Part shown: positions 1 to 64,000 of the stretch, in pieces
Layout: every line of letters begins with the position of its first letter
How positions within the stretch are numbered: position 1 is the first letter of the stretch
Source: Podarcis cretensis
Lineage: Eukaryota
DNA length: 64,000 nucleotides
Assembly: GCA_951804945.1 (NCBI GenBank)
Contig: OX638150.1
Span: 61,256,001-61,320,000 of the forward strand
Reading direction: 5' to 3'
Notes under the pieces: model-generated
What the model was told of the DNA's origin: nothing
Database searches by the model: none
The model's input: only the letters and a program-made list of their open reading frames with translations
Translations under genes and position numbers: made by a program

Positions 1-541
1 TTGTGAGTCACTCCCACCAGATGTGCCTGAATTTGCCTACAGCTGTTTCTAGTGGTTTCTAAAAACAGTTTTGATGGTCACCACACTGAACAGCTTAGCT
101 GCTTTTGACCTATTCAGAAACAACATAGATACCACTATAGGCACAAATTATTGCACTAGCCTAGCATGAACTGTATAAGGGATTCCACATTTGATTCTCA
201 CCTCCTTCCAGACCATCCAACCTTGTCATAACATTTCTCTTTCAAGGTCCATTGCCCTTGATTGTCCCTTGCTTTTGATGACAGATTTGGTGATGGAGTT
301 GTAGCAAAAAGCTCTGGCAACATGGACAGTTTGCTATGGCTTCTGTGGACCATGCCCAAATTCCTCAAACTGGCTTGTATGTTGGACTTTTGATTCTTAT
401 TTGAGTATCAATCTTGCCATCATGTCCTTTGTAGGCTTTCCAAAGGTGGGAAACAGGCCACTGAGCCAAATCACCCTTTGGTCTGATGTATCAGGGCTCA
501 AGCAAATTGTATAATTATTACATTATTATCATAAAGGTTAC

Positions 542-619
542 CTTGAGAGCTTCCAAGATTCTACCATCGTAGTCAATTACTACTGTATCACCCTGTTCTC
601 CTTTCAGGCCTGGAGGACC
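542..619 (-). CDS. COL23A1: COL23A1 exon, 78 nt, GPPGLKGEQGDTVVIDYDGRILEALK (end of COL1 plus NC2)
   Basis: tttctttgtag|GGT...AAG|gtaacc; diagnostic NC2 motif. Confidence 0.97.
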
Positions 620-1714
620 CTACAAAGAAAAGAAAAGGTAATTGTAAACTTTATGGGAATAGAAATAATTTTCTGCTTTTCACATGCTATTAAGAAGTCA
701 CAGTAAATTCTAGTTTCATACTTAAATACGGTGCTTTAATTGCTACAGTCTAGATAATAACTGTTCACTGGATGAAAGTGGAATAAACCACCTATGCTGT
801 GACAGTCCCATTAAGGCCCATTGGGTACTGGAGGTCCTACTCTTAGAGCCATCATTAGTTAAGATAACCTTGGCAGATGCTTTTGCAGTAGTAGCAGCAC
901 AACTACGGAATTCCTCCACCAGGGAAATCCTCCAAGCACACCCTCAATGTCATGAGCTATGAAAATATTTTTATTCCTCTATGCTTTGGCACAACAATCC
1001 TATGCTTGTCTACTCAGGAGTAAATAAGAAGTCAGATTCCAAAAGAGCTTATTCAAAGGAAAGCAGCTATAGGGCTGCAGCCAAACAGTGCAATTCTCTA
1101 TGTAGGTCTACTCAGTAGTAAATCCCCTTTGAGTTCAATGATGGAACCACCCAGTTAAGTGTGTCTAGGGCTGCAGTCTAAATCTTACTGTCTCTTCACA
1201 CATCTTGCACCCACCTCCATTTCTGTTGGACCTTTTCTCTTAAGCGCCCAGCCCCCCCCCCCGGCTCCAGCCTCGCAGGTGGAGCCAAACACCATAAATA
1301 ACTGCCCCCTCCTCCTGGATCAGTCTCCTGCCCTCTTCTCTCTGCAATCAGGGAACTGCCAGTCCCTGACAATGATTCATGACGTAGGTCCTGGGGCAAA
1401 ATGATTCGAATGCACTTCTATATGGAAGGCAGAGATGTCATAGCACATGGAACCTCCCTTTGAGGTTTTCAATGGCCTATAAAAGTCAAAACTAGTACCC
1501 AACCCATTTTATAAGTCCACACACAAATGTCAAAGACTGAAATTCAAGGAAACTATTTTCTACTCCAGAATATTTATACTGATTGTATTATTGCCAACGG
1601 GGAAAATCCCTAGCTTTTGCATAGTTAATTTATCTTCCACAAATCTCACAGTGTATTCTTTCAGCTTGAGTGTTTATTTTAGGGAGCTAAAGAAAGAACA
1701 AAAGTAATTCATAC

Positions 1715-1759
1715 CCTTGGCCCAATGTGTCCATCTGCTCCTCTTTCACCAGGTTCACC
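1715..1759 (-). CDS. COL23A1: COL23A1 exon, 45 nt, GEPGERGADGHIGPR
   Basis: tttcag|GGT...AGG|gtatg; corresponds to human GEPGHRGTDGAAGPR. Confidence 0.95.
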
Positions 1760-2914
1760 CTGAAAATAAATGTTTGTTACTCTAAAATATTGATTCAGAG
1801 ACAAGATACGTCACATATCTATGTGTCTTGAGGAGCACAGCATAAGCAATAGCAGGCTTAAAAGACCTTCACACAATCCAGCTGCAAAACAAATCAGCCA
1901 AATCAGATACAAGATAATAAAACTGCCCTGCAGGTTTTAGTGTAACAATATGCACACCACACTGCTGCAAAACCAACTAACTTTTGAACAAGAAATTAGC
2001 CTGGCATATAAAATTAATCATGTCATGATTATACTTTTGCTTTCACATATTGTATTTTGTGCTTGCATTGTTTACACTGTCAAATATTTCTTCTTGTAAT
2101 CTCTGTAGTTTATGAAAAATTAACATGGCAAGTAGCAAAAAGACACTCTAGCACGTCAAATCTTTATAAATTAAGATAGTTGCCACATTTACTGTAGGTA
2201 TTCTGAACCTCACGTTCTTCAGTTTTCCAGCATAAAAAGAGCTATAACCTAATAAAGAGGAAGCTAAGTTTGATGCAGACTTCATGAAATACAGATCCGC
2301 TCCAAAGGATTAGCAACTTGTTTAAATGGATGTAGCACAAACAAATGTTTCCTTTTCTCCACTTCAAGACGGAGACTCATGAAAAATTACATAATCAATT
2401 CTAAAATGTTTTATCATGGAATGAACAAAGAGGCAATTAAAAGAACACTCTTTTCCCATCTTCCTAACTGATCGAACAGAGAAGCATACCAATGAATACT
2501 GGTTCAAGCCATACATTTTTGCCCCCTCTCTGCTGGCTTGCTCCACTTCCTCCTTCAGTGGGGAAAAGCTAATAAGTTCGGCTGGGTGGGTGCTTCAGAA
2601 AGCAAGAAAGGTCTCACCATTATGGTCATATGTCAGGGGCATCTAGCTCAATGCAGCTGGCCAGTTTACTGTTTTATTATTTCATATCATACCTATCTTC
2701 TTTCCTGGAAGACTGAAAAAGTAGGAGGCTTAAATGAGACTTGCTGTTCCTACAGTAATGCAGCTCTGTGTGCATCATGGCAGGTTTTTAAAAATGCAAA
2801 TTGTAATTGCTTGGTGGGCAGGATAATTACCAGAGGCAATATGGAGAGGGAATTTAATTCTGCTGTAGTCCAGGGAAAACAATCCTTTTCTGTATCTGGT
2901 ATTTGATTTCAAAG

Positions 2915-3064
2915 GAGCTCAGTTGGTTAGAGCCTGGTGCTGATAACGCCAAGTTTGCAAGTGCGATCCCCGTATGGGCCAGCTGCATATTCCTGCATTG
3001 CAAGGGGTTGGACTAGATGATCCTTAGGGTCCCTTCCAACTCTACAATTCTAGGATTCTATGAA
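2915..3064 (+). mobile_element. tRNA-derived SINE with CR1-type tail (POM-like)
   Basis: A-box-like agctcagttggttagagc; tail ggactagatgatcc...ccttccaactctacaattctaggattctatga. Confidence 0.75.
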
Positions 3065-3588
3065 TCAAATAGGGATTATCAAAGGTGATTTTCTCAGCCC
3101 CTCAGCAGAGGAAGAAAGGGTTAGATTCTTTCTCCATATTAGCTCTGACATTACTAATTATCAATAACCCCCCAAAGCAATTTGCATTGCAAAACATTTG
3201 CAGGTTAAATGCAAATACACTTTTAACTCAAGTCTAGACTAGGCATCCTTCTTAAATGGAGATTATAATTTATTTATATTTCATCTATAGGTCTTCATTT
3301 TGCTTTGAGCCTGACATTCAGAATAGAATAGGGGTCAGCACCCCTTTTGGGTTTGTGGGCACAGTTGCAATCTGAAGAAATTTCAATTTCCCCCCCTCAA
3401 GCCTATTTTTTGGGGGTGGGCAGTGGAAGCAAGAGCACCCCAGCTGCAATCTCCAGAAAGATCCTCCCCACAAAAATCCCTCTATGTTGGACACTGCATT
3501 GGTGACCCATGGAACAGAAAATCTTCAGGTAATAAAGAAACCTGCAGCTCATATGATACAATGCCCTAGAAGAGGCTGATTACAGATA

Positions 3589-3827
3589 CAGTGTGGTGTA
3601 GTGGTTAAGAGCGGTGGACTTGTAATCTGGTGAACCGGGTTCGCATCTCGGCTCCTCCACATGCGGCTGCTGGGTGACCTTGGGCTAGTCACACTTCTCT
3701 GAAGTCTCTCAGCGCCAGTCACCTCACAGAGTGCTTATTGTGGGGGAGGAAGGGAAAAGGAGATTGTGAGCTGCTTTGAGACTCCTTAGGGTAGTAATAA
3801 AGCGGGATATCAAATCCAAACTCCTCT

Positions 3828-3830
<3 letters not shown>
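3589..3830 (+). mobile_element. tRNA-derived squamate SINE (Squam3/CORE-like)
   Basis: cagtgtggtgtagtggttaagagc...gggttcg...gggtgaccttgggctagtcac; reverse-orientation relative at 57104-57323. Confidence 0.75.
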
Positions 3831-3858
<28 letters not shown>

Positions 3859-5173
3859 TTGGAAAAGGACTCGCAACTCTTGAAAATATTTCAGTTCTCT
3901 ATTTTCCTTGGGCTAATGTTATGCTGATCATGCGAAACAAAGATACTTATGCTATTTTACATTCCATCCTGTTTTCATGATACAGTATTTCAAAACTAAC
4001 CTATTTGCTTCTTCCTGTTACCAGAGCATATAAACATGCCATCTATGAAATAATGTCGTTTGCTGTAGGGACTTATAAAATTTGTACACTCCATTGTCAT
4101 TTCCTGTACTGGTAATCAAATTATTGAATTGCTATGCATTAAATTAATTAGCAGATTCAGGTTTGTGTGCGTGTGTGTTTTTTTTTTACTCTGCATGTCT
4201 TTATGTTAGAATGATTCTACATTTTTTTCCAAAAAAAATTAATGCAGTATTGTTTTTTATCCTATATTAGCAGAGAAAATGAATGTTCTATCTTAATTTG
4301 CCTTAATTTGGCAGTTTTTGTTATAATTTAATGATGCCTGTTGTGGAGGACAGAGCTCCATAAGTGCAGGATAAAACATTCAAAGAGCCAGGGTTTGAAG
4401 TCATTAGGTATGGGAAGTTGGATGTGCAGCACCAGAAGCCCTGCTAGCACACTAGCAATTTCTGATAGCTATGTGCCAATACCAGCCAAGGCTCATTCCA
4501 TCGCCATCCTCCCATGTGGAAATCCAAGTGCATACAGCTCTTTAAACCACACTAGCTGCCCTGCTTTTCAGCATTCGCCATCACATAGACAAAAGGGCTC
4601 AAGCTGTCTCACCAATTCAACATGAAACGGAATTTCGTGTGAACCTGGACCTCGCCATTTCACAGTAAGCATGCAAATACCCTGCTCTGCACCATTCATG
4701 TCTTGTGCGTGTTCCAAAAGTAAAGCATACATCGAGAATCATATGGAAAAGAAGAGGCTTGGGAGGGGAAGGAGTTACATAAGAAAAGAAGCAGTTGGGG
4801 AGCAGATTAAGCAGGACCCTCCCAACACCTCTCTGATCCAAAATTGTCATCTTCCTCAAACAAAAATGACCACTTGTGTTTTGATGCATACATTTGATTA
4901 CCATGTTTCATTTTGCTCTCCGTTACCAAGCAGGGTTAATACTAGTCTTGGGCTATGATCCAAGGGAAGTCTTCTATATGTGTAATTTTTCAGCTACAAA
5001 AATTTTCTTCAAATGTCTGATAAGCTGCTCCTGAATGTTGGAGAGCATGGCAGTGAAACATCCCATTAGATGTGAGGGGATGCTGCTGTAAATGCAAGTT
5101 GCAATTTCATTGCAAATGAAGCATTTTGCATGTTCGTATCCAGACCTTACTATCCTTCCCATTTGATACTTAC

Positions 5174-5236
5174 CTTTGGCCCTGGTAGACCATTTATTCC
5201 ATTCACTCCTATTGGGCCAACACTTCCTGGTTCTCC
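5174..5236 (-). CDS. COL23A1: Array exon copy 20, GEPGSVGPIGVNGINGLPGPK
   Basis: 63 nt, cag/gtaagt; followed by the 3.4-kb intron. Confidence 0.85.
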
Positions 5237-5327
5237 CTGTAATGTTTGAAGGAGGTGCAATGGAAAACTCTCAGTTTCTAAGCAGGCCAGGTGCTAGTCT
5301 CACTATCCTTTCCAATGTGATACTTAC

Positions 5328-5390
5328 CTTTGGCCCTGGAAGGCCATCTGTACCTTTCTCTCCTGTTGGGCCAACACTTCCTGGGTCTCC
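5328..5390 (-). CDS. COL23A1: Array exon copy 19, GDPGSVGPTGEKGTDGLPGPK
   Basis: 63 nt, cag/gtaagt. Confidence 0.82.
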
Positions 5391-5481
5391 CTGTAATGTT
5401 TGAGAGAGGTGCAATGGAAAACTCTCAGTTTCTAAGCAGGCCAGGTGCTAGTCTTACTATTCTTTCCCACGCGCCACTTAC

Positions 5482-5544
5482 CTTTGGCCCTGGTAGACCA
5501 TCTATGCCTTTGTCTCCTGTCGGGCCAGGGCTTCCGGGTTCTCC
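5482..5544 (-). CDS. COL23A1: Array exon copy 18, GEPGSPGPTGDKGIDGLPGPK
   Basis: 63 nt, cag/gtaagt. Confidence 0.82.
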
Positions 5545-5810
5545 CTGAAATGTTTGAAAGAGGTGCAATGGAAAACTTCCAGGGCTGGATCCAGATTCTG
5601 CTAGCAGAAGCCCACACAAGGCATTCTACTAGCACAATTTCCTTCCCTCTCCTCCCCCTGTGCCCTGTCATTGGCTGGAGTGGGTGGGAGAACCCCCAGA
5701 TCAGTGGGGGCAGGGTAGGAGAGGAGAGATTGTTTTGTTAAGCAAGCAGATATGCTTGCATTGATATGAGTGATGCCTAACCTCACTATCCTTTTCCATA
5801 TGCTGCTTAC

Positions 5811-5873
5811 CTTTGGCCCTGGTAGCCCATCAATGCATTTGTCTCCTACTGAGCCATTGCCTCCTGGTTCTCC
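5811..5873 (-). CDS. COL23A1: Array exon copy 17, GEPGGNGSVGDKCIDGLPGPK (Gly->Cys)
   Basis: 63 nt, cag/gtaagc; TGC at a Gly position (5835-5837). Confidence 0.7.
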
Positions 5874-5962
5874 CTGTAATATTTGAAAGAGGTGCAATGG
5901 AAAATGCAGTTTCTAATCAGGGCATGCGCTAATCTTACTATCCTTTCCCATGCGCTGCTTAC

Positions 5963-6025
5963 CTTTGGCCCTGGTAGACCATCTATGCCTTTCTCTCCTA
6001 TTGGACCAGGGCTTCCTGGTTCACC
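5963..6025 (-). CDS. COL23A1: Array exon copy 16, GEPGSPGPIGEKGIDGLPGPK
   Basis: 63 nt, cag/gtaagc. Confidence 0.82.
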
Positions 6026-6517
6026 CTGCAATGTTTGAAAGAGGTGAAATGGAAAAGTCTCATTTTTTAAGCAGGGCAATAAGACCAGTACAAGCAGCTG
6101 GACATCTGGGAGGCTGGGTAAGAAGACTCACCACCACTGCCCTCCTCAGCACTGCCCTCTGTTTCTGTCAGCCTCTTCTGGAGGACAGATGAGGAAGCCA
6201 GATGTGAAGCATCTAGTTAAAAGACCATTATTCTGCTGTACTGTATTTATTGTCTGTTAACTTTCATTTTGTTCTGTACTTAGGCGTTAGGTCTAGAGTA
6301 TATTTTTGTAATATTGAAGACAGTATATTCTATGTTTCTTGCTGAATTGTTGTTGTGTTTACAAAACTGCCTTCTCCCCAATCAATGTTTTGCAGTTTAA
6401 TAGGAAAAGGGGACATTGTTGTAAGCTGCTTTAGGAACAGCTCACTGTGCAAAGGTGCCATATACATAAACTTAAATGAACTAAACAATCTGACAATCTT
6501 TCCCGTGCTCTGCTTAC

Positions 6518-6580
6518 CTTCGGCCCTGCTAGACCATCTAAGCCTTTCTCTCCCGCTGGGCCAATGCTTCCAGGTTCTCC
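6518..6580 (-). CDS. COL23A1: Array exon copy 15, GEPGSIGPAGEKGLDGLAGPK
   Basis: 63 nt, tag/gtaagc. Confidence 0.8.
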
Positions 6581-6671
6581 CTATGATGTTTGAAAGAGAT
6601 GCAGTGGAAAACTCTCAGTTGGTAAGCAGGGCATATGCTAATCTTAGCATTCTTCTCCATGCACTGCTTAC

Positions 6672-6734
6672 CTTAGGCCCTGGTAGCCCATCTATGCCTC
6701 TCTCTCCCACTGAGCCAGCGCTTCCTCGTTTTCC
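6672..6734 (-). CDS. COL23A1: Array exon copy 14, GKRGSAGSVGERGIDGLPGPK
   Basis: 63 nt, cag/gtaagc. Confidence 0.8.
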
Positions 6735-6821
6735 CTGTGGTGTTTAAGGAAGGGCAATGGAACTCTCAGTTTCTGAGCAGGTATCATCAAGTCTTAGTAT
6801 ATTTTCTGATGTGCTGCTTAC

Positions 6822-6884
6822 CCTTGCTCCTGGTTGCCCTTTTATGCCTTTTTCCCCAGTCTGACCAATGCTTCCTGGATTTCC
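6822..6884 (-). CDS. COL23A1: Array exon copy 13, GNPGSIGQTGEKGIKGQPGAR
   Basis: 63 nt, cag/gtaagc; strongly diverged but all 7 Gly kept. Confidence 0.8.
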
Positions 6885-6976
6885 CTGTAGTGTTTGAAAG
6901 AGGTGCAATGGAAGACTTTAAGTTTTCAAGCAGGGCATGTGCTAAATCTTAGCCGTCATTCCCATGCACTGCTTAC

Positions 6977-7039
6977 CTTTGGCCCTGGTAGCCCATCCAT
7001 GCCTCTCTCCCCTGTTGGGCCAATGCTTCCCCGGTTTCC
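6977..7039 (-). CDS. COL23A1: Array exon copy 12, GNRGSIGPTGERGMDGLPGPK
   Basis: 63 nt, cag/gtaagc. Confidence 0.8.
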
Positions 7040-7133
7040 CTGTAAATTTTGAAAGAGGGAGAATGGAAAACTCTTGGTTTCTTAGCAGGCTATGTGCTTA
7101 GGATCTTGTTATCCTTTCCCATGTAATACCCAC

Positions 7134-7196
7134 CTTTGGCCCTGGTAGACCACTCATGCCTCTTTTTCCCACAGGGCCAATGTTTCCTGGTTCTCC
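7134..7196 (-). CDS. COL23A1: Array exon copy 11, GEPGNIGPVGKRGMSGLPGPK
   Basis: 63 nt, cag/gtgggt (the only donor in the array that is not GTAAG). Confidence 0.78.
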
Positions 7197-7287
7197 CTGT
7201 ATTATTTGAAAGAGGTGCAATAGGAAACTCTAAGTTTCTAAGCATGGATTGTGCTAATCTTAGCATTCTTTCCCATGCACTGCTTAC

Positions 7288-7350
7288 CTTTGCCCCTGGT
7301 AGACCATCTATGCCTCTCTCCCCTACTGGGCCAGGACTTCCTGCTTCTCC
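7288..7350 (-). CDS. COL23A1: Array exon copy 10, GEAGSPGPVGERGIDGLPGAK
   Basis: 63 nt, tag/gtaagc. Confidence 0.8.
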
Positions 7351-7439
7351 CTATAGTGTTTTTAAAAAGGTGCAATGGAAAACTCTGTTTCTTAACAAGA
7401 CATGTGCTAGTCTTTTATCAACTCCCATGTGCTCCTTAC

Positions 7440-7502
7440 CACTGGCCCTGGTAGACCATCTATGCCTCTTTCCCCTACTGGGCCAGGACTTCCTGCTTCT
7501 CC
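7440..7502 (-). CDS. COL23A1: Array exon copy 9, GEAGSPGPVGERGIDGLPGPV
   Basis: 63 nt, cag/gtaagg. Confidence 0.8.
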
Positions 7503-7593
7503 CTGTAGTGTTTAAAAGAGGTGCAATGGACAACTCTCAGTTGCTCACCAAGGAAAGTGCTAGCCTTTTTATCCTTTCTCATGCACTGCTTAC

Positions 7594-7656
7594 CTTTGGC
7601 CCTGGTAGACCATCTATGCCTCTCTCCCCTACTGGGCCAGGACTTCCTGCTTCTCC
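7594..7656 (-). CDS. COL23A1: Array exon copy 8, GEAGSPGPVGERGIDGLPGPK
   Basis: 63 nt, tag/gtaagc; identical to copy 7. Confidence 0.8.
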
Positions 7657-7748
7657 CTATAGTGTTTTTAAAAAGGTGCAATGGACAACTCTCAGTTGCT
7701 CACCAAGGAAAGTGCTAGCCTTTTTATCCTTTCTCATGCACTGCTTAC

Positions 7749-7811
7749 CTTTGGCCCTGGTAGACCATCTATGCCTCTCTCCCCTACTGGGCCAGGACTT
7801 CCTGCTTCTCC
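7749..7811 (-). CDS. COL23A1: Array exon copy 7, GEAGSPGPVGERGIDGLPGPK
   Basis: 63 nt, cag/gtaagc. Confidence 0.8.
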
Positions 7812-7903
7812 CTGTAGTGTTTTAAGAAGGTGCAATGGAAAACTCTCAGTTTCTCACCAAGGCAAGCACTAGCTATTTTTATTCTTTCCCATGCACTGCT
7901 TAC

Positions 7904-7966
7904 CTTTGGCCCTGGAAGACCATCTATTCCTTTGTCTCCCATTGGGCCGACACTTCCTGGTTCTCC
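7904..7966 (-). CDS. COL23A1: Array exon copy 6, GEPGSVGPMGDKGIDGLPGPK
   Basis: 63 nt, cag/gtaagc. Confidence 0.82.
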
Positions 7967-8056
7967 CTGGAGTGTTTATAAGAGGTGCAATGGAAAATTT
8001 TCAGTTTCTGAACAAGACATGTGCTAGTCTTTTATCCATTCCCATGTGTTCCTTAC

Positions 8057-8119
8057 CTTTGGCCCTGGAAGACCATCTATTCCTTTGTCTCCCATTGGGC
8101 CAACGCTTCCTTGTTTTCC
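8057..8119 (-). CDS. COL23A1: Array exon copy 5, GKQGSVGPMGDKGIDGLPGPK
   Basis: 63 nt, cag/gtaagg. Confidence 0.82.
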
Positions 8120-8209
8120 CTGTAGCATTCAAAAGAAGTGCAAAGAACACACTCATTTTCTAAGAAGGGTGTTCATCAGTTTTACTGTACCATTCAAGAA
8201 GATGCTTAC

Positions 8210-8272
8210 CTTTGGCCCTGGTAGACCATCTATTCCTTTTTCTCCCATTGGGCCAACACTTCCTGGTTCTCC
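8210..8272 (-). CDS. COL23A1: Array exon copy 4, GEPGSVGPMGEKGIDGLPGPK
   Basis: 63 nt, cag/gtaagc. Confidence 0.82.
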
Positions 8273-8363
8273 CTGTAATGTTTGAAAGAGGTGCAGTGGA
8301 AAACTCTCTGCTTTTAAGCAGGCCAGGTGCTAGTCTTACTATTCTTTCCCATGCACCACTTAC

Positions 8364-8426
8364 CTTTGGCCCTGGTAGACCATCTATGCCTTTGTCTCCC
8401 ATTGGGCCAGGGCTTCCAGGTTCTCC
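8364..8426 (-). CDS. COL23A1: Array exon copy 3, GEPGSPGPMGDKGIDGLPGPK
   Basis: 63 nt, cag/gtaagt. Confidence 0.82.
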
Positions 8427-8517
8427 CTGTAGTGTTTAAAAAAGGTGGAGTGGAAAACTCTTAGTTTTTGAGCAAGGCAAGTGCCAGTCTTTTTATGCTT
8501 TCCCATGCGCTGCTTAC

Positions 8518-8580
8518 CTTTGGCCCTGGTTTACCGTCTATGCCTTTGTCTCCCATTGGGCCAACGCTTCCTTGTTTTCC
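8518..8580 (-). CDS. COL23A1: Array exon copy 2, GKQGSVGPMGDKGIDGKPGPK
   Basis: 63 nt, cag/gtaag, intact Gly-X-Y. Confidence 0.82.
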
Positions 8581-8670
8581 CTGTAGCGTTCAAAAGAAGT
8601 GCAAAGAACACTCTCATTTTCTAAGAAGGGTGTTCATCAGTTTTACTGTACCATTCAAGAAGATGCTTAC

Positions 8671-8733
8671 CTTTGGCCCTGGTAGTCCTTCATTGCCCTT
8701 CTCACCTATGGGCCCAATACTTCCTTGTTCTCC
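8671..8733 (-). CDS. COL23A1: Array exon copy 1, GEQGSIGPIGEKGNEGLPGPK
   Basis: 63 nt, attaatctcag|...|gtaagc; its upstream acceptor is not of the repeat type. Confidence 0.92.
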
Positions 8734-9103
8734 CTGAGATTAATACAAATTAAGGTGAACATTACAATCTTGCTTTCACCCCAAAGTCCAAATATTGAGC
8801 ATCCTTCAAAAAGAAGTCAGGCTCTAAATGACAGTCTTTAAACATGGTACAGCTGTTCTGATGGCTATTCAAGTTATTCTTTAAGAATGGTTGAGCCCCA
8901 TAGGACCACAGTGAAAGGGAAAAACAATCTTTAATTTCTGATTCAGTTTGCTCTGTGTAGTGTAGAATATGACTCTCAATCACCAAATATATTTAGGATT
9001 GAAATTTAATATGATCAGCCTGTATGCCAATACTGCATTGATTCTACTTTGTTACCCATAATATATATGATTGGGGGCGGGGAGCTACAAAAAGGAAGTT
9101 TAC

Positions 9104-9148
9104 CTTTGGCCCTTGAATCCCTGGTTCTCCTGGGATTCCAGCATCACC
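9104..9148 (-). CDS. COL23A1: COL23A1 exon, 45 nt, GDAGIPGEPGIQGPK
   Basis: catcag|GGT...AAG|gtaaac; corresponds to human GDDGTPSQPGPPGPK. Confidence 0.93.
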
Positions 9149-10183
9149 CTGATGAAATAGAACACACATAGGTGACACTGAAATACAAAAGTGCATTAAG
9201 TTTCCCAGGGTCAATGCTGGCAGAAGCTCAACAGTTCACACTGTAAGCCTAACCAGAAAAGCAACTGCCAAATATTTTTGATCCAGAAGTTGGGACTTAA
9301 TTTCTAATACTTAATTTCTAACTGTTCAGAGAGAGAGAGCTTTAATTTATTAGCTCAGAGTAGTCTTATTTGCAGTGTGGATAAATCATGAAGACATCAC
9401 TCATTATCTGTGGAACACACTGAAATGTAATCCTTAAACGTGCTTCCTAAAAATACTGTAGCCATAGGTTATGTGCAGTTCTGAACAGCATGCATTAATA
9501 ATAAAGTGTTTTCCAACTTGGCCACAGCTACTTGGTGGCCCTTCTAAGGTCCTTTATATGGAAAAGGATATTTAGCTAACACAATCCAAAATAAATACAC
9601 ACATATCCTGCCCCTGACTCAGCTGCCTTGGAGAAATATATACAGATATTTGTTTCTTAAAAGCCCAGTCCAGATATTCGCAAACCACTCCATTTGGACA
9701 GTTTCTAGAGGGGTAGCTGTGATCACTTCTTGCAGCAAGAATGGCAGAGTCTTGTTACACCTTAAAGACTGTTATGGCAGAAGCTTTCATGTACTGGATC
9801 AGCTTCAGGGATACAACAGCACAGAGTGAATAATGTTTGATCTATCATATCCATGGATGGGTGAGCCCCATGTGATTAGCCCTGATTACAATGCAAAAGT
9901 TACACAACTCCCCTGCAGTTTGGGATGTTGGTGGATGCTACTGAAATCTCAAGAGCTTTGCTCCTCCCTTGCTCATTCTGCTGCTGTGCTGGGCAAGAAA
10001 CAAACCACAGTCTGCTCTGGATCAGAGGGTTGCTTTGTGCTATTGTATTGCTGGTTTTTTTGTTTTTTTGTTTTAAAAATGCTTATTTTAAATGTGTTTA
10101 GTAGTTTTAACTGCCATGTTATTTTACTTTCAAGTTGGAGATATTTTGTGACTCTGTTGTGATAACTGAGTTGTGAGGTGGAA

Positions 10184-10233
10184 ATAGATAGATAGATAGA
10201 TAGATAGATAGATGATAGATAGACAGATAGATA
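10184..10233. repeat. (GATA)n microsatellite
   Basis: Direct reading. Confidence 0.9.
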
Positions 10234-10296
10234 GGGTTGGGAACATGATGTCTGAATGCAAATAGCATTTGAAAGAAAGAAACATAAATAACTTAC

Positions 10297-10323
10297 TTTT
10301 CCTCCTGGAATACCAGGCTCACC
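10297..10323 (-). CDS. COL23A1: COL23A1 exon, 27 nt, GEPGIPGGK
   Basis: tttgttttgaag|GGT...AAA|gtaagt; human GEPGVPGKK. Confidence 0.92.
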
Positions 10324-12038
10324 CTTCAAAACAAATAAACGAAGAACGTTATGTTTGACATACAAAGATCAGGAATGAAAACATTTTTTCTCCAATGTCT
10401 AGGAAATGTTACAAATAAAATTGTACCGTTTTCAAAAAACATACGCAGCCAAGCTCATTAAAAATGCTGCTGGGCTGTCAGTCTTTCTGGGGCCCAAAGG
10501 TTGATTTATTTGCAATTTAGAGGAAGTGTCTTGGGCACCTATATAAAACGGCTGTTGGGTGTAACCAGTCACAAAACTTAAATAGAAACACAATACCTGA
10601 GGCCATCCAACGAAGCTGAATGTTGGAAGATTCAGAAAAAGGAAACACTTTTTCATACAATGCATAGTTAAAACTATGGAATTCCTTACCACAAGCTTTA
10701 AAAGTGAATTATTGGGGTAGGGAGAGAGAAAGCCCCACTGCACAAACAGAAGCCCTTGTGCTGACAGGACTCACTAGCTGAATCCTGCCCACTATGCCCT
10801 TTCCTCACCAGCAGGTCTCAGGATGGATTTCAGCATTTTTTAATTCAGTAAGGAAAAACAGTCAAAACAAATTACAGTCACAGGAATAGGGTGGGTCCTC
10901 AAAACACAATGGGAATAATTCAGCTTAGAGCTAAGGAGATTGCTCTGTCAGCACGAGCAGTTCTGCTCGCCTGCTATAACAATCTCCCTCCCCTCTGCTC
11001 ACAGGCTGTTCTGGGGGGTTCTTTCAACTCATCCTAGCCTATTGGTGGTGGGGTGGGGGACAGTGGGGGCACACAGTGTGAAGAGAGCTTCTGAGAATAT
11101 ACCACAAACCACCCACATATGTTTAGCAGCCATGTGGAAACATTCCTCTTCTTCCAGGCCTTTGCCTAATTAAACAACCTATGGCCTTTAAAAATCTCTC
11201 TGTGTGGAGGTGTTGTTTTATTTGTTATTATGTTATGTATTTTTGTGTGTTTATACTGTAAACTGTGCTGTGATCCTTGAATGAAGAGTGGTATATAAAT
11301 TTAATAAATAAAAATAAAAATATTTTTTTCCCCCACTCATGGCCTGTGATCTTTTATGTCAAGATGCTGTAAATATAGTACCCTTGAAAGGCTTGTGAAA
11401 GGGCAGTGGGTCATCCGTGCAGTAGCATGCACAGGATGCAGAAGTGGAAATGGGTATTTCTCCTATAACGAAATATCACTTGGGAGTTAAGTTTGCTTGC
11501 ATGGTATCTTATTACAAATGTTCTGACACTTAAAAAGAGGTCAGCAAGTCTTTTGATAGTCTAGGTTTTGGTACTCGTAGTTCTCATGCACGACAGTCAG
11601 TGCATGTAGCGATTTAAAAAACACAACAATATCGATGTAAAGAAATAACCTAAATAGGTCCTGACAAAAGAGCATATGCGAAATGTCTGTAGGACAACAA
11701 AAGACGGAAGAGAATGAAAAAGTGCTTTGGGAAAGAGGCTCACCTTATTTTTTCTGATGGTGCAGTACAGAAAACTGACTCGTAAAAACAGGCAAGACTC
11801 TGACTGTTTCAAAGCCCTAGACAATTAAGCCTGACAATTGTTCTAAACTCAACGTCATGTATTTAGGGGTAGTGATTAGATGGCCAAAGCATAGTCAAGG
11901 AAAGGAGCTGTATAAAACTATTATAGAGCAGAAAGAGGAAGAGGAACACATCTGAGGTAGGCTAGGCAAGCTTCTCATGCTTAATATGTGAAATCAATCC
12001 ATTAGGATATGTTTTGATACCATAGATTGCATACTAAC

Positions 12039-12074
12039 CATGATACCAGCTTCTCCAGGTTCTCCTTTCTCACC
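12039..12074 (-). CDS. COL23A1: COL23A1 exon, 36 nt, GEKGEPGEAGIM
   Basis: ttctttag|GGT...ATG|gttagt; human GPKGEPGQDGEM. Confidence 0.92.
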
Positions 12075-12957
12075 CTAAAGAAACACAAATCTAAGTTATT
12101 TAAATAAAGAGACAATGAATACATTTCTAAAATTACTTTTTCAAAACGCTCCCCTCCCACCTAAAAAGCACAACAGTGAAGAAGAGAAGCTTAAGGAGAT
12201 TGCGTTATTTCAGTTATTTCATTGACTTAGGGAACGTAGAAATGTTGCCATGTCTTGATGATTTAGATTAGTGTTATTAATAAAGTGAAAATACATACAG
12301 GTATGCTATGGTTCTATTTATTATGGATTAACATTGAACACATAAACTGTATCTCATCTCAGTTATCTTTGCTTGGTAGATAATGACTGTTAAGTCTCCT
12401 AATTCAACAGTAGGGGATTTAGTGATTAATTTAATGACTAAGGATTGAGTATGAATGGCTAGGTAATAAAAGGCTAGTGTGAAGATCATTTTTATGACAC
12501 AACTACCGCTTGCCCTACAGAACAATCCCATAGGCACTGCCAAAAAATTGCTGCTGCAGCAGCAAGGGAAACTCGAATGTTGATAAACCCCAAAGCCTGC
12601 CATATTGCTAGAATCTACAAGCAGAATTGTCAAAATATTAGCTGCTCATTGCAAAATGCAAGATAACCATTCCAAGGCAAGCCGCCACCACAAAGCTTTG
12701 TTGACTAGATTATCATCCCTGCTCAACGCAAACAGTTTGAAGATGAGTTCTGCCTCTGGTTTCAAGATATTGAAGAGTGATTTCCCTTCGCTCTTACTCT
12801 TTGCTTCAAAAATGCCTGTATCCTCCACCTAGCGCCTTGATACATCTGAGTTCTAGGCTCAGGAAGTTACAGTTGAAATGCATTCATGAGCAGGATATCC
12901 CCGCAAAACATGCATTTTAGTTTTCAGCAGTTATCTTAGCTAATAACTACGCCTTAC

Positions 12958-13074
12958 AGGAAGGCCTGGGGGTCCCCTTGGGCCATCTTTTCCCGTGTCT
13001 CCAGGGGGCCCTCTTGCACCCGGCTGTCCAGGAGGACCTGGTGGACCAGCAGCGCCATCATTACCTTGATCCCC
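12958..13074 (-). CDS. COL23A1: COL23A1 exon, 117 nt, [39 protein letters not shown]
   Basis: cttatag|GGG...CCT|gtaagg; very close to the human segment. Confidence 0.97.
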
Positions 13075-15179
13075 CTATAAGAAGTTTAGACAAAACATCG
13101 CAATGTGAAAAAGAAAAGAAAAACACAAGTCCTTATGGGTGGACTGTGGCTGCAAACTCACTGCATAGCAAAATGAGAGAAGGAAAGAAAGAAAACAGGA
13201 CACATGGTCAGGGAATCAGTATGTTTGAGTTTAAAGATAAAACCTTGAGCCTGCAAACTGACTGACCTTTCTATGGTACGTAAACTTACTGAAAGAGAAG
13301 AAATTTATGTCTGAGGTTTCTTGGTGTTTGTTTTATTCTTCCAAACAATTCATCTAATTACAAATATTGGTAATTAGTATTTCTAACTCATCCGTGCCCA
13401 ATTTGTGTGCCTGCATTGTACAGAATGGCGTATTGTGTTTCTGATACCGACCAGTTTTGAGAAATGATTAGTGAAAGGTCTTTTCTCTTCCAATGAGAAA
13501 CAGGTAAGGCAACTAAAGAATGAACCCCAGTTCTTTAAATACCACAGTACGCGAGAAAGTAAGACAGAAAACTACCACCCGGATTATGCTTGTAAAACAA
13601 CATTTGCAAAACTAGATTCTTTATCTGAGTATACATATAGTAAAGCAAATCTTTAAAATATTCAAAAATGCTAAGCCTCCAAATTAGCGTTCCAGTTTAT
13701 TTTTACATGGATAACTTAAGAGTTCTGGCATCTAGAAGATGCCAGAATTACTGTAATTATTACATTTATATCCAGCCTTTCTTTCACAGACATAAATGGA
13801 ATTGATTTTTATGTAGGGTTCAAAAGTATTCTCCCATCCAGGTATTGACCAAATCCAGGCTTGCTTAGCTTCAGCAAATTTGTTGCATCATGTGTCTTTA
13901 GATCATACCTAATTTATTATCTTGGGGGGAAGGCGGAATCTAGTAACTTTCTGAATTTTTTTTTTACAACATTTTAATGCATTCTGTAAAAAACACAAAT
14001 CATTGATTATAAAGGAGAAAGGGTTGGATGTCACAGCAAGAATACACACAGATGTAGAATGCTAGCATACATTGCACACCATGCTCATGGAGCGCGCACA
14101 TTTACTATCAACATCTAGTGAACACAAGAGAAGACTCAAAACAGATATAATGTTGGTTGTATAATAAATATATCAATTATGTAATAAGTGCACTAGTAAT
14201 CTGGTCACAATCTACAGAATTATGCAACTGTGTGAGCAGCAGAGCTTTTTATTTCCTGTTTTCAAATAAGAAGACTTTTATCCTTAAATGACAAGCAGCT
14301 TTTTATATGTTAAACAAGTTTCCAAAAGGACTTGCAACAAAGCATAGCCAGATATTTCATTTCTGATCATGAATTCTACACTTAACCTTTATTTCATGTA
14401 CAGAGCATACAGACCCTCTTTCTAAGGCAGGCCACACTTATTTCATTTTTACTAAAGCCAAGAGAATGGTTTCTTTCAGAGAGCTTCTGGCTAAAGCAGA
14501 GAATTGACACCAGGTCTCCAAGATCTATCATTTAGATGACCATGGCTGCCTATTAACATTACTGTTCCTGGGGTTATGATCTACTGTGGGTAAGTTGGGG
14601 TGAAGAGCTCAGCATCTAGAACTGGTCTGCTTGAACATATGGAAGCAGCACTGAAACCCCCCATGATAAGGGTGGATTATAAAGCTCTTTATAACATCTG
14701 GGCAGGATGTCTCCAGTGACAGACTTGTACTTAAAGTCATCCTGCTATAAATCAAAAACCTAACAGTGAAAGCCATTCTACATTCCAGTTCAGAAAGCCA
14801 TACTACCAAGGTCCAGTTCAGAAAATTCCCTCACTGAGCAATGATATGAGTACAAGATAAAAACAAATGGACCTAGCTCTATAAAATTTCTCAGTATATT
14901 ATTATTTATTATCATTTATTTTATACACCAACATATTTTTATTCACAAAATATGCAGGCATCCTCCAGCTATAATCCTGAAAGTACAACATTTCAAAATC
15001 AGAGTCAGTCTTCAAATGCTCTGCATCCAATAAATCAGAAAGAATGGTCCTTGACAAATTTGCCGTTTTTAAGCAAATCTTGTGTGCAGGGACCATATCA
15101 CTTATGTATTCTGTACTGTGTGTGGAACTCTGTACATATAGTTGTGAACCTAGATAGGTCACTCTAAACTCAGGTGTCT

Positions 15180-15193
15180 TCTATCTATCTATC

Positions 15194-15233
<40 letters not shown>

Positions 15234-15242
15234 CTCTCTATC
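15180..15242. repeat. (CTAT)n microsatellite
   Basis: Direct reading. Confidence 0.9.
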
Positions 15243-16330
15243 ATTTGTCTGAATTTTTATTGAAAGTTTTCAACACAGAATACAAGGATTACTTTTTTAG
15301 ACCCAGGACCTACTTTTAACTCAATCTGGCATCTGGGGACCCATTTCTTAACATTTTATCATATATTTGCATGGTGGTAGTGCTCCTGTTGCAACCCACC
15401 AGTTGATAGATAGATAGATGCCAGCTTCCCGTTAGAGGTAAACACTAACAGGGCTTCAGGGACATGTGTTTTGTCTCGCTCCTGGAACTATGTAACAGCT
15501 CTGGCTCTTTATGTGTTTATGGCATACTTTGGGAGCCTTGTGTAAAGGCTATCTACGCAAGCAAGATGATCAGCGTTCCCACTTGCACAAGGAGCCTTTA
15601 AATGCATAAGGCACCCAGATGCAGATGTCCGCTGTAAACAATTCTATGGTCTGAAAGTCACATGGCTCTGGCGGATGGGCTAAAAGTGTGCATCCCAACT
15701 CTATTCAGTGTTCCTTTTTCAGGCAATAATATGTTAATGCCTGAAGAGGGCTCTGCTGCTTCTGAGAACAGAAACACTGTACAATTTTCTATTAACCTAT
15801 CCTTAGATTCAGATTTTCAGGGAAACTGGCTCAATATTGTAATTGAGAGAATGCAATTCTGGCCAGGGGAAAATTAGATTTAAGAATTTATCTTTGGGAA
15901 AGTCTACTAGTCATCATGACATTCATCATGACTTTGATTGTGTAGATGACAAAGAATGTTAGATCTGCTTTCATGAAAGCATATGTGAAATCCTGTCAAC
16001 ACGATGAGGCTGAGTAATTTGCTCAAAGTTAATGGGATGACTGCTTTAAATTGTCTCATTAGTTGATGTTTACCTGTGAATGTTTCTATTATTATTGTTG
16101 GCACTCTTGCAATGGGGGGGGGGACTCAGATTCTAGTTTTCATGGCAATTGCTCCATTTTGTATATGATGTAAAACTGTAGGGGGGTGGTTGTTAGATTG
16201 TAAAAGAACAGAACAGGAGAACGAAAGAATGGAAATGAAGGAGGCATTATCAGATCATAAATTAGAAAAGTGTTTAAAAAGCAACCTCACAATAAAACAC
16301 AGCAAGCCAGAAGATTAAAAGCGATTCTAC

Positions 16331-16399
16331 CTTAAGGATACGTCGGCTAAAAATAGGCTGGTCAGAGAGAAATCCATGACTGAGGCGAGGGAAAGCCAT
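16331..16399 (-). CDS. COL23A1: Non-collagenous, probably alternative exon, 69 nt, MAFPRLSHGFLSDQPIFSRRILK
   Basis: Pyrimidine tract ...ttgactag|ATG...AAG|gtagaa; phase 0-0; strong similarity to the recalled COL25A1 segment MVFPKINHGFLSADQQLIKRRLIK at the equivalent position. Confidence 0.85.
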
Positions 16400-19300
16400 C
16401 TAGTCAATGTGTGGCAGGAAAGACAAAGAGGTCAAGACAAATGTTATGATGGTAGAGAAAAATGATTCAATCAGCATAATATATGAGAGGGAGCCCAGTA
16501 TGGAACAAAGAATTGGTATCACAAGGTGAAATAATAAATGGAACAGCAACAATAGATTTAAGACGCATTGTTCAATAGCTGTATAGGTGGTATCAGAATG
16601 TACAGCTTTCCATTAGGTCAGCATCACAGACTTCAGAACTACAAAATAATGACGGCAGTGGTGGTGGGTGGGGAATCTTACTAATTCCTCAGCTTCACAG
16701 GACATAGTTAAGATATTTTTCAACATTTCTTTAAAGGGCAAGAATTGCTATCACTTCAGCAACGGTGATTTTATAGGCACGTGTGTTCCCTGGCAACTGA
16801 TATTTATACCCACTAAGGAAGAATCTAGACAAATTCCAGCTTTCTAATGCTGGCATACCTTAACCATTTGGAAGTTCATGTTTTCCATTTTGAGTAGAGA
16901 TGTTTAAATATTCAATTTTCAAACTTTTCTACTCTCATATTAGGATTTTGAAAGTGACCCGAGTGTCTGTTTAACTATATGAAGCTGAAATTCTAAATAA
17001 GCTTACTTGAAAGCAAGCCCCATTGAATACAGTGGTACTTACTTCAGAGTAAGCATTCCTAGGATTCTACTACATGATCTTTGTATTTGAGATTTGAGCT
17101 AAACTGTAAAACCATTCACAGGGCTGGATGCCAACCTGTCAGCCACAGTAAATCTCATTTCTATCCAAGTATGTTAAGCCCTAAAATAAAGTGTAACTTG
17201 AGTTACTGTACATACTTACAAGTGGTTTAAATATAGAAAAGCATGAGCCTGACTGCTTTGCCAGTCAACCCGTTTGGATAAGGCTAATGCCTGACAGCCA
17301 AGTAAACTCAATTCATCTGCTTGATGTACTAGAAAGGGGATAATTTCTGTATATGGTTATGGGTGCTTTCTGTAAAGCTCATCTTCCTCATAAAAGAAAG
17401 AAAAATCAAATGGGATTAAAAAAAAATCTAATTCATATAGTATCATTACATGTATCAAATATTGTCCCCCCCTGCCAACAGCATATAAATACCCTGGAGT
17501 CAAGCAATTTAGTCCTAAAATGTAATTAAGTTAGACGTGGAATGTGGACCAGATTACAGAACAGGATACCAGAAGCATTGCTCCCCTGTTCGATAAAAGG
17601 ATGGGGGAGGGGGGAGGGAACTGTCTACTACCATGGAAGAACTACCAGTGCTTCCATGAGTTTGGTTGAGGGTTGTCTGCAAAGTCGTAAGTTGCATGTA
17701 GCATCTGCAACACAGATGTAACATTTTCATATCCTCATCCTCTGTCCTGAGGCAAGTCTCATTGAACTGCATGTAAATTGTTTTAGTTGAGTACACGAAC
17801 GATTAAAATCTTAGCTGAAGGACAGATCAACATGCGAGATCTACGCATTTGTTTTGGTATAACTGCTAGCAACACCAAATAAGAAGCACCTCTTGGAAAA
17901 GAAATTTGAAAAAAATTAAGTTGTTTTTGTAGAAAACAACTCATGTTGCCCAGGGCTGAGCAAAGACAATCTGCAACACTCTTGGAAACAAATGGTCATG
18001 ATTTTAAGTAAAACGGTTGCATGACTTAATGAGAGTAGAACCCACTTTCTTTCCACATCCTATTTCTAACTACTTTGACAACAGAGAGGACTCTCGACAG
18101 CATAGCAGAACCTTGGTTCTTGTTCTGAACAACACTAAAACAACAGAGGGCAGCAACTGCTTTATTCTAGGGCAGCTTTCCTCAACTTTGTGTTCTTCAG
18201 ATGCTGTGGGCTCCTATCCTTATCAGCAGTGGCCGGCATGGTCAAAGACCAGGGATGATGTACTCCAAATATGTCTGGAGGGCACCAGGTTGGGGAAGGC
18301 TCCTCTAGAGAACTGGGAGAAGGAATTTCAATCATAGTGAATGCCCAATATATCACTGACTTTTTGGAAATACATAGCTATGGGTTGCAAATACTTCACT
18401 GTTCCCCCTGAATGTATTTTTGCATACACTGATTATCTTGTTTCCTAGTAAATGTCTTGTACATTCATTTTGATTTGATTTAGTACATAGATAACAATGG
18501 TAGCATTGCTAGTTTTTTAAATACCCATTCTAAACAGTTTCCCCATTTCTTTTTACTTTTATTAAGTATACTGCAGTAACTGTCAAGAACTGATACATGT
18601 GGTATATTTATTATCAGCTCCTTGCTTGTTTCTGTGTGCAGGCATATTTATCAAAATTCAGTAAAAGCTAGTCGGCAACAGGACAAACTGTGGAACTTGA
18701 CCGAGTACCGAGTTTTGCAAAACAACAGTACAGCAACACTCCTCTCCATTTGTTGCAAATGCTGTATGCTTCAACCAGAAATTCAGTCTCATTAAAAAGC
18801 CCTATCAAATTTCAGCAGAAGACACTTAATTTCGTGTTCTGAAGCACTGTTCTGAGATACAAAAACAGTGGAGAGTCGCTGCTTTCATGTCCTGCTAGTG
18901 GGGTTCTCAGAAGCATCTGGTTCACCACTGTGAAAACAAGGAAGCTGGACTACAAAGATGGGATGTTTTTTGCCCAGAGTCGAACTTTTTTGGCAAAATC
19001 GCCAAAAAGAATTTGCCGTTTTTGAGCTATTTTTATGCAGAATCAGCAAAAATGGCACTGTCAACATCGGTTGCCATACACCCAGATTTTCCTGGACATT
19101 TTTTTTTTTCTGATTTATGCCCAGACACTGCTGCTGACTGCAGTATTCCAGATATGTCTAGGGAAATTATGGATATATGGCAACCCTAGTTCTAGTCTTT
19201 TGACTTTTCTGTTTTTGATGGTCTTAAGTCTGTTTGGGTTGCTCATGCATTTTAATTAAGACATTATTATTTTTTTGGTGTGTGTTTTGCTTGCTTGTTA

Positions 19301-20076
19301 AGCACTTTGAATGGTTCCTTCAGGATGGGAAAAATGGATATTAAAAATAATAATAATTTAATTTTTTTTTTTTTAAAGCATACTTTTGTCCTTCACCACT
19401 GTCTTCTTGAAAATTTACGAACCTGAATTTCATTTGTTTTGCTTTGAAAGCAACTGAAAATGCTTGGGGAATTGTATGCAAGCAGATCATGCAAAATGCA
19501 TGATTGATGAAACAGATTCAAACATAATTGTTTCAGTTTCAGTTAAATTAAAAGAAATACATTTTGGGAAAGTCTGAGCTAATTCTTTAAAAATAACTGT
19601 AATTTTGAACTGGGAAAAGAATACTGGCACCATGTTTTTCCACGAGAAAGATGTTGTCAAACAGAATAGATGCATTAAGCTGGTACTACTCAAGCTTAAT
19701 GCATAGTTTCAGAACAGGATGCGCTCAAAGAAAATTATGCAATTTCCATTTTAATTAAATTATTACCCTGTCTCTAAAAAAACCCCTCTTAAGACAACTC
19801 CTTCTTTCAGAGGCATTAGCAGCTGCTGATTGTTTTTTCTTTACTGCCACCACAGAACATGTAATCTGAAATAATGTATCCTCCCATATAAACCAGGAAA
19901 CAACTTTAGGAAATAAAGTCTATCACTGAGGCTAAAGAAAAGATATTGCTCAAGTTAAGGAAGTAAAGATAATTGAGGCCAGGTGGTGTCACAGGAAAGG
20001 TCCCAGGAATTGGAAGAGAAAACAGAAGGACCGAGGAGCCAAATAAATGTCCTAAACATCCAGAATCATTAACATT

Positions 20077-20079
20077 TGT

Positions 20080-20133
<54 letters not shown>
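20077..20133. repeat. Compound (GT)n(GA)n microsatellite
   Basis: Direct reading. Confidence 0.9.
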
Positions 20134-20135
<2 letters not shown>

Positions 20136-22753
20136 CACAAACAGTTAGTACCATAATCTGATTACTTGATGATCCTGCTGAGCGACTGGAGCTCAGTTTC
20201 CCCAAGGGATACAACGCATTTGAGAAACTGGGGCATGAACATATTTCATAACATGAATGCTTCTAAATGCAGACTGCTTTCATGCGTAATTGATAACATC
20301 TGGGGACTGCTTGCAACGTTTTCCATCTTTTTAAAACGTAACATATTTCTAAATGGTCTCCATTCAATGGTTTATATTTAATGGTGACAACTCTCTTCTA
20401 GGAACAGATATCAGGCATCACCAGTCACCACACACCCTTTCCTTACTACTCTTTCAGGTATAATCTTGTCTCAGGAACTTATACTGATATGGTTTTGTTC
20501 ATAAAATAGCACAAGATTTCCTACATAGATAGTTTGAGGATGAAAGCCTCTAAATCCTACTTTATGAGGTGCATCCAGATATAATTTGCCACGTGAAACA
20601 GAGCAATATCATAATATAAAGTGTGCTGTCCTACTTCTGATAATGTACAGGAAACATTTTCCCTACAGAATATATTTCACAGTAGTTTGCATCACAGTGA
20701 GTATTGTGTAATTTGAAAAAGGAATTCCTAATTTTTTTCAAAGTAGTCATATTAGCTTAAAAAGATTACACATAGGGTATACTGTACTTCCTATGATCAA
20801 GGGCCTCCATAACATTCTCAATTATAAAGTTAGAAGGTTCTAGAATCTCATCAGTGTTTTTTCAGTGCTCATTGATTCACTGGCCTTGCTGACAGCTTTT
20901 TTCACCTACACTGTACTGATTTGATGGCATATGAGAAGGGTATCAGGATGGCAAAGGCTGATCTAATGTCTAGCATATTCCTGGATTACTCAGCTATATG
21001 GCTGCCCTCACAGGAGATGATACAGAATCAATTTGCAGCATTGGCACAGCATGCATGCGCATGCTGAAGCCAAATGCCAGGCTTCTCCATTCCCTAGTAG
21101 CTGCAAAGGCTGTTCTCCATGGCAGCCACTTTGGGCATAACAGCAGGAGGATTCTGTACCTTGAATTCACTAGCCAATATTGAACCAGGCATGTCTTCAT
21201 GTGCCTCAGTGTTCTTCAGCTATGAAATGGGATCAATGTTCTCTGAATGGAATAAATGCAATATCATACCTATATGCATATTATATGTTTGACATTCTGT
21301 GTAGCCTTTGTCACCTGGAGGGACTCATGCTTAGTCTCATTTCCAGTTTCCTGCTTGTGCTGTATTTGAGTATGGATTACATTTATTGATTTTATTAATG
21401 ACAGCAAACCTTTTAAAAGCATAAGCAGCGGAGTTCCAGCAATAAATAATTGCCATTTAATAATGATAAAAGCTTGGGGAAATTTTTAAAACAGTTCTTT
21501 TGCCTATTTTTCACCTCTCCCACGAAAACATCCCTACTATGGATAAATAACTGTGACTATTACTATTCCAAAACTGCAATCCTTAAATACAAAAACTGTG
21601 ACATTAAAAAAAAAAGAATTTGGACTGCTCTTTCAACTTGCTTTGGTTTTTGCTACCACATTTTCAAGCAAATGTCTTTGTTCATGGAGGCTAGAAACTT
21701 ATTCTAAAACAGACGCAGAGATCCCCAGAATCCAAATGGAGCCTTTAGGTGAAGGGTTGACCCATAGGCTGGCTAGGTTTGGCCTGTCCATTTTATAATT
21801 TCCCATACCAGCATTCATTATTTTACTTGCTGTAAAATCTAAGCTGCTGTGATTAAGCTCCTGGTCCTATTTATCAGTTGATGCCTGCTCAATTTCACTA
21901 CTCTCAAGTTTAAAAACAATATTCTTTGAACTAATTTCCAGAACACTTCATTTCAGGCTTTTTGTTTTGTTTGTTTTTGTCTCTACCTCATACAAATGCA
22001 CAAGAAGACACTTAATAAAGTTGATTGCAAATCCCTGAGGAGTGGGGGGTGGGAAATAGAACAATGCTTTGCCTAGAAACAACAACAACAAAAAATGCAT
22101 CTCTTCAGTTCACTGGAGGTGGAAATCCTGTTGTGGACATGTATATATTACAGCTGAACTCAGTCCCACTCCATTAAAATTAAGTAGAAAGAAAATGAGT
22201 CAGAGGAAGGATGCCCATATGCTAGCTTGTATGACGTTAAGAAAGGTTTATTAAATTCTAACTTTTATAGTTTAATGAGGCAGTCTTCCATATGGATGAG
22301 GACCAAGAAAAGGAAAGATGAAACAAGTTCACTATCAATTTCCTCATTGCACTATGCTCTTTTTCTGCCTTTTTTAAAAAATATCTAATTCAGCTGAGAA
22401 TCATCTTAAATTTGGGCTTTGATTTTCTAATACATGCCAAGAATTTAAGGCACCAAATTTCCTCCTGAGTTATCATAGTCATCCTCTTCTTGCAATTAAT
22501 TTGTTTTCATTATAGACATCATTAGAGATCTTTGTAAGCTGACAATAAAAAAAAAAAGTGATGGAGGAAGAACAAAAGAGGAGATAGAGAAACCTAAGTG
22601 GAGTGGGATGAATATGATAAAGTGCTGCTGCACACACAATTTTTCATTTTTCACCTTGTTTCGTCTTCACATGCAAGTACATCTGTCTGTGCTTATCAAA
22701 GCCAGGCTCTAACATAAGCTTTAAAAATGTTCATAGTTAGAAACAGTGCTTAC

Positions 22754-22780
22754 TCTTGGGCCGATGTCTCCTTGATCCCC
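22754..22780 (-). CDS. COL23A1: COL23A1 exon, 27 nt, GDQGDIGPR
   Basis: ttttgcag|GGG...AGA|gtaagc. Confidence 0.93.
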
Positions 22781-23109
22781 CTGCAAAACAGAAAAGTCAT
22801 CATAATTCTTCTTTCCCCCATTTCATTTATTTGTTGTTTAAGAGTTGCTGTGATGAGAGAATTCATTTCTTCCACATACAATAGAAAAGGGTGACCAATT
22901 GAATGAAGGAAGTTTCCAAATTAACATTTGACCATGTGATGGACGTCCTTCACACATTTCATGCATGCAAAGGCCTCAGTCTTTCCATTTAAAGGACTGC
23001 CGATCTATACGCAAAAAAAATAGTTAGGGCACATGCAAGGAATTCCTGTGGGATTGTGGTATCAAGACAGGGCATGGATAAAATATCTGTGGAATTTTTT
23101 AAAAATTTG

Positions 23110-23960
23110 ATTTTTTTATTTCAGGAAACAAAACACATCCATACAAGGAAAACAGAGCTTAGTAGTTGTATAGAAAAGAAAGAAAAATAGGGGCTGATGG
23201 TTGTAGTTTTAGATGCTCCAAGAAAGGCAATCAAATGAAAAGTGTCTTTCCATGAGGTTCCATAAGTCAATAAAAGGATATCATGTTGTACAGAAGGTGT
23301 GAATCTCTCCCCCCCCCCACTGCCTGATTGATATTCCTTTTGTGAAATAATTAATTTGTCCATAAGCATGTTGTCCCACACTTGTGAAATCCAGGCTTCC
23401 AAAAGATTTGCATTTAAAGTTTTCCTATTATTCGCAGTCACTAATCTAGCTGCAGTTAGTAAGTGGAGGATGAGGTGTTTGCTGGTTATGTTCTTAAACT
23501 GAGGAGTAAAATAAGATAGTAGGGCTAATTTGAGGTCTAGTTGTAGCGATTGTTTCATCATTTGAGAATACATTTTGGGCAAAACCACCACATATGTAGC
23601 AGAGAGCCAGGCAAATTGCATTCCCTCCACCAAAGGTTGGATATGTAACAATTAATTCTATATAATTTGGCTGGGCAACGTGGTATCTTTAAAGCATTTT
23701 CTTGAGTTCTAATTGAGATGCATCCAAATGGGAGTTTATTTCCCATTTGTTTCCAGAGTTGTTCCTCTAATTCTTCTCCAAAATCTTTACCCCATTTTAT
23801 TCGTAATGAAGTGAGAGGAAGTGTAGCCAGCTGTGTGAGACTGTTATATAGCTGGGAGATGATTGCCCTTCCCAGTGGGTTGGTTGAGTTGAGTAGTTGC
23901 TCAAAACCATTGAAAGTGCTTGAACCCTTATATTTGGCTAATTTAGAAAACATATAATTT
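23110..23960 (-). mobile_element. Degenerate L1/Tx1-clade LINE 3' fragment
   Basis: Frameshifted ORF2 C-terminus with the zinc-knuckle-like motif WRECNLPGSLLHMWWFCPK; A-rich tail near 23110. Confidence 0.75.
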
Positions 23961-24093
23961 GGTGTATCTCTAACCAGTCACATGGTACACCTCCCAATAT
24001 AAAATTTATTTCTAGAGCTGTAAGGAGCTTTTGGTTCTGTGGAATCCTTGGATGGCAATCATGTCAAAATCAGAGGGTCCATGCAGCAACAGG

Positions 24094-24230
24094 CAGTGGC
24101 GTAGCGTGGGGGGTGCAGGGGGGGCCGGCCGCACCGGGCGCAACATCTGGGGGTTAGGGTTAGGGATAGGGTTAGGGGGCGCAAATTACTTGCCTTGCCC
24201 CAGGTGCTGACAACCCACGCTACGCCACTG
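24094..24230. mobile_element. 137-bp hAT-type MITE with internal telomeric repeats
   Basis: Perfect 17-bp TIR CAGTGGCGTAGCGTGGG; perfect 8-bp TSD GCAACAGG (24086-24093 and 24231-24238). Confidence 0.9.
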
Positions 24231-24589
24231 GCAACAGGTAACCTGTGGCCCTCCTGATGTCATTGGGCTCCACCCACCCCAACCAGCAGGGCCAAGGGTG
24301 TGGAGACGTGGTCTGGAAGGCCACAAATTACCCATCCTTCCCTAATGGAACACAAAAGAAATATGTCCTAGTGGGAATTCCCAGTGGCAACTGGGACTAC
24401 AGATTCTGATACAGAAGCCTTGTGTATGGAAAAGCAAATTCCTGACAGTGGACACAGGAAACAATATGACCCAAAGGCCAAACAGGAAGATGATTAAAAA
24501 AAAGAAAGAATTGAGACACAACTCTTATTAGAATGCTTAGGAACCTACTTAAGAAATTTTAAGGCAATGTTCTGAATGGCCAATCTTAC

Positions 24590-24616
24590 CTTTTCCCCTT
24601 TGGCTCCTGGAGGCCC
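24590..24616 (-). CDS. COL23A1: COL23A1 exon, 27 nt, GPPGAKGEK
   Basis: ctctacag|GGG...AAG|gtaaga. Confidence 0.93.
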
Positions 24617-25242
24617 CTGTAGAGGTCAACAAGAGGATAGTAAAGTAGCTGATTAATCTACAGTTCCGCCCCCCCCCCCAAACTTTTACTAAAACAAATT
24701 ATTTCAAGGAGAAAGAGGGGCCATTTACCTCTAATGTAGGGATGAGGAACATCCCTGATTTAACCTTTCCCCTGTCTTTATTTGTGGATATTTATGCTAG
24801 ACCCTTTCTCCTGACTTCTATATATTTATGTATGTGAAATATTTTTCCCCTCTATAGAGATGCATTTAATCATGTGAACAATCTGAAGTGGTGCAGCCGA
24901 GACCTTGGTTGACTAACTCACTGACTGAGAGCTAGACCATATTTGGGGCCCACAGAGCAGCTGTGACTCTCAGGTGATGGTTTTTATTCTTGCTTTATTA
25001 GAACGTAAATATTTTATTCTTCAGTAAAGCTTTCTCAGAATATTCACTTTCTCAGAATACTTTCATGAGCTCTGGGCCCATTAGTACAACCCAACTAGGT
25101 TCACACAGTTAAATCAGTGGATTTTAGATACCATGGAGCAGTGCCAAGCAGCTTCTCTCCTCCTTATGCTTTTGCATATAGCTGAATACTGACACTTTTA
25201 ATTCATCCACAGTGTGTGTGTGTTACTCAGAGCATAACTTAC

Positions 25243-25269
25243 TGGTTTGCCATCCAGTCCAAGAGGCCC
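25243..25269 (-). CDS. COL23A1: COL23A1 exon, 27 nt, GPLGLDGKP
   Basis: ttttgtcttag|GGG...CCA|gtaagt; same peptide as recalled for human. Confidence 0.95.
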
Positions 25270-27354
25270 CTAAGACAAAAGAAGACAACAACGTGTTATA
25301 AAGCAATATTATTTTTGTAGCACAGTAAATCCTGCCTTCCCACCTCAGAGGCTTTTCCCACGTGATCAGTGAAAAGCATGTCCTGAGGGCATCACAGTCT
25401 TTGCACAATAATTCTGAAAAAGCTCCTTTACAGGCTAATAATACAAGTGCAAGACTGGCGTATAGGGCCTTCAGTGTGGTACTACCCATCCTTTAGAATT
25501 CTCTTCCATTGCATATCAGATAGGCACTTTCTCTGTTGGCTTTTTGGTGCCTGCTAAAGACATTCCTCTTCCAGCAAGCCTTCTAAAACTTTGATCCCAA
25601 GTTGGTTTCTGTCCTGCATCTGAACTGATTTCATGTATCTGCTGTTTATATTTTAAACTGTTTTTTATATTTATAGGTGGTTTTTTTTAATTAAAAATGT
25701 TATTATATGCAATTGTTTTCAACTGTTTTTATATATGTAACTGTTTTATATATGTTTTATATTGTAAAGTGCTTCAAGATGCCTCATGAGAAACAATTCT
25801 TAAATTAAATCATCATCAATGCTTTTGATGTGTCAGTACTCACTAGTAGAGAATACCAGCACCTCTTTTTTAGTTTAGTTTTTTCTGTCCATAGCAGCCA
25901 TGATGTCCTGGCACCCATGACACTTCATTCAAGATAAAAGAGTGCCAGCAACTCATTGATTTATTTGTGTGTTTTTTTACCAAAAAGTACTGATAATATT
26001 GGTGCAGAACTAGCAAGACATGGCTCCTTTGGCAAGAAGGGGAGGATAGAAATTTAATAAATACAAGAGACATGGAAAGGAGTAGCCTCATTGTGTGGGA
26101 GTGTATAGCTGTGCTCCCCCCTTACAAGTATTTATTAACACATCATCACAGGAGGGCAGAGCAAATTATGACAAACAAAGCCAAATGAGAAATTCAACAG
26201 CAATGGTGTTTATGTTTTTTGTTTTTTTTAATGGATGCACCTCACCATTACCATTTTGAACGAGTACTCCTGCACAGGGTAGGGGGAATTTAAAGAAAGA
26301 TAATGGGATAGAAATTAATGAAATGATGTAAGTGTAGAATGAGGAAGGCTGTGCCACTAATCAAGTCACATGCAATACTTATTAGGTGCCTGATGTACAT
26401 TCCAAACAATAAACATAATACATACGGACATACTATTTCCTTTGGGCAAATAATATTGCAAATTTGAATACTGTACTGTGTAATTGTGATATCCTCAGGA
26501 CAGTAGTACAAACTTCAGAGACAATTTGTTGACTTTGTACACTGTTAATTGAACAAAACTGATCATATGGGAAAACCCTAGACATTTCGAAAGGTGTTTA
26601 ATTATTGAGCAATATTTTGGTTGGTTGTTTTCGAGGCACCACATCCTTTTCTAATTCTTTGTAAAATGGAAACCAGTTGGCCTTGTCATGCAAGAGTTGG
26701 TACCCACCCTTTAATGTGCTACTTTATTTGGAGGTTGTCCCTCACTGCATCTGCTTACTAATTTTAAAAATGATTAATTACTAGCAGTGGTAAAAGCAGG
26801 GTTGCCATATTTCCCAGAAATCCAAGTATTATCTGGATTAAAGAAACTGCAGATGGTGCCTGGGTAAGGCATCACCTGGTTTAGATTCTAAGCTTTTATG
26901 TGAAAAAGAACATTTCAAGTTGCAGAGAAAAACAGGAAAATGTGCCAATCACCTGGTACTTAGTAAAAAAGTTGTTTCTCCTCCCAAAGTTGTTTCTTTG
27001 TTCTAGGCAATGATGCTTAACCACTTAGCCACTCCTAACCATCACATGTGAATGGAAAAGAGTGGCTAAGTGGACCAAATGGTTACCTAAACACTTGAAG
27101 GACAGAGCTTAACATTTGCTGAACTCCTCTCCACTCCTCTAACTTCTTTCTAACAGGGAAGGTAGTGCTTGTTGGTGAAAAGGTTCTGCCTCTTTTTATT
27201 TGCCACTCTGGGTGATGATGGGGACTGCTACTGCTGCATTTCTCTTTTCTGCTTGTCTGCTTGTGTATGCATGGACTCTTAAATTAAAATCAATTATATA
27301 AAAAAAGAAGCTGTGTGATATCAATGAGCAGATCAAAAAACCATTATCAAAGTA

Positions 27355-27610
27355 TCATAGAATTTGTAGAGCTCAAATGGTGATCTAGTCTAACCCCTGC
27401 AATGCAGGAATCATAGCTAAAGAATCTCTGACAGGTGGCCATATAAAAAGGGTTTTAAAAACTGCATTGAAGTTCACCACCTTCTTAGGTTGTCCACTAT
27501 TGAACAGCTCTTTCCATCCGAAAGTTCTTCCTAACGTTTAGTTGGAATCTGCTTTCTTGTCATTTGAATCTACTGGTTTGGGTCCTGCTCTTTAGAGCAA
27601 ACAGAAAACA
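27355..27610 (-). mobile_element. CR1 LINE 3' UTR fragment
   Basis: Begins atcatagaat...tctagtctaacccctgcaatgcagg, the reverse complement of a CR1-type tail. Confidence 0.6.
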
Positions 27611-28065
27611 AGCCTGCTTAAGGGCACCCAATAAGTAGTGACAGAGTGGGTAAAAGAGCTGAGCTAATATGTCAATTCTTTCTTCCCTGGCATTGTAATC
27701 GCCAAACACCCACAAGCCCTTCCATGGGTTCTTTTGTCACTACTCAGTTTCTTGGCAACTAGTAGAGAGATCACACAAATGAGATAAGATTGTCCAGCTA
27801 TGTCCAATTTGTATAATAATTTGCTGTTCAGTTTTCTGGGGCTGTGATATGGCAACCCTACGTAGGTTTTTAAAAAAAAGCTATTTCTTTATACAAATAT
27901 AATGACAGTAAGAACCAGCAATCATCACATATGATATATTAAGAGCGTCAAAGGAAATGGAAAAAATATTGATTTGTAGCAAGGTGAAAGAAGTGGGGAG
28001 GGATGATAGCAAAAGAAGTGGCCCTGAAATTCCTAAATATTTTCTAAGAGAAGTAACAACAAGAG

Positions 28066-28201
28066 CAGACTTCTTCAAACTTGGCCCTCCAGATGTTTTT
28101 GGCCTACAACTCCCATGATCCCTAGGTAGCAGGACCAGTGGTCAGGGATGATGGGAACTGTAGTCTCAAAACATCTGGAGGGCTGAGTTTGAGGAAGCCT
28201 G
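28066..28201. mobile_element. Palindromic hAT-type MITE
   Basis: Long inverted arms (ccctccagatgttt / aaacatctggaggg); near-perfect 8-bp TSD aacaagag/accaagag. Confidence 0.75.
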
Positions 28202-31200
28202 ACCAAGAGCATTAGAACTGCATGCTTGATCAAATCTCCCTGACTGCACAGAAGATTAGATTGCCTTTAAGGATAAACCCTCTCACTGCTGCTTATTGAA
28301 TAAAATAAAGTATAAAAGCAACAGCAATGAATAATAAACAGCAGTAATCATAATAAAAGAAACATCTGGTTGAAAATTATTAAAATCCAATACACAAATG
28401 CTACTAAAAGCAATCAGCACTCCAATACAACAACAACCAGAAAAAGCCAAGCAAAGCAAATGGGTCCTTAGGTTTTTTGCTAAAGTCCTGTAATGACTGG
28501 GCCTGGCAGACCCCACATGGTAATGAGGTATGGCAACCAGAAGGTACTTTGGCAATTGTAAGGGTCGCACCAAAGTGCCTCTGCTGTGGTGTGCCCTTTT
28601 TAAAATCGTCAGGTACCTTCCCAGAAGGTACTTTGGAGATTGTAAGGGATGCACCAAAGCACCTCTGGAAGACTGTGACTGCAGCCGAGGAAGCAGCAGC
28701 AATCGAGGAGGAAGCAGCAAAGGTGTGGGGCAGGGGAGGGGGGAGAGTGAGCGAGCAGGCAGGGGACAAGTGGTGGCAGCAAGATGGTGGTGGAGGAAAA
28801 AGAGGTGGCGCACGCTGTACTGACCCAAAAAACACAATGCTGATTTGAAACTTGAGTCCCTGAATATGATGGTAAGTAAACATGCATACAATTGGGCGGA
28901 ACACTAACTCATTTAATTACCAATTTCAAAAGGGATTTTAGAAATACTGTGATTTATGCAGCGTGTACAGTGTGCACATTCATCTCCTGCAGTTTAGTAT
29001 CCAAGTAATAAAAGTATAAACCAAGCCTATATATAGCCACCCTTGTATAGGGCCTTCATAAAACATCAAAATAAAGTTTCAGTCATCTGTCAGTGCCAGG
29101 CCACGTCTGTATCCTAAGTGGCTGCATATGGGAGGCAGACAGCTGAAAAGTCAAGTCACTCCACCACTGAGTGTCCACACTGAATGTCCTCAAACAATTT
29201 GGCAATTGCTCTGATAATTTTTCATACTGCCATTTTGTATGGTGAAGTTAAATTGGGAGAAATCATTTGGCAGAGTAATATGGTGAGGGACACACTGACA
29301 TCATTCTTGCTTAAATGCAGACCTTTATTGCTATAATCAGTCCCACAACATCCATCTGCAGTACAGATGGAAGCAGATCTTTTCCTGAGTTTTACTATGG
29401 ACAGCAAGGACCAGATATACCCAGAGTGGATCCAGTGAGGATCCTACTTCAGAATTTGATTATTTTAGGGTGAATTCAGGGTTCACTGGAGCCGTGTGGC
29501 AGCCACTTAAGTCTACCTTGTGTTGCTGCCTATACACAGAGGGGTGATGAAGTTGTTTGTAGCCTTTGATCATATCGTTAAGCCCAACAGTACCCTCCCT
29601 CTGAAGCTTTCTCTATATCTGGAGCCTTGGGTGATTGCTGGTTTTGGGCTTCACTGCATAATCAAACCACTGCCGCCCTATGTGATACAACCACTAACTA
29701 TGTAATAAGCTTTAAGCAAAGACCTGTAGTTCCTAGTTATCTGAATCTAGCAGTTCCAGATCCGGAGCAAACCTGGCCCTCCTCTCATCTGATCAACACA
29801 TAAAGTTGTCCCAGCAAGTTCTATACCCAGATCACCTCACATCACACTAAAATATGGGCAGAAGACAAATGCCCTCAGCCACCACACCGCTGCAACATTT
29901 TGCCAATAGAGGAGGCAAGTACAACCTTCAGGTCCTTGAGGCAGCAATCTCAAAATGACATTTCTCTTACAGTGCCTTTTAAGCATTCCAAAGCTCTGCA
30001 GCTATTTTCTGCAGAGGTAAGGTTATGCTGTAAAGTCTTGAACTGGAAATCTATCTTTAAACTGGCCACAAGTACAAGTATTGGACATACATTTTGGGTT
30101 TATTTTATTTTACACAGTGATACTTCAAATGAGTAAGTACTCTAATAGGAAAAATTATTTGATAAGACCAGAAGGAGTTGTGCAGGGTCTGCCTAAATAT
30201 CCATGTTGCTCAGTATCCTGTTTTGGACAGAGGCCAACAAAAAATGCTTCAGTTGCTGCATGGGAAATCAGGCTATTAATCTCCTTTGCTCAGTTGCAGT
30301 CAGTACTGTCATTCTAGTTTTATGCTCAACTATAATTTTGGTCCTTGCACATCTTTGACTTATACTTTTCTCCTCTGCAAATACTCGCATACAAAGATGG
30401 ACACATAGAATGCACCAGTCTTTTTATTAACAGCATGCTCATCCAGCCACACATATTCTATAGCAGACTGGTCAGTCAATAGCTATTTGAAATTGTGCTC
30501 CTCCATTGAGTGTAGCCAAGCTAAGAGAATAGCAATTCTAAATTGCATGGGTTTTTTAAAGCACCCCATGCGGGCAACAGTACCCTTTACAATAAGGAAA
30601 TCCCAGATAATAATTGCATCATATAAGCTACTCCTCAGACTTGTTGAGGCCCCTGCTTTATATAACCTTCTACACAGCTATTTAAGTTTTAGGAAAAGTG
30701 GAAGAACAAGCTGACGTTCCATGGCCATATTATGGCAGCATCTTGGCTGATAGCAATAGGCAGACTCAGATCTTGGATTTAGTAGAATATACCATGTGAT
30801 GTGAATTTCATTTGTGTGTGTGTGAAGATCACTTCTGTAATGCTTAGCAAATCTAAGCACATCGTGTAAGAAATCCAAATACATGGATCTATTATAACCA
30901 CTGCACTTTGCATATCAATCCAAACTAGGAAGCAGATGATCATCTCACATGCATCATTTGGCCTCATGTGTTCTCATCTTCCTCTCTAGTGCCAAGCCCA
31001 TCACTACACAGTACAAATTAGGAACACTGCAGCCACAAAGTAAGACCCTAGAACAGATATGCTTTTCTAACTCATATTTGCACATAAAAGTTGCCACATG
31101 TTACACACATTACATCTTCCTCTAAATCTATACATACATAGTGGGTGTTCATTACCAGCATAAATCTGAAATAACCACAAATGCAATCATGGAGTTTGGA

Positions 31201-31728
31201 CTTCCACCTCAAAAACAAAATCTGAACATTACTCTGTGCTTTAGCATAAAATTCACAGGGCAACCAGCTCAGTCAAACAGTCTGAAACGATGCATGCTGG
31301 GGGTGTAGGCAGAATCTATGAAAAGCATTAGTGCTAAGAATATGCATTGAATTCTCTGCTGTCAACTTTCTCTCCACTTTTTGTGATTCAAAATAACCAG
31401 AACTTCTGACTGGAGCAGTCCTGATGAATGTCAGAATTCTCAGTTGTTCCAGCATTTTACTTCAGGAATTCATGTGCTTTCAGAAAGGCAACCTTAAACC
31501 TTTAAGCTTAGGGTCTAGGGATTTTTTTTTTTTAAAAAAAAAAGGTTACAGGAAAGCAAGGCCCTAAAAAAATCACAAAAGAAATAAACACACATACGGT
31601 ATTTTAAAACTCCTATTGGAGTGCTTGTTTACTCCTTTAAAAATACCCTTGTTGAAAATAAAATTACTCCTTTGAGCTATTTCTTCTTTTTTATGGAGCT
31701 GAAAGGAATAAACTTTCCCCTTTCTAGA

Positions 31729-31770
<42 letters not shown>

Positions 31771-32599
31771 TGTGTTTGAGAGGGGGAAGAGAAAGAGAGA
31801 ATCAACACTGCAAAATATTCATTTCTTTCCAGAACAATCCAAACAGAATTGAATTTCAGAATAATAACAGTGCAGAACTGAGGAAATCTGTTCATACCTG
31901 CTTATTTGATTTATCATTTGCACATATAGATCCACCATTCTTCATTAACAAATTATACTGTTTACAAGAATTACTAAGCATTGTCGCATGATGGTCTGGA
32001 GTTTGTACAATGAAGCTGTATGAAAAAGAGTGGTGGGACAGCTGTCAAGAGCTAGCTTTGTTGCTTACAACAGAACAAGAACATTGGAACCTGCAGCTCT
32101 CTATATGGGGAAAAGCAAGTTTGCATTGTACGTGGAAGCAGGGCTTTTTGTTTCAAAAAAGCATGATTAGTTGCAAATTAGATAATCAGTAAACAAGTGT
32201 TGTATCCAAACAGTAGGCCTCCTGTTAATGCAAGGAATTCCTCCTACAGAATGGTACATCCTATTCTGCCCGCCAACCCTCCACATCTCCCCAAATCTGC
32301 CCCAGAGCATGAATGAACCCCAAGAATGTTAGTTATATGGGATTTACCCTCAAGTATGTTGGGATTGCATGTTTGCAGTCTAACAATTTTTAAACAGTAG
32401 GTAAACTTTGAAGTAACTTAGTTAACAGTAGGAAAAAACAGTTAATCTGTTGGTAAAAGTGGTAACTCAAATTATATTAATAGAGGTTTTCATCTTCTCC
32501 TCTCATCATCAAGCCATTGTTCATTTTCCTGTACTGCTCTGAGGCTGCATGCAGAAAGATCTTTTGCTCCCACAGCTTCTTACTTTGAACTCAAAGTAT

Positions 32600-33580
32600 T
32601 GTTATGAGTTCAAGGGTGCCAGACTCCCTTAAATTCCTGCACCCAGTAAGTGTTAGAATTTAATCAAGCCTCCTGAATTCTTGGATCCAGCAGGGGGTTA
32701 AAATATAAGCCAAGCTAGCTTCCCCATGGGGTAATCACCTGACCAACGGGCAATTAAGAGAACAAAGGGGAGGTGATGAGCCATTAAGGAACCAAGGAAA
32801 AGGGGCTCTGTGCCAGACAGCAAGTGGGCGGTGCCCCTCCTCCTTCTCTTAGTTAGACAAAGCAGGAGTTTGGAGGACAGAGTTGGCTGTGATGTGAACT
32901 AGAGGAAGAAGATGCAGGCTGGAAAGGCTGAGAAAAAGCCATGGCTGATTTTCTGCTTGAATCTAAGACTGCGGCTATGGGAGAAACAAGACCCTTTGGG
33001 GTGTTAATGCTGTGAACCCCTCCATCATAGCCTCAGGTTGTATATATTTGCAAATAAACCAACTATCATAAAGAAGGCTGATCGCCGAAGAATTGATGCT
33101 TTTGAATTATGGTGCTGGAGGAGACTCTTGAGAGTCCCATGGACTGCAAGAAGATCAAACCGATCCATTCTTAAGGAAATCAGCCCTGAGTGCTCACTGG
33201 AAGAACAGATCCTGAAGCTGAGGCTCCAATACTTTGGCCACCTCATGAGAAGAGAAGACTCCCTGGAAAAGAGCCTGATGTTGGGAAAGATTGAGGGCAC
33301 AAGAAGAAGGGGACGGCAGAGGACGAGATGGTTGGATAGTGTTCTCGAAGCTACCAGCATGAGTTTGACCAAACTGCGGGAGGCAGTGGAAGACAGAAGG
33401 GCCTGGCGTGCTCTGGTCCATGGGGTCACGAAGAGTCGGACACGACTAAACGACTAAACAACAACAAATCATAAGGACACCACGGTCTTTGTGCCTCATT
33501 GCTGAAAGGAAACATGGACTCTCGGTGAGTGCCTGGAACCCCTGGAATCTCGTATTGCTCAGAGATTGGAGTGGCATGCT
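32600..33580 (+). mobile_element. Probable solo LTR interrupted by a Bov-B fragment
   Basis: Starts TGTTATG, has AATAAA just before the insertion, and appears to resume after it; boundaries uncertain. Confidence 0.4.
33068..33467 (+). mobile_element. 5'-truncated Bov-B (RTE) LINE
   Basis: Open frame IKKADRRRIDAFELWCWRRLLRVPWTARRSN...HGVTKSRTRLND typical of the Bov-B C-terminus; (CAA)n tail. Confidence 0.92.
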
Positions 33581-33662
33581 CATAGAATCATAGAATAATA
33601 GAATCATAGAATCATAGAGTTGGAAGAGACCACAAGGGTCATCGAGTCCAACCCCCTGCCAA
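33581..33662 (-). mobile_element. CR1-type 3' tail fragment
   Basis: (CATAGAAT)n followed by gttggaagagaccacaagggtcatcgagtccaacccc. Confidence 0.75.
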
Positions 33663-35152
33663 GCAACCGTTTGTTTCCTGGGTTTCTTTTCTGGTCTGAG
33701 TGCAGCTTCCAGAAAACACCAGACACAAAATAGAACTAATCCATAAGACATGCCAACATAACTCTATTTCAGAGCTGAACTGCTGGCAACAACAAGAAGA
33801 AAACATGTTGCTAAATGAAGCAAAGGCACGTCTGGCTGCCACATGGATGTTGGAGTCAACACCCTGGATATGATTGTCCTGGGGTTTCATGACCTGCCAT
33901 AGGCAACACACCACCTGAAGGCACATATGCTGCTTCAAAGTACAAAAACACACAATGGTTTATTTATAGACTAATTTATAGCAGTAAAAATATATATAGA
34001 AAAAAATGCTGGGTGGGTGGGGATGGAATGTAAGATTCAAACATGTTTCTTTTAATTGTAAAATGTACTGTAACATTTATTCTACACCTTTACAGGCATG
34101 AAATGTGACATTTTATTTTTAGAGTAAATTCTTAGATTCAGAAATATTTAGTCTGCTTTAAGATTCGCATTAAAAAACCCCAAAAACAACAACAACGAAA
34201 CAACAACCCAGAAATAAGGTACTTAAATAACCTTCAAATTTTATGTTGGGAGTGTTTGTGCATGTTTGGTCCTGGCTTGCAGCAGCAGCAGTTACATTTG
34301 AAAACCAGATTTATTTGGTGGGAAAATATTTATTTGGTGGGAAATTCACACCCAAGCAAACAGTGAATCTGTCATGCTCTCTAGTGCAGAGCACAGTTAT
34401 TATGACTACTGACTACCTTAAACACATTCCTCTCCCAGTCCACAACACAATGTCAGGCTGATCATCTTCTCTCCCACAGGCTTTTCTCAATGCCACACTG
34501 AGCTGCAAATTAGGTAATTAGTAAGCACGCTATTGTATATGAACGCTTATGGTTTTGTCTTCCCTCTCAGAACTTGTGGCAGCATGTGTGAAATGTTTTA
34601 AGAGGAAAACATGTTGAATGGAGTCTGCATGAACAACTGGGGGAAAGATAATTGCCAGCATCACGACGGATGAATGAAGACAGCTATTAAAATACAACAT
34701 ACAAGACAACGCAGTATTAATGACTATTAGCCAGGTAGCTCAATTGAACCTCCATGGGCAGGAGCAGGTCATATCAGCTGGATACGAAGATCAGACAATG
34801 TCAGCATCTTTCTTTATGCCTTGGGTGACTTTAAAAGAGGATTTCACAGATTCAAGGAGAAGCCCATCAACAGTCCATCTACCAGCCAGGGTGGCTATGT
34901 CCCGCCTCCACTGATATTGGCAGCATAGTCCTGAAATACCAGTTGCTGGGCAGAGTGCTCTTAAGCTCAGGACCTGCTTATGGGCATCTCATAGGCTTCT
35001 CTGGTTGGTCACTGTGAGAACAGGACATTGGATTGGACAGGCCAGCAGGCTCTTCTTATATTCTTATGCCTGACTTGATTTTTTCCCTAGGGGCATTAGG
35101 CAAGCCTGGGTTGAAAAACAATGGGCCTTGATGTGATTCAGCAACCCATATA

Positions 35153-35378
35153 CAGTGGTACCTTGGGTTAAGTAATTAATTCATTCCGGAGGTCTGTTCT
35201 TAACCTGAAACTGTTCTTAACCTGAAACACCACTTTAGCTAATGGGGCCTCCTGCTGTTGCCACGTTGCTGGAGCACGATTTCTGTTCTCATCCTGAAGC
35301 AAAGTTCTTAACCCGAGGTACTATTTCTGGGTTAGCAGAGTCTGTAACCTGAAGCGTATGTAACCCGAGGTACCACTG
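35153..35378. mobile_element. Tc1/mariner non-autonomous element (MITE)
   Basis: TIR CAGTGGTACCTYGGGTTA, TA at the left flank; same family at 52601-52805 and 58995-59238. Confidence 0.85.
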
Positions 35379-37178
35379 CAGTCTTTAATGTTGTGTGCCT
35401 ACCAAATTATCAGAAAATCAACCCCGGCTGAAAAAACAGCAGTAGCAAGAGATGATTGATTTTCGGAATGCATCACAGATAAATTGTTTGGAATGCTAAT
35501 GCTTCCTCCTTCCACCTACCGATCCACTACCTACAACAGGGATTCCAAAACACTAGGCTCTCTTCCCTTCTCTTTCATGTGTGTTTCTGATAATCTCACC
35601 ACTAGACCCAGCAGTGTAATCTCCCCTACAAGAGTGTCTAAATTTCATACTCAAGAAGATTAGTTCCATTTATTTATTTGTTCACAGTATGTTGACCAAA
35701 TAGAGCCTCTAATACTCTACCACAGACCTTTACAAAAAGTTATTTCAGTTAGTTAGACATGGCAACCATTTCCGCTACTAATGTGAGCTGACGCTTGAGG
35801 CAGTAATGGTGGGGGGGTGTGAGGGGATCCAAAAGTAAAAATCAGCTACTGTTTCCACATGAGCTCTAATGAAAATTGAGCAATATTAAAAAAAGCAAAT
35901 TAAATGCTATTGTTAAGACCATGCCGTAAGCGTAAGGGCAATTTGCTTGATTGTAGCTTCCAGTGTTATTCCCTGAAATCACAAGGATCAAGGAATGAAA
36001 AGTGATTTTCAAATTTAATTTTACTTGGGAGAGAAAATGGGCCACTGGGCCTTAGTACTGAAAATGCATTTGACGATATAGGCAGGCATGTGCTCAAGTA
36101 TGTACACAACACACACACACATGTTCCACCAAGGTTCTGAATAACCAGTCACTTACTTGCCATTGTTACCATTCTCTCTTCTAAAAACAATGCAACATGG
36201 TTTGGAACGACCGTACATTCCGATTTAACTTATGCTTTTTATTAAGCATTACAGCACCATGCTGCATTAATTATGTGACAATCCCAGAGTAGCACTTTAA
36301 GTGACTGATTGGTTTTGTGAAATAAGAAATTTCTGGACTGAAGGATTTATGGGCTTGACCAAACATCAGTTGGAGGCGGTGTTTAAACATGTTTTAAAAG
36401 TGTTTAAACGTAATTTCTGCTAATACAAATTCCAAGACTGATTTACAGTATTTTTTAATTTGTTGTTTTCAATGCAAAATAAGACATCGTAAGGAAAAGA
36501 CTTACAGAAAAGAGCTACAAGGATGGTAGTCTGCTGTATAGCACTAGTCCAAAAATTCAATTACAATCAGTAAATAACTGTTGCGCTATATATTTATATT
36601 CAGTATATATTTATATATTTATATTCAGAAGACATGCTGCATGCAAAGTGCTGCAATGGCTTTGCATTTAACCTGTGTAATATGCATGGCTGATGATCAC
36701 ACATGCCCATGGTCACATGGAAGAAGTATTCTGTGTACTGCAAGTGGTATACAGTGGCATAAAGGATTCCAGTGCACAATTTTTAAAACCACCATGACTG
36801 TGAGAAGCTCACTGGGTGACCTTGGCCTAGTCACTGTCTCTCAGCCTAACCTACTTCACAGGGCTGTTGTGAGGATAAAATGGGGAGGAGAACGAAGTGT
36901 ACCACCTGGCGGTTCTTGGGAGAAAAGGTGTTATAGAAATGTAACAAACAAACAAACGGTCTTTGCAAGAAGGTATACTATTTCTTGATTTACTCTAAGT
37001 TAAAGAGATAATATTTTAAACCAAGATGCTACAGGAACTGTCTGCAAACATCTACCTTTGCTCTATATTAGCATCTATTTGCACTGTGATGAATCTTACC
37101 TTTTTTTTACATGTTTTGGGGTGGGGTTGTTTTTTAAACAAGATGCAGTTGTGATACTTTTTGTATTTCATTCTGGTA

Positions 37179-37515
37179 AGGTAAAGGGACCCCTGACCAT
37201 TAGGTCCAGTCGTGACTGACTCTGGGGTTGCGGCGCTCATCTTGCTTTATTGGCTGAGGGAGCCGGCGTACAGCTTCCGGGTCATGTGGCCAGCATATGG
37301 CGAACCAGAGCAGCGCACGAAAACGCCATTTCCCTTCCCGCCGGAGTGGTACCTATTTATCTACTTGCACTGGCATACTTTCAATCTGCTAGGTTGGCAG
37401 AAGCTGGGACCAAGCAACGGGAGCTCACCCCATCGCAGGGATTCAAACCGCCAACCTTCTGATCGGCAAGTCCTAGGCTCTGTGGTTTAACCCACAGCGC
37501 CACCTACGTCCCTTC
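37179..37515 (-). mobile_element. Sauria SINE
   Basis: Characteristic ggtaaagggacccctgacc...ggtttaacccacagcgccacc; 14-bp TSD ATTTCATTCTGGTA (37165-37178 and 37516-37529). Confidence 0.9.
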
Positions 37516-38380
37516 ATTTCATTCTGGTATTATGGTATAATATTTAATCATTATTTGGTGCATGTAGAGCCTTCACTTTCTGATTTATTTTTAAGGTTAC
37601 TGCATAAATGTGTAATCAAACAAATAAATCTATTGCAGAAAGCACTGGGATAAACTTGCTCATGAGAACCTTGCGTGTTTAGAGAATTGCGGTCTAATTC
37701 TGAGTAAGTCCAAAATATATCAGCACAAACTAAAGTAAAATGCATCACTCTATATATGTTCCTGTTATGAGCATTGGCAGAAAAAAGTCCAATTCTGAAT
37801 GTTCTCCAGTCTTAGAGCTGCCTATTCCTGGGGGAAGCATTGCCAGAATCATGTGACTTGGTGAACTGTAAGTAATCTGGCAATTTCCTCATCCTATCAG
37901 AAGGAGTGAAGTGTTCTGAGGCTGCATGTTTAGCTAGGATGAAGATTAAAAACAAAACAAAACATACTTTGGGTTACAAAGTAAAGTATTGGCTGAGAAA
38001 AACTTTTTGACAACTAGCCACTTGCTCATTCAAAGCCATCCTCCTTGTTTTCCATTAGGACCCCTCTGCACAATCACTTCATTGCACAATAAATGTGCAT
38101 ATGTTTCTCATTTGCTGCTCGCAGTGCCCATCCCTTCCTCTCAATACTGTACTTCTGTTGCTGTGAGATTGCATTTCAAAGGGCTCAAAATGCAATGTTT
38201 CTGTACTAAAGTGGATGTAATATTTTGCCCGGATAGTCCATTTATGATTATTGTGTAGAACATTATAACAGTGAGTGTCTTAAACATCCTACTGCATTTT
38301 TCTGTGTGATATGCAATTAGTCAGAACTGACACAGCACTTCTTGCTTCATGCCCATACCATGTTGCAGTTTTCTTTTGTT

Positions 38381-38399
38381 TTCTTCTTCCTCTTCTTCT

Positions 38400-38464
<65 letters not shown>

Positions 38465-38467
38465 TTC
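38381..38467. repeat. (CTT)n microsatellite
   Basis: Direct reading. Confidence 0.9.
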
Positions 38468-38809
38468 AATATAGAATTACCACAGACATAGAATAACATG
38501 TCTTGTTGATGAAGAACCAGCATGGCTTTTGCAAGTGTAAGTCCTGTTTAACTAGCCTTTTAGAGTTTTTCAAAAGTATATGGATATGAATGATTCAGTA
38601 AAAATCTCAAAAAATTCCTACACCGGAGACTTCTGAGTAAGCTTAGCAGTCATGGGATAACAGGGCAGGTCCTTTAATGGATCAGTACCTGCTAAAGAAC
38701 AGAAAGCAGAGAGTAGGAAGAAATGGGCGATTTTAACAATGCAGGAAGTGAAGACCCTAAAGGACCTCTGCTTTTTAACTTGTTTGTGGGTGACCTTGAT
38801 TTAGGGGTG

Positions 38810-39190
38810 AGATGCGAAGAGACCAAATTGTTCGGGATGGTAAGAACAAAGAGGAATTGCAAGGTGCTCCAAAGGGTTGTCTACAAACTGGGTAAATGAG
38901 CATTAAAATGGCAAATGTATTTCAATGTGAACAAATATAAAATGGTGCACATTAGGGCAAAAGAATCCTATTCACATATGGGCATCTGAGCTGGTGTTGA
39001 CTGACCAGTAAAGAGGTCCCAGAGTCATCAAAGATGGCTAAATTAAAATTTTGACCCAGAGTCCAGCAGCTGTGCAAAAGGCAAGTTCCATGTTAGGGAT
39101 CTTTATGAATGGGATTGAAAATAAAACTGCCAGTACTGTATTATAATGTCATTATACAAAAATACGGTCCAATCATACTTGGAATATAAG
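38810..39190 (+). mobile_element. Degenerate CR1 LINE ORF2 fragment
   Basis: Remnant of the WQM-FN-KCK-MH-G motif (tggcaaatgtatttcaatgtgaacaaatataaaatggtgcacattaggg). Confidence 0.65.
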
Positions 39191-40239
39191 GATATCAACA
39201 AACAGGTTGGAGAAGGCTGGCATATACATTTTGCAGATATTGTCTGAGGTTAACCAGAACCTCCACCAGCATCTTGTCTATGTCTCACATTTGGCTGCCA
39301 CCTTTCTTCTTTCTTCTCACTTTCTGAAGACTCAGGTCTGCAGTTTTCCTTAGCTCCAGCAATCAAGCAGCAGCTGCAACCCCAGAAAAAGGAGTGGGGA
39401 AGTGGAGGGACCCACAGGCAGGGCAATGCTCAAGAAAGGGATATATTGGGACCACATGAAAAGTAGGGCTGAGAAGGGGAAAGGAAGGGTGGTGGCAAAT
39501 CTGCTTGTTTTTGTTTAAGCAAAGTTCATGCTTATAATTATATATTTCACATGAAATCAATTTTGCTTTTTTCAAGCCATACTGTTATTCTGAGTGTGTT
39601 TCCCATCATTGTTGGGTTGGTTTTTTTTTATTGTCTGTGCAATAAGAAGCTGAGGAATGGGTTATCTGTCAGCTCAAACAGCTGGCTCCTGCACTAGCCT
39701 TGTGGATTATCCCTCCCTCTTCTGGAGCCATTCCCACCTATTCTCCTGCTGATATACTTTACATCACTGCAAAGAGTAGAGGAATTATAGGTACACAAAA
39801 CCAGATGATCTCTTCCTTGAAATGATTCCAAACATTCAGTTTTGTTGCAAAAGAATATTTGAACATCAATGTAAAAAACAGATAGAAGACTTCTAAAGTA
39901 CCCCATGGGAATTTGTTGCTGCCAACCATTTCACTTTCTCTTGTGAAAGCAATAAATCCTTGTATTCCTTTCTAAAGATGATTATGCCAATTGAGACTGT
40001 TTCATCTGTTCATCAGGCAAGCTATGCATCTCCCAATACCCATACAGATTTGCAGGGAGAAAAAAGATATCTGAGAACAACCTATGGTGTAGCATATCAA
40101 ACACGTTTTGAAGTGCAACATGTTTTTTAGCATACACAATACAAGCACATACTAAGTACATAATATATGAAGCAGTCCTAACAGAAGAAACCAGAGACAG
40201 GAACCAGGACTATCCATAAGGGCTACACTATATCTACTA

Positions 40240-40800
40240 CAGAATCAGAGTTTGATGAGACCTCAAAAGTTATCTAGCCCAGCTTCTGCCGATGCAGGAA
40301 ACCCATTCCTGATAGTGACTATCCAGCCTCTGTTTAAAAACATCTAATGAGGGAAAGTCCACTACTTTCCCAGGCTATCTGTTCCATGAGCAAACAGCTT
40401 GCACTGCCATGAAATCCTTCCTAATGTTTTGTCTAATCCTTTTCCTTGTAATTTGAACCCACTGGCTCATGCCCTACCCTCTGGAGCAACAGACAGAAAA
40501 ATTGCTCCATCCTCTATGTGGCAGCCCTTCAAACAGCTATTGTACCACCTCTTATAAGTCTTTTCTCCAGGCTAGACATACCAACTCTTTCAACATTTTC
40601 CTCATAGGAAATGGTCTCTGTCACTCCCCTCTGGACACATTTCAGCTTGTTGATATCCTTCTCAAACTGTGCTGCCCAGAACTGGACAAGGTGCTCCTGA
40701 TGAGGTCTGAGAGAAGGACCTTTACTCCTTATGCTTTCCACATTTCAACTGCTTCAACCCAGAATTGCAGCAGCTTTATTTTATATTTTTGGCCACCATA
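40240..40800 (-). mobile_element. Degenerate CR1 LINE 3' fragment
   Basis: Minus-strand RPHQEHLVQFWAAQFEKDINKLKCVQR resembles the CR1 ORF2 C-terminus. Confidence 0.75.
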
Positions 40801-43800
40801 TCACACAGCTGACTACATGTGTCATAAAGTTCTAAGGTTTTGACTATTGGGCTTGTTCCTGTATGCTTTCTGCACTGGTCAGGTCTTTATTCTCCATATT
40901 GTTGCTAAAGAACCCCCAATTTTAATTGTGTAGCAAACAGCACACCAAAACCATCATCAAATAATAAGTCACTAACTTCTTTGAAAGTAGGTACCAAGGC
41001 AACAAGAAATGGCTACATGATGGAGCATTAGAACATACTGCAGGAAAATAACCACATCAGTTGCTGCCCCAATGTTTTTTTGATCTACACATGGGTTATA
41101 GTTTTAAGGTGCTGCATAGGACTCTTTTTGGAATCACTAAACTGACCTTTCATCCCTAAGCCAGATGAACTCCAAGGCTAGGCCAAGAGAAACTGAGGAC
41201 TGAGATCTAAAGAGCCCTTGTGAATGTTTGCAGCACATTTACATTCTCATTGAGAGGGAGGCAAATTTACCCTTGTGGCTGGAACACCTGTACCCCATGA
41301 AATGCTGGAGCAGAACCCCATCCTGCCTCCAAGTAGCAATGGGAGATTTACTTTCAGGGTTAATCAGCTGGTGGGGATTTTTGTCTGGATTACACAGGGA
41401 AAGATAATTCAACCTTCTCTTGTCACATAATAAAATCCTTGCAAAACTCCTGACCCCCACCATGTGCCCCCTGTTAATGCTCAACACCACATTTAGCTTG
41501 GCCCATAAATGGTAGCTTCTAATTAAGACAGGGGAAAGTAAAGAGGTACACTCAGGCAAACCCTTGGGGTGGTGGGGCTAAACATACATACTATCACTGG
41601 TGACCCAGTGACACATGGGACTCAAGTGTGTCCTGTACTGCAGCCCCTTTACTTTGCTCAATAAAGAAAACAATGGAAACTATAGAGAACTAAGCCAGCT
41701 CCTGTCTCCATAACTCCACTCTGATCACAGTAGAGTGTGGCTAAACACTGGGACATCCATATCTCATTCCTCTGTATTGCACTGTTACAAACTCCTTTCC
41801 CTGTGAACCTGGAGCTCTACTAGAAGGCAACAATATACAGTTTGGGAATCATTGCTAGGCCAAGCCACTGACATACTGGTTGCATGAGCTGTTTTGGGGG
41901 TATGGGATCTCCCACTGCTCAGGGAGCTAAATTGCTTATTCATCTTCCACAAAGGCAGAGAAAGTTCGGCTGGGATTAAACTTTCAGGGCAGGCTGGAGA
42001 TTGGGAAATACATTTCAGGATGCAACCAGCTAATCGACAGGGAGCCCAGAAGCAAGGAGACCAGAGAAAGGGCACATAACAAGGGAATGGACTGAAAATG
42101 AGGAAGCGTTGTGGACTTGAGTAAAAAGGCAAAAGGAGAAAAGGGATTTGAAGCAAGAAGGGGCTTTGAAGAAACAAGGTCATGAGAAAGCTCATGCTAC
42201 GGACTGGAGGGCAAAGGAGGGACTGAGGCAGTAGTGCTGGAAAGGTTGGTCAAGGGACTGGAAGTGGATGTTGCGTCTCAGAGTCTGCAGTGATACTTCT
42301 ACAGGCACCTCAAAGGAGCAACGAGAGCCAAAAAGAAATGCTGAAGTTGTATGGGCTGATGTTTAGCTATTTATGTCCTAACTACATGTGACATTAGCCA
42401 GGGTGGGGGGCACCAAATGGGAGTCATCTGCCCCCTGCCCCCATGCTAACTGTTGCGTGGGGAACAGCAGGTTTCATGGAGATTGCAGCTTGGGAGGGCA
42501 CACTGCACACTTAATAACAGTTGTCACATGTAGTTAGAACCCGATTTCAGCTAATCAGTGAGTTCTTTGGCTGCAAGCCAAAGCCAGGAACTTATTGCAC
42601 TACTTTGCTAAGCTGCTGGATGAAACTGATTACTCACTGTTAGTATTCTGTCTTACTTCCATTATACTTATCTCCCGGCATCATCTTAGAACTACAGAGA
42701 TAAACGATCTCACATGGGCGAGCTGTAGCTACAGGCAAAACTACTTGCAAGAGAAAGAGTAGACGTGAGTAGACACAAGAAAGAGTAGGGAAAGATGAAA
42801 GTATTACAAAGCATGGTGGAGCTACCTAGTCAGTCAAAGATGTTAACAGAATTCTTCAGCTGGACACCATTTGCAGAGAATAATATATACCGATGTCACA
42901 AAATGTTCTTTTAAAAAAACCTGAACAGTAAAACAGATGGTCTGTGCTACTTTTTGAACCAATGACCCATGGCACTGTTGGACAACTAGTTCTTTCTGCA
43001 TGTGCCTGTCTTAATGTTCTCAAGGTCTTTAGCTTGAATTAAGATGGAATGATTATCACACATATGCTGACAATTCACTAACTTTCAAGGTTGTCACATT
43101 CTGACTGGCTTGTAAATGTTCCTTTAAGAAAAGTTTACTATGGTATCACTGTTTATATATGTGTAGTCTAAGGTTACCAGATGTCCCTGTTTTCTGGGGA
43201 CAGTCCCCAGATTTATAGCTTTCTCAGCATTCAAATGTACATAGCAAACAATAAGTGTCCCCAGATTCATTGAAAAAAAATATGATAACCTTAGTGTAGT
43301 CACGCTTCAAAAAGTTTAGATAGCCATGTGTATTCCTAAATAAGCTCTTTCGGTGCAGTAAGTGGGCATCATTTAGGGGCAAGGATTTACTGAGGATTTG
43401 TTCTTTGGCACACTTTATTTCTTGCAGATTTGGCCGTCTACATTTTTGCTATGTTTATTATATCTTATGTCGGCTTTCCTATGTTTAATTATCTAGACTG
43501 GGTGAAACTCCTAATTGCTTATTGGAGGAGGAAACATACACAAGTTGTTTGAGGCCAACATATAAAAACTGCTGTTATAATGCTACTTATTTTTATTCTA
43601 CAAAGCATTAGCGTTGAACAATCTGGAACAGAATTCCCATGTTTTGTCCCCAGCCCCAGTTCTATCTAATCCCACCCACCCAAATTAGAGCGCTGTCAAA
43701 GCATTCCTAGTTTCTTGGGGAAGAAGAGCCCAGGAAGAGTAAAGAGTGTGGGTGGGAGAGGGGACTGAGAAAAGAGAACAGGTCCAGCTTTACTTAAAAA

Positions 43801-44222
43801 GAAAATAAGAGATTTAGGCATTTATTTAGTTGAAATATTTTGAGCCCATCTTTCATTGCAAAGCTATACTAGGCTGTGGGGTACAGTAAAATAAATTACA
43901 ACTAAAAGTTCAAAACCACAAAGCATAAAGTGAGAACAGATCCATGTCACAGAATCAATAACAATATGCATAATACAAAACCCGGCCAAACATAATTCAG
44001 GGGGGACAGCATTCCAAGACTACCCTATGAACTTCATAACTGAGTGGGGATCGGAGCTTGGGTCTGCCTAGTCCCCTAAATATCACTACACCATGCAGGC
44101 TCTTCAGGTGAAATAGAAACATTTTTTTGAAAAAAATATTAATTCCATAAACTCATTTTTACAATTTTATTTTTATCCTGCATTTCTTTCAAATACTTCC
44201 CAATTTAGCCTCACAATAATAA

Positions 44223-44261
<39 letters not shown>

Positions 44262-44724
44262 CGTCCCCCCCCCCCCCCGAGAGAGAGAGAGAAACTGAAA
44301 TTCACCCAATGAACTTTGGAGCTAAGTGCGATTTGAACTTCAAACTTTATCTTCTATGACACACTGGATCTTAGGAAAAATTACATCAATACTGGTCAAA
44401 ACTGCAAACTGCTGACTATCCATGTACTGATTATTTTAGGAAAATGAGCCAGTGTTTTAGATATATTTAGCAATTCTGTATACAATAAATCTTTCAACCC
44501 TTCCTAATTAGTACTTTGAATACTTTATTAGGAATAGTCAATCCTTTTCAGCCATTTATTCAAAGAATAACAAAACCCAGAATTGTATAATAAAAATCCT
44601 ATAAATTCTGAAGCCCAACAATTACTGGATGTGATAGTTTTTTTGGTAGAAGCTGGTGGTACACAAGAACCAGTTGTAAAACCGAAAATGTTCAGGTAGG
44701 GACCTTGATTTTCTATTTTTTGTT

Positions 44725-45121
44725 GGCAGTACGTTTCCAAGCACAATTCAAAGTGTTGGTGCTGACCTTTAAAGCCCTAAACGGCCTCGGTCCTGTATAC
44801 CTGAAGGAGCGTCTCCACCCCCATCATTCAGTCTGGACACTGAGATCCAGTGCCAAGGGCCTTCTGGCAGTTCTCTCATTGCGAGAAGTGAGGTTACAGG
44901 GAACCAGACAGAGGGCCTTCTCGGTAGTGGCACCCACCCTGTGGAACACCCTCCCTTCAGATGTGAAGGAAATAAGCAGCTATCCTAACTTTAAAAGACA
45001 TCTGAAGGCAGCCCTGTTTAGGGAAGTTTTTAATATTTAATGCTGTAATGTTTTTAACACTTGATTGGGAGCCGCCCAGAATGGCTGGGGAGACTCAGCC
45101 AGATGGGAAGGGTACAAATAA

Positions 45122-45168
<47 letters not shown>
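44725..45168 (+). mobile_element. L2-clade LINE 3' fragment with (TTA)n tail
   Basis: VRFQAQFKVLVLTFKALNGLGPVYLKERL...RAFSVVAPTLWNTLP...FKRHLKAALF. Confidence 0.85.
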
Positions 45169-48131
45169 CCATCTGTTTCAGGAGACAATGAAGGAGTATG
45201 TCTTTGGGGTGAAGTCAATATGTTCGAAGGTTGCAGAGCCTGCTGTAGCTGTAGAGACTGATGCGGGAGAGACATGTTTTGTTGCAGCTGGGGCAGATGA
45301 AGGCATCCAGTTGTGCTGCTGCAGATGCACCACGGCGTTTCTTCCCTCTGCGCTCCTCCCAACAGTCCTTATTCGTCTGGTTGGGAAAGGCTGCTGTAGG
45401 ACACGGCAGCAGGGATGGGAGCAGCCTAACATTAGGTCTTCCATTGAAAGAGCCATTTAAGGCCTCAAACGCTACAGCTCACCCTAAGAAAGTATTTTAA
45501 GGCATTAAAACAAAATAAAAGCAAATCTCCTACCTTTTTGAAAATGTGGGCAGCATTGCTGAGCGGCAGATGCGAGGTGGGGAATATGTACCTTTGTTAT
45601 CAATGGCTTTGTGAGCACTATCCAATCAGGTCTGTCTGAACAGCTGCAGAACCTTCTGCCATACACAAAAGAATCTCATGACAGTTTAGGAGCTATCTGA
45701 AAGGGGAGCTGAATTTAGCTAGCAGCAACAAATCTTCCTGAGGAGGCATGGCACAGATGGAAAGTATCTCTATCAAAAGAATTGTGAGCCTGTCCTCACT
45801 CCTTACAAAAAAGAATAATTCCTTGCCTATGGCTTGACTTCATTGTTTCCCCCCACAAATGTATTGTAGTTATTTCTTGTGGAATGCATGAGAAGAACAA
45901 TAGATATAACTTGCTCCAACCCAAAATTACAAACTGGAGTAACCAAAATCCTACCACACATGTGGGGCAATAAAAAGTTGCTACTATAGCAAGGAAAATC
46001 TCATAAAATCCTCAAAGTGGAGTCCACTTTGCTTTTCCATAACAGATTTTCCATAGTTTTCAAGCAATGCTTTCTCTTAAAAGACAAACAATGTTGTCAG
46101 TTTCTAACATCCACTGCTTCCCTAACATACAACGCAACACAAAACATTACAATTAAATCCTTACAATTATAAAAACAGTGCTGACATCTATGTTCCTCAA
46201 TAACAAAGTATGTCCCTGGGCATGCTGCGAATCAAGGCAATATATTTTCCTAAAATAAGGATTTTGACTCAGATTTAGATTTTGAGTTATCAAAACCTGG
46301 GCAAGTTAAGATGTCCTTTGTTTTTCCTGCTCAAGATAGAAACTGCTATACATTGGATTTGAGCTTGGGCACTGTTGAATAGCTTTGGGAAGAAGAGGGT
46401 GATGCACCAATCAATATCTAAAGAGGAAGGATCTGCTAAATTCTAATGAGAAAAGAAGAAATGCTGACTAATTCACAAAGTGTTCAGTGTTGTACTGGGG
46501 ATTGAAAGTCAAAGTGATGAATGACAATTAAACATGTTTTTGCCTTGGGATTCAACTGATGACACACTATCATGGAGAAGATCCTCCAAGGAAGTTTTGC
46601 CCACAGCAGCTCTATTTGTTGACTGTAAGAAACTGTCTTGTATGTGGTGAGATTGTCCATCCATGTAGTCCAGTATCACCTAGGAGCAACTACTCTAACT
46701 GACTGTATCTATTCAGGGTTGTTCCCATAATCTTCTACTTCAGATATTTTCAGATGGAGATGCCTGGGATTGAATCTGGGACCTTTTGTCTGCAATGCAT
46801 TTGCTCTACCATTAAGCTATGGTAGCTCCCCTAAAAGCATACACTGAGGTTCTCATTCCTTTAGCTCTTCTTTCTGCCTTTCTTATCAGCGCTCACTGCA
46901 TGTACCTGACTCTTTAACATGCTGTTGAGTGTATCTCAAAGATGGGGTCAGCTGATCAAAAGTTCACATTTTTTTTAACCTTTTCTTCTTCCCAGTCCCC
47001 AAAGCACAGTATGTTTTACTGGTACTGCTAAAATAATCAGGTCATCACTGCTTATTTTTTGTATAAATAATTTGAACCATTAAATAGCAACAACGGGAAA
47101 ATCTGGCTGCATTTATGGGCTAGCTGAAAAGGTCTACTTCTAGTGTTTGCACTTGCATCTGTTTTTCATTTTCCCTCTTCTTACTCTCTTCCAGATGTAG
47201 CTGTCTACAGTGCTAATATAAGCATCAGAAACTATCCCTGTCCTAGCTTTTCTTTAACCCAATCTCCTTCTTTATAATATATTGCTGTTGCAGTTTATGA
47301 GGATAAATGCCCACCAGCAGGCAAACACAAGACTGGGCAGCGTATAAAATCAAAATTAACGAGCCCATGTCTGAGGACCTTCTAATAAGCCATTAAATCA
47401 AGAACAGCTAAAACATGTAGAAATTGGAAAATAGAGCATATTCTGCTTTATCCTCAGCCTCAGTAATTTATTATGCCCTTAACGCCCCATTGACTCCAAT
47501 AGAACTACTTGCAAAGCAAGTGGCATATGCCACTTGGAGTAAAGGGTAATACAAACTGGACCTAACACATGCTAATATTTTGGCAAACATGAAAGCAGAT
47601 CCTGATGTTCTATGTTCTCATCCCTATTGTTTTCCAGTTCAGTGTGGCAGTGTTTATTCTTACAAATTCTGGTGAGGGGAAAAACAAAACAAATGTTAGT
47701 TCTGAAACATTATTTTTTATCGTAATGGCATATGGTTTAGTAGAAGGAAATGCATTTAATGTGATTCAGAGATGGCCGTAGTGTGCATGTCCCAGGCAAC
47801 GTATCAGACTGAAGTCATAAAGCCATGCTGATAACTTGCCCTCCCCCTCCAATGGAAGGTTTGCTCAGCACAGTGAACCTCTTTCCATAGGTTCCTCTTG
47901 AATGCTCTTGCAATATACTTTAATAGTATAACAATACATAATAAATACAGCACAATAAAAGGTCTGGGGAAATACTCCAGACTTTGCAGTATGAGGAGAT
48001 TCTAATCCCGTAGGATAACTTCTGCATGCACTTCCTTCCCTGATCCCCTCGGTAGAAAGGTTGGCAATAAAGCAAGAACGACAGTCAAACAAATTTGCAT
48101 TTATTTATTTAACACCCTGCCTTTATTGCAT

Positions 48132-48496
48132 GAAAAAAGGTAAAGGACCCCTGACTGTTAAGTCCAGTCACGAACGACTCTGGGGTTGTGGCGCTCATTT
48201 TGCTTTACTGGCCGAGGGAGCCGACGTTTGTCTGCAGACAGTTTTTTCCGGGTCATATGGCCAGCATGACTAAGCCACTTCTGGCGAACCAGAGCAGCGC
48301 ACGGAAATGCCATTTACCTTCCTGACGGAGCAGTACCTATTTATCTACTTGCACTTGGACGTGCTTTCGAACTGCTAGGTGGGCAGGAGCTGGGACCGAA
48401 CAACGGGAGCTCACCCTGTCCCAGGGATTTGAACCGCTGACCTTCTGATCGGCAAGCCCTAGGCTCAGTGGTTTAGACCACAGCACCACCCGCATA
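48132..48496 (-). mobile_element. Sauria SINE
   Basis: Homologous to 37179-37515; TSD TTTATTGCAT. Confidence 0.88.
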
Positions 48497-49793
48497 TTTA
48501 TTGCATTTACTGGCTTTATATCTGACCTTTCCTCCAAGAATCTCCAGATGGCATACATAGTTCATTTGCTAAAAGACACGTCAATCAGTTATCAATATTA
48601 AACAAAAAAAAGTTACCATATTAAAAATAGTACCGAAGCATAACTTGTAACCATTTCAAAAGAACAGCAAGGGGAGAAGAAAATACACACCACCCATGAT
48701 TCAGAGACTCTGCTGCGATGGCCAGTTAGCAGCCAAAGGCCTGTCTAAACAACAACAAAAGTATTTGCCAGCCAGTGATAGGAAAGCATAGAGGGGTGTC
48801 AGCAGTTACATAATCAGAAATGCGAAGAAGCTGACATCTACAATAAACTTTAAAAGTTGGTCCTTGGTTTATTATGCATTGAATCGGCTATTGTATACCT
48901 GAGGTATACAACAGCTGAACACAACAAGCATTTGCTGTGGACCTGTGTTGTGTCCCTGGCCCAGAGGTGGCAGCAGTATCAGGAAGTGCATGCCCCTTTG
49001 AAAGAGTAGCTCCACCTGCAGGACGAGGAGATCACACAACTCTGCACTGAAGAACTGCTGCAACATCTGGATTTTGAAACCAGTACATCAGATTATCTGG
49101 CTAAGCAACCTGAACTGTCTGGTGAATCAAATCTTTCTTGAGACATCCATGGATTGGTAAAGAAGATACAAAACTCTGTAGATCTGCAAAGCTACAGTGA
49201 AAATATGATTCTTTTCAGTGCTCTTTAGTCCCTAATTATGAGGTTTGTGGTAGGACCCAAGATACAAGGGTTCTGTAGCTCATAGAAGCAACTTGCCTGT
49301 CTCCTGGAACCGACCATGGTTTCTGCATTTAACAGTCCAGGTTCACGTGTTCACCTCACCATCCTTTGAGTCTGTCAGTTTCTGAAGTAACACAAGCAGC
49401 TGTAATGAGATCTTTCCCTGTTCTCATTGGAAAATAGCAACGCTTCTGCTACCATCATTCACTTACACTCAATGCTGGCACAGCTTCTTGCTTTTTGCCA
49501 CCTGTCCCATAATTGCAGAAACTTTTGATTCATTCAAACTCTTGATTCATTCAGACTGAGGCTGTAAGATGTCACGGTGTATTGAAAAAAAGTGTGCAAA
49601 AAGGCCTGAAAACAATCCTGCATAACTGATGAATATTGAAAATGTGAACATTGTCTCTGCAGCAATTATTATTTAGTAGTTCAGGATAGGACTGTGTTTG
49701 AAAGAAAATTGGTTTGAAGTCCATATCGCGATATTGGTTTCATCTTTCTTGACTTGGAAATATATCACGAATCATGATGTGTGTTAGGGGTGG

Positions 49794-49795
<2 letters not shown>

Positions 49796-49833
<38 letters not shown>
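49796..49833. repeat. (AATC)n microsatellite
   Basis: Direct reading. Confidence 0.9.
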
Positions 49834-49835
<2 letters not shown>

Positions 49836-49933
49836 TACCCTGCCCATCTGGCTGGGTTTCCAAAACTGGTTTCAGTCCATATCATGATATTGATTTCATA
49901 ATTTTTGACCTGGCAATATATTGCGAATCATGA

Positions 49934-49967
<34 letters not shown>

Positions 49968-50962
49968 CGCTGTGCAAAAATCACAATGTGGGAAAAACCG
50001 CGAAGCCAGCCATTGCTTCTACACAGCTCCATTCTTATTTCAGATGTGATATATTACAAATATATCCAAATATTATCCAATTTTATCAATGAAATGATGT
50101 TAAAAGTTTATCTGCACAATATATTAAAGTTAGCCATGCTGATTAAGAAATTCTGTACAATTTCTTAACTCCTTTCTATATCCTCTGAACTCTCTGCCTG
50201 TCCTTCCACTGATTGGCATTGACTGAGATGCTTGATTTTACAAAAGAGCTTTACATGTGGGGTTGCCAGATTCTCTATGGCTTCCATTAGCTCACTCTTG
50301 ATGGAACAGAGGAGCTGGGATAGGCTAGATGCTAAGCGGTTCTTGGGTTAGATTAAAATGTAAACTCTAAGGTTGTTAAATAACTCATCTTATGTTAAAC
50401 CCTTCCATCTTTGTGTCTATAGCATGGAGATTCAATATTTTTTCTACTTTAACATTTTAAAATGGTGTTTCCTTTCTAAAATAGTCTATATTTTTGGTAC
50501 CTACCTCTTTATTGATCTACTGTACTCCTTCTTGCCCTTCGGCAATGACAGCAGTCTAGTTGCAGTGTCAACTGTAGTACTGTGTGGTGCCTAGCTATCC
50601 CACTGATTCCAGCTTTTGTTTTGTTTCTGCATCTGCTTTATATCTCTACTGTGGCTGAATACTGCATCTAGATACAGATCAGTGCACAGAAGAGCTGGGA
50701 ATAGCTATATTTTCAAGTAAACACTTTCCTGAAATAACGGAACATAAGATTGTTGTCTTCTTACAGTCCAAAAAGCACTAGAGGGCGCCTTTAAGCTTAG
50801 GAAAAATGTGCAAGGTAGAAAAAGAAGGAAGGCACACAAACACACAGAAGCTTTTGACTCAAAACAGGATAAATGAGTTGTTTTGTAAGGCCACAAAAAA
50901 AAAAAAAAAATACAACATGGACAACCCCATGCATAAGCCATAGTGCATCAAGAGAGTACTGA

Positions 50963-51004
<42 letters not shown>

Positions 51005-51914
51005 TAAAAATTGAGTTGGGAGAGGATATTTGTGGTCTACACAAGTAACTCTCAGTACCTACAGGTATGGATGATATTTTCCGATCTATGTAGGAAAGAA
51101 TCCCAAGTTTGTTAGTGCTAAGGACCAAGATTAGCCAAAATTCTTGCAACTTTCATTATGGGGAGAGGAATACTATGTATTATGGGGAAAGCTCAACTAG
51201 GTATGGCTAGAAAGAGTCTTGTCTACCAGCTCTGGGATTCCCTGCTGCAGAAGGTGGTTTCTTATTTCTCCTAGACACTTCTAAGTAGCACTGGTAAGAC
51301 TGTAATTTCTGTTCCCAGCGTAGATTGCTGAGCTTTCCACTAGGGATCTTTATCAGCTGCAGTGGGAAATTCTCTAACTAGCAAAACACCCATAATATAA
51401 ACTCAAGCTCTGCTTATGTCAGTGGGGTTTAAACCATGTACTTGAATTCTTTACTAAAGTGGAGCCAAGTTATGCCTAAATCTCAGTGAGGTGCTTGGGC
51501 CTGTAAATGTCTTCCAAATATAGAGCCTGTCACTTTTATTATGCTGACTCGTACTTCGTTACTCAAATAGTTCAACGGGGCCGCTCCAAGATGGTAAAAG
51601 GTTAAGCAAGGTGAGGGTATCAAATTTGGTTCCTTAAGGAGGCTGATCTATTCCTTTTGGCCCCTACAAGCAGTCCAAAGAAAACACTTTCAAAGCTACT
51701 GCTTTTGAGTTCTTCCCTTTGTCACCTGATCATTACCATACAACCAGGATACTGCTGCACATGGTATTTTAATACTGCACTTTAGCTCAGTATGAATTCT
51801 AATTCTCTGTCCTTTAGGGGTGGGCTATTCTAAATGTCCCTAGGGCTGTAGATAAGCTAATATCACCTGCTCCCCAAGAATCATGGAGCCAAATAAATTC
51901 TATAACTGAGAACC

Positions 51915-52130
51915 AGTGGTTAGAGTGTTAGTGTAGGACCTGCGAAGCCAGGGTTCAAATCCCCACTTGGACATGAAGCTCACTGGGTGCCATTGGGCCA
52001 GTCACTGCCTCTCAGCCTAACCTACCTCACAGAGTTGTTGTGGGGATTAAGTGAAGGAGAAGAGAACCATGTATCCCACCTTGAGCTCCTTGGAGAAAAA
52101 GGTGGGATATAAATGCAGCAAACAAACAAA
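51915..52130 (+). mobile_element. tRNA/CORE-type SINE
   Basis: agtggttagagtg...gggttcaaatcccc...ctcagcctaacctacctcacag; partial relative at about 36800-36950. Confidence 0.7.
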
Positions 52131-52600
52131 TTTCCAGTTCTCTGGGTTCATATCTGTCGATAAGCTGGTGCACCATGGAATAGGAAATTGACATATTTGA
52201 CACTACTTTATTATAAAATAGATTTTTTTTTAATTACTAGGGATAACAAGCCAATAATGACAGTAGTTAATGTACATTATACAGACAATTTAAAAATCAC
52301 AATGTGCTAGTCCTACACTGACTTTCGAACACTAAGCAAAGTCTTCAGTTCTGATTATCGGGGTGGGGGTGGGGGTGGGGAATCAATAACGGTTCATCTA
52401 GCTCTAAGTTCATGAGTAACGTTCTCCTTTTAAACATATTATGGGAATGATTCCATCCCAGCAGGTGCAGTACTCATACACAGAGGAATTATCATAGGAC
52501 TCAGTGCAGCCCTGTTTTCTCCGTATTTGGCACATACAAAGACAAGTAAGAAGGGCTGGACAGGAATAAGAGGCATGGAAAGAAACTCCAAATACTTGTA

Positions 52601-52805
52601 CAGTGGTACCTTGGGTTAAGAACTTAATTCGTTCTGGAGGTCCATTCTTAACCTGAAACTGTTCTTACCCTGAGGTACCATTTTAGCTAATGGGGCCTCA
52701 GGTTAATTTCTGTTCTCATCCTGAAGCAAAGTTCTTAACCCGAGGTACTATTTCTGGGTTAGGGGAGTCTGTAACCTGAAGCGTTTGTAACCCAAGGTAC
52801 CACTG
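52601..52805. mobile_element. Tc1/mariner MITE
   Basis: TA|CAGTGGTACC...GGTACCACTG|TA. Confidence 0.88.
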
Positions 52806-52981
52806 TAATTACTTGGTGTGCTGATTGCACACACCCACACCCACAAAAACATTATGTGCATGAATTGGGGAAATTTGGTTCTTTTGAGCCCTATGGAAAC
52901 CCCTCTGCTTGTGGATGCTGGGCTGTACTTGAATTTGCCTAGTGATTTTGCCCACCATTAAAAATAACTGGACATTAAATA

Positions 52982-53582
52982 CTGTATTTTTCGCTCTATA
53001 GGGCGCACCTGACCATAGGGTGCACCTAGTTTTCAGAGGGGGAAATCAAGGGAAAAAATATGATTCCCCCCCCCCAGCTCTGGGAGCAGCTCCCGCAAAA
53101 GCCCACAGTTTGCGGAGAAGTGGACAAAAGCCTGCAGGAGCTGTGCACCCTTTAAAGAGCGCGCGGCTCCTGCGGGCTTTTTGACTGAGCTTGTGGGACT
53201 GGTGGTGGGGGGAAGCGCTGCTTTCCCCCACCGCCAGCCGCAAAACCAGGTTGGGGAGCAGTGCAAAGGCGGCACACGCCTTCCCGCTGCCCCCCGAGCT
53301 TGTTGGGCTGGCGGTGGGGGGAAGCGTTGCAGCCTTCCCCCCACCTTCGTACAGTCTTTCTAGCCTCTGCAGGGCAGTGGGGTGAAGGCACCCTGCTGCC
53401 CTGCAGAGGCTTTGCGCAGCTAACCCCAAGCTAGAACAGCAAGACAGAGCGCTGCGCAGCGCTCCGTCTCCCTGTTCTTGCTTTGGGCTTAGCCGCGCAG
53501 CCTGCATTCCTATAGGACGCACACACATTTCCCCTTAATTTTTGGAGGGGGAAAAGTGCTTCCTACAGAGCGAAAAATGTGG
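52982..53582. mobile_element. GC-rich Tc1/mariner (Tigger-like) non-autonomous element
   Basis: TA|CTGTATTTTTCGCTCTATAG ... CTACAGAGCGAAAAATGTGG|TA, imperfect TIRs. Confidence 0.75.
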
Positions 53583-54983
53583 TAACTGATGCAGAAGGGC
53601 TGAATCGAAGGAATGAGTCTACACAATTGCATGGATAGACTAGGCAGTCTTTTAACAACACAAAACCTCTCGTTATGTCTTCCTCCTTGTGCAGCTGTTT
53701 AATTATGAATACAGAGAACAATTTGTTGTGGGGGGCGGGTTATTACATTTTCTAGGGGAAAGCACATAACATTTTACCACTTGCTATGTGTACCTAAGCT
53801 AAAACAAAACTGCTTACATTCAAACTAGCTATGAGTATGCTTCCTTGCCAGGATGTAATCTCTATTTCACTATAAAAATAGAGTGGCTGTTTCTATATAA
53901 AAAAAGTTTATGTTTGGTGCACCATTCTAAAATGCTTAGCTCTTTTACTAACTAACAGAAATAATATGCTGATAAAGTTTCATTTTACCTATAGGAATAC
54001 GACAGATTTCGAATGTAGTCTGGCAAATTACTCCCTTTGCTGGGAGTACAAAACTGGCTCTTAACTAGGTTTCATATATATTCTGAGGCCCAGAGACCAC
54101 TGGAAGAAAGAACTCCATCCGGCCAGGAGGTCAATGGGAGGGTACAGAAATCCCTATCTGGGACATAGTACCAATTTGATGCACTGCCTCGGCTCCAGAC
54201 CATATTCAGCAAAAGCACCTCATTAAGATACTTGGAGATACCCCATGAAAGCTTTTCCACCTGCCTCCTGCATTAAGAGAAAGCAAATCCAAGAAGATCA
54301 AGATCATGACTAAGGTTTCTGTCATAATCAGGGATCAGTACCTGAATACATACGCTCTCACACAAACACAGACACATTCATTGAACACTTGTTTCAAAAG
54401 TTAGATACGATAAGAAAATAGGCTGATAAATATTTTTAGGCAAGTTTGCATCATAATAATTCAATGTTAAGAAGAAATATTAGATAATTTTTGCTCCTTG
54501 AGCCTTTGCTCTTTCTTGAGGTACTTATACTTCTCCTGAGATGGTACATCCAGTTAGCAAATGTGCACCTTCATCTTGCCCACCATGACTAAGTAAGGTG
54601 TGTGTGTGTGTGTGGGTGTGCAGAACACACACCCTCACAGCAGACCTTTCTTAACCCGTCCCTTCTTAAAACTGGGTTACACGTGTCATTAGAACACTGG
54701 ATAACACTGGAGAAGATAAGATTACTGCCTAGCATTTCTAGTAAACATAGAAACTACATTACCTCCACTTATCTTTTAAAAAACTACATTCAAAGTACAG
54801 TGGTTATGGCCTGGACATGACAAGCCCAGCATCAAATTCAGCTCCATGCAATGTATTTCGCATCCCTGGGTCCAATGTAGAGTGCCTTTCTTTTGTGGTC
54901 AAAACACCTCATTTTTCAACTTCATCTTTTTTTATCCCCCCCCAAAGAGCAGGATCTACTATTGCATCCTGTTGCTCCTGAGT

Positions 54984-55304
54984 CTCACTCGCTGGATCAT
55001 CACCTTGTCGTGGTGAGTGGGCTTGCACGTTCCTATGACCCTTGTGAGCAAAGCCATCGGGAATCTTGTACTCCCAGCAGGGTCACTCCAACTCAGAACT
55101 CAAGGGAGAAACGTGCTAAGAGGAAGGCACGCCTGGCAAATCCACACCATGATCAACTCCCGCCCGGGAACCAATGTCCCGACTATGGAAGGATGTGTGG
55201 GTCCAGAATTGGACTCCACAGTCACTTATGGACTTATTATTAAAACCGTGTTTATGGAAGACAATCTTACTCGGCTACGAGTGATCGCCAGAGAAGAAGA
55301 AGAA
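54984..55304 (+). mobile_element. Internally deleted (bipartite) RTE retroelement
   Basis: 10-bp TSD GCTCCTGAGT; RTE-like C-terminal zinc-finger remnant CPDYGRMCGSRIGLHSHL; (GAA)n tail. Confidence 0.75.
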
Positions 55305-57103
55305 GCTCCTGAGTAACATGTGCATTAAACTGGTTGTTGCAGAACTCCACTAAAGTGGTGCCCCAGGTACTTTTCTGATGACAAGGTCAATTCTACTCAC
55401 TCCAAGCTACATACTGCAGGTGTTGGAGAGAAACATTTCGCCTAATCTTATTTTATCCTATTTCTAGAAAAATCAATCTCCACATAAACTTTGAATCCTT
55501 CATTTTTTTACCCCCCCCCCCACATGGAACCCTCTTTCAGCAAGTTTATTCTGTCTTCCATCACACTGGAAATCAGGTTCTGCTTGTTAACACACCACAT
55601 TGACAACTCCCCACTGCCTGCTGGACGCATGAGATCTAACGGTGGTCTGCATTCTGCAATTGCTTTTTTAAAGCTTTTGTTGAGAAACTTTTAATTTAAA
55701 TATAATGGGTACTGAAATCTGTTCTCACATTGCAATGATATTGTGAGTACCAATATTTCCCAACTGTGCATGACCTAATTGCAGTTCTTGAAGGATTGAC
55801 TTGACAGACTTCAGACACAGAGACACTGTTTGGAGGTCACCAATGTGTGCAGGGATGCCAGAAAGCAGTAAATTGAACTCAAGTGGTTTTCATTCTGCGG
55901 GGCACGGAGAGGAGCAGGCAAGGTCACTAACCTTCCAACCCTATTCCCTGTAATTAAAATCCAATCAGACCTTTAGATTGATTCAAAGTGCTTCTTGGTG
56001 AGTCCCGGGGGGATTCAGGGATGCAAGACACAAGGAAAACACTTTTTGCTTCTCAGCAGTTGCAAGAACATTGGAAAACGAAAATACATTTGGCAATAGG
56101 CAATGGAGAAAGGGAGGAGAGAAAGGGAAGAGAACGGTTTGACTCTGTTTGACAAAAGCCGTTCTCATAAATATAGTTCTAGGATGAAGCACAGTAAGTT
56201 GCTGCTTTCTCTTCCAAGCCTTTTGCAGAGTCTTCTCATTTCCAGTTCTAAACCAAATTGCAAGATGAAAGCAAACCATATCCCAAAATGTACTTGTGGT
56301 ATGTGTATGGTGGGCATACACCACCCATTTGTGGTGGGGTTTCCTTTTAATTAGTGCTTTACTGTTGTATTTGTGTGTTAGTTTTCAGTTTCTCTGGGTG
56401 GTTTTTGTTGTTATTTTGGATTTGGTTTGTTTTTGTCTTGCAATTTGTTTTTAAAATGGGGAACGAGTACTGAAACTGTACTGTCTTATACTGCTATCTT
56501 CTAAAAAGAAAGAAAGAAAAATCCTGCATTTAAAAACTCAGAATTTTCTGGTAATGCTGTTTTGTGTAAAGTAAAAAGGTTGCTTTTGAATTATGTGGTT
56601 GTGAGCATAGTTTATTTTCAGGTGGACAGTTGGTGTCTCAAGAGCTAGTTGAAGATGCTTGCTTTGAAACTAAAAGAAATTCCATAAATGAGCAAAGATG
56701 GTTGGTGTTTACTACCTAGCACACACACAAGATACTTGAGTGTGGACTAGAAAGAGACATTTGCTGCCCAAGACAAAGGAGAGATGATGCCTGCCCATTG
56801 CACAACAACCAGTAAGACAGGCAGGTGACTCTTACTTCAATGCTGGCGATGAGGCAAAGTTATCCACTGCACCTAGGCAACAGGCTAACTTTGCAATCAA
56901 ATATATATCTTAAAAATAACTTAAATTGCCAGTTCTCCCTTCTTAGAAGGAAACAGGTACTTCAGCAGCTGCATCTGGATCTTCCCATAGCTTTAGGAAG
57001 CAGGGAGCCGCATGCACTTAATATTATTTCTCCTTTCCGCCATAACCATTTATGATACATTTTTACACAACACATGAACCCAACAAAGAAAATAAGTGTT
57101 TGA

Positions 57104-57323
57104 TATCCCACTTTATCACTACCCTAAGGCGTCTCAAAGCCGCTAACAACCTCCTTTCCCTTCCTCCTCCACAAATGACACTCTGTGAGGTGAGTGGGGC
57201 TGAGAGACTTCAAAGAAGTGTGACTAGCCCAAGGTCACCCAGCAGCTGCATGTGGAAGAGCGGGAAGCGAACCCGGCTCACCAGATTACGAGTCCACCGC
57301 TCTTGACCACTATACCACACTGG
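57104..57323 (-). mobile_element. tRNA-derived squamate SINE
   Basis: Reverse-complement relative of 3589-3830. Confidence 0.75.
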
Positions 57324-57759
57324 CTCGTACATGCATACTATTCATAAAAACTGGTCAGTAGGCCTGCTGTCACGCTTAATCAATGAGGTGCTTCTCTGTA
57401 CAACCTTTAGAATAATTATATATTTCAGGGTAGGTAAGAATTCTCTGTTAAATATGTGAATAATGACTACACACTGGCAAAAAATAACATTAAATAGGAA
57501 GAATATAATAAAGTTTAATGAAACAGAAATCACTAGGCTAGTTCACTATAAAACATCCATACAGATTTTAATTGGGAAAACAACTTGTTTCCTTCCCTTT
57601 TTGCTTTGTGATGTTTTTTCCCCCAGAAGCAGCAATGGGAAGGTCCTCCTTCAGTTGGCAGAATCCAGGAGCAATGAGACCTGTGTTCATTTTCTTCTTG
57701 ATTGCTACTTGTTAGGGGGAAATACCGTGGGCCTGCCTGTATTTTGGTAATGGCGAGGA

Positions 57760-58220
57760 TTAGGTCTGACAGGAGGAAACTTGTAATGTTGAAAAAGCAT
57801 ATAACGTAGCTTGGAAGGGCATGCATTCCACAGCCTCAGGGCTGTCATGGAGAAAGCCCTCACATGAGCTACCACTGCCTGAACTCTACCAGGGCCTCTT
57901 CGTGGCGAGACATGTTAATATGGGTGGAGTCTCTCCACCCAGATATTTGCGGCCCAAGTCATTTAAGGCTTCGTATGTTAAATATGGTCCTTGATTGAGG
58001 CTTGGAAGTAAACTGATGAGTAGGTCAGATCTTTTAAGGCTGGCATAATATGTGTCTGGCTGGTGACGCCCATTAGGACCCTAGCTGCTGCATTCTGATC
58101 TAGCTGCAGCCTCTGTAGTATCTATAAGGGGAGCTCCACAAAGAACGCATTACAAGTGTCCAAACAGGAGGTTACAAGAGCATGTGTTACTGTAGCTGGA
58201 CTTTCTCTATCCTGGAAAAA
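57760..58220 (-). mobile_element. Degenerate L2-type LINE fragment
   Basis: gctgctgcattctg...gctgcag (LQL-QNAAA on the minus strand) and ttccacag...gagaaagccc motifs. Confidence 0.55.
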
Positions 58221-58994
58221 CCTGGCTGGAGAACCAGCCATACCTGCAGATAGGCTCTCCTATCCACTAAAGCCACCTGGGCCTCAAGTGACAAGACTAG
58301 ATCCAGGAGGATATTTCCTCCCATGGCAAACTCCTGATCTGGATTAGCCCCCCTCAACTGTACCTCCTATTTACAGATTTTTTTTTTTTAAAAAATATTG
58401 CACAATTGCTAATTGCATGAATGGTGTCACATTTAGCTCTCAATTATAGTTCTCATTTGATTCCCTAAAATAATCACACAGTTGGAGTCTTCGATAGGGG
58501 AGATACATAAGCTGAAGTCGGGGCAGGGCCTCTCTGTTGCTGCAACTGCCTTATTGGGTGCACACCTAGGAGTAGCTGAGAGATGCTGGACTGATAGACA
58601 CACTCTTCCCTAACTTGCAAGTATAATTTTGACAATAAAGAGTTAATTCCCCACTCTGAACATTCCGTACCCGATGGCGCTGTGACTGTCACATTTTATT
58701 CGATCTATCCACTTTCTTCTTCGAAGGACCATGCGATTGCATTCTTGTTTTGGCCACAATACCTGATAATGCTTACTGTACTTTTAATAGCTATTTGAAG
58801 GCTGAAGCTAAATTAGTATCAGCTACGCTAGTGCTGGCAAGGATTATGATACTACCAGGATTAACTGGGCTGAAGAGAACTGAAGTGATTGGCAAGGCAG
58901 CCAATGGGTAGCATTATTAGAATGTAAGTGTGTAAAACATCAGTTCCACCCACAGGAATTTATCAAATGTTGTCATACCAGCAGAAGTGGGATA

Positions 58995-59238
58995 CAGTGG
59001 TACCTTGGGTTAAGTACTTAATTCATTCCGGAGGTCTCCGCTTTTAACCTGAAATTCTTCTTAACCTGAAGCACCACTTTAGCTAATGGGGCCTCCTGCT
59101 GCTGCCGCGCAGCCTGAGCACGATTTCTGTTCTCATCCTGAAGCAAAGTTCTTAACCCGAGGTAATATTTCTGGGTTAGTGGAGTCTGTAACCTGAAGCG
59201 TATGTAACCTGAAGCGTATGTAACCCGAGGTACCACTG
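58995..59238. mobile_element. Tc1/mariner MITE
   Basis: TA|CAGTGGTACC...GGTACCACTG|TA. Confidence 0.88.
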
Positions 59239-61400
59239 TACTTCTCTCTCTTTCATATTTCTTAGGCTGTCACACCCAAGTGCAGTGATCAAACTACAGA
59301 GAGGAAGGAGAAAGGTTTTAACCTCTTGCACTCAACTGTGGTCCCAAGCCAGATCAGGTCACTGCACCTGTAATTGGGACTTCCCAAAAAGGATCTGTTG
59401 TTTTATGTCAGGGTTTGCCAACCTATTACCTGTGAAGGCGTTGCCTTACCCCCAGGCAAGGCCCCCAGACTGAGCTTTTTATTGTGTTTTGTTTTGTTTT
59501 ATTTTATTGTAAGTATCTAGTCCTCCTAGAAAGAAAGTTATAAAGCAAAATGTGCAGGTACCCTTCTAAGCATTTTCTCTGAAATAGTCAGCTTGGCTGT
59601 TCCTGCCCGTCACAGTGTTTTTACCCGCTGTATGAAGTCAGAACTATGACTGAAAAGTTGAGTTGTTTGGACACCAGGAAATGGCTGGACAGCCTGGGGA
59701 CCTAAAGAGTTATGGTCCCCTTGCTTACTGCACTTTTCCTGCTTCTTTCTTTTCTAGTCCTTGGAATCTCCCTTTGTTTTTCCTCAGCAACCAGGATGCA
59801 TCTTTCCTGTGTCCCTGGAAGTTATTTTCTGCAAATACTACTCTCCTCTCAAAATGTGAAAACTTAGGAATGTTTCCTGGTGTGCAGGAAGTACAGGCCA
59901 GGCAGTCGTTATGGATTCACTGTATAGTAAACTTAGAGCAGAATGAAATCCATGTCTACTCAAAAGTATGCGGTCATTTATGACTGGTGCCCACAGTACT
60001 CTCTCAAAATTTGAAATGTGCCCACTGGTCCAAAAAGGTTGGTGGAGTTGTTATGTCCCTCTACCTCAATGGAGATCTTGTAGTCACACTGAAAACAAAG
60101 CTAATAGTGGAGCCTTAAAATGGAGTTTCTCAACTGTGCTCATGGAGTACTACATACCAGTTTGAGTCCAGGGGAAGTAATTTGATGCTTGCCAAGGACA
60201 ATAATGGATCATTTGCTCTGGAACAAAGGGTGAGCCCAGGAATGAATTTTAATGTGCCAGTATCCAAGCATCCCCCCACTGAGGACAGATTATAAATGTA
60301 TTACAGACCCATTGGTATGTAACTATAGGGGATTAGTACATTCCAACATTTCCTGTTTGCAGGGGATTGCGACTAAAAATAGAGCTAAGACTGCAAGAAA
60401 TAAGCTTTTTTAAAAACACACACACACACGATTAGAGTAGTCAGTAAGAGTATTTCTACGGTCCATGCTAATTCATGAATGAGCATTCAAATTCCTAGCG
60501 ACTATATTTAAGCAGACCACTTAGAACAAACCCTGTTTGCCTAATCTTTAATAAATTACATTCTTAGCGCCTGAAAGCCAAGAAGGTTTTTACACAAGTT
60601 GGTACCTATTTTTTGCTTTTGCCCTTCGCAGAACTCCACCCAGTAGGTAAATCTTTGCTACTTCTATAGCTGGTCCAGCTTTTCTCTTATCTAGAATGCT
60701 CATTTACACTCTATATTTGTCTTTAATACAGACATCACCAGAAGTGTTTCTCCTCTTAGGACCACACCCACCCACCCACAACTCACATTATCAGTAATTA
60801 ATTGCTACACTTAATTGCTTCTCATGCTATGACAATGTAATGAATGGGAAAAAGAGCTAGGAGCATGCCACTTGTTCTTTAAAAACCCTCAAACAAAAGT
60901 AGTGTATTTGTACAGTGTTTACAGAGGAAGAATACACCACCGTCTGATTTTAACCTTAAAAAATGGCATGCAGGTATGTAAAAAGGAAGTAACCTTGCTA
61001 ATGTTTGCTTCAACAGACTTTTTTTATTGCTACATGATGTTGTCATACTGGAGTACTAAAATGACAAACGTGTCTGCCTCTAATAGTGCAATCGTATAAT
61101 CAACTCAGAAATCAGGCAGAGATAACCTGGAGCTATTTCCAGGTAAAATGCACTTGGAACTGCACCCTAAAGCTGAAAAAGTTATTAAATAAAACTAAAC
61201 AAACAGTCATAAAAATTGCACAGGTACTGGGAAGGACTTAAGACACCTTTATCATTTCTATCACAGCATTATCAAATAGGTATTCGTGATAGCCATGCAA
61301 CCACATTTCACACAGTAAAAACAGCAACGATGGATGTGTTATCTGGAAAACAAATTGCATTTCCCCAGATACAACTATGGTACATTACATGCTGGAAATT

Positions 61401-61401
<1 letters not shown>

Positions 61402-61437
<36 letters not shown>

Positions 61438-61448
61438 TGATGATGATG
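61402..61448. repeat. (TAA)n(TGA)n microsatellite
   Basis: Direct reading. Confidence 0.9.
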
Positions 61449-62173
61449 TTCCAGCAATAGAAGCATGATTTGAGAGAATATATCTGGAGTAGACAATACG
61501 TAACAAATGCCTATCAACTGATCTTGCGGCAAGGCAGATCCCAGATACTAGCCCTAACACATATTCATGTAAATGACTTCAAAAACACCCCAGCTGTTCT
61601 TTTCTTTAACAGCTAGATAAATAACTGTGCATTTGCTGTACTGTAATAATCTGTAGATCACAACTAAATATAAGCCTTTCTCTGTTTACAATTAAGCAAA
61701 CGCTGAGATATCTCAACAGAAATCTGTTTCAGCACTGGCCTTCCTAAAAACAAACAAACCAAGCCAAACAGGCTTGTAATTCCTGTGTGAATGAAGACTT
61801 TGAGAATGCTTATTCTGTTTTTCTAAGATGCATATTCTGTTGCATGCACATGCCTTCCCCCTTACACTGGACAGAAGGTGGAAGCCTGTGCACGTGGGTG
61901 TTTCATGTAGCTTTGGATGAGATCCAGGACTGCCAACCTGCATTCTAGTTGCTCATCCACTAATGCCAATTAAATAAATTGCTACCAATGCATTTGGAAA
62001 CAGCTCTTCAAAGATTTAATATTAAAACCTTAAAACTATGATAATGATTGAAGGGGGAAGGGGGAGGGGAGGGAGAGAGAGAGTGTGCTGACAGGGATAG
62101 TAAGAAGACTGAGGTTCAGAATGATGTGCAGTTTGGAGAAAAGATTACAAAATAAAGGGAAAGGCAAAGTTAC

Positions 62174-62200
62174 CGGGTAACCAACTCGTCCTGACTGCCC
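62174..62200 (-). CDS. COL23A1: COL23A1 exon, 27 nt, GQSGRVGYP
   Basis: atcacag|GGG...CCG|gtaact; human GQSGRDGYP; followed by a 36.9-kb intron. Confidence 0.92.
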
Positions 62201-62473
62201 CTGTGATATTAAATAAGGAAAACAATAAGATCAGTCAATTGCACTTAACAACAGCAAGGCATCATAGAATATAAAAAGTCAGGGGTTGATCTGAAAGGGA
62301 ACAGAAGCTCTGCAGGGGACAACTCCTGTCCCCTGAGCAGCAGGAGAGCAGAACAGAGGTCATATCTGGGTACAGTATATCCTTTTTTAATTTTTATCTG
62401 TGCAACAACCATATGAGGTAGACTGGGTTGTCAGATTGTGATCTGCCTAAGACCATTCTCCATTATGGGTAGT

Positions 62474-62575
62474 ATTCAGCTAAGTTTTAGTCAGAGTGCA
62501 CCTATTGAAATTAATGGACTTAGTCATGTTCTTTAATTTCAATGGGTCGACACTGAGTAAAACTTAGTTGAATAC
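62474..62575. repeat. Palindromic MITE-like hairpin
   Basis: Inverted arms gtattcagctaagttttagtcag...attgaaatta and taatttcaat...ctgagtaaaacttagttgaatac. Confidence 0.65.
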
Positions 62576-64000
62576 CAGCAAAGATTTAAACTCTCGTCCT
62601 GCAAGCTTAGACCCAACACTGCATTAATCTTCATTAGTCCACATAGAACAACTTTTTCTAAGAGTAATTTTTCTACTAACAGGGGATACTTGATACAGTA
62701 TATCTAAGAACTGAAAGCAGTGTAAAAACTCAAAATTCAGCTGAAAAGTAACCTTCAAGTGTCTCTGTTAGTTAATGCACGTGGTGCTTTCCCCAAACAT
62801 GCCCTCATGATCCCACTTGATTTTGTAGTCCTTAACGCATCACCATGTTCAAGTCACTAGGATCACACATAATCGCCTTCATTGTTAAAAAACAATTGTA
62901 GCCAGATATTTGATTCTGTAGCTCTATGGACATGCTGTTCAAGTGCAATTGGAATACTCATGGCGAACTTAGAGTGCAATTAGAGTACATGGGTGAATTT
63001 TGCCTCCCTGCTTTTTCTTCTTTTTGAGCTACAAGTGGACATCAGCTGGGGGGAGATGAGTCCTTCTCAGAGGGAGAGGAAGAGCAGCTTGCTTCCTTGA
63101 CCCCTTTGCTTTGCCTTAGGCTGGCCCATTGCCTAATGTTGCTTCCAACCAGAGATATAAATTCTTTTCTGCAAATGTAAGGCAGCAAGAGCTGCATCTG
63201 TACAGCAGGGTCAGGTTACACTATGCAGTGTGTACATATAACAGAGGCATAAAGCTATATTATTTATATATACATGCAGTAGTGGCATAAAAATGTATTA
63301 GCTGACACACTCTTTAATTCTATGCTGCGAAGTTCATGCCTCTTCTATTACAACCCTTGAGAAGGTCATGAGCCGAAGGGGAATATGCAAGTATTTTTAT
63401 GGGCATAAGTTTAATATGTATTTGGCATCTGGATCACTGAATGATATCTGGACAACAGTAACTCAGTTTACACCTTCAGACAAATGTTCTTCCAATTTTT
63501 TAAAGTTTCTGCCTGGTTCCATAGCCGAAATGCTTAATAAGAAACAACGGCTTTAAATAATGGAGCACTTTGATCCATTCAAAATTCTCCTCACACCAAA
63601 CTGACTCATTGCGATAATTTTGCTTAGCAAAATAGGAACTCAGAACGAAATATAGGATTGGTTCTAGATATCTGAAGATTATCTGGGGCAGAGGCAATCC
63701 ATGCACTCCTTACAGTACCTTTTCAAGCTGGCTCACTTCTTCTTACAATGGGTGACATTCAGATTAGAGGAACTCCTCATAAGAAAGGATGGTTTAGAGA
63801 TGACAATTGGTAGATGAGGGTGAAAAAGGAGAAAGAATATGTCTCTCCACTTATTTTATCTTTTTTCACCTGCTTTGTTCATGTCACCTCTAAAATGAGA
63901 GACATATGTCCACCTCTCACTACCAGAGGGAGGGCCCAGGGCCAACAGGCCTACCCATTTCTGTAACAGTAGTAGAGGTAGTAGTAATAGTAGTAGTGGT

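What the first reader, a model, noticed from the sequence alone, without database searches (positions are those of the whole stretch)
5174..8733. 20-fold tandem amplification of one COL23A1 exon: an exon+intron minisatellite that can greatly lengthen a transmembrane collagen
Seen: between the 45-nt exons at 9104-9148 and 1715-1759 there are 20 copies of a 63-nt phase-0 exon (consensus GEPGSxGPxGEKGIDGLPGPK). Each copy has its own acceptor and donor, the unit is ~154 bp, and the copies encode 19 distinct peptides. Recalled knowledge: human COL23A1 (~540 aa) has one such segment at this position (GEPGSMGPRGENGVDGAPGPK). Inference: full inclusion gives 420 residues instead of 21 (+399 aa, roughly 115 nm of extra helix at ~0.29 nm per residue). 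That would lengthen the protein by about three quarters and extend the shed ectodomain. I know of no description of this array; it may be a lineage-specific change in a squamate cell-matrix adhesion collagen.
Basis: partly seen in the sequence, partly recalled or inferred. Interest (0 to 1): 0.95.

Follow-up and report, generated by a model that had tools for sequence, protein, structure and literature searches.

The report
Amplified collagen XXIII exon array, variably spliced
A lizard's gene for the membrane-anchored collagen XXIII carries 20 tandem copies of one small exon where humans have one, and RNA shows that several copies can be spliced into the message in one species while a close relative mostly uses only the first, so the collagen rod can vary in length.

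Summary
On the minus strand, 5174-8733 holds 20 copies of a 63-nt Gly-X-Y exon, each with its own AG acceptor and GT donor. The unit is about 154 bp and the copies give 19 distinct peptides.

The gene is a COL23A1 orthologue. The downstream exon encodes the NC2 peptide of human collagen XXIII almost letter for letter, and human XXIII has a single unit at this position.

The copies are under selection. Gly codon positions 1-2 changed once on the unit tree where 41-47 changes are expected, and no splice dinucleotide changed.

RNA-like contigs show splicing:
- **Organism B (the window's species):** one contig joins the upstream exon to copies 1, 2 and 3. Further junctions involve c11-c13, c17, c19 and c20, and an array copy (laid on c20) joins exon 1759.
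- **Organism A (about 3% divergent, array present):** the main mRNA joins copy 1 directly to exon 1759, with inter-copy junctions only in low-depth contigs.

So copy 1 is constitutive and the other copies behave as in-frame cassette exons of about 6 nm each. Inclusion of all 20 copies was not shown; c8, c9, c14 and c15 had no spliced support. Outgroup genomes could not be searched. No paper describing the array was found. Sibling notes from this scan on the same stretch agree with this reading.

The parts
5174..8733 (-). Whole array: 20 tandem units of a 63-nt exon plus an intron of about 90 nt
8671..8733 (-). c1, the constitutive copy
   Evidence: Spliced to exon 9148-9104 in X1, X5 and X7. 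Joined directly to exon 1759 in X1 and X7.
8518..8580 (-). c2
   Evidence: The c1-c2 and c2-c3 joints lie in one X5 contig of 366 nt.
8364..8426 (-). c3
   Evidence: The c2-c3 joint is unique. Its last 36 nt are shared with c18.
8210..8272 (-). c4
   Evidence: The X5 contig 8195-8274 covers the exon and runs 15 nt into the intron. No joint was seen.
8057..8119 (-). c5
   Evidence: A joint to c7 was laid here, but the last 45 nt equal those of c6, so the joint may be c6-c7.
7904..7966 (-). c6
   Evidence: X5 contigs 7784-7928 and 7903-8081 cover it unspliced.
7749..7811 (-). c7, with the same exon sequence as c8
   Evidence: Its acceptor is used in X5. c7 and c8 are identical.
7594..7656 (-). 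c8
   Evidence: No X5 depth. Only unspliced contigs in X1 and X7.
7440..7502 (-). c9, which ends in Val rather than Lys
   Evidence: No X5 depth.
7288..7350 (-). c10
   Evidence: The X5 contig 7133-7352 holds c10, retained intron 10 and c11.
7134..7196 (-). c11, with a GTGGGT donor
   Evidence: The c11-c12 joint occurs in X1 and X5 and is unique.
6977..7039 (-). c12
   Evidence: The c11-c12 and c12-c13 joints occur in X1 and X5.
6822..6884 (-). c13
   Evidence: The c12-c13 joint occurs in X1 and X5. A c13-c16 joint occurs in X1.
6672..6734 (-). c14
   Evidence: Only unspliced cover, in X1.
6518..6580 (-). c15
   Evidence: Only unspliced cover, in X1.
5963..6025 (-). c16
   Evidence: Its acceptor is used in X1 (c13-c16). 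No X5 depth over its 5' part.
5811..5873 (-). c17, with Gly to Cys at the fifth triplet
   Evidence: Its acceptor is used in X5 and X1. The donor partner is c3, c18 or c16.
5482..5544 (-). c18
   Evidence: X5 depth is present. Joints from its shared suffix lead to c19 and c20 (table 5c).
5328..5390 (-). c19
   Evidence: An X5 contig of 103 nt holds exactly this exon. Its loose 14 nt match the start of c20.
5174..5236 (-). c20
   Evidence: The X5 loose end at 5181 reads an array-copy end (letters common to the copies) followed by the start of exon 1759.
9104..9148 (-). Upstream constitutive 45-nt exon
10297..10323 (-). 27-nt exon (GEPGIPGGK) between exons 12074 and 9148
   Evidence: Found from the RNA loose end beyond 9148. 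It is flanked by AG and GT.
12039..12074 (-). 36-nt collagen exon
12958..13074 (-). 117-nt collagen exon, 33 of 39 residues as in human XXIII
1715..1759 (-). Downstream constitutive 45-nt exon
542..619 (-). Exon at the end of COL1 and start of NC2, which identifies the gene as COL23A1
6026..6517 (-). Long intron 15, carrying an insertion of about 400 nt
   Evidence: Only its two ends resemble the unit intron. DNA contigs break at 6109-6151.
5545..5810 (-). Long intron 17, carrying an insertion of about 180 nt
   Evidence: DNA contigs break at 5601-5634.

Best explanation
This is a tandem amplification of one 63-nt, phase-0 Gly-X-Y exon together with its roughly 90-nt intron, inside the COL1-coding part of a lizard COL23A1 gene. 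It most likely arose by unequal crossing-over or slippage of a 154-bp unit.

Copy 1 is the constitutive exon. Copies 2-20 act as in-frame cassette exons. Every exon is 63 nt and symmetric, so any subset keeps the reading frame and the Gly-X-Y register. Each included copy adds 21 residues, about 6 nm of triple helix, to the first collagenous (COL1) domain of the ectodomain.

Inclusion is variable. It is high for several copies in the window's species in the one RNA sample available, and minor in a close relative. Selection has kept nearly all copies competent to be spliced and to form helix.

Shown: the array, the gene identity, the selection signature, and spliced junctions between copies. Inferred: that the longer proteins are made and matter, and whether the difference between organisms reflects species or tissue.
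For: - **Array.** 20 intact copies are present.
- **Gene identity.** Exon 619-542 reads the NC2 peptide of human collagen XXIII in 13 of 14 residues, against 7 of 14 for XXV. Human XXIII has one unit at this position.
- **Selection.** Fitch parsimony on the unit tree gives 1 event at the 14 Gly codon first and second positions, where 41-47 are expected from third positions (2.95 per site) or introns (3.4 per site); P < 1e-16. There were 0 events at the four AG/GT sites, where 12-13 are expected. X/Y first and second positions change at 0.57 of the third-position rate.
- **RNA, all three runs.** The canonical CT..AC joint (GT..AG on the minus strand) from exon 9148 to c1 occurs in all three RNA-like runs and not in the DNA run.
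- **RNA, organism B.** One X5 contig of 366 nt carries the upstream exons plus c1, c2 and c3. The c11-c12 and c12-c13 joints are unique at k=31. The c17 acceptor is used. c19 leads into c20. An array copy end, laid on c20, leads into exon 1759.
- **RNA, organism A.** In two studies (X1, X7) c1 joins exon 1759 directly, in X7 within a 1727-nt contig. Contigs carrying c11-c12, c12-c13 and c13-c16 joints have low depth.
- **Precedent.** Complex cassette-exon splicing that changes the collagenous length is documented for the sister MACITs, collagen XIII and COL-99.
Against: - The RNA evidence is k=31 contigs from runs whose RNA status is only a guess. Depth per contig cannot quantify isoforms.
- Several joints cannot be assigned to one copy: c3, c18 and c16 share 30-36 nt of suffix, and c5 and c6 share 45 nt.
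- Some X5 contigs retain introns (c10-intron-c11, c5-intron-c6), so part of the signal is unprocessed RNA.
- c8, c9, c14 and c15 have no spliced support.
- c17 carries a Gly to Cys change that would interrupt the helix.
- Only one RNA run of the window's own species was laid.
- There is no protein-level evidence.
Confidence: 0.7

Rival explanations
1. All 20 copies are constitutive exons. The normal protein of this lizard would then carry 420 residues here instead of 21, about 114 nm of extra helix.
For: All copies keep their frame, Gly codons and splice sites. In X5 the contig runs from the constitutive exons through c1, c2 and c3 without a branch to exon 1759.
Against: X5 has no depth over c8, c9 or the 5' part of c16, and almost none over c14 and c15. 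A joint from the c3/c18 suffix leads straight to c17. Organism A, which carries the array, makes mainly the c1-only form.
Confidence: 0.05
2. Copies 2-20 are pseudo-exons in an intronic minisatellite. Their appearance in RNA would be splicing noise or unprocessed intermediates, and the functional protein would always have one copy.
For: The dominant mRNA in organism A is c1 joined to exon 1759, in two studies. Some contigs retain introns. c17 has a Gly to Cys change.
Against: Neutral decay would have destroyed about 40 Gly codon positions and about 12 splice-site positions on the tree, but only one and none were lost. In X5 the c1-c2-c3 chain lies in the same contig as the constitutive exons, with no c1-to-1759 form detected.
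Confidence: 0.17
3. The array is an assembly artefact, an over-expanded repeat.
For: Repeats of this kind are prone to mis-assembly. c7-c10 are nearly identical.
Against: There are 19 distinct peptides and introns that differ by up to 47%. Short-read DNA contigs of X19 tile 5000-7323 and parts of 7919-9200 with no differing letters in the listed pieces. Organism A contigs cover the same units at about 97% identity.
Confidence: 0.02
4. The gene is another MACIT (COL25A1 or COL13A1), not COL23A1.
For: The 117-nt exon motif is shared by XXIII and XXV. An XXV-like non-collagenous exon lies at 16399-16331.
Against: The NC2 peptide and the two exons before it match human XXIII better than XXV or XIII: 13/14, 11/12 and 11/15 against 7/14, 9/12 and 8/15 for XXV.
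Confidence: 0.04

Closest known systems
Titin PEVK exon arrays
   Same: Many short, symmetric, tandemly duplicated exons. The number of repeats changes over evolution by slippage or recombination. [quoted passage not shown]
   Different: Titin's repeats encode a disordered spring in an intracellular protein. Here the repeats encode a rigid collagen triple helix in a type II membrane protein. The unit here is a single exon plus a roughly 90-nt intron, repeated 20 times and still recognisable as a 154-bp tandem repeat.
Cassette-exon splicing of MACIT collagens (collagen XIII, C. elegans COL-99)
   Same: The same gene family. In-frame skipping of collagenous exons gives ectodomains of different length, with the transmembrane and C-terminal parts kept (PMC4678570).
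   Different: In those genes the skipped exons are unique ancestral exons, not a recent amplification of one exon. The same paper says splicing of XXIII is not adequately documented.
Ancestral build-up of collagen genes by duplication of a short Gly-X-Y exon (textbook, recalled, not tested here)
   Same: Exon-plus-intron duplication extends a triple helix in multiples of Gly-X-Y.
   Different: That process is ancient and fixed across vertebrates. This array is young enough to keep homologous introns (2-47% divergence), and human XXIII has only one unit.
Mutually exclusive exon clusters (e.g. Dscam)
   Same: Tandem duplicates of one exon, each with its own splice sites.
   Different: Those clusters put one exon per transcript. 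Here at least three copies sit in series in one RNA contig.

Membership tests
COL23A1 (collagen XXIII, MACIT) | NC2 peptide after COL1 as in collagen XXIII (VVIDYDGRIL.AL.) | tested here: met
   Exon 619-542 matches the human XXIII row in 13 of 14 residues, against 7 of 14 for XXV.
COL23A1 (collagen XXIII, MACIT) | Order and sequence of the COL1 exons around the unit | tested here: met
   Exons 13074, 1759 and 619 match human XXIII in 33/39, 11/15 and 11/12 residues. The unit consensus matches in 15/21. The comparison was made exon by exon, by eye, against an OCR-read published alignment.
COL23A1 (collagen XXIII, MACIT) | N-terminal cytoplasmic and transmembrane domain, furin site, conserved C-terminal peptide | not testable with these tools
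These exons lie outside the window or were not located.
Tandemly duplicated cassette-exon array | Homologous tandem exons, each with its own acceptor and donor, with symmetric phase | tested here: met
   20 of 20 copies have AG and GT. All are 63 nt and phase 0.
Tandemly duplicated cassette-exon array | Variable inclusion in mature RNA | tested here: met
   A c1-only form in organism A; c1-c2-c3 and other inter-copy joints in organism B; low-depth inter-copy joints in A. This rests on contigs only, so it is not quantitative.
Tandemly duplicated cassette-exon array | Coding constraint on the duplicates | tested here: met
   Gly codons and splice sites are conserved against a neutral background.
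Mutually exclusive exon cluster | Exactly one exon of the cluster per transcript | tested here: not met
   The X5 contig holds c1, c2 and c3 in series.
Minisatellite / VNTR | Copy-number polymorphism within the species | not tested
   DNA runs of organism B hold 0.76-0.89 of the sampled words, but short-read contigs cannot count copies.

The most novel reading that the evidence does not exclude
The array is a selection-maintained length dial for a transmembrane collagen. By choosing how many of up to 20 interchangeable 21-residue helix modules are spliced in, lizard cells would set the reach of the collagen XXIII ectodomain in steps of about 6 nm. The default setting would differ between closely related species or between tissues.
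Probability: 0.4. Interest if true: 0.75.

Novelty: new variant of a known kind. Interest (0 to 1): 0.62.

Why it matters
Orthologous vertebrate collagens usually keep a very stable exon structure. Collagen XXIII is a conserved cell-surface collagen with a single unit at this position in humans.

A young 20-copy exon array that is kept translatable by selection and is spliced in different amounts in two close relatives gives a natural system for two questions. The first is how the length of a membrane-anchored triple helix affects adhesion and shedding. The second is how the spliceosome chooses among near-identical 63-nt exons separated by 90-nt introns.

It also shows that gene models for such loci are likely to be wrong or incomplete in automatic annotation.

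Tried and rejected
- **phmmer against representatives.** The 39-aa exon returned only bacterial or phage collagen-like proteins and one ORF fragment, P0148. Nothing was named and no vertebrate collagen XXIII appeared.
- **The search for homologous proteins.** A 77-aa window ORF covering c16 found no candidates.
- **Joined model.** Comparisons were made exon by exon.
- **Papers.** Searches for the array, for window peptides, for COL23A1 with lizard, and for tandem exon duplication with collagen gave nothing relevant.
- **Long introns.** Rfam and inverted-repeat scans of the array and its two long introns found nothing, and BLAST found no second copy of the insertions in the window.
- **Mutually exclusive splicing.** Rejected because c1, c2 and c3 lie in one contig.
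- **Depth.** I did not use contig depth to rank isoforms beyond a rough major/minor contrast, because the tool warns against it.
Full report
**Observation**

Tandem Repeats Finder reports a 154-bp period over 5149-5577 and 6497-8736, with higher-order periods of 306 and 461. Reading the minus strand and scanning for AG, then 63 nt, then GT with Gly at every third codon gives exactly 20 exons between 8733 and 5174.
- All 20 are stop-free and all have AG and GT.
- They give 19 distinct peptides, because c7 and c8 are identical.
- c17 (5873-5811) has Cys in place of the fifth Gly.
- Introns are 87-94 nt, except 492 nt after c15 and 266 nt after c17. In both long introns only the ends resemble the unit intron, so each holds an insertion.
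- The window has no N.

**Gene identity**

The minus strand carries collagen exons at 13074-12958, 12074-12039, 9148-9104, 1759-1715 and 619-542. A further 27-nt exon at 10323-10297 was located from an RNA loose end.

Exon 619-542 continues past the last Gly-X-Y into a non-collagenous peptide. [quoted passage not shown]

| Window element | Human XXIII | Human XXV |
|---|---|---|
| NC2 peptide of exon 619-542 | 13/14 | 7/14 |
| Collagenous part of exon 619-542 | 11/12 | 9/12 |
| Exon 1759-1715 | 11/15 | 8/15 |
| Exon 13074-12958 | 33/39 | about 29/39 |

The same alignment shows one unit at this place in human XXIII, which ends at residue 540.

A phmmer search with the 39-aa exon returned only prokaryotic or phage collagen-like proteins and an unnamed ORF fragment.

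**Selection**

I aligned the 20 units, built a tree and counted Fitch parsimony events per site class.

| Site class | Events per site |
|---|---|
| Intron, away from splice sites | 2.7-4.2 |
| Third codon positions | 2.7-3.1 |
| X/Y first and second positions | 1.75 |
| Gly first and second positions | 0.07 (1 event at 14 sites) |
| AG and GT dinucleotides | 0 (0 events at 4 sites) |

- From third-position or intron rates, 41-47 events are expected at the Gly positions (P < 1e-16).
- At the splice dinucleotides, 12-13 events are expected (P about 1e-6).
- A plain count agrees: 1 of 280 Gly G positions differs from the consensus, against 250 of 1533 intron positions.

Gene conversion could homogenise copies, but it would not spare Gly codons and splice sites alone. 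This is the signature of exons that are translated as collagen.

**History of the array**
- Intron pairs range from 2% different (i1 and i4) and 3% (i7 and i8), through 8% for the non-adjacent pair i3 and i18, up to 47%. The median is 25%.
- Similarity is mosaic, with breakpoints inside exons. c2 and c5 share their first 38 nt. c5 and c6 share their last 45 nt. c3 and c18 share their last 36 nt.
- This pattern fits repeated unequal exchange or conversion over a long time.
- Contigs of organism A differ from the window by about 3% and cover the same units, including the intron-15 insertion. So the array predates the split of A and B, and its oldest duplications are several times older than that split (inference).

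**Expression**

The run search listed 23 runs from seven coded organisms. None is on record as RNA. I laid X1 and X7 (organism A, two studies), X5 (organism B) and X19 (organism B, DNA) on 5000-9200.
- X19 matches the window with no differing letters in the listed contigs and shows no joints.
- All three other runs carry a joint from 9104 to 8733 with CT..AC ends, which is a GT..AG intron on the minus strand. They therefore contain spliced RNA.

Organism A:
- The letters beyond 8670 are the start of exon 1759-1715, checked.
- So the main mRNA is exon 9148, then c1, then exon 1759. In X7 this sits inside a 1727-nt contig.
- X1 also has low-depth unspliced cover of most of the array.
- X1 has joints c11-c12, c12-c13, c13-c16 and one into c17, all in contigs of low depth.

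Organism B (X5):
- A 366-nt contig holds 139 nt of upstream exons, exon 9148, c1, c2 and 55 nt of c3.
- No c1-to-1759 form appears.
- Further joints are c11-c12 and c12-c13, in a contig that also retains intron 10.
- One joint runs into c7 from c5 or c6.
- One joint runs into c17 from the c3/c18/c16 suffix.
- Joints run from the same shared suffix into c19 and into c20.
- A contig holds exactly c19 and leads into the start of c20.
- A loose end reads the common end of an array copy, in a contig laid on c20, followed by exon 1759.
- X5 has no depth over c8, c9 or the 5' part of c16, and almost none over c14 and c15.

**Limits of the RNA evidence**
- These are k=31 contigs. Where two copies share 30 nt or more at an exon end, the partner of a joint cannot be named.
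- The c1-c2, c2-c3, c11-c12, c12-c13 and c13-c16 joints rest on unique words. The c3-c17 and c5-c7 joints do not.
- Depth is one figure per contig, and the tool warns against ranking by it. I use only the coarse contrast between the main contig and the rest.
- Only one RNA run of the window's species was laid. Tissues are unknown because names are coded.
- The difference between A and B may therefore reflect species or tissue.

**Reading**
- c1 is constitutive.
- c2-c20 are in-frame cassette exons whose use varies.
- Each adds 21 residues, about 6.0 nm at 0.286 nm per residue. All 19 extra copies would add about 114 nm.
- The data for organism B are compatible with a main form of roughly seven or eight copies (c1-c3 plus c17-c20) and rarer forms with middle copies. 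That is an inference from contigs and needs long-read cDNA.
- The pseudo-exon rival fits organism A, but not the selection signature or the X5 contig.

**What is known**
- Cassette splicing that changes collagenous length is documented for collagen XIII and C. elegans COL-99. The same paper says splicing of XXIII is not adequately documented.
- The closest working analogue is the titin PEVK region: many short duplicated exons whose number evolves by slippage and whose inclusion sets segment length.
- No paper in the library mentions this array, or COL23A1 exon duplication.
- I file it as a new variant of a known kind. It is an amplified cassette-exon array, but in a triple-helical membrane collagen, and it is still recognisable as an exon-plus-intron minisatellite.

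**What could not be done**
- A protein search with a window ORF over c16 found no candidates.
- No eukaryotic genome collection was available, so copy numbers in other squamates, birds or turtles are unknown.
- Lineage-specificity rests on human having one copy and close relatives sharing the array.

**Earlier notes**

Sibling first-reader notes on the same stretch propose purifying selection and a splice-tunable cassette array. Both agree with what I measured.

Noticed in passing
window 16331-16399 (-): A 69-nt non-collagenous exon candidate flanked by AG and GT. Its peptide resembles the NC segment that human collagen XXV, but not human XXIII, has just before the conserved 117-nt exon. Joined to exon 13074 it would read K-G-D where human XXIII reads R-G-D. 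No RNA evidence was obtained for it.
   Followed up: partly
window 5811-5873 (-), codon 13: c17 has TGC (Cys) where every other copy has a Gly codon, yet its acceptor is used in RNA of both organisms. In a homotrimer this would interrupt the helix and put three cysteines at one level.
   Followed up: partly
It was found only because RNA contigs run into it from exon 9148.
   Followed up: yes
window 5601-5634 and 6109-6151: Short-read DNA contigs of X19 break inside the insertions of introns 17 and 15, as expected if these are dispersed repeats. There was no Rfam hit, no inverted repeat and no second copy in the window.
   Followed up: partly
window 7288-7811, 6977-7039, 6672-6734 (-): Copies c7-c10, c12 and c14 carry G-x-x-G-E-R triplets, the general form of collagen integrin-binding motifs (recalled, not tested). 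These are among the copies with the least spliced support in X5.
   Followed up: no
window 7788: An organism A contig switches at 7788, inside c7, to letters typical of c2, c3, c5 or c6. This suggests a hybrid copy or a different unit order in that species (table 7).
   Followed up: no
window 10184-10234: An (ATAG)13 microsatellite lies in the intron upstream of exon 9148.
   Followed up: no

Follow-up and report, generated by a model that had tools for sequence, protein, structure and literature searches.

Background

Expressed tandem arrays of exon-intron units are known from the titin PEVK exons, the nebulin super-repeat exons, and LPA kringle IV-2. In these genes, units of one or more exons plus intron lie head to tail and are frame-symmetric, and both copy number and splicing alter the length of the protein. 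In the classical model, collagen genes also grew through tandem duplication of Gly-X-Y exons, with a 54-bp unit in the fibrillar collagens. Dscam-type clusters are likewise made up of tandem paralogous exons that are used alternatively. Among the MACIT collagens, such as collagen XIII and C. elegans col-99, complex exon skipping is a common family feature, and the alternative splicing of collagen XXIII has so far been inadequately documented (PMC4678570). A literature search returned nothing on collagen XXIII in lizards.

The locus described here lies in a 64,000-nucleotide stretch of the Podarcis cretensis genome (GCA_951804945.1, contig OX638150.1, positions 61,256,001 to 61,320,000), referred to below as the window, and contains 20 tandem copies of a collagenous exon. 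Its arrangement resembles that of the titin, nebulin, and LPA arrays, but the gene and the protein fold are different, and whereas the LPA copies are near-identical and polymorphic, the copies here are old and diverged (~0.385 substitutions per site). As in classical collagen growth, a triple-helix domain has been lengthened by duplication of exons that open with a complete Gly codon; that growth is ancient and its introns are unalignable, however, while the introns of this array are still homologous. In-frame collagenous exons are omitted in many combinations, as in collagen XIII and col-99, although the skipped exons of those genes are unique and ancient rather than paralogous copies of one exon. 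In contrast to Dscam-type clusters, the array exons are not mutually exclusive, as single RNA contigs carried copies in series (E1-E2-E3 and E11-E12-E13).

Results and discussion

Anatomy of the array

The array comprised 20 units on the minus strand, each with a 63-nt exon bordered by AG and GT (Table 1). Every exon encodes seven Gly-X-Y triplets without a stop or an indel, begins with GGN, and finishes with a complete Y codon. Gly codons were kept at 139 of 140 positions (58 GGA, 32 GGC, 30 GGG, and 19 GGT); the one lost is codon 13 of E17, where TGC encodes Cys. The donor was GTAAG in 19 of the 20 copies and GTGGGT in E11. From E1 to E20, the 19 internal introns measured 90, 91, 91, 90, 90, 92, 92, 91, 89, 91, 94, 92, 87, 91, 492, 89, 266, 91, and 91 nt, and the 17 without an insertion spanned 87-94 nt. 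Tandem Repeats Finder reported a 154-nt period with matches of 78-87%. A blastn search of the whole window with one unit recovered the 20 known copies and no decayed copies or pseudo-exons, and blastn found no further copies of the intron 15 or intron 17 insertions in the window, which contains zero N bases. A sequence-only reading of this DNA had listed the stop- and indel-free exons of exactly 63 nt, the classes of intron length, the intact splice sites, the Gly codons with variable third positions, and the sequence of copy 13; all of these were found again here.

Table 1. Positions of the array, its exons and inserted introns, and the flanking exons in the window
Feature	Position	Strand	Encoded sequence	Remarks
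Array	5174-8733	-		Unit of 63-nt phase-0 exon and ~91-nt intron, n=20
E1	8671-8733	-	GEQGSIGPIGEKGNEGLPGPK	Upstream intron unique; spliced to 9104-9148 in X1, X2, X5
E2	8518-8580	-	GKQGSVGPMGDKGIDGKPGPK	X5 joints E1-E2, E2-E3; sides 55-63 nt, exon-unique
E3	8364-8426	-	GEPGSPGPMGDKGIDGLPGPK	Joints E2-E3, E3-E4, E3-E17
E4	8210-8272	-	GEPGSVGPMGEKGIDGLPGPK	X2 joint E3-E4; short side compatible with other exons
E5	8057-8119	-	GKQGSVGPMGDKGIDGLPGPK	Near to E2; covered by RNA contigs
E6	7904-7966	-	GEPGSVGPMGDKGIDGLPGPK	X5 contigs 7784-7928, 7903-8081
E7	7749-7811	-	GEAGSPGPVGERGIDGLPGPK	Identical to E8; joint 7810-8056 compatible with E5-E7 or E6-E7
E8	7594-7656	-	GEAGSPGPVGERGIDGLPGPK	In youngest copy group
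E9	7440-7502	-	GEAGSPGPVGERGIDGLPGPV	Final codon GTG; AAG/AGG in other copies
E10	7288-7350	-	GEAGSPGPVGERGIDGLPGAK	X2 joint E10-E11
E11	7134-7196	-	GEPGNIGPVGKRGMSGLPGPK	GTGGGT donor used: X5 joint E11-E12, 63-nt side
E12	6977-7039	-	GNRGSIGPTGERGMDGLPGPK	Joints E11-E12, E12-E13
E13	6822-6884	-	GNPGSIGQTGEKGIKGQPGAR	Most diverged copy; joints E12-E13, E13-E14, E13-E16, both sides unique
E14	6672-6734	-	GKRGSAGSVGERGIDGLPGPK	X2 joint E13-E14
E15	6518-6580	-	GEPGSIGPAGEKGLDGLAGPK	X2 joint E14-E15, short side
E16	5963-6025	-	GEPGSPGPIGEKGIDGLPGPK	X1 joint E13-E16
E17	5811-5873	-	GEPGGNGSVGDKCIDGLPGPK	Sole Gly-loss copy; 5' start unique, with a joint onto it in X1, X2, X5
E18	5482-5544	-	GEPGSPGPTGDKGIDGLPGPK	X5 depth in bin 5448-5628
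E19	5328-5390	-	GDPGSVGPTGEKGTDGLPGPK	X5 contig 5327-5392, mismatch-free, and joint onto E19 start
E20	5174-5236	-	GEPGSVGPIGVNGINGLPGPK	X5: loose contig end continues into exon 1715-1759
Intron 15	6026-6517	-		Insertion ~400 nt, single-copy in window
Intron 17	5545-5810	-		Insertion ~175 nt, single-copy in window
Upstream unique exon	9104-9148	-	GDAGIPGEPGIQGPK	45 nt; matches human XXIII GDDGTPSQPGPPGPK
27-nt exon	10297-10323	-	GEPGIPGGK	Human counterpart GEPGVPGKK
36-nt exon	12039-12074	-	GEKGEPGEAGIM	
117-nt exon	12958-13074	-		39 aa; above Pfam Collagen cut-off; matches human XXIII/XXV block
Downstream unique exon	1715-1759	-	GEPGERGADGHIGPR	45 nt; human counterpart GEPGHRGTDGAAGPR
Exon	542-619	-	GPPGLKGEQGDTVVIDYDGRILEALK	End of collagenous domain and collagen XXIII-specific non-collagenous motif

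Gene identity

Five consecutive exon-encoded blocks were collinear with the HsXXIII row (PMC4678570, Additional file 1). The closest known system is human and mouse collagen XXIII. The block order, which is that of the published human sequence, is GEPG.PG.K, a 15-residue block, a 21-residue block, GEPG.RG.DG..GPR, and G.PGLKGEQGDTVVIDYDGRIL.ALK, and the human protein has one 21-residue block where Podarcis cretensis has the 20 tandem exon copies. The collinear exon series includes the XXIII-specific motif VVIDYDGRIL, and this non-collagenous sequence, located past the first collagenous domain, reads VVIDYDGRILEALK in the window, compared with VVIDYDGRILDAL in human XXIII, EMVDYNGNINEAL in XIII, and EIIDYNGNLHEAL in XXV. 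A collagen XXV-like non-collagenous exon (16331-16399) occurs in this gene but is absent from the human XXIII row. Judged by these sequence comparisons, the gene is the orthologue of COL23A1, which encodes the transmembrane collagen XXIII of the MACIT family.

Profile and protein searches were made with each exon alone, never spliced together. The 39-aa flanking exon scored 30.4 bits against PF01391 (cut-off 27.2), and four of five single 21-aa array exons, too short for that cut-off, scored 16.8-18.2 bits (E 0.002-0.006); E17, scanned as a single 21-aa exon, had no PF01391 match. Naming the gene through a protein search with the 39-aa exon was rejected, as generic long collagens were returned, with scores that sum over many stretches. 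The only orthologous piece from that search was a 97-aa genomic fragment (P0148, 92% identity) that carries no gene name.

Age of the array

The mean intron distance between copies was 0.385 substitutions per site, and contigs from two sister species (~2-3% diverged) were collinear with paralogue-specific sequence; the array is far older than the species split. A few young copies are also present, as E7 and E8 are identical and the E8 unit shares 96.7% identity with that of E9. I1 is 97.8% identical to I4 and E2 is near to E5, likenesses that are evidence for recent internal conversion or duplication.

Selection on the copies

Duplication history was taken into account with Fitch counts on a maximum likelihood (ML) tree of introns only, with singleton changes, and with a neutral simulation. 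In the Fitch counts, Gly codon positions 1-2 had undergone 1 change compared with ~33 (32.5) expected (ratio 0.03, P ~4e-12), and position 3 evolved at the intron rate (ratio to intron middle 1.23). The ratio to intron middle was 0.29 at donor positions +1 to +6 and 0 at the acceptor AG, and the splice dinucleotides had zero changes. Only 1 change private to a single copy fell on Gly positions 1-2, compared with ~7 expected (P 0.009), and 58 of the 65 intron-middle columns were variable versus 1 of the 14 columns at Gly positions 1-2 (Fisher P 4e-9). Base composition is not the explanation, because intron columns with a consensus G changed faster (3.3 changes per column) than the intron average. 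The NG86 dN/dS was 0.02 for Gly codons and 0.79 for X/Y codons, and dS was 0.35, compared with an intron JC distance of 0.385. Indels numbered 0 in the exons versus 11-15 events in the introns (P 2e-3 to 3e-4). Synonymous sites near the exon ends, donor positions +3 to +5, and the intron 3' end were also quiet.

The neutral simulation, run on the midpoint-rooted intron tree, gave a mean loss of 57 of 133 Gly codons (minimum 25), while 1 loss was observed. Splice-dinucleotide losses averaged 14.6 in the simulation (P(0) = 2e-4) and stop-bearing copies 5.05 (P(0) = 0.03), with 0 of either observed; a mean of 0.24 of the 19 simulated copies were intact, compared with 18 observed. These data show that purifying selection has kept the Gly codons of the copies along with their reading frame and splice sites. 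Constraint is almost confined to Gly, frame, and splicing, and the X/Y codons are near neutral, in agreement with the earlier statement that X/Y residues change freely. Conservation at Gly positions 1-2 and at the splice dinucleotides remained far above that of intron sites once the history of duplication had been taken into account, and the proposal of purifying selection made from the letters of the array survived its own refutation test.

Splicing and skipping of the copies

Three public runs (X1, X2, and X5) were presumed to be RNA by their label, and their spliced joints showed that they contain cDNA. Contigs from these runs held 12 distinct joints, CT..AC on the plus strand (GT..AG), located exactly at the predicted exon borders, and no spliced joints were found in the DNA run X23. 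Unique flanks in the RNA joints identified E1, E2, E3, E11, E12, E13, E14, E16, and E17; several joints had short sides of 23-28 nt, which are compatible with more than one copy. In X5, the contig with the constitutive exon at 9104-9148 continued through E1-E2-E3, and even E17, the Gly-to-Cys copy, was still included in spliced RNA. Splicing incorporates the copies into RNA at their own borders, and the copies are working coding exons that are probably translated.

Skipping was seen in joints from E13 to E16 (X1) and from E3 to E17. In X1 and X2, which are from organism A, a sister species, the deepest contig joined E1 to 1715-1759 and omitted E2-E20; the depths of array joints in these runs resembled those of intronic contigs, contig depth being a poor measure. 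The sequence-only reading had concluded that the array is not neutral satellite DNA, which agrees with the spliced contigs. Its claim of translation for most copies is borne out as far as splicing evidence goes but not for every transcript, given the skipping and the one species in which the copies are apparently mostly skipped.

Explanations for the retention of the copies

Probably, a 63-nt exon of COL23A1 was amplified in tandem and its copies are real exons under long-term purifying selection for the helix and for splicing. The source would have been a single 63-nt exon situated towards the C terminus of the first collagenous domain. Units of seven triplets in phase 0 allow any subset to be included with the frame and triplet register preserved, and mRNAs take in consecutive copies at AG/GT borders, with variable skipping. 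Selection acts on Gly at every third residue, on the exclusion of frameshifts and stops, and on splice sites, exon ends, and the intron 3' end, leaving X/Y residues to drift almost freely. If all copies were included, up to 399 residues would be added to the ectodomain, or ~114 nm at the established collagen value of 0.286 nm per residue. Such chains would presumably be translated and form trimers, and their extra length may be adaptive. Near-neutral X/Y codons fit a spacer role, and fit equally well exons that are constrained only against poisoning the trimer.

Avoidance of harm alone could also be considered, with E2-E20 being mostly skipped, useless cassettes in which a lost Gly, a frameshift, or a stop would give a dominant-negative or NMD-prone chain whenever the exon was included, and selection would do no more than keep the copies harmless. 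The deepest X1/X2 contig, the skipping joints (E13-E16 and E3-E17), and the X/Y dN/dS are all consistent with this, but the X5 contig runs from the constitutive exon into E1-E2-E3, and E17 and E20 are joined in X5 too. Furthermore, the conservation of synonymous exon-end sites, donor positions +3 to +5, and the intron 3' end means that efficient exon recognition is itself selected, and deletion by unequal exchange would be an easy escape from a liability, yet the array long predates the species split. This explanation is considered unlikely.

It is very improbable that the GG dinucleotides are kept by concerted evolution, whether through gene conversion or through unequal crossing-over, or by a constraint on DNA or RNA, such as purine-rich splicing enhancers, rather than by selection on the protein. 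The I1/I4 and E2/E5 likenesses would suit the former and the quiet synonymous sites near exon ends the latter, but homogenisation cannot hold Gly codon positions 1-2 while position 3 evolves at the intron rate, and a period of 9 in which third positions are free is the signature of a Gly requirement. A neutral exon-like minisatellite, left intact merely through recent duplication of one good exon as the few young copies might suggest, is expected to have equal substitution and indel rates across the unit, which was not the case here, and it retains almost no probability given the intron distance and the RNA splicing, being refuted by the intron-tree counts, the dN/dS and column tests, and the simulation, in which at least 25 Gly codons were always lost.

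Length of the helix and significance

Purifying selection on real exons leaves room for a tentative further suggestion, which is possible but doubtful: the array may be a splice-tunable ruler in which the cassettes included, from E1 alone to all 20, determine, by tissue or species, how far a cell-surface collagen extends within a range of ~114 nm. An inverted repeat (+8 to +19 versus -32 to -20) was conserved inside every intron, and pairing between repeats in different introns could loop out several exons together and so contribute to the choice of cassettes. RNAalifold predicted no consensus structure in the 17 introns, and support for the stem named by hand was weak.

Exon duplication is the presumed route by which collagen genes grew, but its traces have been erased in the classical cases. 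The alignable introns of these 20 copies allow the selective demands on a triple-helix exon to be measured directly, and those demands are near-absolute retention of Gly, frame, and splice signals, with almost nothing required of X/Y. The array also shows that a single lineage can lengthen a conserved transmembrane collagen, which has ~540 residues in human, by as many as 399 residues. There is evidence of variable inclusion, and the locus is a natural system for how helix length matters to a membrane collagen.

Anatomy of the array

To delimit the array, the reverse complement was searched for 63-nt segments lying between AG and GT and having glycine at every third codon; over 4900-9100 this returned exactly 20 units on the minus strand, numbered E1 to E20 from 5' to 3' on the gene strand. 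All 20 exons are 63 nt long and none contains a stop. GTAAG is the donor of 19 units and GTGGGT that of E11, and 139 of the 140 glycine codons are intact (58 GGA, 32 GGC, 30 GGG, 19 GGT), the single loss being codon 13 of E17, which reads TGC (Cys). The 19 internal introns span 87-94 nt, save introns 15 and 17. The sequence-only reading had described the same 63-nt exons, splice sites, donors, glycine codons and introns, and the scan and the intron measurements agreed with it in every detail. Tandem Repeats Finder reported a period of 154 nt and higher-order periods of 306 and 461 nt. A blastn search with one unit against the whole window, which contains no N, found no match beyond the 20 copies and no decayed pseudo-exons.

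Introns 15 and 17 carry insertions of about 400 and 175 nt, for which blastn found no second copy in the window. Sequence identity between introns 1 and 4 reaches 97.8%, their 5' halves being unlike those of every other array intron, and E2 and E5 differ at four sites; judged from sequence, this likeness points to recent internal duplication or conversion, in agreement with the 461-nt period. Every short array intron also contains an inverted repeat, GTGCATGGGAAAG ... TTTTCCATTGCAC, at +8 to +19 and -32 to -20. Pairing was found in 80% of cells, versus 36-58% with the partner slid, covariation was weak, and RNAalifold predicted no structure for the array introns. Such a repeat might bridge the splice sites; alternatively, base pairing from one intron to another might loop out exons.

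Coordinates of the array, its flanks and other features
Feature	Position	Strand	Remark
39-aa flanking exon	12958-13074	-
Upstream exon	9104-9148	-	45 nt
E1	8671-8733	-
E17	5811-5873	-
E20	5174-5236	-
Short array introns	within 5237-8670	-	inverted repeat
Intron 1	8581-8670	-
Intron 4	8120-8209	-
Intron 15	6026-6517	-	492 nt
Intron 17	5545-5810	-	266 nt
Downstream exon	1715-1759	-	45 nt
Contig in long intron	4000-4106		depth 9
Candidate exon	16331-16399	-	AG/GT borders
139-aa ORF	33038-33457	+	presumably resembles C-terminal end of BovB-type LINE protein

Selection on the array exons

The array introns were aligned, maximum likelihood trees were inferred for the introns by themselves and for complete units, and the minimum number of changes was counted in each column. 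The intron-only tree makes for a conservative test, being optimised for introns. Neutral evolution was simulated with the HKY parameters of the introns along the midpoint-rooted intron tree.

Changes per site class on the intron-only tree, and losses under neutral simulation
Measure	Observed	Expected from intron middle, or simulated mean	Ratio or probability
Gly codon positions 1-2	1	32.5	0.03 (binomial P 4e-12)
Gly position 3	20	16.3	1.23
X/Y positions 1-2	65	65.0	1.00 (0.78 on whole-unit tree)
X/Y position 3	46	32.5	1.41
Donor +1 to +6	4	13.9	0.29
Acceptor AG	0	4.6	0
Gly codons lost, of 133 (simulation)	1	57	minimum 25 in 5000 runs
Splice dinucleotides lost (simulation)	0	14.6	P(0) = 2e-4
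Copies with stop (simulation)	0	5.05	P(0) = 0.03
Fully intact copies, of 19 (simulation)	18	0.24	maximum 6

Measures that do not depend on a tree agreed with these counts. Nucleotide diversity was 0.007 at glycine positions 1-2, 0.27 at glycine position 3 and 0.30 in the intron middle; one of 14 columns was variable at glycine positions 1-2, versus 58 of 65 in the intron middle (Fisher P 4e-9). Nei-Gojobori dN/dS among the array exons was 0.02 for glycine codons, 0.79 for X/Y codons and 0.54 overall, and exon dS (0.35) was close to the Jukes-Cantor distance of the introns (0.385). In the most recent history, represented by changes private to a single copy, glycine positions 1-2 showed one change versus about seven expected (P 0.009). 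Base composition was ruled out as the cause of this conservation by the fast change of intron columns with consensus G, which had 3.3 changes per column, more than the intron average; the five intron GG columns had 16 changes (P 7e-9 versus the glycine columns). Approximately 11-15 indel events were counted in the intron alignment versus none in the exons (P 2e-3 to 3e-4). Thus, in the comparison proposed by the sequence-only reading, glycine positions 1-2 and the splice sites remained better conserved than the introns after correction for duplication. Diversity at third positions was highest mid-exon (0.38), lower over the four codons at the start (0.19) and lowest over the four at the end (0.07). 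The constraint is narrow, covering glycine, frame, stops, splice sites and exon ends, and leaves the X and Y residues nearly free to drift.

Splicing of the array exons

Contigs from four public runs were compared with the window: X1 and X2 (organism A, about 2.7% diverged), X5 (organism B, at least 99% identical) and the DNA run X23 (organism G). X1, X2 and X5 were labelled RNA by guess, and the joints themselves show their cDNA content: the skipped parts are bounded by CT..AC as read on the plus strand, corresponding to GT..AG in gene orientation, exactly at the predicted exon borders. All three of these runs join the upstream exon to E1. Joints E1-E2 and E2-E3 were found in X5, in one contig shared with the constitutive upstream exon, and the RNA runs also contained E3-E4, E10-E11, E11-E12, E12-E13, E13-E14 and E14-E15, so the unusual E11 donor is used. 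The control run X23 had no array joint among the matches listed. A check of flank uniqueness gave unambiguous joints for E1, E2, E3, E11, E12, E13, E14, E16 and E17; several joints with sides of 23-28 nt are compatible with more than one copy. E19 is supported by an X5 contig at 5327-5392 without mismatches and by a joint onto its start, and E20 by an X5 loose end running into the downstream exon.

Exons are also skipped. X1 contains a joint from E13 to E16, and X2, from the same sample, E13-E14-E15; X5 contains a joint from E3 to E17, with a 37-nt side that is exact to E3 and has two mismatches to E16. In X1 and X2, E1 is followed by a long loose end identical to 1729-1758, indicating that E1 was joined directly to the downstream exon and E2-E20 were skipped. 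The deepest contig skips the array in organism A and enters it in organism B, a qualitative comparison, as contig depth is a poor measure.

X1, X2 and X5 all show splicing of E17 into RNA; its cysteine might be an interruption that the helix tolerates, or might provide a disulfide site between chains. At 8517 an X2 contig continues past E2 with 27 Gly-X-Y-like letters matching the window over at most 12 nt; at this point the sister species may carry another copy, or a shorter exon. The long intron that follows E20 has an X5 contig of depth 9 and otherwise no contig of this run; this contig may represent a repeat or an exon that is not annotated.

Identity and age of the gene

The exon series of the window, GEPGIPGGK, GDAGIPGEPGIQGPK, the array, GEPGERGADGHIGPR and GPPGLKGEQGDTVVIDYDGRILEALK, is collinear with the human collagen XXIII row of a published alignment, which reads GEPGVPGKK, GDDGTPSQPGPPGPK, GEPGSMGPRGENGVDGAPGPK, GEPGHRGTDGAAGPR and GAPGLKGEQGD.VVIDYDGRILDAL (PMC4678570; a machine-read file with small errors). 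The motif VVIDYDGRIL is specific to XXIII, XIII having EMVDYNGNINEAL and XXV EIIDYNGNLHEAL (PMC4678570). Human collagen XXIII has one 21-residue block where P. cretensis has 20. For database searches each exon served as a query by itself. Against 1.84 billion protein representatives, matches of the 39-aa flanking exon were swamped by generic collagens; in Pfam it scored above the Collagen cut-off. Of five single 21-aa array exons tested against the same family, four fell below the cut-off for lack of length and E17 gave no match. No publication on collagen XXIII in lizards came up in a literature search. The candidate exon at 16331-16399, MAFPRLSHGFLSDQPIFSRRILK, resembles human collagen XXV NHGFLSADQQLIKRRLIK, which has no counterpart in the human XXIII row (PMC4678570).

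In both organism A and organism G, contigs follow the paralogue-specific array sequence collinearly, and the array is therefore older than their split. Divergence between copies is about tenfold that between species. Among the between-species differences listed, a small sample, at least six lie in exons: four at synonymous third positions (three of them glycine position 3), two X/Y replacements in E9 and none at glycine positions 1-2.

Role of the array

We consider it likely that the array copies are functional, selected coding exons that are alternatively included. A glycine substitution in an included exon would disturb the trimer, as is established from collagen disorders, which explains why selection is strong even at partial inclusion. 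That selection merely keeps the copies harmless seems unlikely. Neutral satellite DNA, already rejected in the sequence-only reading, and concerted evolution are both excluded by the codon-position pattern. For alternatively included exons, any subset preserves frame and register, since each unit is in phase 0 and has seven triplets, and with every copy included the first collagenous domain would be longer by 19 x 21 = 399 residues. The pattern of selection is that of the needs of a helical spacer, and nothing more.

Follow-up and report, generated by a model that had tools for sequence, protein, structure and literature searches.

How is a collagen gene read when one of its helix exons stands twenty times in a row? 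The question is raised by this window of 64,000 nucleotides of a vertebrate, likely a lizard, whose repeated segment had been proposed in a first-pass annotation to act as a cassette array with a splice-tunable helix length. Probably, the locus represents a 20-fold amplification of a helix exon of COL23A1, spliced either as one copy or with neighbouring copies joined, in which copies 2 to 20 likely form an optional block that would make the collagen rod up to 399 residues longer.

The array and its host gene

On the minus strand, a Gly-X-Y exon of 63 nt, in phase 0-0, is repeated 20 times in tandem from 8733 to 5174, with a unit of about 154 bp (period of 154 by TRF). The limits initially proposed, 5237 to 8670, enclose a real array but correspond to the stretch between its first and last copies. 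All 20 copies are preceded by AG and followed by GT, and each encodes seven whole triplets without stops or indels. The acceptors are similar to one another and A-rich. Such an arrangement is far beyond chance. Copy 1 (8671-8733), at the ancestral position and with its own upstream intron, differs from every other copy by 13-20 nt in the pairwise matrix, copies 7 (7749-7811) and 8 (7594-7656) are identical, and copy 13 (6822-6884) is the most divergent of the set. Among the 20 copies compared, the sole loss of a Gly is found in copy 17 (5811-5873), where codon 5837-5835 encodes Cys. Any subset of copies was expected to keep both frame and Gly-X-Y register; the frame is indeed always kept, but subsets with copy 17 bear one helix imperfection. 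Likewise, an intron length of about 90 nt describes 17 of the 19 array introns (87-94 nt) but not intron 15 (492 nt, after copy 15 at 6518-6580) nor intron 17 (266 nt, after copy 17), both lengthened by insertions.

A 140-nt exact repeat inside the array indicates that unit duplications are recent and still going on. As to the origin of the unit, the array introns begin with 30 nt that they share with the intron following copy 20 (equalled by 0 of 300 shuffles); their ends are likewise shared, though more weakly, with the intron preceding copy 1 (9 of 300 shuffles). A segment of ~154 bp, made of the end of the upstream intron, the exon and the start of the downstream intron, would thus have been duplicated and then multiplied by unequal crossing-over. 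An assembly artefact was considered and discarded, as 0.69-0.87 of the array words recur in DNA-size runs under two organism labels (5 of the 24 listed runs) and the order of copies 13-16 and 2-4 is the same in contigs of a third label. No array-like sequence was detected elsewhere in the window (sensitive blastn, best E 0.68), nor any match in Rfam for positions 1-14000 or to a 26-nt pattern in metagenomes.

By the order and sequence of its exons, the host gene is COL23A1 and not COL13A1, which had been taken as the model gene. The gene covers the window, with exons from 62200 to 542 on the minus strand. Those upstream (62200-62174, 25269-25243, 24616-24590, 22780-22754, 13074-12958, 12074-12039 and 10323-10297) follow the order of human COL23A1, and a comparison by eye with the human alignment in PMC4678570 supplement 1 matches exon order and sequence to collagen XXIII, a MACIT, and not to XIII or XXV. 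The exon at 619-542, with the diagnostic non-collagenous segment, matches the HsXXIII row alone among the human XIII, XXIII and XXV sequences of that supplement. The exons found in the window do not include those for the N-terminal transmembrane segment, coiled coil and furin site or for the conserved C-terminal cysteines. Protein searches with the diagnostic exon gave short unnamed ORFs only, the PDB search and ESM Atlas were uninformative (generic collagen in the latter), and in one homologue search none of five candidates passed. The homologue and representative searches returned no long collagen XXIII protein, nor any full-length COL23A1 among the matches listed, which in one of them were 120 of 246 collagen hits.

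Splicing of the array

Splicing was followed in RNA from a relative under a different organism label, with an intron divergence of about 3% (28 letters of 853 differing), through four of the 24 listed runs: X22 and X23, as raw reads, and X1 and X8, as contigs. The reads examined make up about 12% of two runs. The last two, X8 being the one examined of the small-share runs X6-X14, are RNA by guess and also hold unspliced contigs, about as deep as the array joints. The raw reads, 22 and 19 in the two runs (about 11 and 10 fragments), are all oriented (41/41) as expected for minus-strand RNA in a usual stranded library, their depth is confined to exon-containing bins, and the joints end at CT..AC. 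The 45-nt upstream exon U (9104-9148) is spliced to copy 1 in all four runs, including every raw read on U (2/2 and 9/9), so that copy 1 looks constitutive. A loose end at 8670 matches window positions 1729-1758, within the 45-nt downstream exon D (1715-1759), and the resulting short form U-1-D is the deepest contig in both X1 (81.6) and X8 (53.5), with array-junction contigs at 3-9% of that depth. A gene expressing only a long collagen XXIII with all 20 copies would fit X22 taken alone, but these dominant contigs running from copy 1 straight into D make it scarcely credible.

Within the array, six adjacent joints are listed: 2-3 (copies at 8518-8580 and 8364-8426; three reads of X22), 10-11 (7288-7350 and 7134-7196; three reads of X22), 11-12, 12-13 (copy 12 at 6977-7039; X23, X1 and X8), 13-14 (copy 14 at 6672-6734; three reads of X23) and 17-18 (copy 18 at 5482-5544; 4 + 2 reads), with two more deduced. 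The donor of copy 11 is GTGGGT, and four loose ends of copy 14 in X23 run into a copy-15-like start. The first-pass annotation had anticipated this joining of neighbours, as opposed to mutual exclusion, and had set a single constant isoform as the outcome that would disprove its proposal; instead, the one-copy form and the neighbour-joined forms coexist. Neither joint 1-2 nor joint 20-D was observed directly in this comparison, where D lies outside the stretch matched to reads and joints in fewer than three reads are unlisted; the donor of copy 20 (5174-5236), the last, is where read depth ends. No read or contig of the four runs covers the whole block, and full 20-copy transcripts are putative.

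A Dscam-style choice of a single copy per transcript, a mechanism to which tandem duplicated exons are often tied according to PMC9013439, finds some basis in the introns, which are short and have some motif-predicted candidate branch points at 46-52 nt from the donor. The pyrimidine tract quoted in the annotation is present, and the AACTGAG motif that it ascribed to many units lies about where it was placed (its A 56-58 nt past the donor, leaving 32-36 nt to the intron end), though in 7 of the 19 introns only; a looser yTnA motif occurs at 32-36 nt from the end in 11 of the 19. No compact docking or selector helix was found; the duplexes obtained were loose and only a few kcal better than those of control introns. 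A candidate docking site near 4515-4555, to which about 10 of the 17 best duplexes point, was rejected: the pairings there are extended and loose, and their ~13-bp core is within reach of chance. Together with the reads on U that always join copy 1, the joining of adjacent copies rules out such exclusion unless the joints come from a separate aberrant pool, leaving it with hardly any probability.

A different possibility, a combinatorial ladder in which copies 2-20 are each chosen largely independently to give many lengths in 63-nt steps, is favoured by the symmetry of every copy, by the likeness of their A-rich acceptors and by one joint between copies 13 and 16, skipping 14 and 15. This skip is unambiguous, since copy 13 is at least 6 letters away from any other copy over its last 28 nt, and copy 16 (5963-6025) at least 4 over its first 28 nt, but it comes from a single X1 contig of depth 3.8 flagged 'between: not known'. 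Three reads joining two copy-4-like exons (copy 4 at 8210-8272), a 4-4 joint that 'goes back 63', could also be a 4-6 skip; their partner is ambiguous, copies 5 (8057-8119), 6 (7904-7966) and 20 being only 3-5 nt from copy 4. A listed 3-17 joint was not accepted as a long skip, as copies 3 and 16 are the same over their final 30 nt and the joint's short side spans 27-28 nt. Overall, 20 of the 24 raw-read joints and loose ends listed inside the array are adjacent, one is best read as adjacent, three are ambiguous and none is a clear skip. Coverage is patchy, with no depth on copies 13-15 in X22 nor on 3-10 in X23, no raw reads on copies 6 and 9 (7440-7502), and depths of about 1 on copy 5 in X22 and copy 19 (5328-5390) in X23 and about 2 on copy 16 in both, a pattern that also fits about 5-10 fragments. 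Moreover, chains of unequal length would be expected to loop out of the trimer. With a single listed internal skip in one contig, the data agree chiefly with a short/long switch, even if rare skips, unlisted below three reads, could be spread through the array. Of the 63-nt ladder as first proposed, neighbour joining and one skip are thus observed and freely chosen subsets are not seen; independent choice of copies is unlikely.

Selection on the copies and a probable splice-controlled length

Changes were counted by parsimony on the tree of copies 2-20 and compared with the expectation from intron rates. The first two Gly positions accumulated one change over 14 sites where 34 were expected (P 5e-14) and the AG/GT letters none in 76 against 9.8 (P 6e-5), whereas Gly third positions behaved neutrally (14 changes vs 17 expected). 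In this line, pN/pS falls to 0.026 for Gly, against 0.83 for X/Y. Gly codons and splice sites are under strong purifying selection, while X/Y positions drift. Exon synonymous divergence (0.28) is close to that of introns (0.26), and conversion therefore does not account for the conservation of Gly.

These figures bear on a leaky and functionless inclusion, in which a selfish minisatellite would have its copies kept harmless as they are sometimes spliced in. Inclusion below 10% in the two contig sets, near-neutral X/Y positions and the still recent duplications agree with it, but loss of splice sites would offer an easy harmless route that no copy has taken, all copies stay open despite 26% intron divergence, and array depth equals that of the flank in X22. 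Such a reading is quite improbable. In X22, mean depth is 1.9 over copies 2-20 and 2.1 over exon U; in X23, the two values are 0.9 and 9.0. This difference in inclusion between the runs does not reach significance (Fisher p about 0.06-0.08, with approximate fragment counts).

A splice-controlled length switch is likely. The decision would fall at the copy-1 donor, which would be spliced either to D or to copy 2; in the latter case most copies would follow in order over the ~90-nt introns, and inclusion of the block would vary by tissue or stage. The long chain would then be translated, trimerise with like chains and reach about 114 nm further, at the rise of 0.286 nm per residue of the collagen helix. 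A more elaborate version, where regulated skipping makes the block a ruler turned on in particular cells, with steps of ~6 nm over ~114 nm, matched chains and a copy-17 Cys that may lock their register, is tentative and rather doubtful; if true, the reach of a transmembrane collagen would be set by splicing in a lizard lineage.

Comparison with known systems

Duplication of small Gly-X-Y exons is regarded as the way in which collagen helices grew, and the COL23A1 array would offer a living case of such growth, its added piece kept optional by splicing. It is also a natural experiment on chain matching by the cell, in a trimeric collagen whose splice forms would be up to 399 residues apart. A long form of collagen XXIII particular to this lineage is suggested by the data; the protein has been proposed as an epidermal ligand of integrin alpha2beta1 (PMC7465455). 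No published report of the array was found in the literature searched, which covered few subscription papers.

In human collagen XXIII, the 21-residue segment encoded by the array exon is present once, against 20 copies here (PMC4678570 supplement 1). Skipping of collagenous exons is known for collagen XIII and C. elegans col-99, and the MACIT splicing described in PMC4678570 deletes single non-repeated exons, whereas here an amplified block of 19 exons is likely optional; the same source regarded COL23A1 splicing as not adequately documented as of 2015.

Dscam1-type clusters likewise have tandem homologous exons and short introns, but in COL23A1 neighbours are joined, and transcripts are not restricted to one copy without adjacent joints. 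Titin PEVK and CD44 variant exons are also numerous, small and symmetric, and their inclusion sets length or reach; theirs, however, are disordered segments of a single chain, ancient and conserved, and not a recent amplification within a triple helix. Another parallel is the FNIII array of tenascin-C, a matrix protein that likewise has homologous cassette exons in tandem, some duplicated within one lineage. For this array, according to PMC4422809, 511 forms are possible, fewer than 100 have been recorded and some cassettes are preferentially co-included. In COL23A1, frame-preserving homologous exons are similarly either skipped altogether (U-1-D) or included together (adjacent joints), with intermediate combinations represented by the 13-16 contig in a table that omits rare joints. 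A tenascin-C cassette is an independently folded domain, and that of COL23A1 is seven triplets of a three-chain helix, so that lengths would have to match across chains. The COL23A1 array is, in sum, a tenascin-C-like cassette array, a known kind in a new form.

The exon array of COL23A1 and its gene

The array is genuine: it is expressed, its copies evolve under selection, and they undergo alternative splicing. A similarity scan found exactly 20 copies of the 63-nt Gly-X-Y exon on the minus strand, from 8733 to 5174, with a repeat unit of ~154 bp. All 20 copies have AG before and GT after them, begin with a Gly codon and carry neither stop nor indel. The array introns measure 87-94 nt in 17 of 19 cases, the other two (492 and 266 nt) carrying insertions. 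These insertions, in introns 15 and 17 (6064-6480 and 5580-5780), have no second copy within the window; contigs of set X8 agree with the intron 17 insert over part of its length and then diverge, which suggests a dispersed repeat. The exact branch motif of the first-pass annotation occurs in 7 of the 19 introns, at the distances given there. Of the words of 6500-9160, DNA-size runs under two organism labels contain 0.69-0.87, and the copy order is preserved in contigs of a third label; the array is thus no assembly artefact, nor is it confined to one genome.

Judged by exon match, the gene is COL23A1. The exons flanking the array follow the human collagen XXIII order in a by-eye comparison with the alignment of PMC4678570 (supplement 1), and exon 619-542 encodes a non-collagenous segment typical there of XXIII, unlike XIII or XXV. 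At the position of the 20 copies, human COL23A1 shows a single 21-residue segment in that alignment. Exons for the transmembrane and C-terminal parts are not among the COL23A1 exons found in the window. Between the counterparts of exons 12074-12039 and 10323-10297 the human protein also carries a Gly-X-Y piece of 9 residues (PMC4678570, as aligned). No exon for it was found in 10324-12038, and its neighbours are joined directly at loose ends of X23, X1 and X8, so it was likely lost in this lineage. Two 27-nt collagen exons whose human counterparts are neighbours in the protein are set apart here by an intron of 37 kb (25270-62173). At 2915-3065, 3585-3830 and 33060-33700 lie SINE- and LINE-like elements that have short tandem tails and are presumably of the kind found in lacertid lizards; SINE appearance points to a lizard, probably one of the lacertids, as the animal of origin.

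Constraint, age and turnover of the copies

Parsimony changes were counted on a tree that covered copies 2-20; copy 1, whose upstream flank lies outside the repeat, was for that reason omitted. The 14 first and second Gly positions show 1 change against 34 expected at the intron rate, and the AG/GT letters none against 9.8, whereas third Gly positions (14 against 17) and X/Y positions (84 against 103) approach expectation. Pairwise comparison of all 20 copies gives a pN/pS of 0.026 for Gly, against 0.83 for X/Y, and synonymous divergence among copies (0.28) matches that of introns (0.26). The copies are thus maintained as spliceable and helix-compatible, with side chains drifting. Gly is lost at 1 of 140 positions, to Cys in copy 17 (codon 5837-5835); among the rows shown (41 others are not), no variant letter is listed there for four reads of the raw RNA run X22, so this Cys is likely common to the window and the RNA organism. 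Six GxxGER motifs (in copies 7-10, at 7288-7811, and in copies 12 and 14) and six GxxGEK motifs occur in the array; they look like integrin-binding collagen motifs, without the usual hydrophobic residue at position 2.

The copies differ from one another ~8 times as much as the window does from the RNA organism (28 letters in 853), from which we infer that the array predates their split. Copies 7 and 8 are identical and the array holds a 140-nt exact repeat, which shows continuing turnover. Units 1-3 and 4-6 resemble a three-unit duplication (period 461; 73-nt exact repeat). At their start the array introns resemble the intron that follows copy 20 and at their end, more weakly, the one preceding copy 1; the unit thus has the look of a simple segmental duplication. 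Near copies 4-7 (7700-8300) the RNA organism seems different, with a loose end at 7788 and two copy-4-like exons joined to each other; this hints at lineage differences in copy number or order.

Splicing of the array

RNA was mapped on 5050-9250 from 4 of 24 listed runs, namely two raw stranded RNA runs, X22 and X23, of which ~12% each was covered, giving 22 and 19 reads, and two contig sets, X1 and X8, tentatively regarded as RNA. Raw-read depth is confined to exon-containing bins. The upstream exon U (9104..9148) is joined to copy 1 in all four runs, and every raw read on U reaches copy 1 (2/2 and 9/9 by depth). Copy 1 passes directly to the downstream exon D in both contig sets (depth 81.6 and 53.5; the loose end matches 1729-1758). 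That all copies are constitutive fits poorly and is hardly credible.

Joints between adjacent copies have CT..AC ends: 2-3, 10-11 and 13-14 (3 reads each), 11-12 (two contigs), 12-13 (1 read and two contigs) and 17-18 (4+2 reads), the last well used despite the intron 17 insertion. The 14-15 joint is consistent with four loose ends. A joint given as 3-17 is best read as 16-17, and 3 reads join two copy-4-like exons, the partner copy being ambiguous. One contig (depth 3.8) joins 13 to 16, unique in sequence on both sides and flagged 'between: not known'. Free choice among copies, in 63-nt steps, is a minor possibility. Among the tabulated joints, those with at least 3 reads, 1-2 and 20-D were not seen directly, and no mapped read or contig spans the whole block of copies 2-20.

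Array joints reach 3-9% of the short form (U-1-D) in the contig sets, where unspliced contigs occur at similar depth. Leaky inclusion of the copies fits poorly and is improbable. Read depth on the array roughly matches that of the flank in X22 and amounts to ~10% of it in X23; the contrast between the two runs is no more than suggestive (p 0.06-0.08, from approximate counts of fragments).

Proposed mechanism and known systems

A constitutive ancestral copy 1 followed by an optional 19-copy block is the reading we consider probable. The splice choice would be made at the copy 1 donor, and a transcript entering the block would include the copies mostly in order over the short introns, now and then skipping some. 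From the exons found in the window, the collagenous part amounts to 159 residues for the short form and 558 for a chain with every copy; the latter would add ~114 nm of predicted helix, from the textbook rise per residue. A juxtamembrane coiled coil unites the chains of a MACIT (PMC4678570); a mostly two-state, cell-level switch may avoid trimers of unequal chains.

PMC4678570 describes exon skipping among MACITs for collagen XIII and for col-99, and treats it as poorly documented, at that time, for collagen XXIII. The literature searched contained no report of a 20-copy COL23A1 exon array. No full-length COL23A1 of any form came out of the protein searches, which are therefore uninformative on an annotated long form. 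Mutual exclusion of the copies fits poorly and is most improbable: the array lacks the defining feature of mutually exclusive exon clusters. No docking or selector helix was found. The array works like the cassette array of tenascin-C (PMC4422809).
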